Shown: one piece after another, positions 1-64,000 of the stretch
How the letters are laid out: the number at the start of each line of letters is the position of its first letter
Numbering within the stretch: the stretch's first letter is position 1
Origin: Escherichia phage JES2013
Sequence record: KC690136
Reading direction: 5' to 3' (one strand)
Length of the DNA stretch: 64,000 bases
Translations under genes and position numbers: made by a program
Notes under the pieces: model-generated
Database searches by the model: none
The model's input: the letters and a program-made list of their open reading frames with translations, nothing else
Told to the model about the DNA's origin: nothing

Positions 1-279
1 AGCACAATGGAGGGTTCTGTCTCTGTCCTGCTCCAAAAACGCAAGCAATCCAGACGTACGTGTCTTACCATACACTACAGAGCAAGGTGCAGCAGAAGAT
101 CTGAGAAGCTTTTGTCTATCTTGCTGACTTCTGTAAGATTTGTTGCCCTCAAAAATCTTATCCAGAGTTCTGGTGGTAACAGTGTTCAGGCTGTCAGCCA
201 GAGCTGCCTTGGATGCGTTCCAGTCATAACTTGAAGATCTTGCAGAAGCAACGATGTTATCAATCATTGCAATTGGCAT
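1..279 (-). CDS. hypothetical protein, 5' part only (start ATG at 279-277, open to window edge)
   Basis: Reverse-strand reading frame open for 93 codons from ATG at 279 to position 1; overlaps stop of upstream gene as TAATG; lies in tail gene block. Confidence 0.4.
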   Translation of the reverse strand, partial: MPIAMIDNIVASARSSSYDWNASKAALADSLNTVTTRTLDKIFEGNKSYRSQQDRQKLLRSSAAPCSVVYGKTRTSGLLAFLEQDRDRTLHCA

Positions 280-716
280 TAATACCTCCAGACATCAACA
301 ACGATAGAATCTTTCATGTCGAACATAAAGACCCCTTTATCACCTTTCGCCCAAATCTGGTTGTTCCAGAACACACCAGCGGTGAGCCCGTTCAGACCTT
401 CGAAAATGACAATATCTCCACGCTGAACCTGTTTAGGAGTATCCAGCCGAGTCATAAAGAGATCAAAAATAGTAGGCAGGTGTGTAGTTTTGAAACGAAG
501 CATGCACCATCTTTTGCTTTCCAACTCTGTTTTATACGTTCCTTCGAAGTTGGAAAGAAAATCTGTTCCGTATTGGGCATCAACACACTTAGCCGCAAAG
601 GTGCAACAATCGTGGAATCCCCATTCAAAAGGTATGGTGGCCTCTTCGTCAAACACTTTCCACAATCTTTCTTGCCAATCCACTAAACGAGGGTGTGTGC
701 TCATTAAACCTCCCAA
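279..716 (-). CDS. hypothetical tail-region protein
   Basis: 145-aa ORF in co-directional tail gene block, tightly packed with neighbours. Confidence 0.5.
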   Translation of the reverse strand: MGGLMSTHPRLVDWQERLWKVFDEEATIPFEWGFHDCCTFAAKCVDAQYGTDFLSNFEGTYKTELESKRWCMLRFKTTHLPTIFDLFMTRLDTPKQVQRGDIVIFEGLNGLTAGVFWNNQIWAKGDKGVFMFDMKDSIVVDVWRY

Positions 717-1270
717 ATGATCGGGCGGCTCGCCACCTGATCCACATATTTAAAAAATCTGTCATTATCGTTTCTTGAGCTGTGGCTTTCCTCCGTGTAC
801 CGATAAGGAAAACCTCTTAACCAACTATTGAAGATGGAAGAGATGGATATGGACAAAGCACTATTCTCCCCTGTCTGAATAGCCATATCTGTTATAAGGC
901 CGTCAAACAAGCCATTAGTTGTGACAGGCAGACCATTCTCCATAGCGGTAATGTACAACGTGGCACGACAACCGGAATACTCCGTCTTCAGAAGATCACC
1001 CACATACTTAGGATCAAACCCGTTCAATGTCGCTACCACAGATCCGAAGTTGGTGGCATCTTTCTCAGACACAGCAGTTAACGTTGCTGATCCACCTATC
1101 CCTATAAAATGTTGCCCCTCAATTACTACAACACCAGTGCCTGAGCACACCCTGACAGTTCCTGTCGGTAGCTCCAGCTTTGCAGCAATTAAGATCTCAA
1201 CACCATCAAGCTCCAGCTTTTCAAGAAATAAATTATCTAATGGCGCTCTGATCATCTTAGAAATCCTCAA
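704..1270 (-). CDS. hypothetical tail-region protein
   Basis: 188-aa ORF, overlaps neighbours by a few nt in operon-like arrangement. Confidence 0.5.
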   Translation of the reverse strand: MRISKMIRAPLDNLFLEKLELDGVEILIAAKLELPTGTVRVCSGTGVVVIEGQHFIGIGGSATLTAVSEKDATNFGSVVATLNGFDPKYVGDLLKTEYSGCRATLYITAMENGLPVTTNGLFDGLITDMAIQTGENSALSISISSIFNSWLRGFPYRYTEESHSSRNDNDRFFKYVDQVASRPIIWEV

Positions 1271-1847
1271 AGAAGTTGATAACTATATTATCACCTTTTT
1301 GCATAGCATCGACTTTTTGCTTAATTTTATAAATATCTCTGATATGAAACCTACCCTTCGGGGATTGAGTTATTATCTTCATAGTGTCCCCTGCGGCAAT
1401 AGGTTTTCTAAGTCTTGGAGATATGCTTATAACAGCAGACCCAACACCATCGCTACGCACTGGAGCTGTTACCACTTTCAATTCATCATTGACAGATATT
1501 TTATCCCCAGCTCTGGCTATGTCTCTGTTTGGCTCCCACCCTACCGTCTTCAAAAAATCGTCGTTACCAGTAGGCCCAAGGGCGATTGGCTCATTAGCTG
1601 TTACCGAGTGACCGTAAGTTTTAATAAGAAAGATGTTTCCATCTTTATACACCTGATCAACAAAGCTCTTAAGCTCTAGCAACTGTGACTCGCTGATATT
1701 GGAGACCGTCAAAGTGCCTTTCCAGTTAGGTGTGGCATAGGTTACTTTTTGCGTTTTACCTGTAAACGGACTTTTAAACGTAACAATATCTGCCAGCAGC
1801 TCCAATCTAATATCTGGAAGGTATCTAGGCCTTTCCCATAAAAACAT
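1257..1847 (-). CDS. hypothetical tail-region protein
   Basis: 196-aa ORF directly downstream of the long tail fiber gene. Confidence 0.5.
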   Translation of the reverse strand: MFLWERPRYLPDIRLELLADIVTFKSPFTGKTQKVTYATPNWKGTLTVSNISESQLLELKSFVDQVYKDGNIFLIKTYGHSVTANEPIALGPTGNDDFLKTVGWEPNRDIARAGDKISVNDELKVVTAPVRSDGVGSAVISISPRLRKPIAAGDTMKIITQSPKGRFHIRDIYKIKQKVDAMQKGDNIVINFFEDF

Positions 1848-1910
1848 TGTGCCTCCAGGTTAAACAATCATGATAGTTATTTTACCAGATTTTAAGTTAA
1901 TACGCAATAC

Positions 1911-1940
1911 AAACAAAAAGCCCCCGCCGAAGCGAGGGCA
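1911..1940 (-). terminator. putative rho-independent terminator after tail fiber gene
   Basis: GC-rich hairpin (gcccccgcc gaag cgagggc) followed on the minus strand by a U-run (plus-strand A-run 1911-1919). Confidence 0.4.
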
Positions 1941-1946
1941 AAACAG

Positions 1947-4900
1947 TTACTTCAGTTTCTCTTGCAACCCAGTAACAACCTCTGTCAATTTTTTAACCTG
2001 CTCCTCAAGGTCGGTTATTTTATCGTCCTGTTCCCTGCAAACCTGGACAAGCAAGCCTGTTACAGCTGCGTAATCCACGCTGTAGAATCTTTCCTCTGTT
2101 ATCAAAGGAGTTCCATCTTGATCAGGGTTTGGGATTTCCTTTCTTTGCACGAAAGAGCTAACTGCTTCCGGCAGCGCTTCAAGCACTTCTTGTGCTATAA
2201 CACCTGCATAAGGCATACCGTTCTCTTTAAGAGTGTAAGTATAACCCTTCATCTTCCGGATAGCTTCTAACGCATCAGGAATAACAGCTATGTTATCTTT
2301 CAGATCTCTGTCAGAACTCTGATTGACAGATGTGCAATTCACAGCGCCGTTTACAGAAAGATATCTTGATTTATCTGGCAAGGTACCGCAATGCCATACC
2401 CAATTTGATTGAGACTCGTCAAGAACCTTAAACTCTAACACGTTTGGACGATCTCCTGTGCTGCCGTTACCCCAATAATACATATGGGCGGCATTAGCAG
2501 GCATGTTGCCACCGTTATTAGTAACATGACTTCCAGAAATATATACCTTTAACTCTGGGGTTGGTATTTCCCCTTCCGGGGTTGTTCCTCCATACCTGAA
2601 GCTAACACCATTACCACCTGTTTGGGTCCACGGGCCCCAAGTGAAGACCTGTTTCACCATATTCCCATAACGTGTAAATCTATCGCCATGGTAGGTAATA
2701 TATTCTTGAACACACCCATCACCGTTATTGGCGTTATTTTGCAACACAATAAGTGTTCCGGCCTCATTTACGGGATAATGACGATCATATGTTGCATCAT
2801 TATTTGCAGGCTGATGGTAAATACCTTCCCACAATCCGTGATAGGTGTTAAGGTCTGAAGAACCAAGACCTTGACCCCTGTGTTGCATAGCCTTATTCCA
2901 GGGATGGTGATTACCACCTTCTATAGACCTGGTGTATAAGTTACTTTGTCTGCCAGCAATCTGGAAAGCGTAGTTTCCCGAGAATCCTACAGATAACCCG
3001 CCTACAACCATGGTATCTTGTGGGCCGTTAACATTACCAGCTATTATTTTTGACGGGTTGTTAGGCCCAAACTGGTTGTTCCAGTCTGCACCCGTGTGGC
3101 ATACAAAACCGCCCGGAGCTGAGAAAGTGCCATCTTTGTTGAAGTTGTAGAATCTATGAGCTGTGCCTACAACATCACGAACAATAACTTGAGCAGCTTC
3201 TGGAGTAGATCTGAACTCTGCCTGTCCTTGCAGTCTTGCACCATTACCACATTTAGAGGTAAAGGTGTTGTTGATCAGATCCTCTGTTCCTTCCGACGCA
3301 GCCTGGAACCCTGCATTAGAGAACAGTGCTTTTCGAGTGGTCTGACTACCAGGGCAAAGGTAGTCAATACCGTCTGCCCATAGCTCGACTTTAGGCATAT
3401 TCATTTTGCTCATCACAGCATAGCGTTCAGCAGTGCCTATATAGTGCCACTGTGTGCCGCCACCAGTGTAGAACCCTGAAGTACCTTTGAAGTCAACAAT
3501 AGGTCTGGTATTGGTGTTGTTATCTCCAAGAACAGCGAGATTCAAATCTGCTGACTGGAGAGGTGCAACGAACTTAACACCGTCCTGATTGTTTGTTACA
3601 GAGCCGACCTGGTAATCTTGCTCTCTGGTAAACACTTCGACAACATTTCTACTTGCGTATATGCTGACAGGGAAAGCACGAGCCTCTACATAGAAAGCAA
3701 CATACTCTTGTTTACCCCTTGTTGGAGCAACCATCCCAAGAAGTGCTTTTTCATTCTGGTAGAAATTTACTACCCCGTAGAAAGAGTCTCCTCTGTCTGT
3801 CCAACCACCAGTCCTATAGTGACACTGTAAGGTAGCACAGTTCATAGGGTCATTTCCAGATGACGATCTGGTAACTATGGTAATATCAGTACCAGTTGCT
3901 GGAGCATAGTACGGATCTGTTCTAACGATGATCGGGTAGTATTTCCCATCTTCCATCCCTGCGGTTCTTGGCAGTGTTAAGAAGTCTTTCACACCTGCTG
4001 CTATAGGAACTTTGAACAGATTCTGAGCATCTGCTAAAGTTGTAGCCCCAGTACCACCTGCGGCTTGAGGTAAAGGTTCCCACTTGGCCTTCCGGTTGTT
4101 ATAAACACCCCATTCCAGAGTGCCGTTACCGGATTCGTCCATCCCACCATCCCAGACAACCATCTTGGCGGCTTTCTTGGACCCCCAGAAGCCTCTTTCT
4201 GCCCCTGAACTACGGATCCATTCTCCAAGACCCCAGTTTGTCAGCTGACCAGTAAGATCCCCAACCTGCATGTATTTAGGGCAGTCTAACACGCCATCTT
4301 CGCGGAAACCTAAATATCTATGAGTTTCAGATCCTTTTGCACCTTTGTGCAGGTGGATTGTCAACCAAGCCTTATTGTCGTTTCTTACCTCAGAGTAGAT
4401 CCTATATCCATGCTCAAGGACACCGTCAGCGCTGTATTTGTCCCCGTTAACAATACCTGATGCTGACTTAACATCAGCAGAACTTTGAGACAGGTAAAGG
4501 TGCCCAAAGGTAGGGGAGTTTCTAGACCCGAGACCGATGTGCGCTCTAAAGGTATCATCGTTACGAGGTCTGACCATCGGCTGCCATGCAGTCCACTGAT
4601 TTGTGTTGGCCTGATAGGTTCTTAAATACCAAACATCTACGTTAGAGAATGGATAGTATTCCTGACGACAACCTGTACCGCCGTTAGCATTGTTCTGCCA
4701 AACAATCAGGTGACCAGCACCAGAACCTGCAGGGTAACCATTTGCCTCAGTTGCATAAGCAGTCATCGGCTGGTAGTATACACCATCCTGATTACCAGTC
4801 AAGTTATTGATATTGAAATTTGGCTCAAGGGCTGCACGTTGCTTATAGAAAGCACCGATATTGATACGGACTCCAGCGGCATCTCTAGCCCCTGTGCCGC

Positions 4901-5765
4901 CTTGCTCTATAGCAAGAGGTTGCCACGAGGCTGTTTGTTGGTTCCACATACCCCAACGGCCTGTTGCGTCAAGCTGCAAGTACCCTGCCGTGTTTAAATC
5001 ATCTCCAGCACGGATAACTGTTCTTGTTGGGTTGTTTGCCTCCAGGCGTTTAAATTCATCACGAAGTGCTATTCTTTTCGTTGTTGCTACACCGTTGGTT
5101 ACTGCAATGGTGTACATGGCTCCGGTGGTAGCGCCACGGAAAATACCATCAACAGTTGTAGTATCACGACGAGATACCACACCGTTCAGAAATTTTTCAC
5201 CAGCTGCTGCAGAAGGGTAGTTGGTAGTTCTTCCCTCTTCAATAACTGCAGGGCCAACAAAGTTATCAAGGTGAATAACATCGCCTACAGTGTGCACTGT
5301 ACCAAAATCTACACGCTGTGCAAGTGCTTTGGCATCGTTAGCTGTCTGAACAGTAACATCCATTACATCCTGGACAGACTGCCCTTCGGCTGTCATGATC
5401 ATAGATGCGCCAATGGTAGATTCCAGCTCCTCCCTTAAGGACGGGTCTGTATATACCGTCCATGCAGCGTCAGTAATCCCACCATCGGAGTACGGTGAAG
5501 ACAATGCAGGAACAGTGTGCGGAAATTCGCCTTTCCAACGCAGGTAGAGGTCTTCCTCTTCGAAGTAGGCAAAATCCATTGGGCCGTTTAACTTACCACC
5601 TTCCTTAAAGGAGATTACATGAGAAACAGTCCCATCAACATGGACAACATCGCCAATTTTTACACGACGGGTCAGGTCTGGTTGTTGAACAACCAGGTAA
5701 TCATCCTCTGTCACTGCGGTAGTGGCAGGAAGAGATTCAATTCTGACAACTTTAATATCAGCCAT
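1947..5765 (-). CDS. long tail fiber protein with C-terminal intramolecular chaperone (peptidase S74-like) domain
   Basis: 1272-aa ORF; C-terminal ~120 aa (SSDRDLKDNIAV...YAGVIAQE...coiled coil) matches the auto-cleaving chaperone domain of phage fibers and endosialidases; Gly-rich repeats; internal duplicated segment. Confidence 0.75.
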   Translation of the reverse strand: MADIKVVRIESLPATTAVTEDDYLVVQQPDLTRRVKIGDVVHVDGTVSHVISFKEGGKLNGPMDFAYFEEEDLYLRWKGEFPHTVPALSSPYSDGGITDAAWTVYTDPSLREELESTIGASMIMTAEGQSVQDVMDVTVQTANDAKALAQRVDFGTVHTVGDVIHLDNFVGPAVIEEGRTTNYPSAAAGEKFLNGVVSRRDTTTVDGIFRGATTGAMYTIAVTNGVATTKRIALRDEFKRLEANNPTRTVIRAGDDLNTAGYLQLDATGRWGMWNQQTASWQPLAIEQGGTGARDAAGVRINIGAFYKQRAALEPNFNINNLTGNQDGVYYQPMTAYATEANGYPAGSGAGHLIVWQNNANGGTGCRQEYYPFSNVDVWYLRTYQANTNQWTAWQPMVRPRNDDTFRAHIGLGSRNSPTFGHLYLSQSSADVKSASGIVNGDKYSADGVLEHGYRIYSEVRNDNKAWLTIHLHKGAKGSETHRYLGFREDGVLDCPKYMQVGDLTGQLTNWGLGEWIRSSGAERGFWGSKKAAKMVVWDGGMDESGNGTLEWGVYNNRKAKWEPLPQAAGGTGATTLADAQNLFKVPIAAGVKDFLTLPRTAGMEDGKYYPIIVRTDPYYAPATGTDITIVTRSSSGNDPMNCATLQCHYRTGGWTDRGDSFYGVVNFYQNEKALLGMVAPTRGKQEYVAFYVEARAFPVSIYASRNVVEVFTREQDYQVGSVTNNQDGVKFVAPLQSADLNLAVLGDNNTNTRPIVDFKGTSGFYTGGGTQWHYIGTAERYAVMSKMNMPKVELWADGIDYLCPGSQTTRKALFSNAGFQAASEGTEDLINNTFTSKCGNGARLQGQAEFRSTPEAAQVIVRDVVGTAHRFYNFNKDGTFSAPGGFVCHTGADWNNQFGPNNPSKIIAGNVNGPQDTMVVGGLSVGFSGNYAFQIAGRQSNLYTRSIEGGNHHPWNKAMQHRGQGLGSSDLNTYHGLWEGIYHQPANNDATYDRHYPVNEAGTLIVLQNNANNGDGCVQEYITYHGDRFTRYGNMVKQVFTWGPWTQTGGNGVSFRYGGTTPEGEIPTPELKVYISGSHVTNNGGNMPANAAHMYYWGNGSTGDRPNVLEFKVLDESQSNWVWHCGTLPDKSRYLSVNGAVNCTSVNQSSDRDLKDNIAVIPDALEAIRKMKGYTYTLKENGMPYAGVIAQEVLEALPEAVSSFVQRKEIPNPDQDGTPLITEERFYSVDYAAVTGLLVQVCREQDDKITDLEEQVKKLTEVVTGLQEKLK

Positions 5766-5800
5766 TCTTTCTCCTGAAAGGGGGCAAACAGCCCCCTATG

Positions 5801-8398
5801 TTAAAGGTACAATCCACGGTATTGAGCATAGAGGCCCAGACCGCGAAGGATTTCGCCAGAGTGATAGCCCACCGGATCAGAAACTGCCCAGCAGCCGTTT
5901 AAAACATTATCACCATTGATGAAGTGGTGCTTTTGCAGTAGCTTCATACAGGCTTCTACAACAATATCTATTTGAGGTATTGTCTCTGAATACCCGCACA
6001 GACCTAGCCAGCAGCAACCTGCAAGCCATTCACCTACCACCCACATCCTGTCCCCTCTGTCTTGATAAGAATATCCCCCAGAGGTGTTAAAGTCTGTAGG
6101 CAGATTTCCTGAATGAGATGACTGGAATCTGTTGAGGAACCATGCCCATTTCTGGCAGAACAGGAATAATCTTTCATCAACAGGTTCTTTATGTTTCTTG
6201 AGCTCATAGATTGTGCGGCACGCAGCAACAAAAGATCTTGACTGGAGCTTGGAGTTATCTACCATCTCCCACCAACCAGTCAACCCTTCATTACCTCTTT
6301 GCCATACATAACGTGAGGCAACTGGACCCTCTGTCTTAAATGTATTATTATACCAGACTTGAGCGTCATACAGAAAGCCTATTGTATTTGACAATCTATG
6401 GCGATCTATGTTTTCTGCACCCATGCAGTAGACTGCCGGGTATTGCATGCCTGGGTAGGGCCAATTTGGCCTTTCCTCTAAGAGATAGTTTTCCTTATCT
6501 ATCACCTTTCCGGCAGGGAACACACCTGGTGTGTGCCTGTATGCACCTTGCTTGTAGTTTCTGACATAGCAATCGCCAACCTTAGCGGTTGATTCTGTCT
6601 TGCTTGCCATCCATACGCTAAACCAGATTAGATAAGCATCCCTATCTGCAATATAGAATTGCGGCAGCGTGTTGACGCAATATAGATCAAACAAGCCATT
6701 ACCTATCTGCCTGTCGCTTAGGCTGAAATCTACAGAGGTGAGCCCCTTAGGATTAGCAAAGAAAGGTTTAATCTCTTCTTCAGTGTGATGAGGTTGTGTC
6801 GGATCTAGTTTGAAATCTCCTAGAGTAAGAGTTTCTGTTATCCACTGTCCATTAGTGGCATATAGATCAGCATACCATAACCACCTGTCTTTGTCAAGAA
6901 ATTTGACCCTTACCATCTCATCATCTGATCGATAAGTTACTGAGTTTAAAGAAATCTCTCTTCCAAAATTGAAAGTTACTTTACCTCTTGCTATATTACA
7001 ACGGGTGAAGTTGTCAGAGTGGTTGTAAATGTCGGTATCATACTGCATACTAACACTAGCGCCACCACTTACGACAATGTTTTCCTCTTTAGGTAAGAGA
7101 TATGGATTACCGTCTTTACCAACCACCTCTACGAAATCAGTAACCTTGGCAACTATTTCTGTTACCTCTGCCCCTCCAAAAGGAACACCTATCCTGTACT
7201 GTTTTTTGTTATTGTTGCCATCATTAAGGATGAAATGTGGCTGGAACAGAACCCCTTCTCCTCCGAAATTCATAACAATTTCAGCATCTCTGCCTATTTT
7301 GTATGTAGTCCCTTTTTGAATTATTTCGCAAGGCTGGCGTGCGTTCATTCTAAAATTGATATATCCGTCACTGTCCCTGCTCATGACAGGAACTGTTCCT
7401 GCAACAAGACAAGTACCATCTGTAAACGGTGCCTTAATCAACGTGGTCTTCCTAAACAGTTTGTCGTAGGCGTTTATATCACTGAAATTAAGCAACTTGT
7501 TGTAAGACTGTTCAAACGCGGTGTAATACTTTTCCTCACCTGTCAAGGTGTAGAGTTGATAACAAGCGTCACACCACATTTCTTCCCCGTCCAACTCTGG
7601 GGCCTGATTATCTGCAACCACGTTTATGGGATTTACAATTACAGGGGATCCTGCAGGTATCACCGATCCACCCTGCTCTTGAGGTAATCTTACACAATAG
7701 GTCACTTTGTGGTTGCCTGTAACACCCTTATCTTGTAATTGGATTGTGCCAAACTCTACAGACGTATGACCACTATCAGCTATACTACCGTTAGCCCAAT
7801 AGCGATTACCATCCCATGCTATATACCACTCAACCCACCAACTTAATCCGGATGTTGTCCAATCTGGGTTAGCATCTGTGCCACCGTAAACATCAGAGTC
7901 TACAGTGTTTCTTCCTAACACGCCGTTATACGCTTGGAATGCCTTGTCCAGGTATTCCCCCCATGTCGGAGATCCAGCTGGGATTTTTCCTCTACCATTG
8001 GTAAAAGACACCACCACATCTTTAAACCCACCATGTGATGGAACCCCATCTGTGGATAGAGGGTAGTGGGACAATCTTTGCATTTTACTTTCTACTGCAT
8101 ATGCACCCAGAAGATGACTATTGTAAGCTTCCCAAGCATCTTTTGCCCTATCCAGATAGAAATCGCTTTTCGATGCTCTGTATGCTTCAATGTATCCCAG
8201 AATCAACACAGCTTGGGACTCATGCATTGCCCAATCATTATTTATCTTATTACCTGCCCACCCTGCAGCTATAAGACCATCAGGGTTTACTAGCTTATTT
8301 TGTGTAGGGGTGTTGGTAATACCTGTGTTGTTATCGAGGCACTTCCTGTGCCCCTCAATCATCTGAAATACGTTATCAATGTTATGTTGAATACGCAT
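5801..8398 (-). CDS. large tail fiber/tailspike distal protein, possible carbohydrate-active domain
   Basis: 865-aa ORF immediately downstream of the 222-aa anchor-like protein; helix-rich N- and C-terminal regions flanking a beta-rich core; no motif confirmed. Confidence 0.4.
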   Translation of the reverse strand: MRIQHNIDNVFQMIEGHRKCLDNNTGITNTPTQNKLVNPDGLIAAGWAGNKINNDWAMHESQAVLILGYIEAYRASKSDFYLDRAKDAWEAYNSHLLGAYAVESKMQRLSHYPLSTDGVPSHGGFKDVVVSFTNGRGKIPAGSPTWGEYLDKAFQAYNGVLGRNTVDSDVYGGTDANPDWTTSGLSWWVEWYIAWDGNRYWANGSIADSGHTSVEFGTIQLQDKGVTGNHKVTYCVRLPQEQGGSVIPAGSPVIVNPINVVADNQAPELDGEEMWCDACYQLYTLTGEEKYYTAFEQSYNKLLNFSDINAYDKLFRKTTLIKAPFTDGTCLVAGTVPVMSRDSDGYINFRMNARQPCEIIQKGTTYKIGRDAEIVMNFGGEGVLFQPHFILNDGNNNKKQYRIGVPFGGAEVTEIVAKVTDFVEVVGKDGNPYLLPKEENIVVSGGASVSMQYDTDIYNHSDNFTRCNIARGKVTFNFGREISLNSVTYRSDDEMVRVKFLDKDRWLWYADLYATNGQWITETLTLGDFKLDPTQPHHTEEEIKPFFANPKGLTSVDFSLSDRQIGNGLFDLYCVNTLPQFYIADRDAYLIWFSVWMASKTESTAKVGDCYVRNYKQGAYRHTPGVFPAGKVIDKENYLLEERPNWPYPGMQYPAVYCMGAENIDRHRLSNTIGFLYDAQVWYNNTFKTEGPVASRYVWQRGNEGLTGWWEMVDNSKLQSRSFVAACRTIYELKKHKEPVDERLFLFCQKWAWFLNRFQSSHSGNLPTDFNTSGGYSYQDRGDRMWVVGEWLAGCCWLGLCGYSETIPQIDIVVEACMKLLQKHHFINGDNVLNGCWAVSDPVGYHSGEILRGLGLYAQYRGLYL

Positions 8399-8399
8399 C

Positions 8400-9068
8400 T
8401 TAGATAGCTCCTGCGATAATCAGTGCCCCGTACCAAGTTAACCCGTTGTCGTAGGTTTCCAACTTGAAAATGTCTGTTGCACCAGCTGTAAATGTTAGGA
8501 TAGGATCTCTTCCGTAGGACCATTTAACATTACCAGGCCAATAGACTTTGTTGCCGCCAGAGGTCTGAGTAATGCATACGGTTATAGTTCTCGCCACCCC
8601 TTCAAGACCTTCTGTTTGATTTTCAAAAGAGATTGTGGTATTTGAAGTTAGTCGAACTTTAAAGGTATCCGCAACTTCAAGATCCATATCAAGCTGACCA
8701 CCGATAGATCCGTAATCAACTATTCTGCCAGAAGAAGTTGCAGCAAGCTCACCAAAAACAGACCAGGCATTTGCAGACACACCCCCAGCACCCTCTACCG
8801 TGGAGTCTGGGAGGATTATTTTAGGATAATCCCCGTTCCACGTGTAGTAGCGCTTAGTTTCTGGATCATAAGCAAAGTCCTTCTTGCTCTTAAGATAACC
8901 ACCCTCTGTGAAATAGACTATCTTAGTAATGCTAAGATCGTTGACAACATCGTCAATCTTAGCCTTTCTTGTCCCATCAGTCTGGTTGACAACCAAGAAG
9001 TCATCACTCAGGACTGTTTCTGCATCTTCAAGATCTGGAATTGGTATTGTAGGATAAGCTACAGCCAT
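8400..9068 (-). CDS. short tail fiber/adaptor protein sharing the N-terminal anchor domain of the long fiber
   Basis: 222 aa; first ~100 aa align with N-terminus of the 1272-aa fiber (DDFLVVNQTDGTRKAKIDDVV vs DDYLVVQQPDLTRRVKIGDVV; EGGYLKSKKDFAY vs EGGKLNGPMDFAY). Confidence 0.55.
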   Translation of the reverse strand: MAVAYPTIPIPDLEDAETVLSDDFLVVNQTDGTRKAKIDDVVNDLSITKIVYFTEGGYLKSKKDFAYDPETKRYYTWNGDYPKIILPDSTVEGAGGVSANAWSVFGELAATSSGRIVDYGSIGGQLDMDLEVADTFKVRLTSNTTISFENQTEGLEGVARTITVCITQTSGGNKVYWPGNVKWSYGRDPILTFTAGATDIFKLETYDNGLTWYGALIIAGAI

Positions 9069-9077
9069 GATTTCTCC

Positions 9078-9794
9078 TTAGTTAACATCAATAGCACGAC
9101 CAGACTGGTTGGCAATAGCCTCGTCATTAGAGGTAGCAATAACACCAGAGTATTCGCGCTCATCTGGAGCAAGCGTCCAGGTATTGCGGTTAATGGTTTG
9201 TTCTGCCTCAGTCATCAGCAGATCTTTATCCTGAGTCAACAGAGAGCCTACAGGGATCGGGTTTTCCATCTCAGGACCAGCATACTGGTTCCACCATGTG
9301 GCATCTCCGGTTCTAGGCAACCTGAAGTTGATCAGATAGTACAGTTTATTAGCCCACTTAATCCAACCCTCATCATCACAGAGAGAGGTTGTCCCAGAAT
9401 CAGGCTGTGGGTAGGTGAACTGATCAAGACCTACGAAAGCCAGCCTTACAATCTCGTTCTCTTTGGTAACAACCTCAAAGAACGCTTGGTATGTTCTCGA
9501 TCTTCGATCCATGGTAGACTGGAAGTTTATGATGTTTAGCACATCCGGCTCTTGTCTTGCCACTTCCATAATCTTGTTATCAAGAACAGTCTTCATGACC
9601 TTCTTACTGAGAAAGTCCATATAAGGGAAGCCAAACAACTCGTCAAAGTACCAGCTCCCCTTCCACGTATTAAACCTCATCCACAAGCGCTGGCGCAGAC
9701 TTACCTGGTTTGAATCTATCAACTCAAGACCTTTGTCTATCGCCAAATCACCTGTCTGTGGGTCCATCAATATATCACTGTAAAGCGTAGCCAT
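9078..9794 (-). CDS. hypothetical baseplate/tail protein
   Basis: 238-aa ORF in tail module. Confidence 0.45.
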   Translation of the reverse strand: MATLYSDILMDPQTGDLAIDKGLELIDSNQVSLRQRLWMRFNTWKGSWYFDELFGFPYMDFLSKKVMKTVLDNKIMEVARQEPDVLNIINFQSTMDRRSRTYQAFFEVVTKENEIVRLAFVGLDQFTYPQPDSGTTSLCDDEGWIKWANKLYYLINFRLPRTGDATWWNQYAGPEMENPIPVGSLLTQDKDLLMTEAEQTINRNTWTLAPDEREYSGVIATSNDEAIANQSGRAIDVN

Positions 9795-9806
9795 GAAAGC
9801 CCTCTA

Positions 9807-10484
9807 TTAGTGCGGTCCACTTGTCTCGCCATCAGGGCAAGAGTGGGTATGACCTTTATATTCTGCATAGAATGAATCCAAATCCACACCAGCAGCAGTT
9901 ATAATTCTACCAGATGGGTCTATTGTGGCACCATTCATTCTGATATTCCCATCCACAGCAGCTCGCAAATTGGCAGCCCCGTTAGTGAAAGAAAACTCCC
10001 CGCTGCTGTCGCACCGTAATGTCCCACCAGGTGTTTGAAGCTCAAAATCGCCAGAAGGTGTCAGTTTAAAATAAACCCTATCATTCCATAACTCTACGTT
10101 ATCAGGATCGATCTGTAAAGCGTTTGAGTCTGAATGGACAGAGGTGATTGCCCACCCTGGAAACAGGCCGTGAGTTTGTTGATCGTCGTTATTGTTTTCA
10201 TTTCTCTCTGAAAACTGTAATCCTACAACATCTCCAGCCTTAATAGGAAGTGTTAACCTTGCCTTTCCGCTGTTTGCAGACATCACCTGAATTGGAACGT
10301 CATAGATAAGAGGGTATCTCTCCACATCTCCGTCATCAAACGTAGTTTCAGCTATTGGCTGCACGGCTGCAGAAGGTATACTGTAGTCAACACTGACAAC
10401 TCTGGCCCTGATACTGGTGTGGTAGTCCCTCATTATTTTTTCTATAAAGGATCTTACAGCAGCATCTTTCCTATTTATTGCCAT
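9807..10484 (-). CDS. putative baseplate spike/needle-like protein
   Basis: 225-aa ORF; C-terminal His/Cys cluster (YKGHTHSCPDGETSGPH) reminiscent of metal-binding spike tips; position after tape measure. Confidence 0.3.
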   Translation of the reverse strand: MAINRKDAAVRSFIEKIMRDYHTSIRARVVSVDYSIPSAAVQPIAETTFDDGDVERYPLIYDVPIQVMSANSGKARLTLPIKAGDVVGLQFSERNENNNDDQQTHGLFPGWAITSVHSDSNALQIDPDNVELWNDRVYFKLTPSGDFELQTPGGTLRCDSSGEFSFTNGAANLRAAVDGNIRMNGATIDPSGRIITAAGVDLDSFYAEYKGHTHSCPDGETSGPH

Positions 10485-11488
10485 TATACCTCCTCAGTTT
10501 TGTCAACAACTCCACCCACTGTTTCCCCAAGGCCAAGCTCTGTAGTGTAATCACCTCCTTCTATGGTGCCCTTATGATGCACCGTGATCACCTTATAGAA
10601 TCCTGTATATTGCTTGCTTTTAAGATAAATAGTGGACTCTGGGAGGATAGCTCCGTTAAGGCATGTGGTTACAGTAAGGCCAACATCCTCTCTCGGGTTT
10701 TTCTTTTTCTTTTTAGATGTCGAACCACCTTTGGCAGCAGCTTTAGCTTTTCGTTTTTTAGCAGGTTCTGGGTTTTTAGGGGTAGGAGATCCGTGCATCC
10801 CAGACTCTGCACTTATTTCAAACACAGAGTCTTTGAACCTTTTTCCAACCTTGGTCCAATACAAAGCCCCATCCTGAACGCTAAATGTGGAGTTGGTCAG
10901 CCTTGCAAACCTGCGGAGGTTCTCTGCAGTGTTTCCAGAGAAAGCCATAGAGTATTGCAAAGTCTGGTTTCCAAAACCAACAACCCTACCTTTTGGCAAG
11001 TTCATATCCTTCAGTAGGTCATTAAGCACAGAGTTCAGAGGTGTGCCTTTCTGATAAGATCTTGTGCTTTGGCACTTAATGATGTTCTCAGTGCCATCCC
11101 CAAAGATGAACTTAGTTTTTCTGGTCGGACCTTCCCACCTGTCTTCAACAAACTCCACAGTTCCGGAGAATATCAACTGGTTCTCATTATCATAGCCAGC
11201 TTCAAACATAACTGCAAGGGCATCAGCCTGATGCATATCCAGATAGTTAACTGTATCGTCAGACAGGTTGTAAACTGTCACATAACCTTTGTTTGGCTCT
11301 TTGGTATTGTCCTTTTGTATGTCAAACTCTATATTGGCAGCACCAGTGTCCGAGCTAACTTCATAAACTCCGGAATCACTCTCCCCTTTCTTTTCAACAG
11401 ATTTTGGGATATTGGTTTTTGATTTACCGCCATGTTCTACAGGACGACCAAACAATAATCGCCATGTTCTACGTCTGTACTCTGCCAT
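10484..11488 (-). CDS. hypothetical tail protein with lysine-rich linker
   Basis: 334-aa ORF; internal KKRKAKAAAKGGSTSKKKKK stretch. Confidence 0.45.
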   Translation of the reverse strand: MAEYRRRTWRLLFGRPVEHGGKSKTNIPKSVEKKGESDSGVYEVSSDTGAANIEFDIQKDNTKEPNKGYVTVYNLSDDTVNYLDMHQADALAVMFEAGYDNENQLIFSGTVEFVEDRWEGPTRKTKFIFGDGTENIIKCQSTRSYQKGTPLNSVLNDLLKDMNLPKGRVVGFGNQTLQYSMAFSGNTAENLRRFARLTNSTFSVQDGALYWTKVGKRFKDSVFEISAESGMHGSPTPKNPEPAKKRKAKAAAKGGSTSKKKKKNPREDVGLTVTTCLNGAILPESTIYLKSKQYTGFYKVITVHHKGTIEGGDYTTELGLGETVGGVVDKTEEV

Positions 11489-11868
11489 TATTCTAACCCT
11501 TGCTGTTCCTTGTAAAGATCAACCGGGGTGCCGTATACAAGTTGTAGCTCAGATCTCGCCCCAAGGTTATATCTTCCCACCCTGCCCCAATATTGATCGT
11601 CTTTAAACGACAGCGCCATCAGTCTACCTTTCGGTAAATCATCTCTGTAATGCAGTCCGTCTAAAATATCTTGACAAGCTGTTACTTTTCTGGTTACTAA
11701 AGGGCTGTCACCCACTGGACCAAGAGATAACCACCAGGACTCATCCCTCTCATTCCATTGCATACGCATTTCATACGTTTCATTGTCTAAAACAACACGC
11801 ATGGTTTGATCAGGAAAGCCGTCAATGTCCCACACAAAGGTGATTATGCACCAATCTTTAAGCTCCAT
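11488..11868 (-). CDS. hypothetical tail protein
   Basis: 126-aa ORF with start/stop overlap with neighbours. Confidence 0.45.
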   Translation of the reverse strand: MELKDWCIITFVWDIDGFPDQTMRVVLDNETYEMRMQWNERDESWWLSLGPVGDSPLVTRKVTACQDILDGLHYRDDLPKGRLMALSFKDDQYWGRVGRYNLGARSELQLVYGTPVDLYKEQQGLE

Positions 11869-11880
11869 TATACGCTCCCC

Positions 11881-12792
11881 TTATTTCCCGTTAACTTTGT
11901 TGTAGTTTCCCTGCTCAGAGGGGACTATGGTAGAAGGTCTTCCATATTCCTGATAATACCAATCCGCAGCCGATTGGGTAACACCGTTTTCATCTGTCCA
12001 CATCATAGATTTGTATGGCTGCCACTCCTCTGCAGCGTTTGTGGATGCAGTGTCTGCGAATGCTCCTGTGTCCCTCTTGTTACCTACGTTACTACCATTC
12101 TTACAGTCGTTGACAGCACCTTTTTGCTGGGTTTTGCCTACTTTCTTAGGATTGCTGTATACAGTTGCATTAACAACCTTATTCAAGTAGAATGTGCGGA
12201 ACTCTGTAAGTTCTACATCAAACACCATTGCAGCGCCTTCACCAACAGACTTGTTGGCAGAAAGACTGGTTATGATGTAGTTCTCAAGAAGTCTCTCCTC
12301 GGTAACCAAAGAAACCAACTGTCGTTTATTGATAATCTCAGTCAAAGCCTCCAATGCAGCGCCTGGTCGCATAGATGCTGCAGGGTTTTTAGAGTCAGTA
12401 TTCCTATCGATGTAGTTTTGCTCATAGATTATGTGTGGGGACGTATTTACCCTACCAGTAAAAGAAAATACACCATCTTTAATTACAGCGTGGTCTGACA
12501 GGGTAGATTTATCTTCCACCGCAAACCCAGTCTTATCAACAGAATGTTTGAAAGAGTAATTCTCAACCTGATCGAAGATAATGGCAAGATCGTTAGTAAA
12601 GTTTTTACCCTTCATCTCCGTATTGCGACCGCCATAGTTAAGACCGCTGACAAACATAGTGTACTTTACATCGCTTTCAGTTTGCTGCTCTGCCTTTTCA
12701 GCCTTTGGAGATTTAACCTCTTGAGGCTTGTACAGGTCTTTTTCATCAACTATATTGCTTGGCATAACCTCTCCAGGACACTCCGATACCAT
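11881..12792 (-). CDS. hypothetical tail protein (distal tail/baseplate)
   Basis: 303-aa ORF immediately downstream of tape measure gene. Confidence 0.45.
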   Translation of the reverse strand: MVSECPGEVMPSNIVDEKDLYKPQEVKSPKAEKAEQQTESDVKYTMFVSGLNYGGRNTEMKGKNFTNDLAIIFDQVENYSFKHSVDKTGFAVEDKSTLSDHAVIKDGVFSFTGRVNTSPHIIYEQNYIDRNTDSKNPAASMRPGAALEALTEIINKRQLVSLVTEERLLENYIITSLSANKSVGEGAAMVFDVELTEFRTFYLNKVVNATVYSNPKKVGKTQQKGAVNDCKNGSNVGNKRDTGAFADTASTNAAEEWQPYKSMMWTDENGVTQSAADWYYQEYGRPSTIVPSEQGNYNKVNGK

Positions 12793-12830
12793 CTAGATAT
12801 TGTATCATAAAATAGCCGTTTTTACAACAC

Positions 12831-12860
12831 TGATAAAATAAAGGGGGCCAGAGCCCCCCT
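12831..12860 (-). terminator. putative rho-independent terminator after tape measure gene
   Basis: Hairpin agggggc caga gccccct followed on the minus strand by a U-rich run. Confidence 0.4.
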
Positions 12861-12870
12861 GCACAGTTTA

Positions 12871-15207
12871 TTACCAAAGGTCGGTAGACATGAAGTTGAT
12901 ATCTTTATTGTTCTCCCACTCAAGTTTTGCATCAAATATTTTGTTAAACTCACCCTCATCTATTGAAATCGTGATTTTACCATCACTGATCTCTAAAGGC
13001 AGCATTTCCATAGTTCTTAATTGAGAAGCAAAACCAGGGCCACCTGGCAACGGGAGAGTCCCGCCCGGTAAGGTGTCCAAAGGATTGACAAACCCGTTAC
13101 CTCCCGATATGATATCTTTGCGAATCATATCGCTGATAGTATCCAGCTGCTGATTTCTTTCACTCAGTGGGTTGAAACGGTCATTAAATAATTCCCCGGC
13201 GCTTAATATTGTACCAATAATACCCAGCTTACCGAGCAGACCAACTTTGCCACCAGGTGTCTTGAGGCCACCTCCTCCTTTTCCTGCCGGAGCACCACCA
13301 CCAGATCCTTTTGTAGTAGCGGCACCTGCTGCTCCAGCCGCACCCCTCAGAGAGCTAAGGAATTTAAAGGTTTTTACAAGCATGGATGCCATGACAAAAC
13401 CTTTTGTTAGGGCGTTCACTACCAGCATGATGGCAGCAGCAAACCCTGCCCATTTAGCATAGCTAAAGGTGTCATGAAGCTCTTCAGAATATTCCTTCGT
13501 CTTGGCTGTTATGAATCCCCATTTAATTCCCCATTCAAGGAAAAACATGCGGATCTTAACTATAGTGTTGTTTAGTTCACCAACTACCCAGTTAAGACCT
13601 CTCACAAACCCGCTAACAAAATCACCAGAGGCATCCCACACAAATTGTAGAGTCTCACCAGTGCGGATCAGTGTATAATAGAACTCTGTTAGTTCGTCAG
13701 ACCAACGGGTGAACAGTTTCTGACGAGTCAGTTCGATGAAGGTTTTCAGTCTGTTTTCTGCCAGCACGTTAGACTTCTGCATTCTTTCATAACCAGCTGC
13801 AGATGCCTCGTTCATGTACTTAGCCACATACTTCATGATCTTGGCTGTTTTAACCTCACCTTTCTTCATCATGTCCATAAACTGATCCATGGAGAGTTCA
13901 GAAAGACCAAAAGCCTCTTTGGTAGCCTTGATAAAAGGTTCGTATGCACCAGGTAATGCTTCAGCAAGTTGTTGCTTCAGTTCTTCGGACATTACTTGCC
14001 CTTTACCGAGCATCTGTTGGATTGCCATAATACCGCGCTGGTATTTTACCTCATCAGCACCATAAGCAGCAGCATACTGGGAGTATGCAGAAAACAGCTC
14101 ATGCACTTCCTGATTTGTCATCTGGTTTTTGGCGTTTACCGACATCTGGGCGTAACCTTGAAGACCAGATTTGAGATCAAAACCAAGACGCATAGCCTCT
14201 TGCTGGACAAACGCAACCTCACTGTTGGCTTTGTTTGGATCTCCAGTAACAGCAGTAAGAGCAGCACTTGCCCCCTCCATCATGTGACCGGATCTGTTAA
14301 CCGCAGCAAATCCAGAAAAAGCTGTATACGCAGCTGTTGCATTAATAACAGATCTACGTAAGTCTCTCATGGCATCGCCTAGTGTAAGCGTTTGGCTGGT
14401 GGCACTTTTAAATCCAGACTGCAGCGCTGACAGGTGGGCGTTAAAGGTTGACTTTTTCATCTCCCCGCGAGCAAACCTAGACTCTAACTCTGAGTATCCT
14501 GGCAAGCTTCCACGGAATCCGGCCCCATACTTGGCAGAAAGTCTTATCGCGGAGTTGTAGAGGTGGGTTCTCCTTGCCTCACGATCCGACATAAGCCTGT
14601 TATCCATACCAGCTTTACTGTCTCTTCTTAGCTGTCTATGATAACGATTCATAGCGGCTGTCTGAGCTTTCACAAGGTTAGGGTCGGAAGCCACACCACC
14701 CATATTAGGGTTACCGGGGATATATTTGAAAGATTTGGCATTAGCCAAAACTCTTGCCTTAGGTGCCTTATAACCACCGTAAGATACTGGTGCAGATTTG
14801 GCAGCCTTTTTGGCCTCTTTAGCTTGCTGCTGGTAGAACTTACGCATCCTAGCCATTTCTGGATTTTTAGCGGTAAGATTACCTACAGCTTGTTTACGTC
14901 TCGCATTCTCCCTACGTTCTATTGCAGCCCTTACTGCAGCCTCTTTCTTGGCCTGTGCTACGCTCTCTCTGTGCAGTTTAGCATTTGCCTGAGACTGCTG
15001 TCTGGCAACCCTCTGCATTGTCTGCTGGGTTTTAACAGCTACCGCCTGCCATCTACTCATGGGGTTGGCTGAGTTAAAATCCTCGCCCAGTTTCCTGAAC
15101 TCCCTCCCAATACTGCGAATTTTCTCTACAGCTTTTTTGTAGGAGGAGTTCTCTATCTCAAAGCCAATCTTGTTGACTGTTGTGGCAACTATTTTGTTTG
15201 TAGCCAT
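12871..15207 (-). CDS. tail tape measure protein
   Basis: 778 aa; Ala/Gln/Lys-rich helical composition, Gly-rich segment, position directly after chaperone ORF pair. Confidence 0.7.
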   Translation of the reverse strand: MATNKIVATTVNKIGFEIENSSYKKAVEKIRSIGREFRKLGEDFNSANPMSRWQAVAVKTQQTMQRVARQQSQANAKLHRESVAQAKKEAAVRAAIERRENARRKQAVGNLTAKNPEMARMRKFYQQQAKEAKKAAKSAPVSYGGYKAPKARVLANAKSFKYIPGNPNMGGVASDPNLVKAQTAAMNRYHRQLRRDSKAGMDNRLMSDREARRTHLYNSAIRLSAKYGAGFRGSLPGYSELESRFARGEMKKSTFNAHLSALQSGFKSATSQTLTLGDAMRDLRRSVINATAAYTAFSGFAAVNRSGHMMEGASAALTAVTGDPNKANSEVAFVQQEAMRLGFDLKSGLQGYAQMSVNAKNQMTNQEVHELFSAYSQYAAAYGADEVKYQRGIMAIQQMLGKGQVMSEELKQQLAEALPGAYEPFIKATKEAFGLSELSMDQFMDMMKKGEVKTAKIMKYVAKYMNEASAAGYERMQKSNVLAENRLKTFIELTRQKLFTRWSDELTEFYYTLIRTGETLQFVWDASGDFVSGFVRGLNWVVGELNNTIVKIRMFFLEWGIKWGFITAKTKEYSEELHDTFSYAKWAGFAAAIMLVVNALTKGFVMASMLVKTFKFLSSLRGAAGAAGAATTKGSGGGAPAGKGGGGLKTPGGKVGLLGKLGIIGTILSAGELFNDRFNPLSERNQQLDTISDMIRKDIISGGNGFVNPLDTLPGGTLPLPGGPGFASQLRTMEMLPLEISDGKITISIDEGEFNKIFDAKLEWENNKDINFMSTDLW

Positions 15208-15262
15208 GGTTTCCTCATAATAAAAAAGGGCCAGATCCCAGAAAAGGAATCCGGCCCTTAGA

Positions 15263-15628
15263 TTATCCTCTCCTGCGCTTAGCTTTCGCAGCAGCTGCGG
15301 CAGCCTTCTGCTCCCGCTCCATTTCCCTGTTTTGGACGGTATCTAGGAATTCTTCGATATCAAGATACTCACAGAGCTTCAGGAAATACGCCATATCTGC
15401 AAGATTTAGCGATTCAAAATTTTCCCCTTTGAAATTCTTGAGCACCCTGCACCAAAGAAAGTCGAACCAGTTGAGTGAACTATTCTTAGCTGCCCACTCA
15501 CTGGCCCTCACAACAACCTTGCTTATTCCTGCTCTTCCGGAGTCTGATCCAGGTTGTTCACCTGCTGAATCATACCCATCTGCTGTAACATCTCCAGAAG
15601 GCTTCCTAAACCGTCTTGTGTGAAAAAA
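15263..15628 (-). CDS. tail assembly chaperone -1 frameshift extension (T-like part of a G/GT-type pair)
   Basis: -1 frame is open from the slippery site at 15628-15622 through the ORF ending at 15263; standalone ORF 15263..15511 starts with GTG. Confidence 0.45.
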   Translation of the reverse strand, partial: FFHTRRFRKPSGDVTADGYDSAGEQPGSDSGRAGISKVVVRASEWAAKNSSLNWFDFLWCRVLKNFKGENFESLNLADMAYFLKLCEYLDIEEFLDTVQNREMEREQKAAAAAAKAKRRRG

Positions 15629-15996
15629 CAGCCGTAGTTAACCTCCAGAACCTTACCTGCCAGCTTAATCATCTCCAGCAGATGCCCTGCAAACACAACA
15701 TCAGGGTTAAGCTTATCCACACCATCTACGGTAATATCTTCGAACAAGATTTTAAATAACTCTTCAATAGAGCTATCATCGAGTTCTTGGAACAGGTAAG
15801 CCAGAGCAGTAGGAAGGACCTCTGCCATATTCTGACCACCAGAGATAATAGATCCACCGATAGCACCTAGCGGGACAGCCACAATCTTACCGATTTTAGG
15901 CATGTTTTTCATTGCTTTCATCGGTCCCCAGTGGGTGATCACAAAGTTGTGCCCTGCTAAATCAATCTCTGTTGTAGGTCTAAAGTTTATAGCCAT
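15523..15996 (-). CDS. tail assembly chaperone (G-like)
   Basis: 157-aa acidic ORF between putative tail tube gene and tape measure gene; contains slippery heptamer. Confidence 0.55.
   Translation of the reverse strand: MAINFRPTTEIDLAGHNFVITHWGPMKAMKNMPKIGKIVAVPLGAIGGSIISGGQNMAEVLPTALAYLFQELDDSSIEELFKILFEDITVDGVDKLNPDVVFAGHLLEMIKLAGKVLEVNYGCFFTQDGLGSLLEMLQQMGMIQQVNNLDQTPEEQE
15622..15628 (-). promoter_or_regulatory. candidate -1 programmed ribosomal frameshift slippery heptamer U_UUU_UUC
   Basis: Minus-strand TGT TTT TTC in the zero frame of ORF 15523..15996 (encoding CFF); -1 frame has no stop until 15263. Confidence 0.5.
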
Positions 15997-16110
15997 TTTA
16001 TAGCATCCTTATTAGTCATGTTGTGCACCATATTTGTGTATTTTACCATGATTACGGTGCATTGTCAATTTAACCTTTCAAGCAGTTCAAGAACGTGTGT
16101 CAAAACCATA

Positions 16111-16141
16111 AAAGCAAAAAGCCCCACCCGAAGGTGAGGCT
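16111..16141 (-). terminator. putative rho-independent terminator after tail tube gene
   Basis: Hairpin (agcctcacc ttcg ggtggggct on minus strand) followed by U-run. Confidence 0.45.
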
Positions 16142-16158
16142 TATGCTAAAGTGTGCCC

Positions 16159-16632
16159 TTAGATAATACCTGCAAGACCTGCGAGGCCAGTAAGAGCACC
16201 AGTGATGTTATCACGGTTGAGCCATGCATCCAGAATACCGATATCCCAGTCCAGTTGACCTACTTCGGTTCCGTAAGTCAGGTCAGGCTGTTTCTGGATC
16301 CAACCGATTGTAGAAATACCAGGGCCCTGGCTACCTTCCAGCAGAACCGGGAAGAATACCAGGCCAGTAATCGATGCCTGTTTCTGCCAGTCAGAAAGGT
16401 AAGCGTTCCATACAGAAGTGTTCTGCAAAGATACAGTCATAACACCAGATTGGTTACGAGACAGGGCCGCAGACATTTCGCCATCCACACCAACGTGAGG
16501 GTAGATGTTGTCTTCGTTTCTTGAAACAACGATCTTGGTGTCAGCAGCGAAGCCAGTGACACGCTGCTGCATCAGGTACAGTTTGACCTTTTTAGGGTCA
16601 TAAGCATAAGGAGTTAAAATTTGAGTTTCCAT
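16159..16632 (-). CDS. putative tail tube protein
   Basis: 157-aa ORF between 458-aa putative sheath and chaperone genes; terminator downstream. Confidence 0.4.
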   Translation of the reverse strand: METQILTPYAYDPKKVKLYLMQQRVTGFAADTKIVVSRNEDNIYPHVGVDGEMSAALSRNQSGVMTVSLQNTSVWNAYLSDWQKQASITGLVFFPVLLEGSQGPGISTIGWIQKQPDLTYGTEVGQLDWDIGILDAWLNRDNITGALTGLAGLAGII

Positions 16633-16642
16633 CTAGTCTTCC

Positions 16643-18019
16643 TTATTCAGTCATTGCAACAGCATTGGTAGATTTAGAACCAACTTTGTCCAGAAGGACG
16701 TTGATCCGGATACGAACGAAGTGCAGGGCGTTGTTATACACCAGTTCTACTTTCACACCTTCCAGAACACGAGCAGCCAACTGATTGGTTGGAATCTCTG
16801 CACGTTTAGGAACTGTGATGATCGGGTCGTAGAACACATTGTTGTCTTCGTCAAAACCTGTCAGGATCGCGCCATTCTTAATGCCAGTATTGATCGGGTT
16901 GTTCATCAGAACAGACTTGATAACCGGAAGATCATCATCAGACATCTTCATGCTTAAACCCATATTAGAGCGACGATGCATGTACCCAAACATGGATTCT
17001 TCAGATCTGAACTTGATCCAGTGTGCAAAACGAATAGCGTCTGCATACTGACCTGAAGCACACTTGCCTTCCCAGAAAGCGCCAACACCGTTAATCATTC
17101 TGTAGAAGTTAACGTGGTTTTCCCAAATAGCCATACGCTGAGTTAAAGTCAGAGATGGTGCAATCACACCTGACATCTGTTTTAAGTGCAAGCTGTCGCC
17201 GTAAGACGGATCGTTGGATGCCATAGCACCTATGATACCACCCTCCGGGAAGTCCTTATCTGCACGAGGATCGTACATGCCGACACTGTCATATTGTGCA
17301 GCTTTCAGTTTGGTGGCGATGTTATTATCTTTACCAGTCACATCTTCTGCAGTAGAGTAGACATGCAGCTTGTAGTTAGCCTGAGCCCACTTAGCACATG
17401 CTTCAATGTCGGTGTGGTCTTCATGGCACAGGAAGTACCAATTGTCACGCTCAGCATTGATCTTATCAACTACTGTAGAAGGTTTTTCAGCATTGGCGAT
17501 ATTTTTGATTGTATAGTTACCAGTATGGTAACCAACAGTACAGTCACCAGTGATGGTGAGAACACCTTCAGAAGCCTCTACAGTGATATCGTTCAAGCTA
17601 TCATCTGCTTCAATTTTAGTCTTCATTGACTCTGCAATCTGAGTTGCACCTGTTCCACCAGAGATAGGTACTATCAAAGAAGTATTGTAGCTACCTTTTG
17701 CAATAGTCATTACGACATCGGTATCGGCTGCGGCAGCAATACCTTTAAAATCTACAGTGGTCTTTTCTTTGGCCTGTCTGCCGATCATAACGTATTGTGG
17801 AGGGAATACACCACCAAAAGCTTTTGCTGCAAACTCATACGCTGCAGAGCCTTGTGCGAAACCATCTTCCACCATCTGATCCAGCTCTGCATATACGCGA
17901 GCTCGCTCAGTAAAGTTGTTGTGGATAGCGATGAACAGGGGAGTTTCGAAACCTACAGTGTCAATAGGCTGGGTTCCGAGGTTAACTGTAACATCTACCA
18001 CTTTATCTAAATATGGCAT
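16643..18019 (-). CDS. putative tail sheath protein (or major tail protein)
   Basis: 458-aa ORF preceding a small tube-like ORF, chaperones and tape measure; assignment by gene order only. Confidence 0.4.
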   Translation of the reverse strand: MPYLDKVVDVTVNLGTQPIDTVGFETPLFIAIHNNFTERARVYAELDQMVEDGFAQGSAAYEFAAKAFGGVFPPQYVMIGRQAKEKTTVDFKGIAAAADTDVVMTIAKGSYNTSLIVPISGGTGATQIAESMKTKIEADDSLNDITVEASEGVLTITGDCTVGYHTGNYTIKNIANAEKPSTVVDKINAERDNWYFLCHEDHTDIEACAKWAQANYKLHVYSTAEDVTGKDNNIATKLKAAQYDSVGMYDPRADKDFPEGGIIGAMASNDPSYGDSLHLKQMSGVIAPSLTLTQRMAIWENHVNFYRMINGVGAFWEGKCASGQYADAIRFAHWIKFRSEESMFGYMHRRSNMGLSMKMSDDDLPVIKSVLMNNPINTGIKNGAILTGFDEDNNVFYDPIITVPKRAEIPTNQLAARVLEGVKVELVYNNALHFVRIRINVLLDKVGSKSTNAVAMTE

Positions 18020-18091
18020 TTGTTTCCTCTTAATATCTGTGCACGGATATCAAACACGCAGTGTAATCATTACACTACACAATTATAACGA

Positions 18092-18643
18092 TTACTGACC
18101 ACTGTCTGTAACCGCTTTACCAGAATTGGGTGAAGGGAAGTGTGTGGTTATTTCAGCCTTAATTCCCTGAAGATCCTCAAAAGCCCCAATGTCTGTTTCA
18201 ACAAACCTTACGTTAAATGTCAGCATCACAGTGGCTCTATTTTCATACGTCTGCTTATTCAACGGCACTCTTTGAGGTGAGATTGTTGAATTGTTAGAGT
18301 AGGCAAAGCACGATCCCAGAGGGAAATACTTGTCATAAAACATTGGAAGGTTTATTGCTTGCAATACTCTGCTAAGTGCAGCATATGCCCTGCCACGATA
18401 AGCTGTTAACAGATAAGTAACAGTGTAACTGTGGGTGACGTAAGCATTACCCTCCGCATCTTGAAACTCATTATCTTCCCAAGTGGTGGGATTGATCGCC
18501 AAGGTTTGTAAAAGTACAAACTCACCTTCCGGCTTCGGTATGGTAGAGCTTTCTGCCAGAACTACAGTTCTTCCTGTGGCAACCTTGACGAGCTTAGCAA
18601 TGGTTGTTTCAAGATCAGAAAAAACTTTTTCGAAAGCTTCCAT
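18092..18643 (-). CDS. hypothetical neck/tail completion protein
   Basis: 183-aa ORF between capsid and tail genes. Confidence 0.4.
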   Translation of the reverse strand: MEAFEKVFSDLETTIAKLVKVATGRTVVLAESSTIPKPEGEFVLLQTLAINPTTWEDNEFQDAEGNAYVTHSYTVTYLLTAYRGRAYAALSRVLQAINLPMFYDKYFPLGSCFAYSNNSTISPQRVPLNKQTYENRATVMLTFNVRFVETDIGAFEDLQGIKAEITTHFPSPNSGKAVTDSGQ

Positions 18644-19068
18644 CAGTTTTCTCCTTCAGGCTCTTCTACCACAAAAAATCTATATCTCCCACCACCAGAG
18701 GTAACATATGCATCGCATTTTAAAACAGTAAACCATTTCAAGTCACCACGGATGTCAGGCAGCTGAATTTGGTCAGCCATTGCATATGTTCCTTCGTCCG
18801 GACTATACAACTTGGTTGAGGAGTAAACTGTAAAAGCCTCGTACTGTCTGTCACCTTCAGGGTTTATTTGAGAGGAGTAATCTTTAGCTGCCCTTCCTGT
18901 CAACGGCTGCACAACACAATCTAAGACATCAAACTCTTCATACTCAAGTTCTAACCCCTCGTTGGCAAAAGGGCCACCAACTGTTTTGTTATACACTCTG
19001 TGGCGACCTTTGAATGTTTTACGAGGTATTAGTCTGTTCTTTCCTATCAGCTTATAACCTGCTGCCAC
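18643..19068 (-). CDS. hypothetical head-tail joining protein
   Basis: 141-aa ORF, ATGA-type overlap with downstream gene. Confidence 0.4.
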   Translation of the reverse strand: MAAGYKLIGKNRLIPRKTFKGRHRVYNKTVGGPFANEGLELEYEEFDVLDCVVQPLTGRAAKDYSSQINPEGDRQYEAFTVYSSTKLYSPDEGTYAMADQIQLPDIRGDLKWFTVLKCDAYVTSGGGRYRFFVVEEPEGEN

Positions 19069-19084
19069 TCAACCCCCTTATTTT

Positions 19085-19555
19085 TTACTGTCCGATTTTA
19101 AAGGTTGCAGATTCAAGCAGCACATCGTAATGCCGCATAGCCTCGTTGAAGCCTTTCTCTTGTGCCCACTGCTCGCTAACAGTAGGATTACTAAACTGCC
19201 CAGCCTCAATAACAAACTGGATAGCTTTGGCCCCTGTGTCCCCCATCTGCTTAAGAATAGCCTCTGCACTTGATCCCCTAGCCATAGCTCTCAACAATTT
19301 TTCTGTCAAGGTCTGTAGTTGAGTGCTGTGAAATGCAAAAGCTGTCTCCATGAAATTGCGAACAGGCAGCCCGTTCCAACCGAAGTTGTGAATGGCTGCC
19401 AATGTTGCCATATTTAAGCCTGACGGGTGAGGTTCGTCATAAAAGCCGTAGGTTATTGTTTTACTTTCAAGTCTCACAAGTTCTTTGTAGAAGCGATCTA
19501 AACGCTTTAGGTTGAAACTTGTTTGACATTTAACCTTTAGCATTATATTCCTCAC
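19085..19555 (-). CDS. hypothetical head-tail connector region protein
   Basis: 156-aa ORF. Confidence 0.4.
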   Translation of the reverse strand: MRNIMLKVKCQTSFNLKRLDRFYKELVRLESKTITYGFYDEPHPSGLNMATLAAIHNFGWNGLPVRNFMETAFAFHSTQLQTLTEKLLRAMARGSSAEAILKQMGDTGAKAIQFVIEAGQFSNPTVSEQWAQEKGFNEAMRHYDVLLESATFKIGQ

Positions 19556-19596
19556 TAATGTATTTTACCACAAAGATACATCAAAAGCAACAATTT

Positions 19597-20274
19597 TTAA
19601 AAACTGCGTTTGCGTCTTGGGTGGCGAGGAGGTTGATTATTTAGACCACTGATAGGTGTAATCCCCTGAACATCGAACGGTCCGTTACTGTTTTCATTAA
19701 ATTTAACCCGAATTCCTTCGTCTACACGAACACCACCAATGATAATCATTCTGCTATAAGCATCTAGCTCAGAGTCTACATAATCTGGGTGTGCCAGCAG
19801 CCAATCAAGAAAATCTTTCCACTGAGCGTAGGAAGATCCACCACGAATCTCTATGGTCTCATCACCTATTTTTTCCAGACGAGAAGTTATACTTGCATTA
19901 CCACTGGAAACTTCCTGCATCATCAGCCACCGCACAAGCTGCACAAGCACATTGTACTTAAGCAGGGGTAGCTTATCAGGGTCTGCCGGATAATTTAGTT
20001 TCAGCTTCTCCATGTCAAGGAATGTTTTAATTACCCCATCAGGGAGTGTTTCCTCATCAACATTTCCAAGCAATAACCTCATAATATCAATAAGAGGTTG
20101 GTCTGGATCAGGTTCTGGGGGCACAGGATCTTCTTTTGGTGGTTCTTCTGGGGTATCGACTACACCATCATGGTTAGGCGGTGACGGGATAATCTCTTCA
20201 TCTTCATACCATGCCATTTGAAAATACCTCGTAAAAATAAAGCCCCATTCCTGATTTGGAAGGGGCCTTAACAA
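19597..20274 (-). CDS. hypothetical protein with Pro/Glu-rich segment
   Basis: 225-aa ORF. Confidence 0.4.
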   Translation of the reverse strand: MLRPLPNQEWGFIFTRYFQMAWYEDEEIIPSPPNHDGVVDTPEEPPKEDPVPPEPDPDQPLIDIMRLLLGNVDEETLPDGVIKTFLDMEKLKLNYPADPDKLPLLKYNVLVQLVRWLMMQEVSSGNASITSRLEKIGDETIEIRGGSSYAQWKDFLDWLLAHPDYVDSELDAYSRMIIIGGVRVDEGIRVKFNENSNGPFDVQGITPISGLNNQPPRHPRRKRSF

Positions 20275-20276
20275 AA

Positions 20277-21131
20277 TTATGCCAGTGCAGCCTCAAAATC
20301 TTTCATCATATTTTGGAAAGTTTTTGCCTTACTTAAGGTAACACCGTGCTCTTTAGCGAAGGTTTGGAGTGCATCTTTCGAACCACTTTTGTCATCTTCG
20401 TTGTTAAGAGCTGAGGCTTGCTGTAGTATGGCATCAATATCATTACCGGAAGATCTTGATTCTTGTGCCTGTTCAGGATCCTGCTTAGTTCCTTCCGTAC
20501 CATCCGGTGCGGTAGGGCCTGGTGATTCCTCACTGCCACCACCAGGTTCAGTAGGACCTACAGGTGGCTCCGGCTCTGGTTCAGGTTCTGGGGCTACTGT
20601 AGAAGTCAGCCCAAGATTTACAACCTGAGAACGTTTCTTAGGCCACTCAATGGTGAAAGTCTGGGTATCTTCTGCATAAGCAACATCGCATTGCTCATCG
20701 TTTATGGTCACTTTTTTGGGCATCCCTTCAGGGTCCCACAGATGACCTTCTGCTACGGAAACCTTGAAAGCAGCATCTACCTCTTTAAACACCGAAGGAG
20801 TGAGTGTAATATTGACATCACCGCTTTGAAGTGTTAAAGTGCTTTCATCAAGATTTTCTGTGAAGAACAGAAGAATAACACCCATACGGATGGTTGAAAT
20901 GCCTGTATCAATTGGCAGGCCTGTGTGTTTTGCAATCTTCTCGAAGAAGTCTACAATCGTTCTGCATGGATAGTGAACACTTCCAATAACGAACTCTGTT
21001 GGTGGAAGCAGGGCTGATAAACCAACATTGATTTCTGGATTGTATTGTGCTAAAAATTGATAAAAACTTAACTGATTGTTGAAAACTCTTAATAGAGGAT
21101 CATACTCGACTGGATATACGGCTCTCTTCAC
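20277..21131 (-). CDS. hypothetical structural protein with PE-repeat linker
   Basis: 284-aa ORF; PEPEPEPEPP repeat and Gly/Pro-rich linker. Confidence 0.4.
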   Translation of the reverse strand: MKRAVYPVEYDPLLRVFNNQLSFYQFLAQYNPEINVGLSALLPPTEFVIGSVHYPCRTIVDFFEKIAKHTGLPIDTGISTIRMGVILLFFTENLDESTLTLQSGDVNITLTPSVFKEVDAAFKVSVAEGHLWDPEGMPKKVTINDEQCDVAYAEDTQTFTIEWPKKRSQVVNLGLTSTVAPEPEPEPEPPVGPTEPGGGSEESPGPTAPDGTEGTKQDPEQAQESRSSGNDIDAILQQASALNNEDDKSGSKDALQTFAKEHGVTLSKAKTFQNMMKDFEAALA

Positions 21132-21152
21132 GGGACACTCCTGTTAAACCCT

Positions 21153-21188
21153 AATAAATAAAAAAGGGGAGGGGAGAACCCCCTCCCC
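21153..21188 (-). terminator. rho-independent terminator after major capsid gene
   Basis: Strong hairpin ggggaggggg ttct cccctcccc followed on the minus strand by a 7-9 nt U-run. Confidence 0.6.
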
Positions 21189-21212
21189 ATATGGGATGAA
21201 TCACATTAGTGA

Positions 21213-22235
21213 TTATTCACTTTTCAGAGTTACTTTAACAACCAGCTCTGGGCGGGTGTTAACTGCCAGCATGGAAGTTTCAGATTCGATTTTCTGTTCT
21301 CTCAGGTAGGCAGAGTGTTTATACCACATATACAGCTCTTGAGCTGGGGTATTTGCATCTTCCAGAGTGTCAGCCGGAGCAAAGTGCAGCTGGAACATCT
21401 GATCGATACCCATAGGCATCAGACGAGCCTCACCGTCCGGAATGTTGCCAGAGATGTCTTCGATGAAGGTCATACCCTTGTGTTCAAACACACGGTAAAT
21501 GCTCTGTTCACCACCTGCACCCAGACGACGACGCAGCGGTTCCTGAGAAGAGCTGTAGTAGGTGTAAGCCAGCTCTACCAGCGGGTGATGAACCAGTGCT
21601 GAGAAGAATTTCGGAGAGCACAGCGCGATGATGTTATAAGCACCAGCGTTGTCACCAGCCTGCAGAGCAATGTGCAGACGTGCATCTTCGATTACTTCCA
21701 TCGGGTCCTGTGCTGCATTTTTAGGATCGATTTCGATAGATTTCTGGGAAACGCCCCACAGTTTGTAATAGTCATACTGACAGGTGGTGTCGCCAGGGGC
21801 ATATGATTTACCCAGAACTGCAGCAAACAGCGCTTTTTCACGCAGAGTTTCGTGGGTCAGACGGATACGACGAACCACACGGGTAACTACGTCCTGAACA
21901 GTTTTCGGTGCATCAGGGGTGAAGTAGCGACGGAAGTTCTGAACATCCGCAGCGGTGATGCCTTTATCCAGCGGGAAGAACGGGATGTTCAGGTTTTTGA
22001 TCTGAGCACGTTCGCTACCAACGTAGTTACGTTCACCACCACGGCGACGTGCAGCAATATCACCAACCACTTCATCTACACGTTCAATCTGTGCGATTGT
22101 TGAGGTGCCTAGATGAGTTTCAAACAGATCCATACCAGTGATCAGTCGGAATTGGCGCGGAACCAGTTCAAGAGTAGCACCTAAATCAACAATACCAAAA
22201 TCATCTTTACGGGTGTTAGCCATTATTTTCTCCAA
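21213..22235 (-). CDS. major capsid protein (lambda gpE-like family suspected)
   Basis: 340 aa; follows scaffold and decoration-like genes; strong terminator downstream; R-x-R-G-G and YKGM-like motifs recalled from gpE family. Confidence 0.6.
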   Translation of the reverse strand: MEKIMANTRKDDFGIVDLGATLELVPRQFRLITGMDLFETHLGTSTIAQIERVDEVVGDIAARRRGGERNYVGSERAQIKNLNIPFFPLDKGITAADVQNFRRYFTPDAPKTVQDVVTRVVRRIRLTHETLREKALFAAVLGKSYAPGDTTCQYDYYKLWGVSQKSIEIDPKNAAQDPMEVIEDARLHIALQAGDNAGAYNIIALCSPKFFSALVHHPLVELAYTYYSSSQEPLRRRLGAGGEQSIYRVFEHKGMTFIEDISGNIPDGEARLMPMGIDQMFQLHFAPADTLEDANTPAQELYMWYKHSAYLREQKIESETSMLAVNTRPELVVKVTLKSE

Positions 22236-22269
22236 ATAACTTTAAAATTTATTTCCCAAAGATCTAGGA

Positions 22270-22644
22270 TTATTCCTGAACTTTGTTGCCTTTGGCTTCA
22301 AGCGCTGCCAGAACTGCTTCAGCTGCCGCTGTGCCGCCAGCAACTTTCAAATGAGCTTTAGCGAAGGTTACACCGCGAACAGCAACAACCAGCTTGTACT
22401 TCTCGCCAACTTTCAGCGGTTCTGCAAGATTTACACGACCAGCAGAGTCGGGCAGAAGCGCACGGTCAACCAGCACACCAAAGGTGTCTGAACCATCTTG
22501 ATTAGCCAGAGTACCGGTTTTGGTAACTACTGCGCCAGCAACGTGATCAGCAGTGAGAGTGATTTCAATTTCTTTAAAGTTGAAACCTGCATCGCTAGAA
22601 TCAACTTTGCCGAGCACGATATCAGAATATTGAGTGGTGATCAT
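22270..22644 (-). CDS. putative head decoration / capsid-associated protein
   Basis: 124-aa ORF immediately upstream of major capsid gene; assignment by position. Confidence 0.35.
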   Translation of the reverse strand: MITTQYSDIVLGKVDSSDAGFNFKEIEITLTADHVAGAVVTKTGTLANQDGSDTFGVLVDRALLPDSAGRVNLAEPLKVGEKYKLVVAVRGVTFAKAHLKVAGGTAAAEAVLAALEAKGNKVQE

Positions 22645-22665
22645 TATTTTCCCCTATTAAACAAA

Positions 22666-23646
22666 TTATTTATTGGATTCTTTACGTGCGCGAGCCAGAG
22701 CTTTAGCGACGTTTTCAGCAATAATGTCTTCAGCAGATTTAGCAATGTCGTCCACCACGACATCACCATCTTTACCTTGCTCTGTGGTTGCGAACTCTTC
22801 TTTAGCTTTTTCAACTTTAGCTTCCAGTTCAGCAATACGAGCTTGAGCTTTTTCCAGCAATTCAACAACAGGGGCGTTAGCTTTATCCAGCATGAATTCG
22901 ACCAGAGGTGCGTGGTCTTCTTCAGTGGTGAAGCTTAACGCCTGAGCTTTTTCCAGCATTTTAGCTTTTTCAACTTCTACCTGAGCCTTGATGATTTCTT
23001 CAGCTTTTTCATTGGTAGCTTTCAGTTCTTCGAACTGTTTCAGCAGGTCCAGGTACTCTTGAGACTTGGTTACGTCTTCCACCGGATTCTCCTCGGTATT
23101 TGCGGATTTATCAACATTGTCCACAGCGTCTGTAACAACTTCTTCTGTGGTTTCCTGTGCCGCTTTAATAAGTTTCCCTTCTTCATCGAAGAGATCAGCG
23201 GTCATCTGCTCAAAAACTTGTTGGGTTTTCAACAGAGTGTATTGGTCAACAATACTTAAATCTTTACCTTCTTTAGCAGCTTTGTGAATGGTTACGTTAT
23301 CACAACGTTCTTCTAACCACTGCACACAAGCCTCTGCATCAGCCTGTGCCCACTCCCAATCTGGGTGTTCTTTTGCCCAAGCTTCTTCCTCAATCTCGAA
23401 CCCAAGCAGGTGAGCCAGTGCCTTAGCATCGTCATACCACATATCGAAAAAACGACGCAGGTATTCTTCAAAGCTAAGTTCAACAGTAACTTGGCGAAGA
23501 GCCTTAACGATATCCTCTGTTAACTGCTCGGGCTTAAGATCGCTCTTCATTAAAAGAGATACAGGCCTATTGTTAGCGCTATAGCCTTGCGCCTTGTGGC
23601 ACAGGGCAATCCCTTTCTCTTTAATAGTGATTGTTTTTTCAGACAT
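22666..23646 (-). CDS. putative scaffold protein
   Basis: 326 aa, highly acidic, long coiled-coil-like E/K/A-rich C-terminal half; between protease-like and capsid genes. Confidence 0.5.
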   Translation of the reverse strand: MSEKTITIKEKGIALCHKAQGYSANNRPVSLLMKSDLKPEQLTEDIVKALRQVTVELSFEEYLRRFFDMWYDDAKALAHLLGFEIEEEAWAKEHPDWEWAQADAEACVQWLEERCDNVTIHKAAKEGKDLSIVDQYTLLKTQQVFEQMTADLFDEEGKLIKAAQETTEEVVTDAVDNVDKSANTEENPVEDVTKSQEYLDLLKQFEELKATNEKAEEIIKAQVEVEKAKMLEKAQALSFTTEEDHAPLVEFMLDKANAPVVELLEKAQARIAELEAKVEKAKEEFATTEQGKDGDVVVDDIAKSAEDIIAENVAKALARARKESNK

Positions 23647-24077
23647 TACTCATTGCCCTCTTCTACAACACTGATCCCGAAGTTTACGTTGGTGATCTCG
23701 CCAGTTTCTTCATCAACATTGCCAGTTGCCTGAATGCTTAGTCCACCAACAATGCCAGCCTTCTTAGCTTCCCATAATTCAGGATTGTTGTATTTAACTT
23801 TAGCAACCCAAGAGCCAGCCTTGATGACCTGCTCAGTACCAATTACCACAACATCAAACTCTTCTTGAATCCACGTCTTTTCAATAGTGAATGCATCTGT
23901 GGAGGTCAAGTGGAAAAGGTTTTCAGAAACTAGGCCTGCGGCGTATGCTGCGTCCCAATTATCTTTAGCCTTTTTGATGGTGTCTTTACTCATCCACTCA
24001 CCGTGAGCGTCTTTAGTGTCCGGTTCGTAGATGATTTCGTAGGAAATCATTTCTTCCTGTGGCATCTTATTCCCCAT
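23646..24077 (-). CDS. putative prohead protease / XkdF-like protein
   Basis: ORF between portal and scaffold; start trimmed to internal Met (MGNKMPQEE) to avoid overlap with portal; motif match recalled, not verified. Confidence 0.3.
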   Translation of the reverse strand: MGNKMPQEEMISYEIIYEPDTKDAHGEWMSKDTIKKAKDNWDAAYAAGLVSENLFHLTSTDAFTIEKTWIQEEFDVVVIGTEQVIKAGSWVAKVKYNNPELWEAKKAGIVGGLSIQATGNVDEETGEITNVNFGISVVEEGNE

Positions 24078-24132
24078 GTGGATTATTTTATCACGCCAAA
24101 GGAGGTTTTGCAACCCCCTGTGTTGATAATTT

Positions 24133-25689
24133 TTAATTTTCCATGTTGGATATGGAATTATCTCTGGTTGATGACATCTTAGAAGTGCCGTTGCCAGTGG
24201 ATCCTGCAGCCATACCATCACCAGCCCTGCTGATATCCTGGCCCAAGAGCTTCATCAGCTCTTCTTGATCCATGTCTTCGTCAAATCTTTCATCAAACCC
24301 GCCTACTTCAAGAATCTTATTAATTACTGCAGGAGTTTTTGGCAAGTAACCTACAGCACCGATCCTCTGGACAAACTTGGAGAAGCTCTCCATGTCCACT
24401 TCTTCAATCAGACCAGGTTTCAGTTTAGGCATATCATCATCTTCAAGGATGATACCATTCAATGCCAGAAGCTGTGGAATAAGATCCTTATTGAAGGCTT
24501 CAGTGATAATATCTATATCACGCTGAACAAAATGACCATGGATAGACTGTTTTGACTCAGACAGAGAGAAGGATCCAACGTTATCGTTACCGAGGTTAAT
24601 AAAGCCAGCACCGAAACGGTCAAGAATCGCCTTCTTACGGGCATCGATCAAATCTTTAGTGGAATATTGCTTACCCATACCGTCAACCCCCTTCAGGGTC
24701 ATGGAGTAAAGCTCTTTACCAGACTTATCTCTATCAGACGGAAGTATAAAGAAACTTTGCTCACCACTATGGGCGTTTGCTGCGTCAAGCATAAGGTCTG
24801 CAACCATTCTCCCTTCCATTGAATTCGGGTCAATACTGGCCTTGTTCAAAATATTGGAAGGAATTTTCAGCTCAAGCACCCCACCAAGGTCTTTGGAACA
24901 GCCAACAACCTCAAGGTTTTCAATCAGAACTTTCTCACGGAAAGATCTGTAGCAACCTATCATCGGTGACACACCTGCAGGGTTAGATTCTGTTCCTGAC
25001 AGGGTCATGAGCATAAGCTTTTTAGCAGGGATGAAAATTTCAGGCTCATTAAAGCCTTTTGAAGGCATTGCAGCAAGAGGTCCAGCCCAGCGTGCATTCT
25101 GAGTGTTTAGAAATGCATTAGGTGACTGATAAATACCTGTCAGTGTTCTACTATTCTTGTCAAAGACAAACGGCTCTGATCTGGACAAACTGGCCTGAGG
25201 TCGGAATGCAATTTTATCAATAAGAAGCATCCCGGCATATTTACCTTCTTTCTCTCTGCGGTATACTTTCTCAAACAGTGAAAAACCATACTCGTTAAAG
25301 GTAGCTGCGCTTCTTGCAATATCCCGAAGGGTTTGTTGGTTTGCCAAATTACGCAAAGAATACTCTATAAGCTCGGCAGCTTTCTTAGAGTCTTCACTTT
25401 TAACATTATAAAGGATCTTAAAATCATTGAATGCTTTCGTGATGAAAACATATTTTGTATCTAAGGCAGTAGCAACTGTGGAATCACATTTCATAGTCTC
25501 CACTGTGGCAATCAGCTGAGGCCAACGCAATTCCTCAACCATCATAGATTGCGATTCTGCCATAATTTGGGAAAGTGCGCCAGAACCGATCTCACTCATA
25601 CGAACATTATGAGTTGGTGCGCCTGCGTTCCCAGATTTATTCACAGTTTTGGCTGTGGCGTTGTGTTTCCTGCGGTTCTTTTTGGACAC
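24133..25689 (-). CDS. portal protein
   Basis: 518-aa ORF directly downstream of terminase large subunit. Confidence 0.6.
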   Translation of the reverse strand: MSKKNRRKHNATAKTVNKSGNAGAPTHNVRMSEIGSGALSQIMAESQSMMVEELRWPQLIATVETMKCDSTVATALDTKYVFITKAFNDFKILYNVKSEDSKKAAELIEYSLRNLANQQTLRDIARSAATFNEYGFSLFEKVYRREKEGKYAGMLLIDKIAFRPQASLSRSEPFVFDKNSRTLTGIYQSPNAFLNTQNARWAGPLAAMPSKGFNEPEIFIPAKKLMLMTLSGTESNPAGVSPMIGCYRSFREKVLIENLEVVGCSKDLGGVLELKIPSNILNKASIDPNSMEGRMVADLMLDAANAHSGEQSFFILPSDRDKSGKELYSMTLKGVDGMGKQYSTKDLIDARKKAILDRFGAGFINLGNDNVGSFSLSESKQSIHGHFVQRDIDIITEAFNKDLIPQLLALNGIILEDDDMPKLKPGLIEEVDMESFSKFVQRIGAVGYLPKTPAVINKILEVGGFDERFDEDMDQEELMKLLGQDISRAGDGMAAGSTGNGTSKMSSTRDNSISNMEN

Positions 25690-25791
25690 AAGCTTTACCC
25701 CTCAAAACAGTATAACAAAATAGCCCTCGTGTTAGAGGGCTAGTATCTCCGATTACTCTATTCTACCACATCTAATTAAGATTGGCAACAC

Positions 25792-26913
25792 TTAGATAAA
25801 ACGCTTGAACATAGAAGGTGATGAGATTGATGGAATCACACAAGGAAGTGCTACCTCCTCTTTCTCCAGGAAATTAATCGCAGAAGCTACACAGTCGGCC
25901 CAGTCGTCTTTCCTGTTAAATGTTGATCTTTCCCCGTTGAATTTTTCAAGTTCAGTCAGAAATGCTTCCAGAGTATCAGGATGGAAACTGGATTTTACAA
26001 TCCTAACCATTCCTTGTTGGGCAAGATTGGCAAAAGGTGAGAACCTTGTCAGTTTAGATTTGTTGGAAGGCATTGGGTCTTCTTCAACCCTAAACCCTTC
26101 GGCGAGCAAGGATCTGGAGGATGTTAAGAACTCACTCTTACCTGCCTGACCGGGGTCCACAGAGAATACGATTATACAATCATCACCATCAAACTGCGCC
26201 TGTTTCCTGATGATCACATCTCGTTCACCAGCCTTTTTACAGAACTTGCCTTCCAGACCTGTGGAATACCTCCCGTCATCCACGTTCTCAGGACAATAAT
26301 CACCGGACAGGTAATAAAAGCCGTCGCTATCTTTACTTACCTTAACACTGGCGGTAAAGTCAGGAAATTTATTACCGGAAGTTCTCTCGGTTCCTGCCTT
26401 ATCCCATGCCCTGCAAGATACTGATCCAAGGGGTACTCTATCGGCATCACGAAGGAAAGATCTTTGAAAATAGTTTGCACCCTCAGGCTTTGCAAACCAG
26501 TTGCCATGAAGAAGCTGGGCTTTTTCAAGCTCGGGCAGACCTTCAAGAAAAGCAAGGTATTCTGGGTTGTCTCTCAAGCAGACAGGATTATCGAAGATTG
26601 TTGCGCCTATAAACGAGAATGACAACGGTCTTGGCTTGATCTCTACACCAAGTCCGTTAACCGTGGTGTATTTCTCTATCAACTCTTCCTTAGAGTCTCC
26701 CCAAATAAATTCACCGTCGCGTCGGATAAAATATCTTTTCTTACCGCATTTCTCCGGATCTGGATACCCTTCATCGTCCAACCACCATCTAACCAGTTTG
26801 GCAAGCATGTGTTCTGAATCTGGGTTACAGCTGATAACCATTCTTGATGGATACTTTGACTGAGATCGCAGACGAGACATCAGGTAGTCTATCTGTTCCC
26901 ATTCGAATTGTGT
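25792..26913 (-). CDS. terL: terminase large subunit, exon 2 (nuclease domain)
   Basis: C-terminal DDWADCVASAINF motif typical of terminase nuclease domain; in-frame stop only at 26917-26919, so exon can begin at 26913. Confidence 0.65.
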   Translation of the reverse strand, partial: TQFEWEQIDYLMSRLRSQSKYPSRMVISCNPDSEHMLAKLVRWWLDDEGYPDPEKCGKKRYFIRRDGEFIWGDSKEELIEKYTTVNGLGVEIKPRPLSFSFIGATIFDNPVCLRDNPEYLAFLEGLPELEKAQLLHGNWFAKPEGANYFQRSFLRDADRVPLGSVSCRAWDKAGTERTSGNKFPDFTASVKVSKDSDGFYYLSGDYCPENVDDGRYSTGLEGKFCKKAGERDVIIRKQAQFDGDDCIIVFSVDPGQAGKSEFLTSSRSLLAEGFRVEEDPMPSNKSKLTRFSPFANLAQQGMVRIVKSSFHPDTLEAFLTELEKFNGERSTFNRKDDWADCVASAINFLEKEEVALPCVIPSISSPSMFKRFI

Positions 26914-27796
26914 CGTTTATGTTCAGGCAAGGTCGCTAGTCTTGCCCCGCCATTTTCAGGCAGCTGCATGTCTCCATGCAGACCAGACTATATCTTATGA
27001 ATGTGTAAATACTCTGCCGCTCTAAGAATAGTTTCCTCATCTTCTTGGAAGAAACCTAAAGCTCTGTTGCATTTATCACAAAGCAACCCTCTTACAGCAC
27101 CAGTTTTATGGTCATGATCAACACAAAAGAAATCTCTGTACCCTTGCGTCCTATACTCATCGAGAGATATTCTACAAATGGCACACTTATGATCTTGATC
27201 TGAGAGTAGACGATAGTATTCATCTTTTGTTATGTGAAATTTCTTCTCAATCTGATAAAACTTTTCACACATCTTACACCTGTTCGTAACCAGATATACT
27301 TTACCATAGTCACGTTTTGTGTAAAAACTATCAGCGAGCATACTTTCATGACAAGATTTGCATTCAAAAAGTTCACCTTTCTTCAGCAAGTCTTGAATAA
27401 ATAATGCTGCGTCATCTCTCTTAACCATATTTTTGTTTTTACGAGATCCACCCTTCCTGTAGTACATATAGCATTCCTTGCATGTACCTGAGTATCCATC
27501 CTTGCTCTTAGATGATAAAAAGAAATCATCAATAGGTAGAACTCTTTGGCAATCCATACATTTTTTAGTATTACACATTCACCCTCCCGTTTCGAATCGC
27601 TTGATTCTACGTCTTTCGACTAGTCGTTGAACGTTCATCCTCTCGGATGCTTCGCTGCGGATTATCTAAACTAACACACTGTTACCATACCTTCGATCTC
27701 TCTTCGAAGCCTCTATCATGTTACCATGACAGGTTGGTGGTGTCAATAATAAAGATTTCCCCGCAATTAGGGAGGTTTTACGAGAGCTACAAATTA
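26914..27796 (-). mobile_element. group I intron interrupting terL, with embedded HNH homing endonuclease ORF
   Basis: Minus-strand conserved elements P (AATTGCGGGGAAA, ~27768-27756), Q (AATCCGCAGCG, ~27663-27653), R (GTTCAACGACTAGTC, 27632-27618), S (AAGATATAGTCT, ~26996-26985); candidate guide GCTCTC pairs with exon end GAGGGT; exact 3' boundary uncertain. Confidence 0.7.
26988..27578 (-). CDS. HNH homing endonuclease (Endonuclease VII family) encoded within the intron
   Basis: 196 aa; CxxC pairs plus DHDHKTGAVRGLLCDKCNRALG motif (T4 Endo VII-like); strong RBS GGGAGGG; stop codon lies inside the S element. Confidence 0.75.
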   Translation of the reverse strand: MCNTKKCMDCQRVLPIDDFFLSSKSKDGYSGTCKECYMYYRKGGSRKNKNMVKRDDAALFIQDLLKKGELFECKSCHESMLADSFYTKRDYGKVYLVTNRCKMCEKFYQIEKKFHITKDEYYRLLSDQDHKCAICRISLDEYRTQGYRDFFCVDHDHKTGAVRGLLCDKCNRALGFFQEDEETILRAAEYLHIHKI

Positions 27797-28222
27797 ACCC
27801 TCATCGAAGCAAACCATGGTGTACTCAAGCCCTTGATGGTTAAGCTTATCTTGTACATACTCCATGTGGCAGTATTTTACAACAGCTCCCTTTTTGCTTC
27901 TATCCCACTTGCCAGTGTTCGGATCAAACCGTGGAAAAATGAACTTATGATCCTTCTCTCTGAACTTTGGCTTAATGTTTTCAGGCAGATCGCTATAAAT
28001 AGCTACTGCTTTAGGCCATAGTCCACCCTCACCTTCCAACTGTGGGGTTGTTCTTCGGAACATAACCACAGAGCTGTGGGGGTCATCAATAATTTTAAGT
28101 GGCATCAACTGCAAGAGAAACGACTTGCCAGACCCTGCGGCACCGCCGATTACCAAAATATCTGCATCGTTTTCGAGGATCATCTTCTGCTTTTCAGAAC
28201 ACGGTCCGTAAATCTTAGACAT
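27797..28222 (-). CDS. terL: terminase large subunit, exon 1 (ATPase domain)
   Basis: Walker A GGAAGSGKS and Walker B MVCFDE; ORF stops right after Walker B with TAA that would be the first intron nucleotides. Confidence 0.7.
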
Positions 28223-28509
28223 TAACCTCTCTCCTTTGGAAACAGTGTTCTAATATAGTCTTGCAAAATGATCAATTTAGCTCTATCATTGCTACAAGAC
28301 AAATTATTATCCCTCATAATGCCAGAATTTACTGCATCTGGAGCACCTTTCTTCAAAGGCATAGCTTTAGCAGGTGGTTTCATGGCACCTTCCGGGGGTT
28401 TAACAATCAACCTTCCTACATCTGGAGGGTCAATCTTGTATTCTCTCTCAACGCTGGTTGCACACCCACATAATAAAAAGCACACAATAAACAGTGCAGC
28501 AACTCTCAT
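28222..28509 (-). CDS. putative o-spanin (Rz1-like outer-membrane lipoprotein)
   Basis: 95 aa; signal peptide with lipobox-like LLCGC, Pro-rich mature part; overlaps i-spanin by 4 nt. Confidence 0.45.
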   Translation of the reverse strand: MRVAALFIVCFLLCGCATSVEREYKIDPPDVGRLIVKPPEGAMKPPAKAMPLKKGAPDAVNSGIMRDNNLSCSNDRAKLIILQDYIRTLFPKERG

Positions 28510-28904
28510 CGATCCTCCTGATTGATACTCTCATTATAAATATCTATAAGCTGATCAGGGAGTGTTGACTTCTTACCTTCAGGTGATTGGAGGTAGATAA
28601 TCTGCTTTTCTCTACCTGCCCTCTCAGCTATATTTAATTTATCCTGCAGATCAGAAAGAGATTTTTCAAGGTTTTTAACCTCCTCTGCGTGGCCCATTTT
28701 AATCTTGTCGGCCTGCTTTTGTTGCTGATCAAGGATCCGTTCCCACTTTAACTCTGTTGCTGACACACCCTCCTGGTAGGCATCATTAAGCTTGGAGTTA
28801 AACCAATACACGGCCCCAAGATAAGCTGTACCTATCGCAGCTGCAAAAACTAAACCTTTTATGATCCCTTTATACCTACTCAGCCATGTTAAAACTGAAA
28901 TCAT
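28506..28904 (-). CDS. putative i-spanin (Rz-like)
   Basis: 132 aa; N-terminal transmembrane segment then charged coiled-coil-like region. Confidence 0.45.
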   Translation of the reverse strand: MISVLTWLSRYKGIIKGLVFAAAIGTAYLGAVYWFNSKLNDAYQEGVSATELKWERILDQQQKQADKIKMGHAEEVKNLEKSLSDLQDKLNIAERAGREKQIIYLQSPEGKKSTLPDQLIDIYNESINQEDR

Positions 28905-29009
28905 TTTAAGGCTCCAGAAACGAAAAAACCCCGCAGCTATGCAGCTAACGGGGCGGGTTAAAATTGAGTAACCTAAATAGATCGAAACTAACTAAAAGGA
29001 GACTAATAC

Positions 29010-29279
29010 TTATCGAGGCACTCGGTGGATGATTCTAACAGTAACTGCATTTTCATTCATCAAGTATGCATCTACATCTCTGTAAATATAAAACTTCTGC
29101 TCACTATCAACAACACAAGCTACTGCCCCTTCAGAGTTGTCTTCAAAAAAGACCACCACTGCATCGCAGCTGAGTTCATGATATGACTCTCGAAGATTTA
29201 CAGCCAGAGGATTGAAATCGTCACGAAAATCTACGGTATGGGTTGGATTTACACGCTCTACAATTTTAAGTGTATACAT
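29010..29279 (-). CDS. hypothetical protein
   Basis: Track ORF 29010..29369 trimmed to internal Met (MYTLKIV) because the upstream part overlaps tRNA-Pro. Confidence 0.4.
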   Translation of the reverse strand: MYTLKIVERVNPTHTVDFRDDFNPLAVNLRESYHELSCDAVVVFFEDNSEGAVACVVDSEQKFYIYRDVDAYLMNENAVTVRIIHRVPR

Positions 29280-29325
29280 TTTAAAGGTTCCTTTTGTTTG
29301 TATATGTTTAAAGTATAACTGAAAG

Positions 29326-29402
29326 TGGTCTCCACGGAGTGATTCGAACACTCGACCTCCTGATCCCAAATCAGGCGCTCTACCAAGCTGAGCTACGCGG
29401 AG
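29326..29402 (-). tRNA. tRNA-Pro (anticodon UGG)
   Basis: Manual cloverleaf: acceptor CTCCGCG/CGTGGAG, D-arm GCTC/GAGC, anticodon loop TTTGGGA, T-arm GAGTG TTCGAAT CACTC, encoded CCA. Confidence 0.7.
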
Positions 29403-29413
29403 TATTCATTATT

Positions 29414-29488
29414 TGGTGGCCCTGGGTGGAATTGAACCACCGTCTGGCGATTATGAGTCGCTTGCTTGAACCTTCCAGCTACAGGGCC
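29414..29488 (-). tRNA. tRNA-Met (anticodon CAU; could be initiator, elongator or Ile2)
   Basis: Manual fold: acceptor GGCCCTG/CAGGGCC, anticodon loop CTCATAA, T-arm GGTGG TTCAATT CCACC, encoded CCA. Confidence 0.65.
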
Positions 29489-29489
29489 A

Positions 29490-29565
29490 TGGTGCTGATG
29501 GCAGGACTTGAACCTGCAACCTATTGATTACAAATCAATTGCACTACCAATTGTGCTACATCAGC
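29490..29565 (-). tRNA. tRNA-Thr (anticodon UGU)
   Basis: Manual fold: acceptor GCTGATG/CATCAGC, D-arm GCAC/GTGC, anticodon loop TTTGTAA, T-arm GCAGG TTCAAGT CCTGC, encoded CCA. Confidence 0.65.
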
Positions 29566-29570
29566 AAAAA

Positions 29571-29661
29571 GGTGCTAGGTGATGGAGTCGAACCACCCGA
29601 ATCGCAATGATAACAGATTTACAGTCTGCCCCGCTACCCCTACGGAATTAACTCACCTAAA
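29571..29661 (-). tRNA. tRNA-Tyr-like (anticodon GUA), atypical 5' half; 5' boundary uncertain
   Basis: Anticodon arm GCAGA CTGTAAA TCTGT identical in core to bacterial tRNA-Tyr; canonical T-arm GGTGG TTCGACT CCATC; long variable region; acceptor/D-arm pairing not resolved by hand. Confidence 0.45.
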
Positions 29662-29787
29662 TACTAATATTTAAATTCTTTTTAAAATAGCTAGTGTTCT
29701 CACCACTAACTATGAGGTATCGGTAAAGTGGTTACCGCCACTTGCCGAAGATTTACTCTGCTAAAGTAAGCTACATTAAAAAGAACT

Positions 29788-29862
29788 TGGCACCCCGTAC
29801 TGGACTCGAACCAGTGTCAACGGCTTAGAAGGCCGCTGCTTTATCCACTAAGCTAACAGGGC
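29788..29862 (-). tRNA. tRNA-Arg (anticodon UCU)
   Basis: Manual fold: acceptor GCCCTGT/ACGGGGT with G-U pairs, anticodon loop CTTCTAA, T-arm ACTGG TTCGAGT CCAGT, encoded CCA. Confidence 0.65.
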
Positions 29863-29920
29863 ACTGGGTGGCTTTCTTTTACACCTTAGCCGCCAGAAAA
29901 GGTGGGAGACCATGTTTACA

Positions 29921-29949
29921 ATATTACACTGTTAAGCAAAGTTTGTCAA
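29921..29949 (-). promoter_or_regulatory. sigma70-like promoter for tRNA cluster
   Basis: Minus-strand TTGACA (29949-29944), 17-nt spacer, TAATAT (29926-29921), ~55 nt upstream of tRNA-Arg 5' end. Confidence 0.55.
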
Positions 29950-29958
29950 GAAAATATT

Positions 29959-30297
29959 TTAGCTATTGCTAACAGGCTGTATTTCTGTGGTAAACGGCAT
30001 AAAAGGTGCTGGTTTTTCAGCCTCTTCTACTACCACCTCTTCCTCTTCACCAAACATCTCATCATATTCTTCCTGCATTCGGTCTGCCTTATCAAGAACA
30101 TACTCTGCAATGCTTTGACGAATATTTTGTTTGGTTTTCGGGTCCAACATCAGCTCTCTTAAAACTTTGTGAGCTTCTGGAACCATCGCTATAAAAGATT
30201 CCTTCATATCAAGGATGTTCTTCTCTAGCTGAATGGCGTTGGACTCCTCTTTCAGAGGTCTGCCTCTACGGCGACGCTTTTTAGTTGTATCCGCCAT
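29959..30297 (-). CDS. hypothetical basic/acidic protein with AT-hook-like motif
   Basis: Track ORF trimmed to Met with GGAGG RBS (MADTTKKRRRRGRPLKEE...); RGRP motif; acidic C-terminus. Confidence 0.5.
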   Translation of the reverse strand: MADTTKKRRRRGRPLKEESNAIQLEKNILDMKESFIAMVPEAHKVLRELMLDPKTKQNIRQSIAEYVLDKADRMQEEYDEMFGEEEEVVVEEAEKPAPFMPFTTEIQPVSNS

Positions 30298-30645
30298 GTT
30301 TCCTCCATTATCACGTGATAGGTGGATTTTATCACAGCAAATACTGATTGTCAAGTTCGCCGCAGGGTGGTGTTCCCTGCGACTTGTCCAGCGTCCTGGA
30401 CCAGCAAGACCCAACAAGTGGGTTTTCCAGCTATACCCATTACCGCGCTCAGGCTCGACCTTATTACAGGTTGGCTGGGGTCACATCGTCATGTGCTGGC
30501 TGCCCCTACCATTTTAAGTGTGGTGCACTATCAAGCCCTCTAAGGGGAACTCAGTCTTCTCCGAACCCTGTTTCAAAGCATCCGGAGATAAAGCCATCAA
30601 ATTCATCTTTAAATTGGATATTCATCATGATACACGAAAACAACC

Positions 30646-30888
30646 TCATTGTAAAGCGCAAATAAATAAAACATACTTAATTTGTTTGTTATCAGGCTCA
30701 GGGTAGAAGTAGAAGATCTTGCTATCACCGATCTGAACACCACCATCCCAACAGCATAGCCCATAACCTGTATTCATACAAGCTAAGTCGTTGGCAAAAT
30801 CTATTGCATCATCCAGTGCACGAAATTCACCTTCATCTTCTAAATAATCCTCATTCATGGAACGAAAAACGAGCTTAACCTTAAACAT
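30646..30888 (-). CDS. hypothetical protein
   Basis: 80-aa ORF. Confidence 0.35.
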   Translation of the reverse strand: MFKVKLVFRSMNEDYLEDEGEFRALDDAIDFANDLACMNTGYGLCCWDGGVQIGDSKIFYFYPEPDNKQIKYVLFICALQ

Positions 30889-30964
30889 AGCATTACCTGT
30901 AGACCTCGTAAGTTAAAATTGTAGCACATCATATTGCAGATCTTATCAGGTAACACTGTTTTTG

Positions 30965-31174
30965 TCAACAGATTCCGGCCTTATCTCGCCTGTCTGCGTA
31001 TTCTTTAATCGCAACCTCATCTGCATTAGTGACCAGGTCTTCAAAGTAACTCTCAAGCTCCTCGTCAATGTCAGGAGACCAGCTCTTTTTCCTGTCAGTG
31101 TGAATTGCAGACTTGTTGAACTTATTACAGTTCTTTGCTACCGGGTTATTCATTAAGCGCTCCTCAGCGTTCAT
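30965..31174 (-). CDS. hypothetical protein
   Basis: 69-aa ORF overlapping upstream gene end. Confidence 0.35.
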   Translation of the reverse strand: MNAEERLMNNPVAKNCNKFNKSAIHTDRKKSWSPDIDEELESYFEDLVTNADEVAIKEYADRRDKAGIC

Positions 31175-31742
31175 AGTAAATTTTATTTAACATTACCTCA
31201 TCCTTTGCAGAAAGAATACCGAGATATGCATCACCGAATCTACCTGCAACAACCTCTGCATGATACATTACTTCGTTAATATCGTCAAGAGTGATAACTG
31301 GATGACCGTATCTCTCTGAGTATTGTCTCAGAGTGCGATGTAGAGAGTCATCATCATAGGCAGACTTTTTAATATCACAAACACGACGAATAGCCTTGAT
31401 GTCGAAAAACCCTGTACGATACCAACCAAGAAAAAGGTTTCGTGCAGTGTCAACATCTACATCAATACCATCAAGAACCTTATCTACAAGATAGCTATCA
31501 TCCTTTGGACTCGCTTCCTTAGTGCGGATATAGTTGCCATCTTTTCCAGGTGACAGCTCCTTCTCATCACCAGCCTTCATGTCATCATTTGGCGGGGTTA
31601 GCCACTTATCCGGATGCTTACGATCACGAGCGTTAGAATGATTACGCTGGAAACCTGGCTGCCACTTGAAAGTTTTCTCCATCTGTTCTTCATTCTGATA
31701 ACGTTTTGCAATCTTTTCACGGTCATCTTTGCGTGAACTCAT
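31164..31742 (-). CDS. hypothetical protein
   Basis: 192-aa ORF with GAGGAGG RBS upstream of ATG. Confidence 0.5.
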   Translation of the reverse strand: MSSRKDDREKIAKRYQNEEQMEKTFKWQPGFQRNHSNARDRKHPDKWLTPPNDDMKAGDEKELSPGKDGNYIRTKEASPKDDSYLVDKVLDGIDVDVDTARNLFLGWYRTGFFDIKAIRRVCDIKKSAYDDDSLHRTLRQYSERYGHPVITLDDINEVMYHAEVVAGRFGDAYLGILSAKDEVMLNKIYYER

Positions 31743-32246
31743 AGCTGCCTCCTCTTCAAGTTATAGAAAAACTCACTGTATCGCTTTGTAACGAGCTTTT
31801 CTATCAAACTGGTGCGATTGCATTACTTGGTATGGTTTATATAGCTGTGGAGCGATTTAGGGTCCTTCTTGTCCGTTTCCACACATAAACTTTATCCAAA
31901 CTCGCGCGGGAGGCTCTCAACCGACTCCTTACGGCGCTGGCAAGCTTTCGTCGGTGGCCCACATTAGTGCTCGGCCTTTGGCCTGCGCTATCGCTTCGCT
32001 CCCACACATGTTAACAGACCTGCATGTATGCACTTCTGTTATTGTGTGCACTATGGAGGCCCGGCATCTCGCCCCTCGTAGGCGAGTGCCAATGAAGGGC
32101 CGACACTACCCATAGTAAGTAATAAATTTAAAACATGGTACTTAGGATCTAATATATTCTACATAAGTTAAGTATATGTACTTTAGTACCATAAGTACTA
32201 GATCTTTTATTTTTTATTATTCAGTTATTTTAGTTATATTCTTTAT

Positions 32247-32311
32247 GTGTCCGTATCACGGACAGTTAGTGTCCGTATTACGGGCAGTAGTGTCCGTATC
32301 ACGGACAGTTA
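32247..32311. repeat. three tandem copies of a palindromic ~16-bp site (GTCCGTATCACGGAC) at 22-bp spacing; iteron/operator-like array
   Basis: Copies at ~32249-32265, 32271-32287 (variant GTCCGTATTACGGGC), 32293-32309; preceded by AT-rich tract 32111-32245. Confidence 0.6.
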
Positions 32312-32382
32312 GTGGACTCTGTTCCAGAGCGAACATAAAACATACGAATCCTTATAGTACAGATATTTAAGTTTTTACTGGT

Positions 32383-32733
32383 CTAACCAGTTGTTGACAT
32401 CCGAATAACCTCTTCTGGTGGCAAAACTTTGGAAAATGTGCATCTTTTACCTCTCCCTTGTGTGGATGTTTCAACCACCCCCGCACACTCTAAAGTTTTA
32501 ACGCACGCTGCTGCTTTTGTTTTCTTTATCCCAACATCTGCTGCAATTTTCCTTGTGCTTGGTGTGAAGCGTGAATTTCCTCCAAGCTTATACCAGTTGT
32601 GCAGGTAGCAGTATACAATCTTGTCATACAAGTCAAGAACAACAACCTCTCCAGTTGTGTCATTCAAAACTTTTGACATAGACAGTATTTCAAGGGGGAC
32701 TTTAAGATATAGCAGCTTATCCCCATCTTTCAT
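32383..32733 (-). CDS. putative helix-turn-helix DNA-binding protein
   Basis: 116 aa; segment STRKIAADVGIKKTKAAACVKTLECAGVVE resembles an HTH/winged-helix; adjacent to the palindromic repeat array. Confidence 0.4.
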   Translation of the reverse strand: MKDGDKLLYLKVPLEILSMSKVLNDTTGEVVVLDLYDKIVYCYLHNWYKLGGNSRFTPSTRKIAADVGIKKTKAAACVKTLECAGVVETSTQGRGKRCTFSKVLPPEEVIRMSTTG

Positions 32734-32780
32734 ATCTCCTGATTCTCCTTGTGTGGCAATTTTCTTTAAAATAGCAGGGA

Positions 32781-33335
32781 TTACTCCCCGCTGTCAATAG
32801 CAAAACTCATTGCAATACGGTATGCTTCTTCTAATGGTAAGAGTCTCCCCCACACATCCCAACCGACATCAAGCTGCCTGCCAAACAACTGTTGTGTGGT
32901 TCCGTGAGCATGACCGAACAGTTGGACTGATCCATGAGGCTTTCTGTTCCACTTTGCAAACTGGTAATGGCTCATACAGATCAAATTCTTGTTGTGGCGA
33001 AGCTCGTAATAATCTACAACCTCGTGATAGAACTCTTTCATAATTCTGACAGTCGTCCTTGTGTCATGGTTGCCACGAACAAGAATAATATGTCCGTTCA
33101 ACATATTTAGAATATCCGGGAGTAAGTTGTTGATATTCTTATCATTAGTGCACGCAATATCTCCCAAGTGGAACACAGTGTCTGCAGGTGACACAACAGA
33201 GTTCCACTCGGCGATGATTCCTGCATTCATACTGTCAAGATTGTGATCATACTGAGATCTGTGTTTTTGACATGAATCAAACTCCATGACCCGCTGGTGG
33301 AGAAAGTGTGTGTCGCTTGTTACAAAGTATTTCAT
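32781..33335 (-). CDS. metallophosphoesterase (calcineurin-like phosphatase)
   Basis: Motifs DxH (VTSDTHF), GDxxD-like (HLGDIA), GNHD (RGNHD), GHxH (FGHAHG); start trimmed to Met preceded by GAGGA RBS. Confidence 0.65.
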   Translation of the reverse strand: MKYFVTSDTHFLHQRVMEFDSCQKHRSQYDHNLDSMNAGIIAEWNSVVSPADTVFHLGDIACTNDKNINNLLPDILNMLNGHIILVRGNHDTRTTVRIMKEFYHEVVDYYELRHNKNLICMSHYQFAKWNRKPHGSVQLFGHAHGTTQQLFGRQLDVGWDVWGRLLPLEEAYRIAMSFAIDSGE

Positions 33336-33342
33336 ACATTCC

Positions 33343-33753
33343 TCATTTAAGTTTAATGCAGTTTTTAAGCTGGCGTTCCATACGATCCACAACCCTGTCT
33401 GGAACATCATGAATGCTTTTATTACCGTGGCGGTTTTCAACCACGATCACGGTATAACTATACCCATGACTGATTGCCATGTCAACATATTCCTGCACAT
33501 GTTTTTCTTTTGTAAACGTATTACTTACCACGATACGGTCGTATCCCATACGCATCATATCTTCTACGTTATCTTTGCACCATTTTGCTGCGAGTGTTAC
33601 TTTACTTGCATCCCAGTTGTAATTGCCGTCATCGTCATACCAGAACATGTCGTTCTCAAAATGTGGATACAGACCTTCTAAAGATAGCGCATTTGCCAGT
33701 GTTGATTTGCCAGACCCTGGCAGACCACGCACGATATATAGCATTTTAGACAT
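33343..33753 (-). CDS. P-loop kinase, polynucleotide kinase-like
   Basis: Walker A GLPGSGKST at N-terminus similar to T4 Pnk kinase domain (GCPGSGKST); start at Met after GGAGG RBS. Confidence 0.55.
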   Translation of the reverse strand: MSKMLYIVRGLPGSGKSTLANALSLEGLYPHFENDMFWYDDDGNYNWDASKVTLAAKWCKDNVEDMMRMGYDRIVVSNTFTKEKHVQEYVDMAISHGYSYTVIVVENRHGNKSIHDVPDRVVDRMERQLKNCIKLK

Positions 33754-33871
33754 AGCAATCCTCCGTTTTAATTTTAATGATAGTATACCTAACTGTTTTG
33801 TTAATTTCAAGTGTTGACACTAGGTTATTTGTGTGGCAGGATAGACTGACAAAATGACAAATGAGGAACGT

Positions 33872-34789
33872 ATGATGAAGTATTTTAATGCAGACGATCT
33901 AGTTGACAAAGGTCTTGTAACCAGCAGATATTACCCAGATCTTGGATTAAAGATTTATAAATATGCCAGAAAAGTATTTTACAACAATTTATGGCATTTG
34001 TCCCCTCGTTTGCTGGAGTGCCGAGGCATTGTTGTCGGTAATGAAGGAAATGTTGTGGCATGGCCCTTCACAAAAGTGTTTAACTTGGGAGAAAATCACA
34101 CCAACCTGCCTGACAATAAGCTTGTGACGGCGGTAGAGAAAAAGAACGGATTCCTCGGTGTGGTGTCATCTCATAAAGGTGAACTATTGTTCTCAACAAC
34201 CGGATCTCTTGATTCCCCATATTGTAACCTCGCAAAGGAAACCATCCGGGAGCAATGTGGTAATTTAGATCTTATCAAGAAGGTTATGGGCAATGAAAAC
34301 ATGACATTCATGTTTGAAATTTGTCACCCTTCAGATCCGCATATTGTTCAGGAAGATCATGGCGCATATTTGATAGGTTGCAGATATAATGATTCTGGAA
34401 TAATGCTACCAGAAGCAGCTTTAGATGGGATTGCCAAATACCTTGGCGCAAAACGTCCTCACACTGTGCGTGAAATTCCGTTCAGCTATGCAAAAGAATT
34501 GGCTGCAGAAACAAGAGGTGAAGGGTATATGATTCGTAAGCCTTACTACCCTTATGATCTGCAGCTGAAGATCAAGTCTCCATACTATCTGGCACGGAAG
34601 GCCGTAATGAGGGGTAAAGCTTGGAAGATTTGGGATGATGATATCTTTAAACGTGTTGACGAAGAGTTTTACGGCATGGTAAACTTCATTCGTAGCAATT
34701 ACACAGAAGATGTGTGGAACTGCCTACTGGAGCAGGAACGCAGGGAGATACTCGACCACTATTTCCACAACGAGGACTATATGCAATGA
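33872..34789 (+). CDS. putative RNA ligase (Rnl1/tRNA-ligase-like nucleotidyltransferase)
   Basis: Candidate ligase motifs: I KKNG (VEKKNGFLG), IV EGYMIRK, V LQLKIK; start chosen at ATG with GAGGA RBS (track ORF begins at 33854). Confidence 0.5.
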   Translation: MMKYFNADDLVDKGLVTSRYYPDLGLKIYKYARKVFYNNLWHLSPRLLECRGIVVGNEGNVVAWPFTKVFNLGENHTNLPDNKLVTAVEKKNGFLGVVSSHKGELLFSTTGSLDSPYCNLAKETIREQCGNLDLIKKVMGNENMTFMFEICHPSDPHIVQEDHGAYLIGCRYNDSGIMLPEAALDGIAKYLGAKRPHTVREIPFSYAKELAAETRGEGYMIRKPYYPYDLQLKIKSPYYLARKAVMRGKAWKIWDDDIFKRVDEEFYGMVNFIRSNYTEDVWNCLLEQERREILDHYFHNEDYMQ

Positions 34790-35136
34790 AGAAGTTGATT
34801 GTGTGGCTGGATGATTTGAGAGATCCGTCAAATTATGGACTCCCAGACGCTGTTTGGCTGAAGAATTCCTCCGAGTTTATGGATTTTATTAACGATAAGG
34901 GAAAGCTCTACAGACGCGTTTCTGAGTGGCATATGGACAACGACCTAGGAGAAGTATTCGAAGGATATGATTGCCTATCCATGTTGGAGGAAAAATTTGT
35001 ATTCGGTAAGCCTCCCGTGGTTGACAACGTGAAGATTTTCGTACATACTTCTAATCCATCAGCGGCTCGTAAATTCATGCTTGCAGCTGACTCGTTTAAA
35101 AAGTTTGGAATAGAGATTAAACAAAACATCTACTGA
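34786..35136 (+). CDS. hypothetical small alpha/beta protein (possible receiver-like fold), partner of Sir2 gene
   Basis: 116 aa; ATGA overlap with upstream ligase gene; LIVWLDD and VHTSNP segments; no confident family assignment. Confidence 0.35.
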   Translation: MKKLIVWLDDLRDPSNYGLPDAVWLKNSSEFMDFINDKGKLYRRVSEWHMDNDLGEVFEGYDCLSMLEEKFVFGKPPVVDNVKIFVHTSNPSAARKFMLAADSFKKFGIEIKQNIY

Positions 35137-35144
35137 GGACACTT

Positions 35145-35906
35145 ATGCGACGACTGATTATTATCTCCGGTGCTGGTTTGAGCGCTGAATCTGGTATTCC
35201 CACTTTCCGATCTGGTAGCACTGCAATGTGGGAGAATTTCAGCATCGATGAGGTGTGCAACATCCACACCTTTGCCAAGAACTACTATAAGGTGCATGAC
35301 TTTTACAATGCACGTCGCGTAGCTCTGGGCAGTGTTGATCCTAACCTTGCACATCTTCGGATCGCTGAGTGGTATTCCCGCTGGTCTGGTCGTGTGATCA
35401 ACCTTACCACCAATGTAGATGATTTGCTGGAGCGTGCTGGTGTAAAACATGAAGATATTTTACATGTCCACGGGTATTTGCCTGAAATCACCTACGAAGA
35501 TGCTGAAGGTAATGATGTAATTAAAAATATCGGATACACGGAGGTAGATACAGGCAAGTATACCTGGGTTAAGCCCAATGTAGTGTTCTTCGGTGAGGTT
35601 GCTCCTAAGTATACAGACATGTATGACCTGTTGACATCTCTCACAAGCAATGATATGGTGATCCTGGTAGGTTGTTCTAACACAGTTATTAATTTTAACT
35701 GGGAATTGTTTCCTGCTACTTGTAAAGGCACAAAACTGCTGATTGTAAACAAGTATGATTCGCAGAGTGCAGATGGAAGTGGCATTTCACGTAGCGACCT
35801 TTATCAATATGAGGATCGCGGGATCCCTGTATGGTTTAACGGTGCTGTTGACGCTTTCTCTGATAAAGTATTTATTGAAACTGTAGAAAACTTTATGGAA
35901 CTTTAA
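35145..35906 (+). CDS. Sir2-family (sirtuin-like) NAD-binding protein lacking zinc ribbon
   Basis: Motifs GAGLSAESGIPTFR, catalytic-His region HVHGYL, FFGE; no Cys4 zinc-ribbon between them. Confidence 0.7.
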   Translation: MRRLIIISGAGLSAESGIPTFRSGSTAMWENFSIDEVCNIHTFAKNYYKVHDFYNARRVALGSVDPNLAHLRIAEWYSRWSGRVINLTTNVDDLLERAGVKHEDILHVHGYLPEITYEDAEGNDVIKNIGYTEVDTGKYTWVKPNVVFFGEVAPKYTDMYDLLTSLTSNDMVILVGCSNTVINFNWELFPATCKGTKLLIVNKYDSQSADGSGISRSDLYQYEDRGIPVWFNGAVDAFSDKVFIETVENFMEL

Positions 35907-35919
35907 AAGGAGACCTTTA

Positions 35920-36633
35920 ATGCTGAATACTAAACTGATCGACAACCTGGAAAAACTGTCTCAGCCTGAAAACTACCTTTGGTCTGCCAACTGGGTGGAA
36001 AACTGGAACCGTGTGGCAGCTAAGGTGAAAAAATCATACACACCATTCGAATTACAGCTTAGCTTCATTGAGGAAGAGTTCAATGAAGTTTTGGAAGAGC
36101 TGGAGAAAGGTGATGGTGGAGATCACTTGCTAAAAGAGGCCTGCGATCTTCATGTTGTCACAAGTTATGCCGCTTATCTTGTTAATGACAATCACGAAAA
36201 GTGGTCAAACCTGTTTGATAATCCACGAGGTATTAAGTTCAAGATTGGTGAGTTCTATGATACACTGATCGCTGCGAAAAACACCTCTAAGCAAAGAGCG
36301 TCTGCTTACCGCTTAGCAGAGTTGTCAACAGCTTTGCTGTTCCAGCTTCGCGGCGATGTGTGCGGGATGATGCGTAAGGTTCTCAAATCGAATGACAGCA
36401 AGTTTGCACGGGTCAACCATCTACGGTATTCACACGGTGCCAGTGCAGATATGCCTGCTGAACAACTCATCGAGTTGGAGATTAAAGATCTTGAGCGACG
36501 CTTTGATGGTCGATATGAAGGTTTTGTTGCTAAGGAAGAATTCTACAACGGTAATAAAGTTATCATATTCCTTGACAGTAAAGGTAAGATCATGAAGCCT
36601 TCAAGCTTCAAGGATGTAACAGAGTATATTTAA
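35920..36633 (+). CDS. putative MazG-like nucleotide pyrophosphohydrolase domain protein
   Basis: 237 aa; acidic helix pattern FIEEEFNEVLEELEKGDGGDHLLKEACDL resembling all-alpha NTP pyrophosphatase metal-binding motif; AAAGGAGA RBS. Confidence 0.4.
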   Translation: MLNTKLIDNLEKLSQPENYLWSANWVENWNRVAAKVKKSYTPFELQLSFIEEEFNEVLEELEKGDGGDHLLKEACDLHVVTSYAAYLVNDNHEKWSNLFDNPRGIKFKIGEFYDTLIAAKNTSKQRASAYRLAELSTALLFQLRGDVCGMMRKVLKSNDSKFARVNHLRYSHGASADMPAEQLIELEIKDLERRFDGRYEGFVAKEEFYNGNKVIIFLDSKGKIMKPSSFKDVTEYI

Positions 36634-36666
36634 CAACATAGCCGGGATCACCCGGCTTTACTTGTT

Positions 36667-37005
36667 GTGGAAAGTATGCAAGTGAGGCAGATAGTTATGT
36701 ACAAGCACTCTAGAGATCTTGAAAACGATGCTGTGTTTGGGGATCAGATGAAAGAGTTGGTTAAACTCATAGGCAGGATAGAGGATAAGTTTGACACTAA
36801 GATCTACATCGACAGCAAAGTATTCAACCACAAAATATGGACAAATCTGTGTGTTGGACTACATGGAGATAAAGATGTTGTAAATTTAGTTGTAATTAGG
36901 TTCATAGTGTGGCAGAATAAAACTATAAATTATTACGATCCACACCTGCTTGTTTACCCGATAAAAGACCTATTAGATAAGGAGGACTGCAATGCCGTTA
37001 TTTAA
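36667..37005 (+). CDS. hypothetical protein
   Basis: 112-aa ORF. Confidence 0.4.
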   Translation: MESMQVRQIVMYKHSRDLENDAVFGDQMKELVKLIGRIEDKFDTKIYIDSKVFNHKIWTNLCVGLHGDKDVVNLVVIRFIVWQNKTINYYDPHLLVYPIKDLLDKEDCNAVI

Positions 37006-37261
37006 TCTTGCTAAACCTGTAGAAGCACACCAGTTTGACGGAAGCTCTTCATCAGTATCTGATCTGCAACGGTGGATTGATACAGGTGTGTTTACATCGT
37101 CACCTGTTCGGACCAGAGATCTTCGTCGTATGTGTGAGCTTGTAGAGCCGTTTGGTAACCTAGTCTTGTACCAGGGTGATTGGCTTGTTGATTTTATGGG
37201 GGACTGGTTGGTAATGAGTAAAGAAGAGATGTTTAAAATTTTTAAGGAAGAGGTAGAGTAA
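36992..37261 (+). CDS. hypothetical protein
   Basis: 89-aa ORF overlapping neighbours. Confidence 0.4.
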   Translation: MPLFNLAKPVEAHQFDGSSSSVSDLQRWIDTGVFTSSPVRTRDLRRMCELVEPFGNLVLYQGDWLVDFMGDWLVMSKEEMFKIFKEEVE

Positions 37262-38544
37262 TGCATCAAATCAAAACAACACTGTACGCACTGAACAAAG
37301 ATGGCAGCTACCAACAGTGGAAAGTATTCACGGATGGTGATAAGGTTATCGTAGAGTTTGGCAAGCTTGATGGTAAACTGCAATACAAAGAGACGATCTG
37401 CACACCTAAGAACGTAGGTCGTGCCAACGAGACTACAGCTGAGCAACAGGCCGAGCTTGAGGCTATCAGTAAGTGGGAAAAACAAGTCCGTCTGGGGTAT
37501 GTTGAAAACATGGAAGATTGCGAGCAGGGTGTTGACCTTTTACCCATGCTGGTGCATGACTATCTGAAGCGTGGCAAGGCACTTAAATTACCTTGCTGGA
37601 TCTTGCGTAAGTTAGATGGCCTTCGTCTGCTTGTTGTTTTCCAAAATGGTGAGCCTAAATTTATTTCCCGTGGTAATAAGTCCTACCCTATTCAAGGAAA
37701 GCTTTTAGAGCAACTTCGTTCTTTCCATTCTACCACTGGGATTAAACAACTTGATGGGGAACTATACATTCATGGTCTTCCTTTGCAGAAAATAGTGTCT
37801 CTTGCTAAACGGTGGCGCACACAGGAAGAGATTCAGGCCGAGATCGATAAAGACTATGAGGCAGATAAAAAACGCCGTCATGCCGCAATTAAGGCAGGCT
37901 TATCAACATACAAAAACTTCAACAAGGTAGATATTCCTGTCGATGTTGATCCTGTTCGTGATGATTTGCGTTACGGTGGGTACTGTAGCTACGATCTGGA
38001 GTATCACATTTTTGATATTCCTAGCGACAAGGTGTGGTGGGATCCAGAAACAGAGTCTGGACGCTGCAAGGATCTTATGGATGCAGAGGATACCGTTACC
38101 ACTCTGATGCTTGACCATATCAAGGTTGTTGACGCAGAGCTTGCGTACACAGTTGATCATTGCGAAGAATCTGTTGGTATATTCATGTCCGAAGGATATG
38201 AAGGTACCATTATGCGTAACTTCTGTGGTAAATATGAGTACGGTCAGCGAACATCTGAAGCATTGAAATGGAAAAAGTTCAACGACGCAGAGGTGAAAGT
38301 TATTGACGTTGAGAAAGATAAGAATGATGAAGGTGTTCTTATCTGTGTTGACAAGGAAGGTATTGTTGTTAAAATGAAGATGAAAGGTACGCACGAGGAG
38401 CGTAGCTATGACAGAATGCAGGAAATGATCGGCAAGTTTGTCACCTTCAAATATCAAGCAAGGACAGAAGACAACAACTACCAATTCCCTGTCGGTATCT
38501 GCGTCCGAAATGTTAACCCAGACACTTGGGAGGTGCTGGAATAA
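37261..38544 (+). CDS. ATP-dependent DNA ligase
   Basis: Motif I RKLDGLR (KxDGxR), motif III LDGELYIHG, motif IV EGTIMR, motif V LKWKKF, C-terminal OB-like region; extra N-terminal ~80-aa domain. Confidence 0.7.
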   Translation: MHQIKTTLYALNKDGSYQQWKVFTDGDKVIVEFGKLDGKLQYKETICTPKNVGRANETTAEQQAELEAISKWEKQVRLGYVENMEDCEQGVDLLPMLVHDYLKRGKALKLPCWILRKLDGLRLLVVFQNGEPKFISRGNKSYPIQGKLLEQLRSFHSTTGIKQLDGELYIHGLPLQKIVSLAKRWRTQEEIQAEIDKDYEADKKRRHAAIKAGLSTYKNFNKVDIPVDVDPVRDDLRYGGYCSYDLEYHIFDIPSDKVWWDPETESGRCKDLMDAEDTVTTLMLDHIKVVDAELAYTVDHCEESVGIFMSEGYEGTIMRNFCGKYEYGQRTSEALKWKKFNDAEVKVIDVEKDKNDEGVLICVDKEGIVVKMKMKGTHEERSYDRMQEMIGKFVTFKYQARTEDNNYQFPVGICVRNVNPDTWEVLE

Positions 38545-38686
38545 TTTAGGTATGTTTAGTAGCCAATTGAATAAGTGTTTTCAATTTGCACCTACATATG
38601 CCCTGATGTATGAACTGTGCAACCTAGCCACACCACACAGTGGTGCTGATCGGGGCTCGTTATGAGTGAACTGGAGAGTATGAAAA

Positions 38687-39157
38687 ATGAAACTTGATAA
38701 AAATGTTCAACGAAAGGCTTTCTTGGATATGATCGCATATTCGGAAGGCACAGATAATGGTAGACAACCTACCAAGGATCGGGGATACGATGTCATAGTC
38801 GGAGGCAAGCTGTTCAGCGATTACAGCAAGCATCCCGGTGTTTACGTTAAGCTAAATGCTAAACTTACCTCCTCCGCTGCTGGGCGTTACCAGGTTTTGG
38901 AGAAGTTTGCTAAACACTACATGGAACAGTTAGGATTGCCAGATTTTGGCCCTGCCAGTCAGGACAAGATTGCGTTGCAACTGATCCGTGAGTGCAAGGC
39001 TCTCGCCGACATTGACGAAGGGCGTATCCACGAGGCTATCCATAAATGCCGTTCCCGCTGGGCTTCGTTACCTGGTGCTGGATATGGTCAGCATGAACAG
39101 AAGATCGAGAAGTTGATCGAGGTGTTTAAAAAGGCAGGCGGTGTTGTCCTTGATTGA
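38687..39157 (+). CDS. endolysin, lambda R-like lytic transglycosylase
   Basis: Near-colinear similarity to lambda R: QRKAFLDMIAYSEGTDNGRQ...GYDVIVGG...SAAGRYQ...WASLPGAGYGQHEQK. Confidence 0.85.
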   Translation: MKLDKNVQRKAFLDMIAYSEGTDNGRQPTKDRGYDVIVGGKLFSDYSKHPGVYVKLNAKLTSSAAGRYQVLEKFAKHYMEQLGLPDFGPASQDKIALQLIRECKALADIDEGRIHEAIHKCRSRWASLPGAGYGQHEQKIEKLIEVFKKAGGVVLD

Positions 39158-39160
39158 TCA

Positions 39161-39189
39161 TTGACATAACCACACGGACGTGGTATTGT
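39161..39189 (+). promoter_or_regulatory. sigma70-like promoter with dyad element in spacer
   Basis: TTGACA (39161-39166), 17-nt spacer containing CCACACGGACGTGG, TATTGT (39184-39189); 32 nt upstream of 39221 ORF. Confidence 0.4.
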
Positions 39190-39220
39190 TACCTCATAAA
39201 ATGTTTAGGAGGGTTTAACC

Positions 39221-39427
39221 ATGAAAGATTTTCTGTTGGCAATTTTGTTCATGGCCGCATGTCTGGCCTGTGGTGTCGTGTTTGCAGGTGAAACAGCGTA
39301 TCTTGTCGATGTATACCGGGACAATGGTAAACGTATTTGCCTTTATGAGACAAGCCAAGGTGAGCTCTACGAGCTTGTGAAACAAGGTGAGGCAGGTTCC
39401 TGCCCTCGCACCCATTTCTTTGAATGA
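39221..39427 (+). CDS. small secreted/lipoprotein-like protein
   Basis: 68 aa; hydrophobic N-terminus LAILFMAACLACGVVFA with lipobox-like Cys; GGAGGG RBS. Confidence 0.45.
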   Translation: MKDFLLAILFMAACLACGVVFAGETAYLVDVYRDNGKRICLYETSQGELYELVKQGEAGSCPRTHFFE

Positions 39428-39434
39428 GGGAGAA

Positions 39435-39902
39435 CACGTGGAAGACGGACGTTTAATGAAGTCTGAACGCAGGCTTATTGTGCAACTGATCCCAGAAACA
39501 GCTTGGTATAATAACCTCCGAAACGCTGTGAAGAAGGGTGAGTGGGATAAGATCCGCAAGAAGTGCTATAGAGAAGCCAACTACACCTGTGAGGTGTGCG
39601 GCGGTAAAGGCAGCAAACACCCAGTGGAGTGTCATGAACTTTACACTTTCGAAGAGGGAGTGATCCGGCTTGTCGGACTGATAGCGTTGTGCCCAGATTG
39701 TCACACATCGGTGCATCCTGGGTTAGCAAATATCCGTGGAAAGTATGCTCAGGCAGTTAATCAGTTGGCTAAGGTGAATAAGATCACCAAAGGTATGGCA
39801 GAGGCGTATTACCGAGACTGCTTTGCAGAGTGGCGTGAGCTTAGTAAAGTTCCAGAATGGAAGACTGACTTTTCGTGGATAGAGGGTTACCTTGATGGCT
39901 AA
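39435..39902 (+). CDS. HNH endonuclease (free-standing)
   Basis: CEVCGGKGS...HPVECHELY...CPDCHTSVH zinc-finger/His-Me pattern; start at GTG 39435 with AGGGAG RBS (alternative ATG 39456). Confidence 0.6.
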   Translation, partial: HVEDGRLMKSERRLIVQLIPETAWYNNLRNAVKKGEWDKIRKKCYREANYTCEVCGGKGSKHPVECHELYTFEEGVIRLVGLIALCPDCHTSVHPGLANIRGKYAQAVNQLAKVNKITKGMAEAYYRDCFAEWRELSKVPEWKTDFSWIEGYLDG

Positions 39903-40185
39903 GAGACCTGTAAAAGAGAAATTTGATAAGACAGCTTTTGTATTCGATACACCTTTGGACGATATCATCAGAGGTATGCAAGCTTTGTATCGGAAGGCTG
40001 AATCGGAGCAGCTGTCAGAATCAGAGCTTTACTGGTTGGGTTGGTGGGAGCTTAATCTACCTAAAGCTGAAAGATCTGATCTAAAAACCGTTAAAACGTG
40101 TGCCCAAGAAAATGCTGCACTTGGAATTTACCACAAAAGAAAAAGATCAACAAAAAGCTCTCCAAGAAAGACTAAAAAGTCTTGA
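39892..40185 (+). CDS. hypothetical protein with basic C-terminus
   Basis: 97-aa ORF. Confidence 0.4.
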   Translation: MMAKRPVKEKFDKTAFVFDTPLDDIIRGMQALYRKAESEQLSESELYWLGWWELNLPKAERSDLKTVKTCAQENAALGIYHKRKRSTKSSPRKTKKS

Positions 40186-40211
40186 CAAATGAGTCTCTGA
40201 TCTGATATTAT
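40182..40211 (+). promoter_or_regulatory. sigma70-like promoter
   Basis: TTGACA (40182-40187), 18-nt spacer, TATTAT (40206-40211); upstream of 40245 ORF. Confidence 0.45.
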
Positions 40212-40244
40212 CAGTTAACTATTTATTAACTAGGAGAACTAGGT

Positions 40245-40553
40245 ATGCTTAAAATTTTCATTGTTGAAGATAAAGATATCGTCCAGTTGTATGCAAATGA
40301 GAATCACAAAGGTATGATTCTGAAGAAGGCAAAAAACCTTCATGAAAACACAATTCAACCGGGCGATGTAATTAAGATCTGTGGTTATATGATACCAGAC
40401 TCCTTGATGAAAATAACCTACCACTGGGGGTCTAATCCGTTCCTTTTTGAAAAGTATTGGGATGTTGAGTCACTTATTGCAGAGAGTGATGATGCATTCC
40501 ATTACAGCATCCAACCATCTTGCAGAATAACTAACAGGAGGGTCTTTGAGTAG
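40245..40553 (+). CDS. hypothetical protein
   Basis: 102-aa ORF with AGGAGAA RBS. Confidence 0.45.
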   Translation: MLKIFIVEDKDIVQLYANENHKGMILKKAKNLHENTIQPGDVIKICGYMIPDSLMKITYHWGSNPFLFEKYWDVESLIAESDDAFHYSIQPSCRITNRRVFE

Positions 40554-41685
40554 AGAATATCCACTTATTGAGTCCATAGATTGTCTGGCTGATCTTCTTG
40601 AACCTGACGCTATAGTTTATTATGACTTCGATCAGGTTGCATATCAAGCTGCAGCAAGTTGTGAAAAAAGGACAATTGAGGTAACACACAAAGCCTCCGG
40701 ACGTAAGAAGATGTTTAAAACACGAACAGAGTTCTGGGGGCGGCAGAAGAACACCGTTGGTGGTTGGTTAAAAGCTGAGAATACCAACCGTGAAGCTGCA
40801 TGTAAAAAGGCTGGCAAGGAGTTTATTCCGTGGACACGGGAAGATTTCGATGTCTTGGATATCCAAACCCCTGATCCTGTAGAGAACTGCTTGCACACAA
40901 TTAAGTGTAAAGCTAATGCAGTCCTTAATTATCTCGGTATTCCGGAAGATCGGTGCGTGGGGGTACTTGGAGGCACAGGTAATTTCAGACTAGATCTTCC
41001 CATGCCGGAAAGATATAAAGCCAACCGTAACAATACTCTTCGACCACTGCTGCTTGGAGATGCAAGACAGTATCTCCAAAAGCAGTATAATGCTCAAGTG
41101 ATCAACGGTATCGAGGCTGATGACTGGTTAGCTATCCAGCAATTTGAAGGTTGGAACCACTACCAAAAAACAGGTAAGTTCAACAAGTTTATTATCTCTA
41201 TTGATAAGGACCAAAGAACACTACCGGGGCTTGTGTTCGATCCCATGCGAAACGATAAGGGAGATTTTGTAAGGGAAACCCCTATGCTGATCGATAACGG
41301 TATGGGTAACATCTTCATGAAGCCTAATGGAGAGGTTGGTGGTTACGGAATGCTGTTCTTCGGATACCAAATGCTGTGTGGTGACTCTGCTGACAACATC
41401 AAGCCGTATCAAGGACTTATCGGTAAGGGTAAGTTCGGGGATGCCTCAGCATTCTACCTGCTGTCTCAGTGCAGCACTCCAAAGGAGATGTGGGTGGCTA
41501 TTATTGATCAGTACAAGAAGTGGTTCCCGAAAGGTGTTGTTAAGTATACTGATTTCAATGGTATTGATCGTAGAATTTCCGTAGGTCAGTGGATGAGTAT
41601 AATTTTTGACTGTTTGTATATGAAGCGAACATTCAATGATCAAACAAAACTTGTTAACGTTCTTAGAAATGTTGGAGCAATTTGA
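40546..41685 (+). CDS. 5'-3' exonuclease / flap endonuclease (FEN family)
   Basis: Motifs GIEADDWLA and GDSADNI typical of T5 D15/Pol I 5'-nuclease family; TTG start after AGGAGGG RBS. Confidence 0.65.
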   Translation: MSREYPLIESIDCLADLLEPDAIVYYDFDQVAYQAAASCEKRTIEVTHKASGRKKMFKTRTEFWGRQKNTVGGWLKAENTNREAACKKAGKEFIPWTREDFDVLDIQTPDPVENCLHTIKCKANAVLNYLGIPEDRCVGVLGGTGNFRLDLPMPERYKANRNNTLRPLLLGDARQYLQKQYNAQVINGIEADDWLAIQQFEGWNHYQKTGKFNKFIISIDKDQRTLPGLVFDPMRNDKGDFVRETPMLIDNGMGNIFMKPNGEVGGYGMLFFGYQMLCGDSADNIKPYQGLIGKGKFGDASAFYLLSQCSTPKEMWVAIIDQYKKWFPKGVVKYTDFNGIDRRISVGQWMSIIFDCLYMKRTFNDQTKLVNVLRNVGAI

Positions 41686-42017
41686 TGACTAAAAACTCTG
41701 TAGATAGTGCAATTATGGAAGCTGTTTTTGAGGATGATCATACAACAGGGGCCCTTAAAACAAAAAATACATTCGTTGTTGCCACAGGTATGTGGCGGTT
41801 GTATGAAGATGACACCATTTCATACATCCTGTACACAGATGATTACGCAGATGACCGTGTATGGTCTGCTGTTTTAAAAGAGGATTGTGAGTTGATTGAG
41901 GGCGAGCGGTTATGCATGTTCACCAGTGTGGAAACAGATGTTAAGCTTTGCTCTCTCGTCTTGTTCAAAGATAAGGCTTATGCTCCTGATGAAGGAGAGG
42001 AGGATGAGGAAGCATGA
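41682..42017 (+). CDS. hypothetical acidic protein
   Basis: 111-aa ORF, C-terminal EEDEEA. Confidence 0.4.
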   Translation: MMTKNSVDSAIMEAVFEDDHTTGALKTKNTFVVATGMWRLYEDDTISYILYTDDYADDRVWSAVLKEDCELIEGERLCMFTSVETDVKLCSLVLFKDKAYAPDEGEEDEEA

Positions 42018-42643
42018 GAGAGCGTCTATTATCCATAGACCAGTCGTTGACACACACAGCTTGCGTTGTATGGGACGATGGAAAGCCTGTTCACAAGGTT
42101 GTGTTACGAACTCAAAGCTCATCTGCAAAAGAGAAGAAACCAGGGACGGTTTCTTTTGCAACAGCTGCTGAGCGTATTGACTGGATCTGCAAACAGGTCA
42201 GATATTATATCCACACGCACGGCGTTGACACCGTGGTTATGGAAGGGCTTTCCTTTGGATCACGCGGGGATGCCACACGTGAACTGGCTGGGTTGTTTTA
42301 CGGTCTTGAAGTTATGCTTTGGGATGCTTTGGCTGATTGTGAAAATGACGGCCTGTTTAAGGTCCACACAGTGACACCAACAACTGCCAAAAAGTTTGCT
42401 CGTAGTCATCTTCCTGAGGAACTTGCTTTTGAGGAGAAGAAAAAGCTTGACAAAAAGACAGGTAAAGAGCATACTGTGAAGAAACCTGTTACGATGGATA
42501 AAAAGTTGATGGTTAAGGCCTGCGAAGTATCTGAACCTGGGTTCCTAGACGGGATCAATTTGGTACAAGGTAAGGCCGATCTCGCAGATGCTTATTGGAT
42601 AGGCAGGGCGCATCTGGAGGGATTATCGCAAAGCGTAAAATAA
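42014..42643 (+). CDS. RuvC-like Holliday junction resolvase
   Basis: N-terminal LSIDQSLTHTACVVW (catalytic Asp) and C-terminal ADLADAYWIGRAHL resemble RuvC-fold resolvases. Confidence 0.55.
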   Translation: MRERLLSIDQSLTHTACVVWDDGKPVHKVVLRTQSSSAKEKKPGTVSFATAAERIDWICKQVRYYIHTHGVDTVVMEGLSFGSRGDATRELAGLFYGLEVMLWDALADCENDGLFKVHTVTPTTAKKFARSHLPEELAFEEKKKLDKKTGKEHTVKKPVTMDKKLMVKACEVSEPGFLDGINLVQGKADLADAYWIGRAHLEGLSQSVK

Positions 42644-43200
42644 GAAAGAAAGCTGTCAAAGCACCCGTTCATAACGGGTGGCTAAAAGATTCTAAGGACA
42701 TAGCCAACTTTCGAAAAGAATTGTCAGAGGAGCAGGATGGTCTTGATCCGATCTTGTGCGAGCCACTTCGTAAGCCTTGTTTAGATCATGATCATCTGAC
42801 TGGTCGTTGCAGGGGTGTTTTGTCTCAGTGCACTAATACCTTTGAGGGGTATGTGCTTAAATACTGGATGAAATACTGTAACGAGTATACAGATTGCAGT
42901 TTATCAGAGGCGTTGCGCCGGATGGCTGACTATTTGGAGAAAGACTACAGCGACTTCCCGCTCCACAAAAACTACAGAGATGATATGACAAAGTTCTTGA
43001 GGAGATGCTCTAAAGCTACGATCATTGCACGAGCAGAATCAGATCTCAATCTTGTCATTAATCCAGAGTGCACCAAGCATGAGGCTATTGAGCTCTACAT
43101 GCAGGAGTTTATAAAGAAAACTGAGGAGAGAGATTTCTATGGGGATGAAAAAGGTATTCAATCCTTGCGACTCAGTCCTGATCAGGATGAAATACCGTAA
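42595..43200 (+). CDS. Endonuclease VII-family protein (T4 gp49-like)
   Basis: Motif CLDHDHLTGRCRGVLSQCTNTFEG matching the Endo VII H-N-H core; overlaps RuvC-like gene 3' end, so true start may be internal. Confidence 0.55.
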   Translation: MDRQGASGGIIAKRKIRKKAVKAPVHNGWLKDSKDIANFRKELSEEQDGLDPILCEPLRKPCLDHDHLTGRCRGVLSQCTNTFEGYVLKYWMKYCNEYTDCSLSEALRRMADYLEKDYSDFPLHKNYRDDMTKFLRRCSKATIIARAESDLNLVINPECTKHEAIELYMQEFIKKTEERDFYGDEKGIQSLRLSPDQDEIP

Positions 43201-43360
43201 CTGGAAAGGTGTTGTTGCAGATCGCTGCGTTACTGAGCCCAATTTATGGTTTGGCTCTACAGAGTATCATAAAGAAGAGCAGTGGTTGATGCGTGCCTTC
43301 GATGTAGACAAGGGCGAATATCGTGACTTCGCTTTAAAAGACATTCTTCAGTTTTACTAA
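43139..43360 (+). CDS. hypothetical small protein
   Basis: 73-aa ORF overlapping the upstream gene; true start may be internal Met at 43187. Confidence 0.3.
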   Translation: MGMKKVFNPCDSVLIRMKYRNWKGVVADRCVTEPNLWFGSTEYHKEEQWLMRAFDVDKGEYRDFALKDILQFY

Positions 43361-43372
43361 GGAATCTTAACG

Positions 43373-44356
43373 ATGATGACAAAGTTAACTCTTGAGCAAA
43401 TTTTAACACTAAAGCAACAAGGATACACTAATAGACAAATTGCTCGTGAATTTTTAGGCCGTGAGTCACGTGAGAGCTGGATCCGACTACAGCTTAAACG
43501 TGCACAAGAGAATATGTCAGAGATTGTAGGAGAAGCAACGGAGCGCTTCCTTGAAGAGCACAAAGGTGCTAAAGTTTGGGTGTATGATACAGAGACATCC
43601 CCAACAAACGGCTGGTTCTTTGGGCACTATAAGACCAACATTCAAACCTGTGGTATTGAAGTTATGCCCTATATGCTAACTTTCGCAGGTAAGTGGTTAG
43701 ACAGCCCTAGTGTGGTTGACTGCGCTCTTCCAGATTACAAAATGTGGGATGAGGATATTCACAATGATCTCGAATTGATTCAGGATTTGTGGTATTATCT
43801 GGATAAATGCGATGTCGCAGTAGCCCACAATTCAGGTTTTGACTGCGGGTGGGCCAACCAACGATTTGCATTTCACGGGTTGCCTCCAACAAGCCCCTAC
43901 AAAGATGTTGACACCCTTAAAATGATCAAAAAGGCATTCCGTTTGAATGCAAACACTTTGGAGTATGCATGCAAATACTTCCAACTGGCCCGACAGAAAC
44001 TTATTGATCACACATTTGAAATGTGGATCAAGTGTGTCCATGGTGATCTTGAGGCATTTAAACAGATGCGGGAGTATAATGTTGGTGATATCCTGTCTCT
44101 GGAAGGACTGTATTTGCTGGCTCGCCCGTTTGCTAAGCAGCACCCAAACATGTCATTGTACTACCAGGACGAGGAGCCAAAGGTTCGTTGCCCACGCTGT
44201 GGTGGAGAACACCTTCACGAGGAAGAAGCTTTGGCATATACTCAGCTGAGTGCATTTAAAACATACCGCTGTGAAGGTTGTGGATCTGTTGTTCGTGATC
44301 GTAACAACATCCGTACCCGAGAAGAGATGAAAAACACCCTGATTCAGATAATCTAA
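43373..44356 (+). CDS. DEDD-family 3'-5' exonuclease with N-terminal HTH and C-terminal zinc ribbon
   Basis: Exo motifs VYDTETSP, HNSGFD, YNVGD; HTH-like LTLKQQGYTNRQIAREF; CPRCGG...CEGCGS. Confidence 0.55.
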   Translation: MMTKLTLEQILTLKQQGYTNRQIAREFLGRESRESWIRLQLKRAQENMSEIVGEATERFLEEHKGAKVWVYDTETSPTNGWFFGHYKTNIQTCGIEVMPYMLTFAGKWLDSPSVVDCALPDYKMWDEDIHNDLELIQDLWYYLDKCDVAVAHNSGFDCGWANQRFAFHGLPPTSPYKDVDTLKMIKKAFRLNANTLEYACKYFQLARQKLIDHTFEMWIKCVHGDLEAFKQMREYNVGDILSLEGLYLLARPFAKQHPNMSLYYQDEEPKVRCPRCGGEHLHEEEALAYTQLSAFKTYRCEGCGSVVRDRNNIRTREEMKNTLIQII

Positions 44357-44364
44357 CAAGTATA

Positions 44365-44392
44365 GGGAGGCGCAAGCCTCCCTTTTCCTTTT
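44365..44392 (+). terminator. rho-independent terminator
   Basis: Hairpin GGGAGGC GCAA GCCTCCC followed by TTTTCCTTTT. Confidence 0.65.
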
Positions 44393-44401
44393 GGAGGCAC
44401 T

Positions 44402-45220
44402 TTGAGTAAGAAAGAGTCCAACGACAAATATTACACAAACCCTGAGTATGCAGAATATCTTGTTGGTAAAGTAAAAGATAAGTATGGGAATTGTGCATAC
44501 GTTGAGCCTTCTGCTGGAAGAGGTTCTTTTTCAAAACTATTTTCAGAGATACTGTCGTACGATTTAGTACCAGATCCTGAATTTGAAGGACCAACACCGT
44601 GCATTCAGGCAAACTTCTTGGAGGTGCACCCCAAGGCAGATGTCTTCATAGGTAACCCACCGTTTGGTAAGAATTCATCTTTAGCTTGCAAATTCTTTAA
44701 CCATTGTGCATCATTGCTAGAGCTTGGCGGGGCTATAGCCTTCATCTTGCCACGGACATTTGAAAAAATATTTTTTTCAAACAAACTGGACATGTCTATG
44801 CACCTTGTCTACAGCGAAAGGTGCCCTAAGAACTCGTTTTTACTTAATGGCAAACCTTATGACGTGCCATGTGTTTTCCAAATTTGGGAGAAAAAGGCGT
44901 GCAATAGGGATCCTGTAGATATTGGAGAGAATAAGTTATTTTCTTTTAGCACACCGGATGACTACGACTTCTGTGTAAGACGTGTTGGGTATAACGCTGG
45001 AAAAGTATTGGGTGATGATGATCCAAAATCTGAAGAATCTACATATTTCATAAAATCTTTAGTTGACGGTGTTGACAGAGTGTTTGCTGAATGCTATTCT
45101 TCTTTTCAAGAAGAAGCAGGTAAGACTGCTGGAATGAAGAGTATAGGCAAGAAAGAACTACAATACATTTTGGAGACCCGGTATGATCAAAAGCATAGAC
45201 TTGACCAAAGAACTTACTGA
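44402..45220 (+). CDS. DNA N6-adenine methyltransferase (orphan)
   Basis: Motif I-like VEPSAGRGSF and motif IV NPPF; TTG start after GGAGG RBS; no obvious restriction partner. Confidence 0.6.
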   Translation: MSKKESNDKYYTNPEYAEYLVGKVKDKYGNCAYVEPSAGRGSFSKLFSEILSYDLVPDPEFEGPTPCIQANFLEVHPKADVFIGNPPFGKNSSLACKFFNHCASLLELGGAIAFILPRTFEKIFFSNKLDMSMHLVYSERCPKNSFLLNGKPYDVPCVFQIWEKKACNRDPVDIGENKLFSFSTPDDYDFCVRRVGYNAGKVLGDDDPKSEESTYFIKSLVDGVDRVFAECYSSFQEEAGKTAGMKSIGKKELQYILETRYDQKHRLDQRTY

Positions 45221-45641
45221 TGCAAAAGCTTTTGGTGAGACAGCGGTACAAAGAGGCCAGGCTATGGGACTGGCACTACCTTTCGTCTTAAAAGAGCACT
45301 TTACAGATTTTCAACTTATCAAGGGTGATAAGGGAATTCTTATCCTGGAGCATAAGTTGAGTAAGAAACGCTATAAAGTTGTTTTTAATTCTAAAGCTCC
45401 AACAAAACTGGGATTCAGAACTTACAATCTTAACCCATCCTACACTAAGGGTGTAGGAAGAGTAGAACAACAGCATTTCAGTGCTAGAGCTTCTTTAGCT
45501 CCCTTGATGCTAAATTTTTCAGGGGTGGCTTTAGGATACCTTGACAAGAAAAGAGTTCTTCATGTCCGTTTCACAGACTTTGTAACGCTTTTAGCTAACA
45601 ATGAGGTAGATGAAAAGGGACGTGTAAAAACAAACTTCTAA
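45183..45641 (+). CDS. hypothetical protein
   Basis: 152-aa ORF overlapping methyltransferase 3' end. Confidence 0.4.
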   Translation: MIKSIDLTKELTDAKAFGETAVQRGQAMGLALPFVLKEHFTDFQLIKGDKGILILEHKLSKKRYKVVFNSKAPTKLGFRTYNLNPSYTKGVGRVEQQHFSARASLAPLMLNFSGVALGYLDKKRVLHVRFTDFVTLLANNEVDEKGRVKTNF

Positions 45642-45656
45642 TAACGCATAGTATGA

Positions 45657-45860
45657 TTGGAGACCGCAATGACACTAAAGTTAACAGTTCCAGACAGCTT
45701 TTCAGAAAACTTTATCCCAGAAATGATGGATAAGATGCGATCATTGCTTGATCAGATTGAAGAGGCTGTTTGGGAAGACGATGCTGTAGTGGCTAACGAG
45801 CTGGTAGATAAGTGTAAAAGTATTATTGATGCAGTTGAAGAATACCACGGAGGTTTTTGA
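45657..45860 (+). CDS. hypothetical small acidic protein
   Basis: 67-aa ORF. Confidence 0.4.
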   Translation: METAMTLKLTVPDSFSENFIPEMMDKMRSLLDQIEEAVWEDDAVVANELVDKCKSIIDAVEEYHGGF

Positions 45861-46474
45861 TGGATATTATTGTTCTTAACGCCCCACCTAGTAGTGGTAA
45901 GGATCACATTGCAGATCTCTTGTTGGAAGCTATTCCTAACTCACACCATCGTGAGGTTAAGGAGATGCTCTTCAGCGTGGCAATTAAGGCAGCTGGTGTA
46001 ACTCCTCAACTCTGGAATGCACTTTATGACCGCCACTACAAAGAAGAGCCTTGCCCTTTCTTAATGATAGACGGTAAGCATGTTTCTCCGCGAGAGTGGA
46101 TGATCCATTGTAGTGAAAATCTGATTAAACCTATCTTTGGTGAAGATGCTTTCGGTAAGGCCGCAGTCACATCCTTGAAGAAAGATTTCCCTAAAGGTAA
46201 AGGGGTTGTTGTTTACTCCGATGGTGGATTCAAAGAGGAGCTGGCATGCCTTAGTGAGTACGCATACAGCACAGGTGGAGATCTGTTGTTGTTCCGTATT
46301 CACCGTGTTGGATATGACTGGGGAAATGATTCCAGAACCTATCTAAGTCTGGAAAAGAACGGAATAAAAGGGATTGAGTTCGATGTTGTAAATCCTGAAG
46401 GTGCACCTTGGGAATGTGCATCGGAGATTGTGTGCAAGTATATTGATGCTAAAGAGGCCCAAGAAGAATGTTAA
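45860..46474 (+). CDS. putative P-loop nucleotide kinase (dNMP kinase-like)
   Basis: N-terminal VLNAPPSSGKDHIA resembles T4 gp1 dNMP kinase P-loop; start taken at ATG 45860 overlapping upstream stop. Confidence 0.35.
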   Translation: MDIIVLNAPPSSGKDHIADLLLEAIPNSHHREVKEMLFSVAIKAAGVTPQLWNALYDRHYKEEPCPFLMIDGKHVSPREWMIHCSENLIKPIFGEDAFGKAAVTSLKKDFPKGKGVVVYSDGGFKEELACLSEYAYSTGGDLLLFRIHRVGYDWGNDSRTYLSLEKNGIKGIEFDVVNPEGAPWECASEIVCKYIDAKEAQEEC

Positions 46475-47062
46475 TCGGAATTGATGTAGATTTGACACTG
46501 GTAGATTCAGGAACAGCATGGTGGGAGTGGTTGGAGCGTTTGTATGGTCCAGCCAGTAAGACAGTCGTTAAACCTTCTAATGGGCTGATGTATTACGATC
46601 TGTCAAAGTATTGGCCTGATCGCCCCAAAGAAAACATCATAGGACCTTTTGATTTCTGGAGTGATCCGTTCCTCTACGACTTTCTTAAGCCTGAAGAGGG
46701 GGGCTATTGAGGTTATGAAAGATTTGGTGGCTCGCGGTCACAAGCTCGCATTTATCTCGGTATGCAAGAAAGGTCACCTTGCATCTAAATCAAGGTTCTT
46801 AAAGCGTTGGACCAGTGATTTTATGGATCTGGATGATCACACCCAGGGTCACGGCTTCTACGCCACACATTTTAAAGGAAATGTGGCTGTAGATGTTATA
46901 ATTGACGACAGGCATGAATACCTGAACCAATTCGCTTCACGACCTGAAGTTATTAAAATCCTAAAAGATACGCCTTATGAGCAATTTGAGGAGTTAAAGG
47001 TCAGTGTTGACTATACCGCTGATAGCTGGTATAAAATAGGAAAGTTTTTAGAAGGTATTTGA
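46468..47062 (+). pseudogene. HAD-family 5'(3')-deoxyribonucleotidase-like gene split by +1 frame change at a G6 run
   Basis: ORF 46468..46710 carries HAD motif I (IGIDVDLTLVDS); ORF 46649..47062 in +1 frame carries motif IV (VIIDDR); frames meet at GGGGGG 46698-46703. Confidence 0.5.
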
Positions 47063-47063
47063 A

Positions 47064-47264
47064 ATGGGCAGATGTTCTAAAGGTGGCGATCCTGTAGTCA
47101 GATACGGTGACTGGCTAGAGGTGTATGATCTGGGAGGTAAGCTAGTGTATGCCTCCAGGATCACCCAAGATATGTGCTCTGACATGTTTAACAGATACCT
47201 TGCATTTAAGGCCAACATAAACCCAGACGAAATTTCCAAAATTAAAACAAGGAGAGCTAAATAA
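47064..47264 (+). CDS. hypothetical protein
   Basis: 66-aa ORF. Confidence 0.4.
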   Translation: MGRCSKGGDPVVRYGDWLEVYDLGGKLVYASRITQDMCSDMFNRYLAFKANINPDEISKIKTRRAK

Positions 47265-48247
47265 TGCTAAAACTGTGCACTGCAAAGATTATTGCTGACA
47301 GCATTTCCGAGAAAGGTAAGCGTATCACCACTTTTGAACTAGAGTATCCTCGAATTATTCACTCAGAGCTTATGACGCACCGAGTGTTCAGCCGAAACGC
47401 CATGTCTTCCCGTGCAGTGCCTGTCGGCAAGATGCTGCAACAGATTGTGGAGAATCCGGCAATGCCAGTTCGCTTCGGTGTAAATAAGCGAGGGATGGAA
47501 GATGGTGGGGAACACGATCAAAAGATCCGTGTAGAGTACACTGACATGGAGTTAACTCCTGAAGAGTTTTGGAAAGAAGCTGCAAAAAACGCCGCTTGGC
47601 ATGCAGAGAAGTTCGCCCTTGCTGGTTACCATAAGCAAGTATGTAACCGTTTAGTGGAGCCGTTTCAGCGCATGAAAACAGTTGTAACAAGCACAGAGTG
47701 GAATAATTTCTTCCATCTCCGTTGCTGGCACGATGCTGACCCTACTATTCAGATGTTAGCGAATTGCATGTGGGAGGCTCTTATGAATAGCACTCCTGAA
47801 ATCCTTAAACCTGGTCAATGGCACACACCATATGTAGAGCACGTTTATTTGGACGGCGAGTTTAACTATGCTGTACGTGACACAGAAGGAAAGCTTTGCA
47901 TTCTCGATACTGGAGAAGCTCTGTCTATTAGTGCTAGTTGCTGTGCACAAGTATCTTATCGAAATATTGACAGCACGTTTGAAAAGGCAGACAGTGTGGC
48001 TAAAAAACTAATTGGTGGGGATCGTATTCATGCAAGCCCTTACGAGCACCAGGCAACACCTATGGATCATGATAACGCAATGGAACGTTTAAACTACTAC
48101 CTGTCTTCATGTGAAATCACACAAGACATTAGTACTTGGCAGGAAGGTGTAACCCATCAAGACCGTGATGGTAAATTCTGGTCTGCCAACTTTTGTGGGT
48201 GGGTTCAGCACAGACAGCTGCTTAATAACCACTTCGTGAAAGGTTAA
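47264..48247 (+). CDS. thyX: putative flavin-dependent thymidylate synthase
   Basis: ThyX-like signature HR-x7-S (ELMTHRVFSRNAMSSR); nucleotide-metabolism context. Confidence 0.5.
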   Translation: MLKLCTAKIIADSISEKGKRITTFELEYPRIIHSELMTHRVFSRNAMSSRAVPVGKMLQQIVENPAMPVRFGVNKRGMEDGGEHDQKIRVEYTDMELTPEEFWKEAAKNAAWHAEKFALAGYHKQVCNRLVEPFQRMKTVVTSTEWNNFFHLRCWHDADPTIQMLANCMWEALMNSTPEILKPGQWHTPYVEHVYLDGEFNYAVRDTEGKLCILDTGEALSISASCCAQVSYRNIDSTFEKADSVAKKLIGGDRIHASPYEHQATPMDHDNAMERLNYYLSSCEITQDISTWQEGVTHQDRDGKFWSANFCGWVQHRQLLNNHFVKG

Positions 48248-48276
48248 TCCTATCACAGCGATAGGTAACTTTTGTG

Positions 48277-48305
48277 TTGACTAATAGTATCAGATAATCT
48301 ATAAT
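48277..48305 (+). promoter_or_regulatory. sigma70 consensus-like promoter
   Basis: TTGACT (48277-48282), 17-nt spacer, TATAAT (48300-48305). Confidence 0.55.
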
Positions 48306-48345
48306 AATGGCTCACTTTGTTAGTGAGCCAGAAATGGAGACAGAT

Positions 48346-48807
48346 ATGAGTAATGTTATGATTCCTAAAAAGACATTTATTTCAGTTACTTTGGATTTCC
48401 TATCTACCGTTCCCGGGTTTAACGTTCGCACACGAAACGGTCTCCGAGCTGCACTCTTTGCCGTAGGGTTTGATTTAAAAAGTATTGATGTTCTTCGTGG
48501 AAAAAACGTTCGATGCAAAAATAAGCCAACACATTATCGAAAGGCAGATGTATTTGCTGGTGTCATGCGTGCAGACTTTAGATACCCGCAAATGTATAAC
48601 GGTGTAGATATTTTAGATGTAGATAAAGCACCCGGTGAGGCAATGCTTGTTCAAGATCTTCCGTATGATATCCCTGTGGAGGATCGTGTTAATGTAAGAA
48701 AGTATACAAAACAATCTGAAAAGGCTGAAGATATTCATATTGTTGATGAACCTTTCAATTTTGAAGATCTGCATCGCCTGGAAAAATTATTCGGTATTGA
48801 AAGCTAA
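48346..48807 (+). CDS. hypothetical protein
   Basis: Track ORF 48307..48807 trimmed: first ATG lies 2 nt after the -10 box, so start moved to Met at 48346 with GGAG RBS. Confidence 0.4.
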   Translation: MSNVMIPKKTFISVTLDFLSTVPGFNVRTRNGLRAALFAVGFDLKSIDVLRGKNVRCKNKPTHYRKADVFAGVMRADFRYPQMYNGVDILDVDKAPGEAMLVQDLPYDIPVEDRVNVRKYTKQSEKAEDIHIVDEPFNFEDLHRLEKLFGIES

Positions 48808-48817
48808 GGTGGTGAAG

Positions 48818-49048
48818 ATGAGTCATAACTCCAAGTGGAAGGATCTTGGTTTTGCAAGTCGGGCAGAGTATGTTGGTTGGCTTTGGTTCAATGGCCTGAC
48901 AAACGATATTAAAATGTATGATGATGTCTATTATGACGAGTATACAGGTAAAATTATAAATATCTCTGTAGAAGAGGATACTTTTATCCAGCAAGATACT
49001 GATACCTGCCTTGATAAATACGTTAGTGAAGTGGAGGAAGCAAATTGA
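48818..49048 (+). CDS. hypothetical protein
   Basis: Start at ATG 48818 with AAGGTGG RBS; 76 aa. Confidence 0.45.
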   Translation: MSHNSKWKDLGFASRAEYVGWLWFNGLTNDIKMYDDVYYDEYTGKIINISVEEDTFIQQDTDTCLDKYVSEVEEAN

Positions 49049-51360
49049 TCACCAAGGTAATTAAAAGCAACGGATGTGAAGTGGCATTCGATCCAGAACG
49101 TTTAAATAAGGCAGCTATTTTCGGTGACGACGGTAACGGCAATTGGTCACACATTGCACTGGATGCATACAAACGACTGTATGATGGATGTACAACCAAA
49201 GAAGTTAACCAAGCTATCATAGACTCCTGTGTTAGCCGTAAAGACGAAGCACATTCCCGTATGGCTGGTCGTGTTCTTATTGGTCAGATTTATAAAGAGG
49301 CTTTTGGAGGGTTTACAAAGATCCCTTCCTTACCATCATTTTACAATACCATGGTTGAGAAAGGGTATTGGGAGGATATGGGATATAGCTTTACCGAGCT
49401 AAACACTTTAGACGCTGTTATTGACCACAGTAAAGATCTCGGTTATGGCTATGCAGTCCTTAAACAGTTTCGCGACAAATACGGGATCAAGGATACTCTT
49501 AAAGACACCTTGTTTGAATCTCCCCAGATGATGTTTATGGGGATAGCAATGGCTGTCATGAAGAATATGCCGAAAGAACGTCGTATCAACGATGTTGTAA
49601 AATTATACACTTATCTGTCCGACTTAAAGATCAATGCCCCAACACCGTACTTAAACGGGCTGCGCACAGGTAAGACAGGGTATGCATCTTGTTGTGTAAT
49701 AAAAGCTGACGATACAGCAAAATCTATTGGTGTGGCACGTGAAGTTGCGTACACAATGACGGTTAACCAAGCAGGTATCGGCTACTATTTATCATCAAGA
49801 TCTGCAGGCGATGGTGTTCGTGGTAACACTATTAAACACATGGGTAAGATTCCATATTATCGAGGTATTGATGCTGGGGTTAAGGAGAACAGACAACAAT
49901 CACGTGGCGGTTCTGCAACAGTATCATTCCTTGCACTAGACCCACAGATTGATGAGCTAATCCGTTTGAGAAACCCTATGACTGTTGCTTCAAAAAGAAT
50001 CAACACCATGGACTACTCTATAGGTATTAACAGGTCGTTTATCAACCGTGTGGCTAAGAATTTAGATTGGATGCTTGTTTCTTATAAGCACGCGCCTCAA
50101 CTGCATGAAGGTATCTTCACCATGTCTATGGAGGAGTTTGATGCAGAGGTTGATCGTATCGCTAAAGATGACAGTATTCCTAAAACATGGATCCGAGCTA
50201 GAGATCTTGCTGTTGAGCTGATCACGCAGCGTACCGAAGTGGGAAGGCTGTACGTATACTGGACAGATGAGATGAATAGACATACACCTTTTAAAGATGT
50301 GATCTATTCAAGTAACCTGTGTGCAGAAATAGCCCTCCCGACAAAAGGCTATTCAGATATGCGTAATATCTTCAAGTACGATGTTGATGATGGTGAGGTT
50401 GCATTGTGCTTCCTGTCATCTCTTGTAGCTGGAAGGGTTACCCCAGAGGAGTATGAGGATGTTGCATACTATACGGTGCTTATGATTGACAATGTTATGG
50501 AAATCATGACATATCCATATGAAAATATGGAGAGCACTGTTAAAAAACGCAGATCCATCGGGGTTGGCCTTACCAATGTTGCACATTTTATTGCCAGCCA
50601 CAAGGTTACTTACGGATCTCCTGAAAGTAAACAGCTTGTTCACGATCTTGCAGAACTTCACAGCTACAGCTTGCATAAGGCAAGTTTACGGTTGGCAAAA
50701 GAGCGTGGTGTCTGCGAGTGGATGCATAAAACAAAATATCCAGAAGGTTGGTTACCAATCGACACCTATAACAAAGAGGTAGATAGCGTGGTGAAAGATC
50801 CTTCTCTTAAACAGGATTGGGAAGGGTTACGTAAAGAAATCATTGAAAATGGTGGGCTACGTAATAGCGTTCTTGAAGCATATATGCCTAATGAAAGCTC
50901 TTCGCTGGCAACAAACACCACTAATGGGGTTTATCCTGTCCGTGAGCACATCATCTTTAAAAAATCGCCACAAGGGCAGGTGCTGTTTATCGTTCCTGAC
51001 TATGATGAGTTGAAAGAGTATTACACCTCGGCTTGGGACGTTGATACTAACGACATGATCGATATGTATGCTGTGATTCAAAAATTCACAGGTCAGGCAA
51101 TCAGCGCGGATTTATACATAGACTACACCAAGTTGAAAGATGGTAAAATTTCAATGAAGGAGCAGCTAGGGTACCTTATCCGTGCCACTAAATTTGGGAT
51201 GAAGACATGGTATTATTTAAACTCTAGGGTTGGTGCTGGTGACTCCTTGGCAGAGGAACTTCATGCCAAGAAACAGGCTGAAGATGAAACCAGAAAGAAC
51301 TACCCTTTGATTGCAGATAGTTCAGTTGAAGATCCGTATTGCGAAAGCTGTGCACTATAA
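49045..51360 (+). CDS. nrdA: ribonucleotide reductase class I large subunit
   Basis: 771 aa; N-terminal ATP-cone (VIKSNGCEVAFDPERLNKA), active-site NLCAEIALP, C-terminal Cys pair. Confidence 0.85.
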   Translation: MITKVIKSNGCEVAFDPERLNKAAIFGDDGNGNWSHIALDAYKRLYDGCTTKEVNQAIIDSCVSRKDEAHSRMAGRVLIGQIYKEAFGGFTKIPSLPSFYNTMVEKGYWEDMGYSFTELNTLDAVIDHSKDLGYGYAVLKQFRDKYGIKDTLKDTLFESPQMMFMGIAMAVMKNMPKERRINDVVKLYTYLSDLKINAPTPYLNGLRTGKTGYASCCVIKADDTAKSIGVAREVAYTMTVNQAGIGYYLSSRSAGDGVRGNTIKHMGKIPYYRGIDAGVKENRQQSRGGSATVSFLALDPQIDELIRLRNPMTVASKRINTMDYSIGINRSFINRVAKNLDWMLVSYKHAPQLHEGIFTMSMEEFDAEVDRIAKDDSIPKTWIRARDLAVELITQRTEVGRLYVYWTDEMNRHTPFKDVIYSSNLCAEIALPTKGYSDMRNIFKYDVDDGEVALCFLSSLVAGRVTPEEYEDVAYYTVLMIDNVMEIMTYPYENMESTVKKRRSIGVGLTNVAHFIASHKVTYGSPESKQLVHDLAELHSYSLHKASLRLAKERGVCEWMHKTKYPEGWLPIDTYNKEVDSVVKDPSLKQDWEGLRKEIIENGGLRNSVLEAYMPNESSSLATNTTNGVYPVREHIIFKKSPQGQVLFIVPDYDELKEYYTSAWDVDTNDMIDMYAVIQKFTGQAISADLYIDYTKLKDGKISMKEQLGYLIRATKFGMKTWYYLNSRVGAGDSLAEELHAKKQAEDETRKNYPLIADSSVEDPYCESCAL

Positions 51361-51364
51361 TTTT

Positions 51365-51386
51365 AAAGGGGCTTCGGCCCCATTTT
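51365..51386 (+). terminator. rho-independent terminator/attenuator after nrdA
   Basis: Hairpin GGGGC TTCG GCCCC followed by ATTTT. Confidence 0.5.
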
Positions 51387-51398
51387 AGAGGTAGAATA

Positions 51399-52487
51399 AT
51401 GGCTGTATTTAATGCTGAGAACACCGCTCATAAAACTGGTGACTATCCGCTGTTTCTGGGACAGCAAATGGGTATGTACGACTCTATCAACAAAAAATAT
51501 CCACAACTGTTCGAACTGTACAAAAAACAAAAAGAACAAGACTGGGCAGAGGATGAAGTGGATTTGTCGCAATCTATTTCAGATTTTGTAACATGCTCCA
51601 AGTCAACTTATGATGTGATGGTGCAGACCTTGATGTGGCAATGGGAGGCTGATAGCGTTGCGGCAAGATCGATCATCTGCCTCTTTTCACCATTCATCAC
51701 TAATAGTGAGCTTTTCACTCTATTGATGAAACAGTCAGAGATTGAAGTTCTTCACGCACTAACTTACTCAGAGATTGTTAGACAATGCCTCCCCAATGCC
51801 CGTGAGATTATAGAAGAGATTCAGGAAAACCAAAACGTTCTGAGCAGATCTGGCGTTATTGTCAAATACATGCAAGAGCTTGAGGTTATTGGTGCAAAAT
51901 ACCGACTGGATCCTTCTAGTGTTGAAGAAGATATTGTGCGGAAATGCATTCTTAGAGCGCTTTTTGCACTTTTAGCCCTGGAAAGTATTGAGTTTATTGC
52001 AAGTTTTGCATGCACTTTCGCAGTAGCTGAACAGGGTATTTTTGTTCAGGTGGCGCAGCTTGTTCAAAAAATCATGCTTGACGAAATGCTACATTCGAAA
52101 GGTGATTTTGCCATCATTGATATCCTGCTTAATGATCCGGCATGGGAGAAAAGCTTCCTTGAGATAAAAGGGGAGTTAAAAGAGATTCTTGATGAAGTAC
52201 GAACCAAAGAGTACGGTTGGAGTGACTATATTTTCAGCGAAGGAAGAGCGATTATAGGTCTTAACTCACCGTTGCTTAAAGAATGGGTTGACTATAACTG
52301 CTCACCGATTTATGATTACTACGGCATCGACAAAGACTTTGTGCCGCCAACAAAGGACCCTCTACCGTTTATGCAGGTGTGGATGAAACCTTCATTGCAA
52401 CAGACGGCGAACCAAGAAATGTCGAACACTGACTACCGCGTCAACACAACTGTTAATGACGCTGAAGAAGAAATTTGGGAGTTTTAA
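51399..52487 (+). CDS. nrdB: ribonucleotide reductase class I small subunit
   Basis: Directly downstream of nrdA; helical ferritin-like sequence; start trimmed to MAVFNAENT after terminator hairpin. Confidence 0.75.
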   Translation: MAVFNAENTAHKTGDYPLFLGQQMGMYDSINKKYPQLFELYKKQKEQDWAEDEVDLSQSISDFVTCSKSTYDVMVQTLMWQWEADSVAARSIICLFSPFITNSELFTLLMKQSEIEVLHALTYSEIVRQCLPNAREIIEEIQENQNVLSRSGVIVKYMQELEVIGAKYRLDPSSVEEDIVRKCILRALFALLALESIEFIASFACTFAVAEQGIFVQVAQLVQKIMLDEMLHSKGDFAIIDILLNDPAWEKSFLEIKGELKEILDEVRTKEYGWSDYIFSEGRAIIGLNSPLLKEWVDYNCSPIYDYYGIDKDFVPPTKDPLPFMQVWMKPSLQQTANQEMSNTDYRVNTTVNDAEEEIWEF

Positions 52488-52490
52488 TAC

Positions 52491-52769
52491 ATGAGCTGTG
52501 AAAAATCTTTTTTCTTTATTATTTACGGTAAAGATAACTGCCCACATTGTGTAAGAGCAAAAGAATTTGCAGTCAGTAAAGGTCTGCCTTTTGTATATAA
52601 GACACTTGGCGAGGGTTACACAAAAGAAGAGCTTATCGAGAAGTGCAGTCCAATCGTACCCAGAACGTTGCCGCAGATCTTCTTAGAAAGCAATCTTGAA
52701 AGTGTCCATATAGGCGGTGCCGACGATTTCATCTCTTTTGTTAAGAATGGTTTTGGAGAGAAAAAGTGA
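52491..52769 (+). CDS. glutaredoxin-like protein
   Basis: 92 aa with CPHC redox motif near N-terminus; sits between nrdB and nrdD. Confidence 0.65.
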   Translation: MSCEKSFFFIIYGKDNCPHCVRAKEFAVSKGLPFVYKTLGEGYTKEELIEKCSPIVPRTLPQIFLESNLESVHIGGADDFISFVKNGFGEKK

Positions 52770-54889
52770 AAGTTGTAAAACGGGACGGTAGAGAAGAGGT
52801 CTATAACGGAATTAAGGTGATCAAGGCGGCAGAGTCCGCCTTACTTGAGTCTGGACATACTGAAGAAGAAGCTTACCGGATCGCCTGCGCGGTTAATGAA
52901 GTTGTTGCTAACAATCTACCAACCGACCAGTGCACGATCTCTGTAAAAAATATCCATATCCTTGTTGAAGACGCTCTTATGGATATGGGTTTAAAATGTG
53001 CAGCCAGAGAATACATCCAGTATAGGCAGACAAGAGATAATAACAGAGAGGCAGGTGGAAAACTGCTTGCAGATATTAGTGGCTTCTTGGATCGCACTTG
53101 TGATGAATTTACAAAAGAAAACGCAAATAAGCCTACCAATCATGTACACACTCATCGTGACCTGCTTGCAGGCATCCTTAGCAAACACCTTGCATCAACA
53201 CAGATCCTGCCAGACCGTGTCTCAGAAGAGCACAATAAAGGCTTCATCCATGTGCATGATCTTGACTACTTGATCAGTCCGTTAACAAACTGTTGTTTGG
53301 TAAATTATCCAGATATGTTGGAAAACGGATTCAACATTGGCAACGCCCATGTCAGTAAGCCGAAGTCAATAGGGGTTGCAACAACAATCCTTAGCCAAAT
53401 CTCTAGTGCAGTAGCTAGTGCTCAATATGGAGGTCAGACTATGAGCCATATTGATCATTATCTGGCACAGTATGCTGAGGCGACCTATGAGAAGAATCTT
53501 AAATTTTGCCAGGAACACTGGTTGCCAGATGCTGAGACTGTTGCAATGCAAATGACAGATAAAGACGTATTTGACAGCATGCAGACTTTGCTCTATCAAA
53601 TCAATACGTTAACCTCTGTCAACGGGCAAACTCCATTCATCACATTAAGTTTAGGACTGGATACCTCGGTCTTTGGTAGAATGATTACCAAAAACTACTT
53701 GAAAGTCCACAAAATGGGTCTTGGTGAAGAACGTATCACACCTGTGTTCCCTAAAGTGCTGTTCTTCCTAGAAGAGGGTGTCAACATGAGCCCTGGAGAT
53801 CCCAACTATGATTTGAAACGATTAGCTCTGGAATGCTCTGCAGAGCGGATTTATCCTGACTTTGTTTCTGTTCCACTAAATCGTAAAGTGACAGGCTCGA
53901 CAGATGGCAAAGTAACGAGCATGGGTTGCCGGAGTTTTCTTAGCAAATACAATGACTTGGAAACAGGCGAGGAGAAATACCTTGGTAGATTTAACTTAGG
54001 CGTTGTTAGCCTTAACCTGCCAATGATTGCGGCAAAAGCTAAAACGGAAGGTGTTGATTTCTTTGCAGTTCTTGACGAATACCTGGATCTTGCATACGAG
54101 GCTCACCTTGTAAGGGTTAACCGTCTAAAAGGAACAAAGGCAGGGCAGAACCCTATCATGTGGTGTGAAGGCGCTCTTGCTCGCCTGGATCCTGAAGAGA
54201 GTATTGATAAACTCTTCTATGACGGGTACGCTTCCATCAGTATTGGGTATATTGGTGTGTATGAAACCTGTCAGATTTTGGGCAGGGAGGGTGACAAGGC
54301 TTTAGCTCTTGGAATACTCCAGCACATGAGAGATGCTTGTGAGCGATACAAGAAGGAAAGTAGACTAGCGTTTAGCTTGTACGGCACCCCTTCTGAGAGT
54401 CTATGCTATAAAGCTGCAACCTGTCTGGATCGTGAATATCCTGAAGTGTTGAAGCATGAGCATGAATACCTCACCAACAGTTTCCATCAGCCAGTATGGA
54501 TAAATAGCTCTCCTTTTGATAAGTGGGAATACGAGGAAGGTTTTGCTATGATCTCCTCTGGTGGCAACATCGGATACGTAGAGACACCAAATCTGAAAAA
54601 CAACTTAGATGCTTTAGAGGCTCTTGTTGACTTCGGGTATAAACACATTATGTATTTTGGTATCAACCAGCCTGTGGATAAATGTCTTAAGTGTGGTTTC
54701 TCTGGTGAGTTCAGTGCAACAGCTAAGGGATTCGTATGCCCGGAGTGTGGAAACCATGAAGAGGGAACGATCAGTGTGATCAGACGTGTATCCGGGTACC
54801 TGTCTAGTCCAAACTCCCGTCCTTACAATAAAGGTAAGCAAGCGGAAGTTATAGAACGGGTTAAGCACTACGGAAGTTGTGGTTGCTGA
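52766..54889 (+). CDS. nrdD: anaerobic ribonucleoside-triphosphate reductase
   Basis: 707 aa; N-terminal ATP-cone; C-terminal zinc ribbon CLKCG...CPECG and glycyl-radical motif RRVSGYL; GTG start overlapping glutaredoxin stop. Confidence 0.85.
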   Translation: MKVVKRDGREEVYNGIKVIKAAESALLESGHTEEEAYRIACAVNEVVANNLPTDQCTISVKNIHILVEDALMDMGLKCAAREYIQYRQTRDNNREAGGKLLADISGFLDRTCDEFTKENANKPTNHVHTHRDLLAGILSKHLASTQILPDRVSEEHNKGFIHVHDLDYLISPLTNCCLVNYPDMLENGFNIGNAHVSKPKSIGVATTILSQISSAVASAQYGGQTMSHIDHYLAQYAEATYEKNLKFCQEHWLPDAETVAMQMTDKDVFDSMQTLLYQINTLTSVNGQTPFITLSLGLDTSVFGRMITKNYLKVHKMGLGEERITPVFPKVLFFLEEGVNMSPGDPNYDLKRLALECSAERIYPDFVSVPLNRKVTGSTDGKVTSMGCRSFLSKYNDLETGEEKYLGRFNLGVVSLNLPMIAAKAKTEGVDFFAVLDEYLDLAYEAHLVRVNRLKGTKAGQNPIMWCEGALARLDPEESIDKLFYDGYASISIGYIGVYETCQILGREGDKALALGILQHMRDACERYKKESRLAFSLYGTPSESLCYKAATCLDREYPEVLKHEHEYLTNSFHQPVWINSSPFDKWEYEEGFAMISSGGNIGYVETPNLKNNLDALEALVDFGYKHIMYFGINQPVDKCLKCGFSGEFSATAKGFVCPECGNHEEGTISVIRRVSGYLSSPNSRPYNKGKQAEVIERVKHYGSCGC

Positions 54890-54891
54890 TA

Positions 54892-54920
54892 CTTGACAAA
54901 AGCCACAAGGATGTGGCATA
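54892..54920 (+). promoter_or_regulatory. putative promoter with palindromic spacer element
   Basis: TTGACA (54892-54897) followed by dyad GCCACA AGGA TGTGGC and CATATT; upstream of 54953 ORF. Confidence 0.35.
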
Positions 54921-54952
54921 TTATTGACACACAGTGAGCTAGGAGGTACAGT

Positions 54953-55069
54953 ATGTCTACAGGTATTTATAAAATTTGCAAGTGTGGTTGTCGTTGCAAT
55001 CTTCGTTGGTGCAAGGCACTGGACGATTTTATTTGGCATTGCCCTAAATGTGATGCGGAGTATCTATGA
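54953..55069 (+). CDS. small Cys-rich (zinc-ribbon-like) protein, 38 aa
   Basis: MSTGIYKICKCGCRCNLRWCKALDDFIWHCPKCDAEYL; AGGAGG RBS; stop overlaps nrdG ATG (ATGA); below the ORF-track size cutoff. Confidence 0.5.
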   Translation: MSTGIYKICKCGCRCNLRWCKALDDFIWHCPKCDAEYL

Positions 55070-55539
55070 ATATTGCCGGATACACAGAAATATCTTACAC
55101 CGAAGGGCCAGGTATTAGAACTGCCTTATGGGTATCTGGGTGCCCACACGCTTGCCCTGGTTGCTTTAATCAGGCATTTTGGTCAAAAGATAAGGGGAGA
55201 GAGTTTACTGAAGAAGACTTGCAAAAAATCTTGTCAGATTTAGATAACCCGTCTGTGTGCGGTATCTCTCTGCTGGGTGGAGAACCCTTAGCATACTATA
55301 ATGAGCCAGATATTATTAGCCTGATGGAGAAAATTAAGGAAAAATTTGGTGACAAGAAAACTATTCTTGTATATACTGGGTTCACATTTGACCATATCTC
55401 TAGTGATGTTCTTAAACTGGCTGATATCATCATTGACGGTAAGTATGTAAAAGATTTACCAACCAAGAAACCGTTCCGAGGCAGTGATAACCAAAGAATG
55501 TTTAAAAAAGTATCAGGCGGTTGGGTCCAGGTAGACTAG
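55066..55539 (+). CDS. nrdG: anaerobic ribonucleotide reductase activating protein (radical SAM)
   Basis: CPHACPGC (CxxxCxxC) radical-SAM cluster motif; directly downstream of nrdD. Confidence 0.8.
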   Translation: MNIAGYTEISYTEGPGIRTALWVSGCPHACPGCFNQAFWSKDKGREFTEEDLQKILSDLDNPSVCGISLLGGEPLAYYNEPDIISLMEKIKEKFGDKKTILVYTGFTFDHISSDVLKLADIIIDGKYVKDLPTKKPFRGSDNQRMFKKVSGGWVQVD

Positions 55540-55542
55540 CTG

Positions 55543-55572
55543 TTGACAAAGCTTTGTTTAGATAGGTATAAT
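55543..55572 (+). promoter_or_regulatory. strong sigma70 consensus promoter
   Basis: TTGACA (55543-55548), 18-nt spacer, TATAAT (55567-55572). Confidence 0.6.
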
Positions 55573-55603
55573 TATCGTAAAATGAAAGCAGAGGAGGTGC
55601 CAA

Positions 55604-55717
55604 ATGGCTAAAAAAGCCTTGAAGAAGGCGTACAAAAAAGAAATTGCGCTTGAGCTCAAGAAAAAACACAAGCGTGAAAAGAAACATCATGAGGATGAAG
55701 AGGGGGTGCAACAGTGA
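55604..55717 (+). CDS. small highly basic protein, 37 aa
   Basis: MAKKALKKAYKKEIALELKKKHKREKKHHEDEEGVQQ; GAGGAGG RBS; stop overlaps next gene start (GTGA). Confidence 0.45.
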   Translation: MAKKALKKAYKKEIALELKKKHKREKKHHEDEEGVQQ

Positions 55718-56064
55718 CACAAGAACGTATCGATTTGGCTAATAAGTTTGTAGATCTCATTTTGCCACGGTTAGTTACTCAACATGCAGACGCTATTTCT
55801 ACTAATCTTGATGGCTTACGCCTAATGCTGAATCGCACAGATGACCCTCGTATTCGGGCTGATTTAGAAGCCTCTGCCAACAAACTGGAAAAGTTCTTGC
55901 AAGTAGACACGCAAGAAGCCTTACACAAGATTATGGTGGAAGGTTTCTCTAAAGAATTTACCATTAAAGAGCTTAAGGAGCTGATCCACCAAGAAGAGAT
56001 GAATATCCGAGTTCAGGCTGTTGCAAGCAGCATGGAAGCGGCTATTGAAAAACTGTTGCAGTAA
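55714..56064 (+). CDS. hypothetical helical protein
   Basis: 116-aa ORF, GTG start. Confidence 0.45.
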   Translation: MTQERIDLANKFVDLILPRLVTQHADAISTNLDGLRLMLNRTDDPRIRADLEASANKLEKFLQVDTQEALHKIMVEGFSKEFTIKELKELIHQEEMNIRVQAVASSMEAAIEKLLQ

Positions 56065-56102
56065 AAGTACTTGGCACATCTCAATCTGAAAGGAGTCCCA
56101 AC

Positions 56103-56891
56103 ATGGGTCGAGCTAAAGAAACAAAACGCATGCGTGATGAAGCTAGAGAGGCTCGCAAATCTGATCGCCTGCGTAAGGCTGCTGAGAAATTTGCTGACGA
56201 AAGAGAGCACACCGCTCCAGCTCTCCGACCAATGAATAAGAAGCAGCAAAAGTATCTTGATTATCTAGGGTCACGTAAGATTATCATTGTAAACGGTGTG
56301 TTTGGATCTGGTAAGACATTCATGGCATCTGCCTATGCAGGTGATCTTCTGCGTAAGAACGAGATTGATAAGATCATTGTTGCACGTCCTTACGTTCAGA
56401 CAGGAAAGACTTCAGGATTTAAACCTGGAAATGCAATGCAGAAACTGTGGCCCTATCTTCGAAGCATGATGGACACGATTTGTCGTCGTGTTGGCAAAGG
56501 TGCTTTTGCCGCAATGCTGGGAGACGGTCAGAACAGCCGTATCGAGATTTGTGAGGTTGAAAGCATTCGTGGTCGTAGTTTCGATGAGCGATGCTTTGTC
56601 CTGATTGACGAGGCACAGCAAACTAACCCTGAAGAAATGTTGTCAATTATCACAAGGATCTCTGATCAGGCCACCCTTGTAATTATGGGCGATAATAGCC
56701 AACGTGACATCCCTGGTAAATCTGGCCTTGCATGGGTGACGGATTTCTTTACTCGTCATCCAGATCCTGAGGTTGGAATGATCAGCTTTGATAGTCCAGA
56801 CGATGTTGTTCGTTCCGGGTTGGGTCGTCAGATTGCACTCAATCTTATTGAGGATCGTGCAAATCATATTTGGACCCCTGTTTCCGAGTAA
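56103..56891 (+). CDS. phoH: PhoH-like ATPase
   Basis: Walker A GVFGSGKTF and PhoH-family layout. Confidence 0.75.
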   Translation: MGRAKETKRMRDEAREARKSDRLRKAAEKFADEREHTAPALRPMNKKQQKYLDYLGSRKIIIVNGVFGSGKTFMASAYAGDLLRKNEIDKIIVARPYVQTGKTSGFKPGNAMQKLWPYLRSMMDTICRRVGKGAFAAMLGDGQNSRIEICEVESIRGRSFDERCFVLIDEAQQTNPEEMLSIITRISDQATLVIMGDNSQRDIPGKSGLAWVTDFFTRHPDPEVGMISFDSPDDVVRSGLGRQIALNLIEDRANHIWTPVSE

Positions 56892-56935
56892 TACAGAAGG
56901 GTGGTTATTCCACCCTTAGATATCTAAAACAGTTG

Positions 56936-56964
56936 TTGACAAACAGGTAAGATTTAGATATTAT
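56936..56964 (+). promoter_or_regulatory. sigma70-like promoter
   Basis: TTGACA (56936-56941), 17-nt spacer, TATTAT (56959-56964); preceded by hairpin GGGTGG TTAT TCCACCC. Confidence 0.5.
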
Positions 56965-56994
56965 TACCGGACAAGACAAGGAGAAGGAGATAGT

Positions 56995-57306
56995 ATGGCT
57001 ACAATACAAGAGAGACTGAATAAAATATACTGCCTGTTTGTCTATAACGGCGAGACAATTTTGGCAAATAAAGGATCCAAGAATGTGTGGATCAAGGACA
57101 GGGGTGGTAATATAATCAACTTAGCGTTGCTACGTGAGCGCCGACACAGATTCTTTATCGAGTCTCGGATTATTGAAAGCAGCACCTGCTACAGAACAGG
57201 CGATAAAGTAATTGTTGACAATGATACGTGGTATGTGGTAGACTGGCAATCATTGAGCTGTGATGCTTCTGACAATCGTAAGTATTCCCTAGTGATTGCT
57301 AAATAA
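56995..57306 (+). CDS. hypothetical protein
   Basis: 103-aa ORF with GGAGAAGGAG RBS. Confidence 0.45.
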   Translation: MATIQERLNKIYCLFVYNGETILANKGSKNVWIKDRGGNIINLALLRERRHRFFIESRIIESSTCYRTGDKVIVDNDTWYVVDWQSLSCDASDNRKYSLVIAK

Positions 57307-57366
57307 AGGTAAATGTGAATCAGGTTTAAATAAATAGCTTTCAACTTCCAATATTAAGGATTTCTC

Positions 57367-58416
57367 ATGAATTTAACACCTCGCAGCACCATGGTACACG
57401 GCATGAAAGAAAAACAGAACGGTTTCGAACCTATGAGTAATAAAATGTTTGGTATGCCGGGTGGTATTATGGAAACATACAGCTACCCAACACCTGTTGT
57501 TGACCACGTTCTTTATATCGACGATTTGGAAGACTTACAAGATCATATGTCTCGTCTGCAGACGATCCGTATGGCTCAGCCGGAAGAAAGCATTCGGGTG
57601 ATCATCAATAGCCCTGGGGGTTGCGTGCACATTGCAATGGCTTATCTGCAGGCATTCCGCGAGTCTCAGGCAAGCGTTGTTGCACATGCTGAAGGGATGT
57701 GCTGCTCTGCTGGAACAATCTTATGGCTTGGTTGTAAAGAACGTACTGTGGCTCCGGACACAGAGTTTATGTTCCACTACTATCAAGGTGGCACTTATGG
57801 TAACGGTGTGAACATGAATACTCAGGTCAGCTACTGGAAAAAACGTTTTGAACGCCTGATCGAAAAATACTACGGTGGGGTGCTGACAGAAGATGAGATC
57901 GCATCCATCACAGCTGGTGGCGAAGTGTGGTTGGACGGAGAAGAGCTGGCAGCACGCACTGGAGCTATTATTCTGGATGAAGGCAACATACAACGCATCC
58001 AGAACGGACAAAAACCGAAAAAGCTTCTGGCAAAAGGTGATGAAGAAGGCGTGTTAGGTGAAGCAGGTCTTCCGGAGATTCACCAGTGCACATCTTTAGA
58101 TGAGTTAGTTCATGCTGTTGAATCTGCAAAAGCGGGTGGTTCGAAAGGTGATGTTCACACTGTGTTCCTGAATCTGCAGATGGAAAGTGGCGAGACCGTC
58201 AGAATTGCCCTGGGTGAGATTACTTCAGAAGATCTGCAGAGATTCTCTGTCGTTGAACTTCAGGATATTCTGTCTCAATTGAAGACTACTCTGAACGGCG
58301 GTGAAGAGGTTAAGGTGAAAGATAAGACGCGCAAGCGTCTGGTGGACAATATTATTAAAACAGCAAAAGAGCTCAATGAAAAAATCCTGGGTGCAGGAAT
58401 TGTCGAAGAAGCTTAA
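57367..58416 (+). CDS. ClpP-like serine protease with ~150-aa C-terminal extension
   Basis: ClpP signature INSPGG, Ser in MCCSAG, His in FMFHYYQGG; located in early region far from head genes. Confidence 0.55.
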   Translation: MNLTPRSTMVHGMKEKQNGFEPMSNKMFGMPGGIMETYSYPTPVVDHVLYIDDLEDLQDHMSRLQTIRMAQPEESIRVIINSPGGCVHIAMAYLQAFRESQASVVAHAEGMCCSAGTILWLGCKERTVAPDTEFMFHYYQGGTYGNGVNMNTQVSYWKKRFERLIEKYYGGVLTEDEIASITAGGEVWLDGEELAARTGAIILDEGNIQRIQNGQKPKKLLAKGDEEGVLGEAGLPEIHQCTSLDELVHAVESAKAGGSKGDVHTVFLNLQMESGETVRIALGEITSEDLQRFSVVELQDILSQLKTTLNGGEEVKVKDKTRKRLVDNIIKTAKELNEKILGAGIVEEA

Positions 58417-58428
58417 ACATTAATTCTA

Positions 58429-58451
58429 AAGCCCTCTTCGGAGGGCTTTTA
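58429..58451 (+). terminator. rho-independent terminator
   Basis: Hairpin AAGCCCTC TTCG GAGGGCTT followed by TTTAT. Confidence 0.6.
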
Positions 58452-58467
58452 TGATCTGGAGATTTGC

Positions 58468-59001
58468 ATGACTTGTGCTAGAAAACCTGATGAACAACGT
58501 AACGCCTACGATGAGTATGTGACACCGGAGTGGTGTGCAGAAGGGCTGTATGACCTTATTCCGTTCCCAGAAGACTGGACCTACTTAGAGCCTTGCAGGA
58601 ATAGTGCCTCAGGTGTGTTCTACTCCCGTATGCCGTTAGGATCTGCATGGGGAGAAATCCAAGAAGGTGTTGACTATCTGAATACAGAATACAACCATGT
58701 TGACTGTATTATCACCAACCCGCCGTACAGCCTGGCTCGTGAGTTTGTGGACAAGGCGTTGAAAGATGCCGACGTAGTTATTATGCTTTTGCGTCTTAAT
58801 TTTCTGGAAAGCAAGGCCAGATTTGAATGGTGGCTTGATAATGCACCTACCACTGTGATCACAATATCTAAGCGCCCGTCATTCCAATCCAATGGTAGAA
58901 CGGATGGGCAGGCATATGCATATTTTGTATGGGACAAGAAAAACCGTCTAGACTTGCCGCCATTTATGTGGTTGGCACCACCAGAGGCAGATTTGAAATG
59001 A
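58468..59001 (+). CDS. DNA N6-adenine methyltransferase (small, phage Dam-like)
   Basis: Motif IV NPPY (ITNPPYS) in a 177-aa protein. Confidence 0.55.
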   Translation: MTCARKPDEQRNAYDEYVTPEWCAEGLYDLIPFPEDWTYLEPCRNSASGVFYSRMPLGSAWGEIQEGVDYLNTEYNHVDCIITNPPYSLAREFVDKALKDADVVIMLLRLNFLESKARFEWWLDNAPTTVITISKRPSFQSNGRTDGQAYAYFVWDKKNRLDLPPFMWLAPPEADLK

Positions 59002-59282
59002 AAATGAGTGCTAAGGACAAGTTGCACCAGTTAGCGCTAAAACGTCCTGTAACGCTCCCTGACGAGCTTAACTCCATTTATGATGCGATTGTAGGGGAGA
59101 TACAAAATAAAGCGTTAGCAGGCTTTCTGGGATGCGGATTTTCGATAAATCTACCCTCACATCTCTCAGATTACTTCCCGCATATTGTTGGGGATTTGAG
59201 GGCAGGAGGTCTGCAGGTAGATGTTGTTGGCATCTCTCCAGAGAAAAATAACACGGTTGCCTACTTGACAGTAACCTGGTAG
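58998..59282 (+). CDS. hypothetical protein
   Basis: Start at ATG 58998 overlapping upstream stop (ATGA); 94 aa. Confidence 0.4.
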   Translation: MKMSAKDKLHQLALKRPVTLPDELNSIYDAIVGEIQNKALAGFLGCGFSINLPSHLSDYFPHIVGDLRAGGLQVDVVGISPEKNNTVAYLTVTW

Positions 59283-59317
59283 TTATGTATTGTTGTTCTC
59301 AACAAGGGGGGTCATTT

Positions 59318-59557
59318 ATGTACAAGTCATTTTCAATTTACTCAAGACAGGCGAAACACTACACAGAGATCCTGATTACTCAGAAAAAATCTGTAGAAGG
59401 TGAGTGGGAATATCACCATAAAATGTTGCGTCCAGATTGGGTTTTTGATAGACTTATTGCTATGATCCCTCTTGGAGAAGTATACCCTCTGACAGGTCAT
59501 AGGGATGCTTGGGATTTAATTGATTACATAGATTCATTTAAGGAGCCCAGTGTATGA
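59318..59557 (+). CDS. hypothetical protein
   Basis: Track ORF trimmed to Met at 59318 preceded by AAGGGGGG RBS. Confidence 0.4.
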   Translation: MYKSFSIYSRQAKHYTEILITQKKSVEGEWEYHHKMLRPDWVFDRLIAMIPLGEVYPLTGHRDAWDLIDYIDSFKEPSV

Positions 59558-59952
59558 AGATTGAGATCACTAAAGAAGGTAAGAAAGTGTCTGGAGACTA
59601 TGCAACAGTAATTCGAGATTTAATGTTTGAAACCACCAAGTTCGGCACATCTAAAGTTGGTCAAACGGTGAGTGTGCAAGGTAATATCACCTCAGGAGAG
59701 AAGATAATCATCGTGATCAAAGGACAAGATCCTGTGGAAGGAACAGTGGGCCGAGGAGGCTACCTGTGCATTTCTGAAGAACCGCGCATGCTGGTTGCTG
59801 ATGACTCCACAGGTAAAAAGCGGGTATGTAACACTGACGAGGTGATGATTATCTATCCAGTCAACCCAGATGATCCTGCAACATGGATTGTGGGGAATGA
59901 AATCTTCTCTTTAGAAGAGTTATCATTCCCAGCTCCGCGCTCTGTTCAGTAA
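59554..59952 (+). CDS. hypothetical protein
   Basis: 132-aa ORF with ATGA overlap. Confidence 0.45.
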   Translation: MKIEITKEGKKVSGDYATVIRDLMFETTKFGTSKVGQTVSVQGNITSGEKIIIVIKGQDPVEGTVGRGGYLCISEEPRMLVADDSTGKKRVCNTDEVMIIYPVNPDDPATWIVGNEIFSLEELSFPAPRSVQ

Positions 59953-59991
59953 TAATTTATCTTACCAGGGACGGTAGAAGTAGGAGGTAGC

Positions 59992-60225
59992 ATGAAAGTT
60001 AAATTTCTTACAGATTTAGGGTACCCTTCCTTGGTTGACTGCGTTGGTAAAATTGTGGAAGCAAAACGACTATCTGCAAACGATAATGTTGTCATGGTTA
60101 AGGGAAAAGATTTACTATCTGCAGGTGCAGAGTCTGGCAGGATCTCTCCTGACTATACGTATTACCTGTCTTTAAGTAATCTACCAGAACGAGGCGGCAA
60201 AGGCCTTGAAGTTGTGGAGGAGTGA
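59992..60225 (+). CDS. hypothetical protein, member of small paralog family (MKVK-LD)
   Basis: 77 aa; similar to 63616..63843 and 63833..end (MKVKFL.D...KGKDLLSAGAESG vs KGADLIAAGASQD). Confidence 0.45.
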   Translation: MKVKFLTDLGYPSLVDCVGKIVEAKRLSANDNVVMVKGKDLLSAGAESGRISPDYTYYLSLSNLPERGGKGLEVVEE

Positions 60226-60749
60226 CAGGTATGCTACTGGTTGATTGGAAAGATTTTTATGGCGATAAAGACCCGAAAGCATTTATATATAAGCCTTGGA
60301 GATACTCAGAGAGTCAAATTGCTGCAATAAACCTTACAGCAAAGCGCCGAAAAATTATTGAAAGTAAATATAGATACGCCCAGCTAGTGGCTGGTGTTTC
60401 TCCACAGGTAGAGGGTTTTGTACTTAAACTGTACGAAAAGTTTATGAATTACGATTTGTCATTCGTGAAGGTGGGCGAGGATTTATCCCCTGGTAACAAC
60501 GTAACTCGTTGGAAAGTTTCGTGTGACAAAAAACTCCCGATCAGTATTGAGGTGTGTCGATACTGGGGGTATCATGATTGTGGATTGTATGACTACCATG
60601 ATGTGGAAATAAAGCCACGCAATCATCTAAGCGACACAGAAAAAGATTACTTGAAGCATGTGATTCTTTCCATGTTTGGAGGGTATATCACAGAGAAAAA
60701 TAGCGAAGACAGAGTATCCTTTCTTAACAGTTTGAACCAGGAGATGTAA
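60222..60749 (+). CDS. hypothetical protein
   Basis: 175-aa ORF. Confidence 0.45.
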   Translation: MTGMLLVDWKDFYGDKDPKAFIYKPWRYSESQIAAINLTAKRRKIIESKYRYAQLVAGVSPQVEGFVLKLYEKFMNYDLSFVKVGEDLSPGNNVTRWKVSCDKKLPISIEVCRYWGYHDCGLYDYHDVEIKPRNHLSDTEKDYLKHVILSMFGGYITEKNSEDRVSFLNSLNQEM

Positions 60750-60750
60750 T

Positions 60751-60987
60751 ATGGCCATAGATACTGTGTTGGTTTGGTATTGCGCATTGACCTTTCTGAC
60801 AATGGTTGTTTTAGCAACTCTTTGCATCATATCTTGTAGAAAAATTAAGTTTGACGACTTTATAACTATAATCACTGCCGCACCTTTTTGGCCTGTCGTT
60901 CTCTTCATTGTTGTTATGTGCTTGGTAGATCACTGTAAAACCGTCAGAAAAATGAAGGAGGCAGATAAGAATGGTAACAGTGACTGA
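60751..60987 (+). CDS. small membrane protein (2 predicted TM segments)
   Basis: 78 aa; hydrophobic stretches VLVWYCALTFLTMVVLATLCIISC and AAPFWPVVLFIVVMCLV. Confidence 0.45.
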   Translation: MAIDTVLVWYCALTFLTMVVLATLCIISCRKIKFDDFITIITAAPFWPVVLFIVVMCLVDHCKTVRKMKEADKNGNSD

Positions 60988-61101
60988 AACTGTTTATACT
61001 GTTCTTAGGGAGATTGCATTCTATACAGACCTTAGTTCAGTATCTTCATGGGAAAAGAGTGTGTATTTAAAATGGTGCGTGAAATTAGAGGGGACCTTCT
61101 A

Positions 61102-61221
61102 ATGTTTCAAGCCATGTTTATTGAAATGCTCTCCGGAGTATTACTGCTGGTAGCCATTTTGGGTGGTGCGGCACTAATGTATAATTATCTTGAAAAAGGA
61201 GACAGCAATGGTAAAAAATAA
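61102..61221 (+). CDS. small single-TM peptide, 39 aa
   Basis: MFQAMFIEMLSGVLLLVAILGGAALMYNYLEKGDSNGKK; AGAGGGGA RBS; below ORF-track cutoff. Confidence 0.35.
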   Translation: MFQAMFIEMLSGVLLLVAILGGAALMYNYLEKGDSNGKK

Positions 61222-61393
61222 ATCTTTAGAGCAGGCTGAAAACCTTCTCCACGAGCTGGTAAAGGAGTGGAAAGTTGAATACTCAGATTTTAATGCACGA
61301 GAGGGTGAAGATTATTGGCCTACGGAGCGCTCAGAGGGTGAATGGTATCAAGATTTTATAGAGTGGTTATATCAGACGTGCGATGAGGGGTGA
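61208..61393 (+). CDS. hypothetical protein
   Basis: Track ORF 61190..61393 trimmed to Met with AAAGGAGA RBS. Confidence 0.4.
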   Translation: MVKNKSLEQAENLLHELVKEWKVEYSDFNAREGEDYWPTERSEGEWYQDFIEWLYQTCDEG

Positions 61394-61851
61394 CGATGTT
61401 TGTTAAATATGTAAAAACGTGCCTCAACAGCCTTGGCAGAGAGCATTGGTACACCTTGCTTGAAAAAGGAGAGATTTTAACAAAATCTGGAAAGATAACT
61501 TTGATACCTCTTGACAGTAAAGACCCGTCACTACTTGTTATAGATGATTACGTTACAGGTGTGACGTTCGAGGTCTCTGTGGAGAGGTTAATACGCAGAG
61601 CTGGCGGCCCTTGTGATCAAAGAGAGTATGTTTTCGATTCCGTTACAGAGAGGGATCATCCGTCTTTAATGTTCAGGATGGTAATCAGAGATATGAGGTC
61701 ATCTATAGATAGGATCGTAAAGGACATTAAGGAACCTTTTAGAGTAAAAGTTAAGAAGTTTTTTGATTCTAAGATTAACATACTTGCCGTTGTGCTAGGC
61801 GTAATTCAACTTCTGTTAATTTTGCACTATTTTGAACTGTTGTCTAAGTAG
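61390..61851 (+). CDS. hypothetical protein with C-terminal TM anchor
   Basis: 153 aa; C-terminal ILAVVLGVIQLLLILHYF. Confidence 0.45.
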   Translation: MTMFVKYVKTCLNSLGREHWYTLLEKGEILTKSGKITLIPLDSKDPSLLVIDDYVTGVTFEVSVERLIRRAGGPCDQREYVFDSVTERDHPSLMFRMVIRDMRSSIDRIVKDIKEPFRVKVKKFFDSKINILAVVLGVIQLLLILHYFELLSK

Positions 61852-61911
61852 TGTGCAACAAGGCACAAAGGATGTGCCATAATTAAACAAATTAAGAAAG
61901 AGGTAGAGAGA

Positions 61912-62259
61912 ATGTCAAAGATTAAATCGATATTAATGTGGGTAGCTGTTGTGGCTTTTATAGGGTACTGGGTTTGGGAAACTGAATTAAAAGATATCGG
62001 ATATACCAGTCTTGAGAGCAAGGCGTGCATTGGCATAACCGATGCGTTCAGGCAAAACGCTATGGATCACGAATGTGTTGATGCAGATATAGATGAGAAA
62101 CTGTCTAAGGACAAAGATTTTTACCATGGGCATGCTTTGCTTGATAGTGGTGACACTGTAGAGTTCTGGTCGTGGTTCCGTGAAGATGGAACAATAAAAA
62201 CAGCAGTAAAGATCTCTAACAAAGAGTTAATGCTGTTGCAGCAGAAGGAGGCTCAATGA
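61912..62259 (+). CDS. hypothetical protein with N-terminal TM/signal segment
   Basis: 115 aa; ILMWVAVVAFIGYWVW near N-terminus; preceded by conserved dyad element and AGAGGTAGAGAG RBS. Confidence 0.45.
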   Translation: MSKIKSILMWVAVVAFIGYWVWETELKDIGYTSLESKACIGITDAFRQNAMDHECVDADIDEKLSKDKDFYHGHALLDSGDTVEFWSWFREDGTIKTAVKISNKELMLLQQKEAQ

Positions 62260-62543
62260 TCTGGATATCCTATACTGATGGCACCATGCTGTATACTGCA
62301 GGTACCCGATATGAGGTTCAGGAGGACGATAAAAAATTTATCGTAAAAACATTTGACAAGGACGACAACCTTTTGCTAGAATTGACTTACAAGGTTGGAG
62401 AGGTATCCGATATCCAATTGGATTGTGGTCATAAAGATAATCCACTCAAAAAACCTGGAATAGGCAAGGCTTCAGAAGAACGTTTGTCTCGTATTGCAGA
62501 AAGCGTTTCTCCCCAAAAATCTAAGAAGAGGAGTAGAAAATGA
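62256..62543 (+). CDS. hypothetical protein
   Basis: 95-aa ORF, ATGA overlap. Confidence 0.4.
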   Translation: MIWISYTDGTMLYTAGTRYEVQEDDKKFIVKTFDKDDNLLLELTYKVGEVSDIQLDCGHKDNPLKKPGIGKASEERLSRIAESVSPQKSKKRSRK

Positions 62544-62740
62544 GTGACAAAATTCTTAAATTTAATACCTACTATGAGAATGATTTGAACGATCTGTATT
62601 ATATAGTGCGTAGCGAAAACCCGAATGTAGTACTGTTTTGCCGAGAACCTTTCAAAGGAGAGGAGATTGAATCTACCATGAATGTGGATCAGATTTCACA
62701 CCTGCTGCTCCTTGGATCATTAAAAGAGGCTGTATTCTAA
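62540..62740 (+). CDS. hypothetical protein
   Basis: 66-aa ORF, ATGA overlap. Confidence 0.4.
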   Translation: MSDKILKFNTYYENDLNDLYYIVRSENPNVVLFCREPFKGEEIESTMNVDQISHLLLLGSLKEAVF

Positions 62741-62759
62741 ACCAGGGTGGAGGGTTTTT

Positions 62760-62945
62760 ATGAAGCACTATTGTCTGTCTGGTAGAATGGGTGCAGATTG
62801 TGATTGGGTTTTCTTAAAACTTGTCAGTATTCGAGAGTTCATTCCAGAGGAAGAGCAAGAAAGTGAGCTGATGTCATGGATCAACCATTACGGTAACACT
62901 TTTCGGCATGTTAAGGTGGAAGAGTTGCCAAGCGAGGCTGATTGA
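62760..62945 (+). CDS. hypothetical protein
   Basis: 61-aa ORF. Confidence 0.35.
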   Translation: MKHYCLSGRMGADCDWVFLKLVSIREFIPEEEQESELMSWINHYGNTFRHVKVEELPSEAD

Positions 62946-62947
62946 CT

Positions 62948-63037
62948 ATGATTGCATCAATATTAACGTTTATGGGTGGCGTGGCATTCGGATTCATTGT
63001 TTGCCTGTTTATAGTGATTATGTCTATGCGAGGCTGA
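62948..63037 (+). CDS. small hydrophobic peptide, 29 aa
   Basis: MIASILTFMGGVAFGFIVCLFIVIMSMRG; sits between two tightly spaced genes; below cutoff. Confidence 0.3.
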   Translation: MIASILTFMGGVAFGFIVCLFIVIMSMRG

Positions 63038-63040
63038 ATT

Positions 63041-63334
63041 ATGAAACTTTTTGAGTGGTTTAAAAAGTTTAAATATAAAGCTGTAGCCATCGTGCCGTGG
63101 TCCATTCAGTGGGTGGACGATGAGGGATTACCAATTCCAGGTGATAAAGACACGGGATACTGGATCATGCTTGAGAACGGGTTCGGTAAACGGAAATATT
63201 CCTGCACGGATACCTCAGGAGCATCTTTTAGGAGAATTCCTGGGTATAAATGTATGATTGTGTGGAAGATGTCTGGTGTACCTCCGGCCAATGCACAATA
63301 TCTTACTACCAATCCAACCACAGAAGAGGACTAA
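63041..63334 (+). CDS. hypothetical protein
   Basis: 97-aa ORF. Confidence 0.4.
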   Translation: MKLFEWFKKFKYKAVAIVPWSIQWVDDEGLPIPGDKDTGYWIMLENGFGKRKYSCTDTSGASFRRIPGYKCMIVWKMSGVPPANAQYLTTNPTTEED

Positions 63335-63337
63335 GTA

Positions 63338-63619
63338 ATGAAAAAGATTTGCGATACAGATGTGGAGTTCAAGGTGTGTAGTAAGGAGACCTATTGGGAA
63401 GTGAGACAAAAGGTATATTTGTTTGGACTTATCCCATATTGGTCTAAATTCTACTGGGGAGCAGATGAATTAGGGAGATATGCCACCAAAGCTATGGCGC
63501 TTATAGGTATAGCTGAATATATTGCTGCTAGGGACAGGGCTGGAAAAACCTGCTACTACACTGCTGACGAGATTCGTAACAGTGTTTACGTCCCCCAACC
63601 ACCTGAAGGAGACCGTTGA
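63338..63619 (+). CDS. hypothetical protein
   Basis: 93-aa ORF. Confidence 0.4.
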   Translation: MKKICDTDVEFKVCSKETYWEVRQKVYLFGLIPYWSKFYWGADELGRYATKAMALIGIAEYIAARDRAGKTCYYTADEIRNSVYVPQPPEGDR

Positions 63620-63843
63620 TGAAAGTTAAAGTTTTAGATTCAAGCTTCTATATTGGTCAGGAGCCTTTAGTGGGTAAAGTGTTTACCGCTGTCCCTAACG
63701 AAGATTATCCTGATCTTTTAAAAATAAAGGGCGCAGATCTTATTGCCGCTGGTGCATCTCAGGACTGCTTTGACAGCCAGTGGACCTACAACTTTGCCCT
63801 AGGTGAGGATGTAGAGATAGTGGAGGATGATCATGAAGGTTAA
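63616..63843 (+). CDS. hypothetical protein, member of small paralog family (MKVK-LD)
   Basis: 75 aa; MMKVKVLDSSFYIGQ...KGADLIAAGASQD; paralog of 59992..60225. Confidence 0.45.
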   Translation: MMKVKVLDSSFYIGQEPLVGKVFTAVPNEDYPDLLKIKGADLIAAGASQDCFDSQWTYNFALGEDVEIVEDDHEG

Positions 63844-64000
63844 AATTCTTGACTCTAACGTCTACTTGGGGCAATCCTTCCTGAAAGGAAAGGTCATCCC
63901 TGCGGTATACTTTGAAGGGTTGCCGTGGGATGATCCTGTGCGGCAACATCACAGTTATGTAGGCCACAACGTGGTGTTTATCTTAGGATCAGACCTGATC
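63833..64000 (+). CDS. hypothetical protein, third MKVK-LD paralog, 3' end beyond window
   Basis: ATG 63833 overlapping upstream stop; MKVKILDSNVYLGQSFLKGKVIPAV...; open to window end. Confidence 0.4.
   Translation, partial: MKVKILDSNVYLGQSFLKGKVIPAVYFEGLPWDDPVRQHHSYVGHNVVFILGSDLI

What the first reader, a model, noticed from the sequence alone, without database searches (positions are those of the whole stretch)
34786..35906. Phage-encoded Sir2-like protein without the zinc ribbon, coupled to a small upstream partner gene
ORF 35145..35906 has the sirtuin NAD-binding signature GAGLSAESGIPTFR, the catalytic His region (HVHGYL) and FFGE, but no Cys4 zinc ribbon between them; this resembles NADase/ADP-ribosyltransferase-type SIR2 domains more than deacetylases. 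It is preceded by a 116-aa ORF that overlaps the ligase gene stop (ATGA). SIR2 domains are established NAD-depleting effectors of bacterial defense systems (Thoeris ThsA, DSR), and NAD-dependent 2'-phosphotransferases act in tRNA ligation pathways. Whether this protein is an anti-defense NAD-metabolising enzyme or part of the adjacent RNA-repair pathway is open; the gene pair is not something I can place in a described phage module.
Basis: partly seen in the sequence, partly recalled or inferred. Interest (0 to 1): 0.75.

Follow-up and report, generated by a model that had tools for sequence, protein, structure and literature searches.

The report
Phage sirtuin and receiver-fold RNA-repair genes
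The two genes are real: a zinc-less sirtuin and a small receiver-fold protein in an rV5-type phage RNA-ligase operon. A 2022 comparative-genomics paper already described this module and predicted an NAD-dependent RNA-repair role, and I found no experimental test of it.

Summary
ORF 34786..35136 (116 aa) starts in an ATGA overlap with the RNA-ligase stop. ORF 35145..35906 (253 aa) is a sirtuin with every NAD-cleavage residue and no Cys or His zinc ligand.

- The small ORF is a cREC domain (Pfam PF20274), and its model has a response-regulator receiver fold.
- The sirtuin is closest to class III deacylases (CobB, SIRT5, Sir2Af1), not to defence NADases; it has no PADLOC hit.
- The zinc module survives as a three-stranded fold. 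Distant phage relatives of similar length (47-58 vs 43-45 residues) still carry CxxC...CxxC.
- The pair belongs to an operon: Rnl1-like ligase, cREC, sirtuin, MazG-like protein. A kinase and a metallophosphoesterase are transcribed divergently.

The window is 100% identical to E. coli O157 typing phage 4, an rV5-like phage. Iyer et al. 2022 (PMC9503650) named this neighbourhood, with "phage V5" as prototype, and proposed that the sirtuin acts like Tpt1/KptA. I found no experimental test.

New here:
- loss of the zinc ligands together with a Q-to-T change in the TQNID motif;
- cREC and HAD_SAK never occur together near the sirtuin;
- the repair block often sits beside NARP1 NAD-reconstitution genes;
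- most sirtuin-bearing phages lack this ligase, which weakens the model.

The parts
34786..35136 (+). cREC protein (116 aa): stand-alone receiver-fold domain, predicted Asp-based phosphoesterase.
35145..35906 (+). Zinc-less sirtuin (253 aa), derived from the class III type.
   Evidence: Pfam SIR2 E=7e-28. The best PDB sequence hit is CobB 1s5p, E=3e-21. The AF2 model has pLDDT 89.5. Foldseek gives CobB with a target-normalised TM-score of 0.83, then Sir2Af1 and SIRT5. Invariant residues across 40 homologs: G9 A10 G11, F21 R22, Y54, R57 R58, N90, D92, H109, F148 F149, E151. No Cys or His ligand lies in residues 110-147.
33854..34789 (+). Rnl1-like RNA ligase (311 aa; GenBank starts it at 33875). 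First gene of the operon.
   Evidence: Pfam RNA_lig_T4_1 E=6.9e-15 and phrog_562 E=2.7e-66. NCBIfam T4 RnlA family E=5.8e-10, well below its cutoff. Its stop overlaps the cREC start in ATGA.
35920..36633 (+). MazG-like nucleotide pyrophosphohydrolase candidate (237 aa). Last gene of the operon.
   Evidence: phrog_671 E=5e-22. No Pfam, NCBIfam or PDB sequence hit. Homologs recur downstream of the block in other phage lineages. Iyer et al. 2022 list a MazG protein in this neighbourhood.
36640..36657 (.). GC-rich hairpin (7 pairs, 6 of them GC), read as terminator-like on both strands, 7 nt after the MazG-like stop.
   Evidence: The T-run is weak, so this is a consensus match only.
33343..33753 (-). 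P-loop kinase (polynucleotide-kinase-like), transcribed divergently.
   Evidence: Pfam AAA_33 E=8e-11; phrog_2071 E=1.8e-57; phrog_505 'polynucleotide kinase' E=8e-10. Homologs lie next to the ligase in Mydo-like, phi92-like, Pseudomonas, Vibrio and Acinetobacter phages.
32781..33335 (-). Calcineurin-like metallophosphoesterase.
   Evidence: Pfam Metallophos E=1e-6 and phrog_547 E=2e-52. PDB 1xm7 E=3e-11. Syntenic with the ligase and kinase in many lineages.
37261..38544 (+). ATP-dependent DNA ligase. It travels with the block, but whether it belongs to the function is uncertain.
   Evidence: Pfam DNA_ligase_A_M plus OB domain; phrog_114 E=2.7e-83. In Mydo-like loci its start shares a coordinate with the sirtuin stop.

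Best explanation
The pair is the cREC and sirtuin part of a four-gene operon: Rnl1-like RNA ligase, cREC, sirtuin, MazG-like protein. A polynucleotide-kinase-like kinase and a metallophosphoesterase are transcribed divergently next to it. Together these form the rV5-type 'sirtuin-centred RNA-repair' neighbourhood already described by Iyer et al. 2022.

Most likely mechanism (inferred, not shown): a host metal-independent RNase, such as an anticodon nuclease, breaks tRNA and leaves 2',3'-cyclic-phosphate and 5'-OH ends. cREC or the metallophosphoesterase opens or clears the cyclic phosphate, the kinase phosphorylates the 5' end, and the ligase seals the break. The sirtuin then uses NAD+ to remove a residual 2'-phosphate by Tpt1-like chemistry. 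[quoted passage not shown]

Shown here: the identities, folds, conserved catalytic residues, operon layout and recurrent gene contexts. Inferred: every substrate and every reaction step.
For: - Operon layout: ATGA overlap, 8-nt and 13-nt spacers with Shine-Dalgarno sequences, and a hairpin after the fourth gene.
- The sirtuin keeps the full nicotinamide-cleavage set (GAG, F21 R22, N90, D92, H109, FGE), invariant across homologs that share 50-93% identity with the window protein. It is therefore probably an active NAD+ consumer.
- Three unrelated genome architectures place the zinc-less sirtuin beside RNA-end or ADP-ribose-processing enzymes. rV5-like and Mydo-like phages have ligase, kinase, phosphoesterase and cREC. 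T5-like phages have HAD_SAK_2, the 'Swiss Army Knife RNA repair' phosphatase domain (28 loci by clustering; 29 loci by HMM). Jumbo phages have 2H, Nudix and cREC.
- 48 of 64 zinc-less loci have such a neighbour within 8 kb; 0 of 16 Cys4-relative loci do.
- cREC and HAD_SAK never co-occur near the sirtuin, as expected for analogous partners.
- The same phage encodes a Macro protein homologous (E=1.6e-19) to the Macro 'phosphatase' found in NARP1 operons. One member of that group, from Vibrio phage Gary, is an experimentally shown ADP-ribose-1''-phosphate phosphatase, Poa1p-like (bioRxiv 10.64898/2026.01.28.702374). Poa1p is the last enzyme of the yeast Tpt1 by-product pathway.
- Four tRNA genes lie 4 kb upstream.
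- Iyer et al. 2022 reached the same proposal independently.
- From established knowledge: sirtuin and Tpt1 chemistry are formally parallel. In both, an oxygen nucleophile attacks C1'' and the 2''-OH then attacks to give a 1'',2''-cyclic species.
Against: - No experiment on any member was found.
- The sirtuin is closest to true protein deacylases. It keeps the class III acyl-pocket pair Y54/R57, the FYNARR motif identical to CobB's.
- No clade-specific basic residues were seen that would suggest an RNA-binding surface.
- The association is not obligatory. 1009 phage records carry the sirtuin and 758 carry this ligase. Salmonella phages score 289 versus 14, and the 177 Pseudomonas phage records with the ligase come from a host genus absent from the listed sirtuin hosts.
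- Pakpunavirus, Thalassavirus and Saclayvirus have the ligase-kinase-phosphoesterase triad with no sirtuin or annotated 2'-phosphotransferase nearby. The ligation pathway itself therefore does not need this step.
- The metallophosphoesterase could clear the cyclic phosphate alone, as T4 Pnkp does.
- The synteny among rV5-, Mydo- and phi92-like myoviruses may be inherited gene order rather than functional coupling.
- In phi92-like phages the sirtuin lies about 32 kb from the block.
Confidence: 0.45

Rival explanations
1. The sirtuin is a genuine CobB/SIRT5-like protein lysine deacylase (deacetylase or desuccinylase). It would remodel host or phage protein acylation during infection. Its position beside the RNA-repair genes would then reflect inherited gene order or regulation of those enzymes.
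For: The best sequence and fold matches are class III deacylases: CobB E=3e-21 with a target-normalised TM-score of 0.83, then SIRT5 and Sir2Af1. NCBIfam hits only CobB-type models. The acyl-pocket residues Y54/R57, F21, H109 and F148 are invariant. The small-domain fold is kept. Cys4 relatives sit beside GNAT acetyltransferases.
Against: All four zinc ligands are lost; from general knowledge, zinc is structurally required in characterised deacylase sirtuins. The TQNID Gln is replaced by Thr in 61 of 65 zinc-less members but in none of the Cys4 relatives or CobB. The GTSxxVxP substrate-loop motif is changed to GCSNTVINF. NCBIfam scores are far below the equivalog cutoffs, 122.6 versus 243 bits. 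RNA-end or ADP-ribose-processing neighbours recur in three unrelated architectures and only for the zinc-less clade.
Confidence: 0.25
2. The pair belongs to an NAD+/ADP-ribose-centred counter-defence island rather than to RNA repair. cREC, the MazG-like protein and the phosphoesterase would convert NAD-derived products into usable ADP-ribose or harmless nucleotides. Such products include ADP-ribose cyclic phosphate, ADP-ribose-1''-phosphate and immune signals. The sirtuin would act on an NAD-derived small molecule.
For: Prs-like/NamPT-like gene pairs lie directly beside the block in Mydo-like loci, in L043/L044/L051, in phi92-like loci and in Pakpunavirus and Thalassavirus phages; the Acinetobacter phage region shows only a Prs-like gene, and jumbo phages only a NamPT-like gene. 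Such pairs are the NARP1 enzymes Adps and Namat. Recent work shows that genes inserted in NARP1 operons feed it: Adpp and RyDEP. ADP-ribose cyclic phosphate arises spontaneously from the NARP1 intermediate, which gives cREC a possible substrate. In jumbo phages the sirtuin is flanked by an Acb1-like 2H enzyme and a Nudix.
Against: No Prs or NamPT homolog was found in the 132 of 141.7 kb of this phage's genome that I searched, yet it keeps cREC and the sirtuin. A sirtuin consumes NAD+, which works against NAD+ restoration. cREC is translationally coupled to the RNA ligase. No described anti-defence family matches.
Confidence: 0.15
3. The sirtuin is an ADP-ribosyltransferase. It would mark RNA ends (for example by capping a 5'- or 3'-phosphate) or a host protein, rather than removing a 2'-phosphate.
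For: Some sirtuins are ADP-ribosyltransferases, and Tpt1 itself caps 5'-phosphate ends (established knowledge). The catalytic set is intact. ADP-ribose-processing enzymes are nearby or elsewhere in the genome: the MazG-like protein, cREC and a Macro protein.
Against: There is no adjacent Macro partner of the SirTM type. There is no similarity to SirTM or defence SIR2 domains. The catalytic His typical of deacylase-type chemistry is retained.
Confidence: 0.1
4. The sirtuin is a plain NADase effector, for example for superinfection exclusion or host shut-off, like ThsA or DSR.
For: It lacks zinc ligands, as defence SIR2 domains do.
Against: It has no PADLOC hit. No defence SIR2 appears among the 50 Foldseek hits listed. 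It has no sensor or partner domain. It is conserved as a core gene in about 1000 mostly virulent phage genomes. Related phages encode NAD+-rebuilding genes next to it.
Confidence: 0.03

Closest known systems
Phage 'sirtuin-centred RNA-repair' neighbourhood, type 2 (prototypes Escherichia phage V5 and Proteus phage Mydo); Iyer, Burroughs, Anantharaman & Aravind 2022, Viruses 14:1977
   Same: The gene set is the same: sirtuin, T4-like tRNA ligase, cREC, nucleotide kinase, MazG and calcineurin-like phosphoesterase. The window is an rV5-like Vequintavirus, 100% identical to KP869102.
   Different: Nothing essential differs; this is that system. The paper is computational only. In the passages I retrieved it does not mention the loss of zinc ligands, the Q-to-T change, the mutual exclusion of HAD_SAK and cREC, or the NARP1 adjacency.
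E. coli CobB / human SIRT5 / Sir2Af1 (class III sirtuin deacylases)
   Same: Same fold (target-normalised TM-score about 0.83 to CobB). Same NAD-binding and catalytic residues. The FYNARR acyl-pocket motif is identical, and the small-domain topology is the same.
   Different: There are no zinc ligands. TQNID is changed to TTNVD and GTSxxVxP to GCSNTVINF. Scores are far below the CobB equivalog cutoffs. The gene context is RNA-end and ADP-ribose processing rather than acyl-CoA metabolism.
Tpt1/KptA RNA 2'-phosphotransferase with Cpd1 and Poa1p (yeast tRNA-splicing by-product pathway)
   Same: This is the proposed functional analogy. An NAD+-consuming enzyme sits next to an RNA ligase and kinase. 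A candidate cyclic phosphodiesterase (cREC) is present. A Poa1p-like Macro protein is encoded in the same genome.
   Different: There is no homology: Tpt1 has an ADP-ribosyltransferase fold, Cpd1 is a 2H enzyme, and cREC has a receiver fold. The activity is untested. The ligase is T4 Rnl1-like, and nothing shows that it needs a 2'-phosphate.
T4 Pnkp + Rnl1 tRNA repair, which counters the PrrC anticodon nuclease
   Same: Rnl1-family ligase plus a 5' kinase plus a 3'-end phosphoesterase; phage-encoded; tRNA genes nearby.
   Different: Kinase and phosphatase are separate proteins here. The phosphatase is calcineurin-like rather than HAD. The module has the extra NAD+-linked genes (sirtuin, cREC, MazG-like), which T4 lacks.
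Defence SIR2 NADases (Thoeris ThsA, DSR1/2, SIR2-HerA, SPARSA)
   Same: SIR2 superfamily; no zinc ribbon.
   Different: No sequence-profile match. None appears among the 50 Foldseek hits listed. There is no sensor domain, and the gene is carried by the phage, not the host.

Membership tests
SIR2/sirtuin superfamily (Pfam PF02146) | Rossmann fold with the GAGxS, TQNxD-type and HG motifs, above the Pfam gathering score. | tested here: met
   98.2 bits against a cutoff of 24, E=7e-28. The fold is confirmed by AF2 and Foldseek.
Canonical deacylase sirtuins (CobB equivalog) | Cys4, or Cys-rich, zinc-binding module between the catalytic His and FGE. | tested here: not met
   Residues 110-147 hold no Cys or His. 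175 of 200 homologs have 0 or 1 Cys there. The fold of the module is retained.
Canonical deacylase sirtuins (CobB equivalog) | Score above the NCBIfam equivalog or subfamily cutoff. | tested here: not met
   The best score is 122.6 bits against a cutoff of 243; prot_deacyl_CobB gives 104 against 320.
Canonical deacylase sirtuins (CobB equivalog) | NAD+-dependent removal of acyl groups from lysine. | not testable with these tools
   This needs an enzyme assay. The catalytic His109 and the class III pair Y54/R57 are conserved.
Phage RNA-repair-associated sirtuin clade (Iyer et al. 2022) | Phage-encoded sirtuin in a neighbourhood with a T4-like RNA ligase, cREC, kinase, MazG and calcineurin-like phosphoesterase, or with HAD_SAK, or with 2H, Nudix and cREC; no adjacent Macro. 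| tested here: met
   All the type-2 partners are present within 3.2 kb. The phage type is the named prototype. The other two architectures were reproduced in related loci.
cREC domain (Pfam PF20274) | Receiver-like fold with conserved acidic pocket residues, and no histidine-kinase partner. | tested here: met
cREC domain (Pfam PF20274) | Cyclic-phosphate phosphodiesterase activity. | not testable with these tools
   The activity is predicted only. No solved structure is detectable by sequence and no experimental paper was found.
Tpt1/KptA RNA 2'-phosphotransferase (Pfam PF01885) | Homology to the ADP-ribosyltransferase-fold Tpt1 family with the R-H-R-R catalytic tetrad. | tested here: not met
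   The only Pfam match is SIR2. The proposal is functional analogy, not membership.
Defence SIR2 NADases (ThsA, DSR, SIR2-HerA, pAgo-associated) | Match to a defence-system SIR2 profile, and a sensor or partner domain. | tested here: not met
   0 PADLOC families at E<=0.01. The protein is a single 253-aa domain. None appears among the 50 Foldseek hits listed.

The most novel reading that the evidence does not exclude
The zinc-less phage sirtuin acts on RNA as a non-homologous replacement for Tpt1. cREC is a catalytic receiver-fold cyclic phosphodiesterase, standing in for Cpd1. With the Poa1p-like Macro protein encoded elsewhere in the genome, the phage would rebuild the eukaryotic tRNA-splicing by-product pathway from unrelated folds. 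Loss of the zinc ligands and the Q-to-T change would mark the switch from protein to RNA substrates. In related phages the released nicotinamide and ADP-ribose would be recycled to NAD+ by the adjacent NARP1 genes.
Probability: 0.3. Interest if true: 0.75.

Novelty: already known. Interest (0 to 1): 0.35.

Why it matters
If the published prediction is right, this would be the first sirtuin with a nucleic-acid substrate and the first enzymatic role for a receiver-fold domain outside two-component signalling. It would also add an NAD+-dependent step to phage tRNA repair against host anticodon nucleases.

The clade occurs in about 1000 sequenced phages, including T5-like and rV5-like phages used in therapy and as model collections, so a real function would be widely relevant. 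The adjacency to NARP1 genes links two active topics, RNA repair and the contest over NAD+.

As a genome-scan finding, however, it is a re-discovery of a described but untested module in a published phage.

Tried and rejected
- PDB sequence searches gave nothing useful for the ligase, the MazG-like protein or the cREC profile.
- Neighbours of five distant cREC loci (L092-L096) gave almost no Pfam hits, only one MazG, so they neither support nor weaken a role.
- PHROG scans of unknown neighbours of the sirtuin in T5-like, phi92-like and jumbo loci returned mostly 'unknown function'.
- Literature searches for experimental work on phage sirtuins or cREC found none. The BASEL paper's 'deacetylase' hits refer to tail fibres.
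- The NADase/defence reading was rejected on the PADLOC and fold evidence.
- A strict two-gene 'pair' was rejected because cREC and the sirtuin are separated by a kinase gene in Mydo-like phages, lie about 32 kb apart in phi92-like phages, and cREC is replaced by HAD_SAK in T5-like phages.
- I could not analyse the pocket or surface charge of the models because coordinates are not exposed.
- The locus counts are not dereplicated or corrected for relatedness.
Full report
**Observation**

- The 116-aa ORF begins at ATG 34786 inside an ATGA that also holds the stop of the upstream 311-aa ORF. A GAGGA precedes it.
- The 253-aa ORF runs from 35145 to 35906. Its GAGGA overlaps the upstream stop, leaving an 8-nt spacer.
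- A fourth ORF (35920..36633) follows after 13 nt with an AAGGAG. A GC-rich hairpin lies 7 nt after its stop.
- The motifs GAGLSAESGIPTFR, HVHGYL and FFGE are present. No Cys lies between the last two.

The window is 100% identical to E. coli O157 typing phage 4 (KP869102, Vequintavirus, rV5-like). That record annotates these genes as [quoted passage not shown].

**What the genes are**

Profile searches give the following:

| Gene (window coordinates) | Best matches |
|---|---|
| Upstream ORF 33854..34789 | RNA_lig_T4_1, E=7e-15; phrog_562, E=3e-66 |
| Small ORF 34786..35136 | Pfam cREC_REC, "cyclic-phosphate processing receiver domain", E=1.5e-14 |
| Sirtuin 35145..35906 | Pfam SIR2, E=7e-28; phrog_2162, E=2e-108 |
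| Downstream ORF 35920..36633 | phrog_671, nucleotide pyrophosphohydrolase, E=5e-22 |
| Divergent ORF 33343..33753 (-) | P-loop kinase with polynucleotide-kinase similarity |
| Divergent ORF 32781..33335 (-) | calcineurin-like metallophosphoesterase |

An ATP-dependent DNA ligase follows at 37261. Four tRNA genes lie at 29326..29862.

**The sirtuin**

- Its best solved relatives by sequence are CobB (E=3e-21), SIRT5 and Sir2Af1, all class III sirtuins.
- An AF2 model built on 40 homologs is confident (pLDDT 89.5).
- Its best Foldseek matches are again CobB (target-normalised TM-score 0.83), Sir2Af1 and SIRT5. No defence SIR2 or SirTM appears among the 50 hits listed.
- PADLOC gives no hit. NCBIfam gives only CobB-type models, far below their cutoffs.
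- Across homologs that share 50-93% identity with the window protein, the NAD-cleavage set is invariant: G9 A10 G11, F21 R22, N90, D92, H109, F148 F149 and E151. So are Y54 and R57 in an FYNARR motif identical to CobB's. These align with the SIRT5 FYHYRR pair that binds acidic acyl groups (the role of that pair comes from established knowledge).

**The zinc module**

Residues 110-147 are modelled with block-mean pLDDT 93-95 as three strands. This is the topology of the sirtuin zinc module, but without any ligand.

Of 200 phage homologs, 175 have 0 or 1 Cys in this segment. More distant phage relatives (about 40% identity) carry CxxC...CxxC in a segment of similar length (47-58 vs 43-45 residues), and most share the W-[DN]-[IV]-G-[YF] motif. 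The zinc-less state is therefore a degenerate ribbon, not a deletion.

It coincides with a Gln-to-Thr change in TQNID. Thr is found in 61 of 65 zinc-less members. Gln is found in all 9 Cys4 relatives and in CobB.

**The small protein**

Conserved residues sit where receiver and HAD-type phosphoryl-transfer residues sit: D9 D10 after strand 1, D51/D53 after strand 3, and T88/S89 after strand 4. No member has a solved structure detectable by sequence.

**Context elsewhere**

The sirtuin clade is in 1009 phage records, cREC in 346 and this ligase family in 758.

In 80 IMG/VR loci I found these architectures:
- **rV5-like:** the layout seen in this window.
- **Mydo-like:** phosphoesterase, ligase, cREC, kinase, sirtuin, DNA ligase, then MazG. 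The ligase-to-cREC overlap is kept in most of these loci.
- **phi92-like:** cREC, phosphoesterase, (ligase, kinase), DNA ligase, MazG, with the sirtuin about 32 kb away.
- **T5-like:** the sirtuin with a HAD_SAK_2 "Swiss Army Knife RNA repair" phosphatase one to three genes downstream and no ligase (28 loci by clustering; 29 loci by HMM).
- **Jumbo phages:** 2H (Acb1-like), sirtuin, one unknown gene, Nudix, cREC.

48 of 64 zinc-less loci have an RNA-end or ADP-ribose-processing gene within 8 kb, against 0 of 16 Cys4-relative loci. The Cys4 relatives instead neighbour GNAT, nitroreductase and YkuD genes. HAD_SAK and cREC never co-occur near the sirtuin. These counts are not corrected for relatedness.

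**Prior description**

Iyer, Burroughs, Anantharaman and Aravind (Viruses 2022, PMC9503650, section 3.7.3) describe exactly these three neighbourhood types. They name "Escherichia phage V5 and Proteus phage Mydo" as prototypes of the ligase + cREC + kinase + MazG + calcineurin-like type. They propose that the sirtuin removes 2'-phosphates like KptA/Tpt1, and that cREC and its partners either open the cyclic phosphate or process ADP-ribose>P.

cREC was named in Iyer et al. 2021 (PMC7824862). I found no experimental work on either protein.

**Additional context found here**

The ligase-kinase-phosphoesterase triad, with or without the sirtuin, repeatedly sits beside Prs-like/NamPT-like gene pairs. 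This holds in Pakpunavirus MAG1 and Vibrio phage Pontus. It also holds in Mydo-like loci, in L043/L044/L051 and in phi92-like loci. In Acinetobacter phage Liucustia the fetched region shows only a Prs-like gene. In the jumbo-phage loci only a NamPT-like gene was found. Such pairs are the NARP1 NAD+-reconstitution enzymes Adps and Namat (Osterman et al.).

For this phage I searched the 64-kb window and two further stretches of the record, 132 of 141.7 kb in all, and found no Prs or NamPT homolog. It does encode a Macro protein (KP869102 136910..137368, outside the window). That protein is homologous (E=1.6e-19) to the Macro "phosphatase" of NARP1 operons. [quoted passage not shown]

**Mechanism**

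The best-supported reading is the published one: an NAD+-dependent, Tpt1-like 2'-phosphate removal embedded in a heal-and-seal tRNA repair module, followed by clean-up of ADP-ribose cyclic phosphate. The chemistry is plausible because the sirtuin and Tpt1 reactions are formally parallel.

The evidence against it is substantial.
- The protein looks most like a deacylase.
- The association between sirtuin and ligase is far from obligatory. Salmonella phages have 289 sirtuin records against 14 ligase records. The 177 Pseudomonas phage records with the ligase come from a host genus absent from the listed sirtuin hosts.
- Phages with the same triad manage without the sirtuin.
- Much of the synteny could be inherited gene order.

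I give the Tpt1-like model 0.45, a true deacylase 0.25, an NAD/ADP-ribose counter-defence role 0.15, ADP-ribosyl transfer 0.10 and a plain NADase 0.03.

**Verdict**

The module is already described in print for this very phage type, and it remains untested. Its value now lies in the experiment, not in the discovery.

Noticed in passing
window 29326-29862 (- strand): A cluster of four tRNA genes, Pro(UGG), Met(CAU), Thr(UGU) and Arg(UCU), lies about 4 kb upstream of the RNA-repair block.
   Followed up: partly
L098 (Pseudomonas phage MAG1), L099 (Vibrio phage Pontus), L100 (Acinetobacter phage Liucustia); also L022, L043, L089: The Rnl1-like ligase, kinase and phosphoesterase triad sits directly beside Prs-like/NamPT-like gene pairs (the NARP1 enzymes Adps and Namat, sometimes with a Macro 'phosphatase') in MAG1, Pontus and the Mydo-like, L043-type and phi92-like loci; Liucustia's fetched region shows only a Prs-like gene. 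The NARP1 papers I read do not mention this adjacency.
   Followed up: partly
KP869102.1 136910-137368 (outside the window; L102 13911-14369, - strand): The same phage encodes a Macro-domain protein homologous (E=1.6e-19 and 4e-16) to the Macro 'phosphatase' genes in the NARP1 operons of MAG1 and Pontus. No Prs or NamPT homolog was found in the 132 of 141.7 kb of the genome that I searched.
   Followed up: partly
L066-L074, genes 1-3 upstream of the sirtuin: Distant phage sirtuins that still carry the Cys4 zinc ribbon lie next to large GNAT acetyltransferase-domain proteins, which suggests a true acetylation/deacetylation pair in that clade.
   Followed up: partly
L022, L025, L030, L057 (Mydo-like loci), about 8777: The sirtuin stop and the ATP-dependent DNA ligase start share a coordinate, a 1-nt overlap that suggests translational coupling of the sirtuin to the DNA ligase.
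   Followed up: no
phage records MG0656xx: About 18-25 records named 'Campylobacter phage', with host given as C. jejuni, are 96-99.7% identical to this E. coli rV5-like region. This looks like a host mislabel or contamination in those deposits.
   Followed up: no
window 36640-36657: A perfect 7-bp GC-rich hairpin (AGCCGGG/CCCGGCT) lies just after the MazG-like gene. It scores as terminator-like on both strands but has a weak T-run.
   Followed up: no
window 39387-39902 (+): A 171-aa ORF has CxxC ... H ... CxxC spacing (CEVCGGKG...CPDCHTSVH), which resembles an HNH or zinc-finger nuclease. It lies downstream of the lysozyme gene.
   Followed up: no
L002-L021 (T5-like loci) and L076: PhoH-like ATPase and anaerobic ribonucleotide reductase genes lie upstream of the sirtuin in T5-like phages. 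A PIN-PhoH fusion follows the sirtuin, Nudix and cREC genes in a jumbo phage.
   Followed up: no
window 33854 vs 33875: The ligase start is ambiguous. The longest ORF starts at ATG 33854, while GenBank starts it 21 nt downstream at 33875.
   Followed up: no

Follow-up and report, generated by a model that had tools for sequence, protein, structure and literature searches.

A short dyad is repeated in the intercistronic spacers of an rV5-like coliphage (Vequintavirus), and it is both real and strictly conserved. Reading from the DNA sequence, we put the chance at somewhat below even (roughly 0.45) that its copies are intercistronic CsrA-type RNA hairpins, partly nested in promoters, in an architecture resembling the T4-type PeSL cassettes. 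CsrA is the master post-transcriptional regulator of E. coli. The rV5-like phages have been used for typing E. coli O157 and studied for its biocontrol. The window analyzed here is a stretch of 64,000 nucleotides from Escherichia phage JES2013 (record KC690136).

Sequence, position and folding of the dyads

Three copies of the dyad are present in the window, one near nrdG (site 1), one upstream of gene 61912 (site 2) and a third, looser one upstream of gene 39221 (site 3). All three had been pointed out in an earlier note on this DNA, with dyad coordinates that were 1–4 nt off overall; the start given for site 1 (54898) took in four extra A's and the positions given for site 2 were off by one (corrected in Table 1). 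As DNA, the arms read GCCACA-AGGA-TGTGGC at site 1, where ATATTATT (54918-54925) follows directly 3' of the dyad, and GGCACA-AAGGA-TGTGCC at site 2. The core of site 3, CCACACGGACGTGG (39170-39183), extends to ACCAC-ACGGAC-GTGGT. The pattern CCACA-N3-6-TGTGG is found three times in the window versus 0.28 expected, a count reached in 0 of 100 shuffles. Each of the three sites lies in an intercistronic spacer on the sense strand, 11–13 nt past the upstream stop codon and about 33–36 nt before the next start.

Table 1. Hairpins, promoter elements and downstream features discussed in the text (positions in the window).
Feature	Position	Strand	Remarks
Site 1 hairpin, GCCAC-AAGGAU-GUGGC	54902..54917	+	Loop GGA 54909-54911; predicted fold with 6-bp stem and AGGA tetraloop
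Site 2 hairpin, GGCAC-AAAGGAU-GUGCC	61862..61878	+	Loop GGA 61870-61872; one additional A in loop relative to site 1
Site 3 hairpin, ACCAC-ACGGAC-GUGGU	39169..39184	+	Loop GGA 39176-39178
Fourth GGA-loop hairpin, TACC-AGGGAC-GGUA	59963..59976	+	About 5 nt from SD of gene 59992
Alternative upstream hairpin, TGTGC-AACAAG-GCACA	61852..61867	+	Only in TP4/rV5-type flank
-35 hexamer TTGACA of promoter-like site enclosing site 1	54893..54898	+	Kept in 6/6 genomes; base two positions upstream varies
TGg and -10-like CATATT (site 1)	54914..54922	+	18-nt spacer; 10/12 matches; TG within hairpin right arm
SD AGGAGG of small ORF	54941..54946	+	Second GGA, 33 nt downstream of site 1 loop GGA
Small Cys-rich ORF, 38 aa, phrog_20137	54953..55069	+	TGA overlaps nrdG ATG at 55066
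TGc and -10-like CATAAT (site 2)	61875..61883	+	No convincing -35; relatives have CATAGT or CATGAT
Sigma-70-type promoter TTGACA-17-TATTGT with TGg (site 3)	39161..39189	+	10/12; published rV5 promoter P90
SD AGGAGG of gene 39221	39207..39212	+	Second GGA, 32 nt downstream of site 3 loop GGA

The stems of sites 1 and 2 are perfect over 6 bp, and the compensated swap described earlier is borne out: site 2 has G instead of C in its left arm and, to pair with it, C instead of G in its right. Folded in isolation, the hairpins of sites 1, 2 and 3 reach -9.3, -9.2 and -6.4 kcal/mol (z-scores of -3.5, -3.7 and -1.9), with 4, 5 and 6 unpaired nt between the arms in the minimum-energy folds. The loop of site 1 is counted here as in the SELEX description, as AAGGAU; ViennaRNA also pairs its innermost A and U. 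Stems of 5–6 bp, two inner pairs that are always A-U and C-G (CAC...GUG) and a loop of the form A(N)GGA(N) are common to all three sites.

A search of the 64-kb window against Rfam at gathering thresholds returned four tRNAs only and no known RNA family at the dyads. Resemblances to a DnaA box, a CRP site, the MS2/PP7 operators, the N4 hairpin-promoters and the T4 RegB site (GGAG) were rejected, since each is at odds with the sequences here or with the proteins it would require. Nor do the three sites show a G+C-rich stem running straight into a U tract, the mark of an intrinsic terminator: site 1 passes a lax scan only (5 U in 8), sites 2 and 3 were not reported by it, and among the three sites a U-rich tail is seen, in partial form, at site 1 only.

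Conservation among relatives

Site 2 has no variable column out of 17 among 13 Vequintavirus genomes or contigs, amid flanks that vary at 16 of 20 positions upstream and 13 of 20 downstream. Likewise, none of the 16 columns of site 1 varies in 6 genomes. Because the orthologous stems are invariant, no orthologous covariation can be scored, and the compensated change lies between paralogous copies. The site 2 region is confined to Vequintavirus, at an identity of at least 88%, and protein-anchored retrieval from IMG/VR recovered one Vequintavirus contig only. Three types of flank surround site 2 among the relatives. In the Murica-type lineage the left flank is changed from CAA to TAT, which lengthens the stem by three A-T pairs; this change and the invariance of site 2 amid variable flanks support the functional hairpin that the earlier note had proposed. 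With the flank type of E. coli O157 typing phage 4 (TP4) and rV5, an alternative hairpin can form upstream (Table 1), and since its GCACA arm is shared with site 2, the two folds are mutually exclusive.

The position of site 1 is occupied differently in several relatives. Phages naswa and A141 have GAGAGC-AAGGAT-GCTCTC in its place after nrdD, and this replacement is a true terminator with a 7-bp stem and a T9 tail. In WalterGehring the DNA directly 3' of site 1 carries an inserted homing endonuclease gene, with CACTAT in place of CATATT. In PVP-SE1 nrdD and nrdG overlap and there is no hairpin. A mobile cassette comprising the hairpin and the small Cys-rich ORF was considered and rejected, as the SP6-like phage ACG-C91 has the ORF without the hairpin. 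That ORF is unannotated, and the annotation around nrdD and nrdG is corrected here. Overlap of its TGA with the nrdG ATG suggests translational coupling.

Enrichment of GGA-loop hairpins

In the 20 intergenic regions of the plus-strand gene block (1,284 nt), 4 hairpins with A(N)GGA(N) loops were counted versus 0.07 expected, and 0 of 5,000 shuffles reached 4; since the hypothesis followed sight of sites 1–3, this enrichment is partly circular, and among the four intergenic hairpins the one at 59963 alone was found independently. No promoter-like context is evident by eye around the 59963 hairpin. Genome-wide, with stems of at least 5 bp, 10 such hairpins are present versus 2.4 ± 1.5 expected, 9 of them sense and 1 antisense. 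Compared with the annotation tables, hexaloop hairpins with an equally placed GGA in which the first loop base is not A lie in coding sequence or antisense. Seven hairpins with different stems share A(N)GGA(N) loops, and four have AC/GU closing pairs. The arms of AGTGGC-AAGGAT-GCCACT, at record position 30776, are essentially those of site 1 exchanged left for right. Copies outside the four-hairpin intergenic count lend some independent support.

Neither a phi92-like coliphage genome (3 versus 2.7 expected) nor 40 kb of PVP-SE1 (3 versus 3.2 expected) is enriched, so the scan itself is not the source of the enrichment. The hairpin set is small, characterized by its GGA loop, and belongs specifically to Vequintavirus genomes. 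Given that PVP-SE1, a related member of the subfamily, and another large coliphage are without such hairpins, exploitation of host CsrA would not be a general phage property, a point against the CsrA reading. In IMG/VR, the partial pattern completes a stem in 10 of 31 independent contexts versus 1.9 expected (P ~1e-5). These cases are mostly located just upstream of gene starts, on contigs distantly similar to gammaproteobacterial phages; 3 of the 10 are without such context.

Match to CsrA-binding hairpins

The earlier note had missed that the conserved core, in which AC/GU pairs close an A(N)GGA(N) loop, is the recognition hairpin of CsrA/RsmE. In both sequence and shape, the CAC-[A(N)GGA(N)]-GUG common to sites 1–3 corresponds to a high-affinity CsrA/RsmE hairpin. 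In the SELEX consensus for CsrA, RUACARGGAUGU, ACA and GGA are invariant and GU nearly so, with GGA in a hairpin loop and AC paired with GU (PMC7652899). Site 1 contains ACAAGGAUGU and agrees at 10 of 12 positions, among which are ACA, R, GGA and UGU, such that its ACA-A-GGA-UGU covers every invariant position; site 3 agrees at 8 of 12, with ACA, GGA and GU, and site 2 matches given a one-base insertion. As a linear motif alone, ACA-N1-2-GGA-N-GU is not enriched in the genome (7 versus 9.5 expected), which counts against the CsrA reading.

In structural terms, the consensus is an ANGGAX hexaloop that sits directly atop a C-G-closed stem whose penultimate pair has U or A as its 5' base (PMC4005645). 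Sites 1 and 3 and a hairpin at record position 4056 agree with it fully, and AC[loop]GU closure is found at all three sites and at the 4056 hairpin. At site 2 the closing pairs fit and the loop has one base extra (AAAGGAU, 7 nt), for which a lower affinity is expected (PMC4005645), a point that counts against the CsrA reading. The loop of site 1, AAGGAU, is identical to that of RsmZ stem-loop 2, CCCCGAAGGAUCGGGG, a positive control for RsmA binding (PMC4066749), and the first five loop bases of site 3 are those of the ACGGAU loop in the 20-nt hcnA RBS RNA of the RsmE structure (PMC4005645). AAGGA, ACGGA and AGGGA are all among the listed primary CsrA sites (PMC4066749). Agreement with the published CsrA consensus is, like the sequence, fold, conservation and statistical enrichment of the hairpins, directly established.

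Two sites in one transcript can be bound by one CsrA dimer (PMC7652899). Downstream of the loop GGA a second GGA is found at site 1 (33 nt), at site 3 (32 nt) and at the 59963 hairpin (about 12–15 nt), bearing in mind that GGA is common in SDs. The SD region of site 2 has no GGA, which counts against the CsrA reading. For gene 39221, the fold prediction places the SD inside a CCUC...GAGG hairpin, which would sequester it.

The same loops could be read by a factor other than CsrA, either a Vequintavirus RNA-binding translational regulator or the 30S subunit, for which the hairpins would be standby or decoy ribosome binding sites. Such a reader would account for an enrichment that is specific to Vequintavirus and absent in PVP-SE1 and the phi92-like coliphage, whose hosts have the same CsrA, and it agrees with the sense-strand placement of the hairpins, the position of most copies upstream of start codons and the SD-like character of AAGGA, AGGGA and GGAG. 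The possibility that ribosomes or a phage protein use these SD-like loops speaks against the CsrA reading. However, no phage protein emerged as a candidate, and the A conserved at loop position 1, like the AC/GU closure, is typical of CsrA/RsmE recognition and not of SD pairing (PMC4005645). Recurrence of the hairpin in unrelated phage contigs is also more in keeping with a conserved host factor than with a protein peculiar to one lineage, and we regard a reader other than CsrA as quite unlikely. A phage-encoded CsrA was looked for by phmmer, using the E. coli CsrA sequence against all ORFs of at least 35 aa, and no match was obtained.

Promoter elements around the hairpins

At sites 1 and 3, the DNA of the hairpin is at the same time the 17–18-nt spacer of a predicted sigma-70-type promoter, whose extended -10 TGn is supplied by the right arm (TGTGg or CGTGg). 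An A/T-rich hexamer does follow each dyad (CATATT, CATAAT and TATTGT at sites 1, 2 and 3), as had been described. The further claim that the dyad is embedded in promoters is supported for sites 1 and 3, which score 10/12 and have the TGn, and not for site 2, where no promoter of at least 9/12 was found in the promoter scan. The extended -10 motif TRTGn is well known and also accounts for the right arm. In the published list of predicted rV5 promoters (Kropinski et al. 2013, Table S4), 11 of the 33 entries have an extended -10, and site 3 appears as P090; the list overlooked a conserved structural element.

A promoter class defined by the dyad, as the earlier note envisaged, is not borne out. 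In the reconstructed 141.7-kb genome, SCACA-N3-5-TGTGS has just four matches, and those at 28066 and 41782 lie in coding sequence. The spacers of the remaining TTGACA promoters are unrelated, and a scan of all of them for spacer hairpins gave no family.

These data also bear on a rival proposal, in which promoter and stem-loop form a composite cassette without specific recognition of the loop and the GGA is incidental. For transcripts coming in from upstream, the stem-loop would then attenuate weakly, protect 3' ends or mark RNase E processing (hairpin plus A/U-rich single strand), as proposed for the PeSLs of T4-type phages, and it might also be a conserved linker where gene modules are exchanged. 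The 10/12 promoters with TGn at sites 1 and 3, the identity of site 3 with published P90 and the retention of TTGACA at site 1 while a neighboring base varies are all in keeping with this, as are the terminator-like flag on site 1 in the scan and the T9-tailed terminator that naswa and A141 have at its position. In addition, gene content shifts exactly at the hairpins, as with the WalterGehring homing endonuclease 3' of site 1 and the three flank types of site 2. A cassette of this kind nevertheless leaves unexplained why A(N)GGA(N) loops sit on seven different stems, with AC/GU closure in four. Moreover, these are short stems (-6 to -9 kcal/mol), a U tract is missing at sites 2 and 3, no adequate promoter surrounds site 2 or the 59963 hairpin, and with 2–3 copies only and no comparable stem-loop in other promoters of the genome there is no dispersed family. 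All told, we find a cassette with an incidental loop rather unlikely.

A third proposal places the function in the DNA, with the dyad as a double-stranded operator over the promoter spacer and -10 at which a dimeric phage or host regulator switches genes off or on. Its attraction is the perfect symmetry of the dyad, its overlap with promoter elements at sites 1 and 3, the mirroring of an arm change in the opposite arm between sites 1 and 2, and the presence of at least one predicted transcriptional regulator (rV5 ORF158). A rigid dimer, however, would not tolerate gaps between the arms of 4, 5 and 6 unpaired nt (minimum-energy folds). The center of the dyad, which is the most conserved part, is asymmetric (AAGGAT) and always has GGA on the sense strand, the arm bases differ between copies, and only two strict SCACA-N3-5-TGTGS matches in 141.7 kb are intergenic. 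Variable arm spacing, stronger conservation of the central loop than of the outer arms, and recurrence of the same loop on different stems thus disfavor the dimeric DNA regulator that the earlier note had offered as one option, and we consider it very improbable.

A possible mechanism and its implications

If the CsrA reading is correct, transcripts reading through from the upstream gene would carry the hairpin, and a CsrA dimer would bind its loop. At sites 1 and 3 the dimer could bridge to the second GGA in the AGGAGG SD, 32–33 nt downstream. Once bound, CsrA would depress, or in some other way adjust, how the downstream cistron is translated and how stable it is, and at site 1 the effect could reach nrdG through the small ORF by start/stop coupling. 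Transcripts from the embedded promoters would begin past the hairpin and escape CsrA control. Should most of the downstream mRNA come from these promoters, it would be without the hairpin, which counts against the CsrA reading. Transcription of the hairpins, binding by CsrA and any regulatory effect are what we infer. A literature search found no experiment or transcript map for any Vequintavirus, and no report of CsrA sites in lytic-phage mRNAs.

A more specific version, which we put forward tentatively and think somewhat doubtful, is that Vequintaviruses plant high-affinity hairpins for host CsrA between cistrons, some of them inside their own promoters, and in this way obtain two mRNA forms per gene, a read-through form tied to CsrA and a promoter-proximal form free of it. 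Nesting in a promoter would be a compact route to CsrA-sensitive and CsrA-insensitive versions of one message. If true, a lytic phage would couple nucleotide-metabolism and lysis-region genes to the host Csr (carbon and growth-state) network, and the recurrence of this hairpin in contigs of unrelated marine gammaproteobacterial phages could point to a widespread, unrecognized strategy. By binding CsrA, the hairpins would let rV5-like phages read host metabolic state directly at translation. With four hairpins within 30 kb, a convenient test set for CsrA is at hand. Even without CsrA binding, the dyad remains a strictly conserved promoter/stem-loop of PeSL-like build at places where genes are exchanged.

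Comparison with known systems

As in predicted rV5 promoters and the extended -10 promoters of E. coli (TGn, TRTGn), TGTGg or CGTGg stands right before a -10-like hexamer at all three sites. Unlike in the extended -10 model, which does not require it, the left arm is conserved, and sites 1 and 2 are missing from the published rV5 list, where the dyad is unmentioned.

PeSLs, or promoter-early stem-loops, are composite promoter/terminator cassettes present in about 30 copies per genome. In the T4-type phages RB49, phi1, PST and nt-1 (Arbiol et al. 2010; Comeau et al. 2014), they follow the order seen here, an upstream stop codon, then a sigma-70-like promoter whose -35 and -10 flank a stem-loop, then SD and start codon, and they too are placed where close relatives differ in gene content. 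A near-consensus promoter enclosing the stem-loop is found at sites 1 and 3 and not at site 2. PeSLs differ in being a many-copy family dispersed through hyperplastic regions and conserved over about 100 bp, whereas the present genome has 2–3 copies in 141.7 kb and the loop is the conserved feature; their stems often have polyG/polyC tracts, in contrast to the 5–6-bp stems without a U tract described here. One tested PeSL stem-loop cut reporter expression about as much as a strong terminator (Comeau et al. 2014; Arbiol et al. 2010).

Compared with the CsrA hairpins of RsmZ stem-loop 2, the hcnA RBS and the glgC leader, the phage copies differ in lying in intercistronic spacers of a lytic phage, where the known ones belong to bacterial 5' leaders or sponge sRNAs, in being built into a promoter spacer in two cases and, at site 2, in the 7-nt loop and the missing second GGA. 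They resemble these hairpins in their loops (AAGGAU, ACGGAC and AAAGGAU), in the C-G closing pair preceded by A-U, and in having short stems upstream of the SD, with a second GGA in the SD at two of the three phage sites.

Dyads in the plus-strand gene block

The window is identical (100%, megablast) to KP869102.1, the Escherichia coli O157 typing phage 4 (TP4; Vequintavirus, rV5-like myoviruses), with record position 59564 corresponding to window position 1. Every gene from 33.9 kb on lies on the plus strand, and the products of this block are RNA and DNA ligases, endolysin, nucleases, ThyX, NrdAB, glutaredoxin, NrdD, NrdG, PhoH and ClpP. All three dyads described in the earlier note (sites 1–3, near nrdG, gene 61912 and gene 39221; genes are named by window start) were found, 1–4 nt from where they had been placed, and the C/G swap between sites 1 and 2 is indeed compensated in the other arm. 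The window contains three instances of CCACA-N3-6-TGTGG, versus 0.28 expected, and the isolated hairpins have folding energies of -9.3, -9.2 and -6.4 kcal/mol (sites 1, 2 and 3). A string with the arms of site 1 and a different loop (41781–41796) is kept in rV5 and WalterGehring. Upstream of site 2, in the TP4/rV5-type flank only, an alternative hairpin (61852–61867) could form in place of the dyad because the GCACA arm is common to both. A similar string precedes the endolysin gene.

Coordinates of the features (window positions unless marked as record, KP869102)
Feature	Position	Sequence	Setting
Site 1	54902–54917	GCCACA-AGGA-TGTGGC; core CAC-[AAGGAU]-GUG	starts 13 nt past nrdD stop, ends 35 nt before small-ORF ATG
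Site 2	61862–61878	GGCACA-AAGGA-TGTGCC; core CAC-[AAAGGAU]-GUG	between gene 61390–61851 and gene 61912
Site 3	39169–39184	ACCAC-ACGGAC-GTGGT; core CAC-[ACGGAC]-GUG	between endolysin gene and gene 39221
Fourth intergenic hairpin	59963–59976	TACC-AGGGAC-GGTA	just before Shine-Dalgarno of gene 59992
Coding hairpin	42134–42155	AAGAAACC-AGGGAC-GGTTTCTT	8-bp stem; within gene 42014–42643
Family hairpin	record 4056	CAGCAC-AGGGAG-GTGCTG
Family hairpin	record 30776	AGTGGC-AAGGAT-GCCACT	site 1 loop, essentially site 1 arms in swapped order
Family hairpin	record 48676	AAGGAC loop	8-bp stem, T-rich tail
Family hairpin	record 125233	GGGA-AAGGAA-TCCC
Site 1 promoter	54893 (-35)	TTGACA, 18-nt spacer, CATATT with TGg before	sigma-70-type, score 10/12
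Site 3 promoter	39161 (-35)	TTGACA, 17-nt spacer, TATTGT with TGg before	sigma-70-type, score 10/12
Arms as site 1	41781–41796	GCCACA-GGTA-TGTGGC	within CDS 41685–42017
Site 2 alternative hairpin	61852–61867	TGTGC-AACAAG-GCACA	upstream of site 2
String before endolysin gene	38618–38640	TGTGCAACCTAGCCACA	then hairpin CACCAC-ACA-GTGGTG
Predicted Shine-Dalgarno hairpin	39192–39212	CCUC...GAGG	gene 39221
Strong promoter-like site	55543–55572	palindrome ACAAAGCTTTGT	overlaps -35 hexamer at 55543
Strong promoter-like site	40182–40211	palindrome CTGATA-T-TATCAG	overlaps -10 hexamer at 40182
Cys-rich ORF (38 aa)	54953–55069	MSTGIYKICKCGCRCNLRWCKALDDFIWHCPKCDAEYL	phrog_20137

Predicted promoters at sites 1 and 3

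The dyads had been proposed to mark a genome-wide promoter class. The pattern SCACA-N3-5-TGTGS has only four loci in the rebuilt 141.7-kb genome, two of them intragenic (window 28066 and 41782), and no spacer-hairpin family was found among all scanned promoter-like sites with a TTGACA-like -35, the spacers being unrelated except those of sites 1 and 3. By the earlier note's own test there is therefore no such class. Its view that the dyad is embedded in a promoter is supported for sites 1 and 3, which judged by their hexamers and TGn motifs are good sigma-70-type promoters, and is not supported for site 2, where TGc-CATAAT is present without a usable -35 hexamer and was not picked up by the promoter scan. 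TRTGn is an established E. coli promoter feature; given the TGn before the -10 at the promoter sites, the right arm of the dyad would therefore double as an extended -10 element. A plain promoter reading accounts for this arm, but leaves unexplained why the left arm is invariant and covers neither site 2 nor the 59963 hairpin. Site 3 is P090 in the rV5 promoter table (PMC3606486 Table S4) and is also annotated in the rV5 record; sites 1 and 2 are absent from the promoter list of that paper, which does not mention the dyad. Gene 39221 encodes a 68-aa protein after the endolysin, with a transmembrane domain according to the rV5 record. Folding prediction places its Shine-Dalgarno in a hairpin that would sequester it; in that predicted fold the -35 hexamer of P90 also pairs with the -10 hexamer around site 3. 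Different palindromes, each overlapping a hexamer, lie at two other strong promoter-like sites.

A shared core resembling CsrA recognition hairpins

Sites 1–3 have their inner pairs and loop in common, not their outer arms. By sequence and shape, this core matches the recognition hairpin of CsrA/RsmA/RsmE, a host family of post-transcriptional regulators. Site 1 carries ACAAGGAUGU of the E. coli CsrA SELEX consensus RUACARGGAUGU, in which ACA and GGA are invariant, GGA lies in a hairpin loop and AC-GU is paired (PMC7652899). Primary CsrA sites listed elsewhere include AAGGA, ACGGA and AGGGA, and RsmZ stem-loop 2 (CCCCGAAGGAUCGGGG), with which the same study controlled positively for RsmA binding, has a loop identical to that of site 1 (PMC4066749). 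In the high-affinity consensus derived by NMR, an ANGGAX hexaloop sits directly on a C-G-closed stem, with U (structures) or A (SELEX) 5' of the closing pair; affinity falls about ten-fold when the loop has additional bases (PMC4005645). Sites 1 and 3 agree with this consensus, whereas site 2 departs by one extra A and is a weaker match.

The suggestion that the dyads are operators in DNA for a dimeric regulator fits poorly and is very improbable. Minimum-energy folds leave 4, 5 and 6 unpaired nt between the arms of sites 1, 2 and 3, the conserved part is an asymmetric centre with GGA always on the sense strand, and the same centre is found on different arms.

Across the whole genome, hairpins with a perfect stem enclosing an A-N-GGA-N or A-NN-GGA-N loop number 19 when the stem has at least 4 bp (9.1 +/- 3.2 expected) and 10 when it has at least 5 bp (2.4 +/- 1.5 expected), nine of the latter on the sense strand. 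Among the hairpins found are the fourth intergenic one at 59963 and, beyond the window, those at record 4056, 30776, 48676 and 125233. The 20 intergenic regions of the window's plus-strand block (1,284 nt) hold four such hairpins. When these regions were shuffled with their composition preserved, 0.07 were expected and no shuffle out of 5,000 reached four. Hexaloop hairpins with GGA at the same loop position and a non-A first base were, against the annotation tables, intragenic or antisense. The linear CsrA consensus on its own is not enriched in the genome (7 vs 9.5 expected). Control genomes showed no excess: a complete phi92-like coliphage had three hairpins (2.7 expected), none both intergenic and sense, and 40 kb of the related Seunavirus PVP-SE1 had three (3.2 expected). 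Wherever the region was available in other members of the genus, sites 1–3, the hairpins at 59963 and 42134 and the 125233-type proved conserved; six Vequintavirus genomes share an identical copy of the one at 42134, which lies in coding sequence.

IMG/VR was scanned with CACA(N)AGGATGTGSCAT, leaving the two outer left-arm bases free. Matches fell into 31 independent sequence contexts, and the free bases complete the stem in 10 (1.9 expected; P about 1e-5), or in 8/29 without the two Vequintavirus contexts (P about 3e-4). Complete-stem contexts lie mostly shortly upstream of a start codon (3/10 lack this setting), and their contigs have Vibrio, Pseudoalteromonas and Rheinheimera phages as closest database relatives, with low identity. 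One group has a second copy with another stem, ATGCAC-AAGGAT-GTGCAT. In unrelated AT-rich marine phage contigs (L029 872, 4546; L034 856, 4521), GCCAC-AAGGAT-GTGGC and this second hairpin are each followed by AACTAYAACTATAAA and a start codon; upstream genes vary, and the hairpin and a downstream small membrane-protein gene remain linked. The CsrA idea was formed after seeing sites 1–3, and evidence independent of them comes solely from the further hairpins, the control genomes and the complementarity test in IMG/VR.

A possible role in translation

We tentatively favor the dyads functioning as CsrA-type RNA hairpins (probability about 0.45), because this accounts for which parts are conserved, why the copies favor the sense strand and precede Shine-Dalgarno sequences, and why the hairpin recurs in other phages. 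No CsrA homologue was found among the phage-encoded proteins, so the ligand would be host CsrA. Downstream of sites 1 and 3, at 32–33 nt, an AGGAGG Shine-Dalgarno carries another GGA, a spacing that would be compatible with one CsrA dimer bridging the two. Dual-site binding by CsrA has been described (PMC7652899). Downstream of site 1, the TGA of the small Cys-rich ORF overlaps the nrdG ATG (ATGA), which suggests that the two are translationally coupled; any effect of CsrA on the small ORF could therefore extend to nrdG, much as CsrA acts through coupling at iraD (PMC7652899). The small ORF is unannotated in KP869102, and the rV5 annotation places a different ORF across the stretch. An unannotated homologue occurs in the SP6-like podovirus ACG-C91 (L072 1502–1612), with no hairpin upstream. 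Another RNA-level reader of the Shine-Dalgarno-like loops, for example ribosomes or a phage protein, is distinctly improbable. The remaining probability lies with no function, or with explanations outside those considered.

Conservation and gene exchange

Sequences compared were rV5, Murica, WalterGehring, naswa, Aya, A141, one IMG/VR contig and five metagenome contigs, the last fetched through the conserved Shine-Dalgarno region, so that the hairpin played no part in their selection. About 20 unverified GenBank records (MG0656xx, "Campylobacter phage") share 93–98% identity with Vequintavirus or phi92-like genomes of E. coli phages and are probably mislabelled. Site 2 shows no variation over its 17 nt in 13/13 sequences, whereas 16/20 upstream and 13/20 downstream flanking columns vary, with three flank types. 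In the Murica type, CAA is replaced by TAT, which pairs with ATA after the hairpin and extends the stem by three A-T pairs. Site 1 and its TTGACA are invariant in six genomes; the sequence 3' of the hairpin is variable.

Among the Vequintavirus relatives, gene content switches at the hairpin position. In WalterGehring the site 1 hairpin is immediately followed by a homing endonuclease gene (L008 17328–18320). In naswa and A141 the nrdD 3' end differs, and GAGAGC-AAGGAT-GCTCTC followed by T9, from its sequence a true terminator, takes the place of site 1; a separate TTGACT...TATAGT promoter and a 310-aa ORF follow (naswa L012 10480–11514). The nrdD-nrdG junction is a hotspot of gene insertion.

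There is precedent for CsrA sites, for extended -10 promoters and for promoter/stem-loop cassettes; we found no description in the literature of hairpins of the CsrA type in mRNAs from Vequintavirus or other lytic coliphages, or nested in promoter spacers. A structure-only promoter/attenuator cassette, like the promoter-early stem-loops (PeSLs) of T4-type phages, is an unlikely explanation of the dyads and leaves the loops unexplained. PeSLs differ from sites 1–3 in copy number and stem strength, but resemble sites 1 and 3 in architecture and in their association with gene exchange (PMC2839356, PMC4122927).

Follow-up and report, generated by a model that had tools for sequence, protein, structure and literature searches.

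The cellular ClpP peptidases (MEROPS S14, E. coli ClpP), the SppA and NfeD peptidases (MEROPS S49), which are membrane-associated and use a Ser-Lys dyad, and the ClpP-related head maturation proteases of phages (NF045542; PHROGs 1684, 94, 2976, and 133; lambda gpC-type) are described systems with which the gene analysed here can be compared. The head maturation proteases are ATP-independent enzymes with a ClpP fold, lacking unfoldase-docking features and often carrying C-terminal extensions. Most stand-alone phage genes annotated as “Clp protease” encode proteins of 180 to 260 residues with a Ser-His-Asp triad, in which the Asp is preceded by Lys or Arg. Literature searches retrieved no study of what stand-alone ClpP-like proteins do in phages that encode them, and no biochemical or genetic data on any member of this family.

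The window analysed here is a stretch of 64,000 nucleotides from Escherichia phage JES2013 (sequence record KC690136), a Vequintavirus of the rV5-like type. The ClpP-fold serine peptidase gene is located on its plus strand at 57367..58416, with an ATG start, and encodes 349 amino acids plus stop. It corresponds to gp122 of phage rV5, for which Kropinski et al. 2013 (PMC3606486, Table S3) give the name “ClpP (ATP-dependent) protease subunit”. The gene is found at 80% nucleotide identity or above in 117 phage records, and E. coli O157 typing phage 4 carries a 100% identical copy annotated as clpP. The gene is thus already known, as rV5 gp122, and over 100 genomes carry it under the annotation ClpP. 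The earlier note had described a stand-alone ClpP-like protease with a long C-terminal extension, and we find the same: the protease has a ClpP fold, stands alone in the non-structural arm, and bears a long tail, and its open reading frame carries the three motifs quoted there in the order given, namely, IINSPGG (residues 79 to 85), MCCSAG (residues 111 to 116, with Ser114), and FMFHYYQGG (residues 134 to 142, with His137). Inspection of the sequence shows an AAGGA Shine-Dalgarno sequence 5 nt before the ATG at 57367, which was retained as the start because of this element and because the longer N-terminus is common to the genus. The alternative start at Met23 (57433), prompted by the start of the PHROG alignment, has no Shine-Dalgarno sequence. 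A PADLOC search for a relation to defence or anti-defence gave no matches. Eighteen unannotated “Campylobacter phage” records (MG0656xx, host C. jejuni) contain a gene 99.3 to 99.6% identical to the one described here and have rV5-like genome lengths; their C. jejuni host labels look doubtful, perhaps resulting from contamination or mis-assignment.

The ClpP/crotonase fold is present in the core of the protein (57499..57981, plus strand, residues 45 to 205). The Pfam family CLP_protease matches above its gathering score (E 2.1e-12), more than 100 solved ClpP chains are matched in phmmer searches, and the Pfam families NfeD1b_N and SDH_protease remain below threshold. The strongest PHROG match is to PHROG 5410, named “ATP-dependent protease” (E 4.9e-155, residues 24 to 345), and the core also matches PHROG 1827 (E 2.6e-40), which by sequence places the protein in the stand-alone phage “Clp protease” family PHROG 5410/1827. 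ICP1 gp211, PaoP5_045, KIL1_0031, PHROG 1827, and many BFVD entries share the same subfamily core with invariant Ser and His. Outside this family, the nearest relatives are the ClpP-related head maturation proteases, with PHROG 1684 matching residues 70 to 256 (E 8.7e-22) and Clp_rel_HeadMat (NF045542) being the top NCBIfam match at 60.4 bits (E 2e-16), against a cutoff of 120.

Several features separate the protein from canonical ClpP, with which it shares about 17 to 19% identity. The NCBIfam clpP equivalog TIGR00493 scores 33.2 bits against a cutoff of 308.6, and the protein falls far under the cutoff of every ClpP model in NCBIfam, including the PRK ClpP models. We compared the catalytic residues in a family alignment of 71 non-identical members plus E. 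coli and S. aureus ClpP. Ser and His are invariant in this alignment, and the core studied here retains the predicted nucleophile Ser114 (codon 57706-57708, plus strand) and the predicted general base His137 (codon 57775-57777, plus strand). The position of ClpP Asp171 is taken by Glu186 (codon 57922-57924, plus strand), so that the full Ser-His-Asp triad is not present. Among the 71 members, this position is Asp in 55, Gln in 12, and Glu in 4, and the Vequintavirinae account for all 12 Gln and half of the Glu. The Arg or Lys before it (Arg170 in ClpP) has also become Gly in the Vequintavirinae, giving Gly-Glu here and Gly-Gln in most of them. The change from Asp to Gln or Glu could mean a reduced or altered activity.

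The regions through which ClpP contacts its unfoldases differ as well. The hydrophobic docking pocket of E. coli ClpP for the IGF/IGL loops of ClpX and ClpA, consisting of Y60, Y62, F82, I90, M92, F112, and L114, aligns with R77, I79, E99, H107, E109, T127, and A129, and by this alignment the positions are conservatively polar or charged across the phage family. The N-terminal region (57367..57498, plus strand, residues 1 to 44) is predicted to be disordered and contains conserved FG-x-PG and YSYP motifs; residues 1 to 41 have a pLDDT below 50 in the predicted model, and no helix precedes the first strand. The Pro-rich YSYPTPV segment aligns where ClpP has its axial loops and helix A, for which there is no alignable counterpart, and most family members have just 10 to 25 residues ahead of the core. 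ClpX, ClpA, and Lon are not encoded by rV5. Taken with the curated scores, the triad change, the polar pocket, and the missing axial loops and helix A, this leaves the label “ATP-dependent Clp protease proteolytic subunit”, which has spread over well more than 100 phage records, unsupported by the sequence, and judged in this way the protein is not a bona fide ClpP. It further differs from cellular ClpP in being phage-encoded within a nucleotide-metabolism module and in its extra 145-residue tail, and from SppA and NfeD in keeping the His and in lacking both a signal peptide and a transmembrane segment. For rV5, a single AAA+ protein is listed, gp4 (rV5 genome 2920-4104), which is annotated as an ATPase of the MoxR type, a distant AAA+ protein, and is not linked to the ClpP-like gene.

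The core ends near residue 205 and about 145 residues follow, close to the roughly 150 extra residues reported earlier. The tail begins with a linker helix with the pattern (L)LDExNIxRxQxGQxP (57982..58026, plus strand, residues about 203 to 217; helix 205 to 212 in the model), in which L203, N207, I208, and G214 are invariant and D204, R210, and Q212 near-invariant among 17 Vequintavirinae sequences. It is followed by an acidic, largely disordered spacer (58027..58158, plus strand, residues 221 to 264, pI 4.6), which differs in length and sequence between genera and has a pLDDT below 50 at residues 223 to 241 and 258 to 262. The last 85 residues (58159..58413, plus strand, residues 265 to 349) form a conserved domain predicted as a beta-hairpin plus three helices, with F293, E297, and R322 being invariant. 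No fold or sequence match was found for this domain, so that the tail is conserved within its clade yet orphan. All 39 full-length homologues come from Vequintavirinae-type contigs, and the other relatives have 180 to 260 residues with little or no tail. ICP1 gp211, unlike most relatives, has a long tail as well, which was considered as a homologue of the rV5-type tail and rejected (hhalign probability 0.4%). Since the ICP1 tail is not homologous and the other relatives are short, long tails were gained independently on a common core. The appearance of the tail in the Vequintavirinae goes along with the disappearance of the Arg/Lys-Asp pair.

The head module is located on the minus strand at about 21.2 to 25.7 kb, on the opposite arm, roughly 33 kb from the ClpP-like gene, in line with the distance of about 34 kb given before. 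It comprises the portal (24133..25689, PHROG 113), an XkdF-type candidate prohead protease (23646..24077, Pfam Peptidase_S78_2, E 5.1e-18), a scaffold-like protein of 326 amino acids (22666..23646, PHROG 2970), a decoration protein (22270..22644, PHROG 2680), and the major capsid protein (21213..22235, Pfam Phage_cap_E), all on the minus strand. The homologue of the scaffold-like protein, rV5 gp62, is flagged with mass spectrometry (MS) evidence in virions. The protease-like gene that the earlier note had seen between portal and scaffold is real and credible, given the S78_2 match, the D-x-H, N-x-F-H, and G-x-S-I motifs shared with PaoP5_054, and the detection of a homologue in virions of the related phage CB7. 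The distant lineages of rV5, ICP1 (gp125), and PaoP5 all have such a protease between portal and scaffold, and all three share the same head module of portal, S78_2 protease, scaffold, decoration, and Phage_cap_E capsid genes together with a distal ClpP-like gene, which speaks for two proteases that are not redundant.

The start of the XkdF-type open reading frame is ambiguous. A GTG at 24221 would give 191 amino acids and overlap the end of the portal gene, and rV5 annotates 190 amino acids, whereas the ATG at 24077 gives 143 amino acids, with the Pfam domain starting at residue 6 of this shorter form. The terminase large subunit seems to be split (25792-28222, minus strand) into an N-terminal P-loop open reading frame (27794..28222) and a C-terminal one (25792..26880), with an HNH-endonuclease-like open reading frame (26988..27578) between the two parts, in agreement with the spliced, intron-bearing TerL described for rV5. 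The GC skew changes sign near 34 kb (window positions about 33000 to 35000), being negative before and positive after, and it does so where the structural arm on the minus strand gives way to the arm for replication and metabolism on the plus strand.

On the plus-strand arm, the ClpP-like gene is preceded on the same strand by genes for NrdA, NrdB, glutaredoxin, NrdD, NrdG, and a PhoH-like P-loop ATPase (56103..56891, plus strand, Pfam PhoH, E 3.6e-47), which bears out its placement among nucleotide-metabolism genes. We extended the comparison to 83 related loci, 80 of which came from a pattern scan of IMG/VR and the remaining ones from ICP1, PaoP5, and KIL1. The ClpP-like gene lies amid co-oriented replication or nucleotide-metabolism genes in every one of them, the recurrent neighbours being NrdA, NrdB, RNase H, a PD-(D/E)XK nuclease, DUF6433, and PhoH. 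None of the recurrent neighbours is a head gene, and head genes are absent from the flanks of about 4.5 kb on each side in all 83 loci. ICP1 gp211, PaoP5_045, and KIL1_0031 share this setting, the gene of this family often being 3' of phoH. PhoH is encoded upstream and co-oriented in 42 of the 83 loci and downstream in none; counted by lineages at 80% identity, it is upstream in 21 of 35 informative ones. The order of phoH followed by the ClpP-like gene is kept in rV5, ICP1, and KIL1, with an overlap of 8 nt in KIL1. The linkage could be inherited synteny of the replication module or a functional link.

The ClpP-like gene is the second of a two-gene unit. A sigma-70-type promoter (56936..56964, plus strand) with TTGACA, a 17-nt spacer, and TATTAT, matching 11 of 12 consensus positions in a consensus scan, precedes a small open reading frame of 103 amino acids (56995..57306, plus strand, PHROG 5456), which is the homologue of rV5 gp121. 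A gp121 homologue directly 5' of the ClpP-like gene is restricted to the more closely related loci of the Vequintavirinae. Downstream, an intrinsic terminator (58428..58455, plus strand) consists of a 9-bp GC-rich hairpin, AAGCCCTCT/GGAGGGCTT, followed by a T-run, with a folding energy of -14.7 kcal/mol (z -2.8). Both elements were predicted by the rV5 authors, as P121 (in Table S4) and t122 (PMC3606486), and the small open reading frame and the ClpP-like gene thus form a self-contained unit with its own predicted promoter and terminator. The same authors proposed a separate late-type promoter motif for the structural genes (PMC3606486). A perfect sigma-70 promoter with TTGACA, an 18-nt spacer, and TATAAT (55543-55572, plus strand, 12 of 12 positions), equivalent to rV5 P118, is located just 3' of the nrdG-like gene. 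Directly after the terminator, an open reading frame of 177 amino acids (58468-59001, plus strand) matches only the C-terminal half of the DNA methyltransferase PHROG 799, with sub-threshold matches to the Pfam families EcoRI-methylase and Dam; tblastn places a homologue 3' of the ClpP-like gene in each of the 15 Vequintavirinae loci that the IMG/VR scan returned.

RNA-seq of ICP1 classifies gp211 as “Middle-late”, as it does nrdB and phoH, and the head cluster gp122-126, including the S78_2 protease gp125, as “Late” (PMC7567579, Table S1). The transcriptome papers on PAK_P3 and PAK_P4 do not mention the ClpP-like gene and report that the nucleic-acid-metabolism regions are covered by middle transcripts. 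By analogy with ICP1, the expression of the ClpP-like gene is better described as middle than as early. The “early region” of the earlier note is right as to the non-structural arm and, on the ICP1 data, not as to the timing.

We consider it somewhat more probable than not that the ClpP-like protein is an ATP-independent, non-structural ClpP-fold serine peptidase of the middle phase and that maturation of the prohead falls to the separate XkdF-type protease in the head module. Such a peptidase would work in the infected cytoplasm without ClpX or ClpA, as SppA, NfeD, and the ClpP-type prohead proteases also work independently of ATP, and would cleave unfolded, peptide-like, or specifically recruited proteins. 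Regulatory proteins of host or phage, which the earlier note proposed as targets, might conceivably be among them. The tail of about 145 residues, which would start where the C-terminus of ClpP emerges on the apical face (the domain arrangement of the model being uncertain, with a pTM of 0.51), would most likely be a built-in module for substrate recruitment or gating.

That the protein is instead the capsid maturation protease, or a second one, with a tail that targets capsid or scaffold like lambda gpC/Nu3 or the C-terminus of HK97 gp4, appears unlikely, as the earlier note had already supposed. The closest profiles outside its own family are indeed those of head maturation proteases (PHROG 1684, Clp_rel_HeadMat), but 60 bits is half the NCBIfam cutoff for that group, and prohead proteases classically have a C-terminal extension, while most members of this family are nearly tail-less. 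Considered as a capsid-targeting segment, the tail showed no resemblance to either the scaffold or the XkdF protein of this phage. Unlike the NF045542 proteases, the ClpP-like protein is encoded outside head modules, not adjoining head genes in the 83 loci, has a tail unrelated to scaffold, and coexists with an XkdF-type head protease, which in rV5, ICP1, and PaoP5 keeps conserved His/Ser motifs and the canonical slot from portal to scaffold and which was found in CB7 virions. The predicted sigma-70 promoter on the opposite arm sets the gene apart from the structural genes with their proposed late-type promoters (PMC3606486), and in ICP1 the gene of this family is expressed in the middle phase, before the head cluster, although the Middle-late class comes only shortly ahead of head assembly. 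The ClpP-like gene plays no part in the ICP1 capsid paper. The virion proteome points the same way, rV5 gp122 not being among the proteins flagged with MS evidence, but this carries little weight, since prohead proteases as a rule exit the capsid, and self-digestion and exit would explain the absence of such an enzyme from virions. A search of the rV5 MS peptide table gave no gp122 peptides, but control peptides of gp63 and of the MS-positive gp62 were missing as well, which points to an incomplete table or to differing sequences, and the result was discarded.

The annotation in the databases implies a proteolytic subunit in ClpP-like rings fed by host ClpX or ClpA, by which ATP-dependent proteolysis would be redirected during infection, possibly in mixed rings with host ClpP. 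We regard this as quite improbable in view of the conserved charged or polar docking-pocket positions, the missing axial loops and helix A, the TIGR00493 score of 33 bits, and the bulky C-terminal domain expected at the place where an unfoldase would dock; in addition, the main text of the Keio host-factor screen paper on the rV5-like phage LL12 does not contain the words clpX, clpA, clpP, lon, or protease. A pseudo-protease, in which the Vequintavirinae protein has lost efficient catalysis and binds or sequesters its targets, with the tail as the real function, would fit the finding that the third triad residue and the one next to it are altered just in the clade with the acquired tail. However, Ser114, His137, INSPGG, CSAGT, and FMFH-x-YQGG are invariant in all Vequintavirinae genera at 40 to 70% identity, which is hard to explain without catalysis, and other hydrolases achieve catalysis with a Ser-His dyad or a Ser-His-Glu triad, so that we hold this to be very unlikely. 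The least probable of the readings, in our view, is a phage-specific ATP-dependent degradation pair of the ClpP-fold peptidase and the upstream PhoH-like ATPase. The upstream, never downstream, position of phoH in half of the loci and in most lineages, the overlap in KIL1, the order kept in rV5, ICP1, and KIL1, and the Middle-late class of both genes in ICP1 would agree with such a pair, but inherited synteny of the replication module explains the pattern equally well. About 40% of the lineages, and PaoP5, have no adjacent PhoH, at least one unrelated gene usually lies between, e.g., the PD-(D/E)XK nuclease, and here the predicted promoter at 56936..56964 separates both genes. PhoH-family proteins are, moreover, connected with the metabolism of RNA or nucleic acids, and phoH occurs in many phages without a ClpP-like protease.

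What is new here are the defined departures from ClpP and the membership in a widespread, uncharacterised phage protease family linked to replication modules; we regard the result as a lead, not a discovery. If the protein is the cytoplasmic, ATP-independent peptidase that we favour, a large and widely distributed group of lytic phages, made up of rV5-, ICP1-, PAK_P-, and KIL-like phages along with many marine viruses, carries a dedicated protease that differs from the capsid protease and needs no host unfoldase. Several members of this group serve as model systems or are candidates for therapy, and since ICP1 is amenable to genetics, the function can be tested directly. One concrete hypothesis comes from the frequent linkage to phoH, a gene in wide use as a viral marker: the PhoH ATPase, or another phage factor bound to the tail, might deliver substrates to a ClpP-fold peptidase that is independent of ClpX and ClpA. 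We give this little credence; if true, it would describe a private degradation machine of the middle phase, for example, for removing host defence or regulatory proteins.

Two further genes downstream of the ClpP-like gene deserve mention. The homologue of rV5 gp133, at about 61396-61851 on the plus strand (12030-12485 in locus L001), encodes 151 amino acids with one transmembrane segment, and the rV5 paper lists gp133 among the predominant virion proteins detected by MS, although its gene lies in the non-structural arm, surrounded by small open reading frames of the early or middle type. A homologue of hpf, the ribosome hibernation promoting factor, is annotated at 15523-15840 in L001 (KP869102 124452-124769), a few kb 3' of the ClpP-like gene and just past the 3' end of the window.
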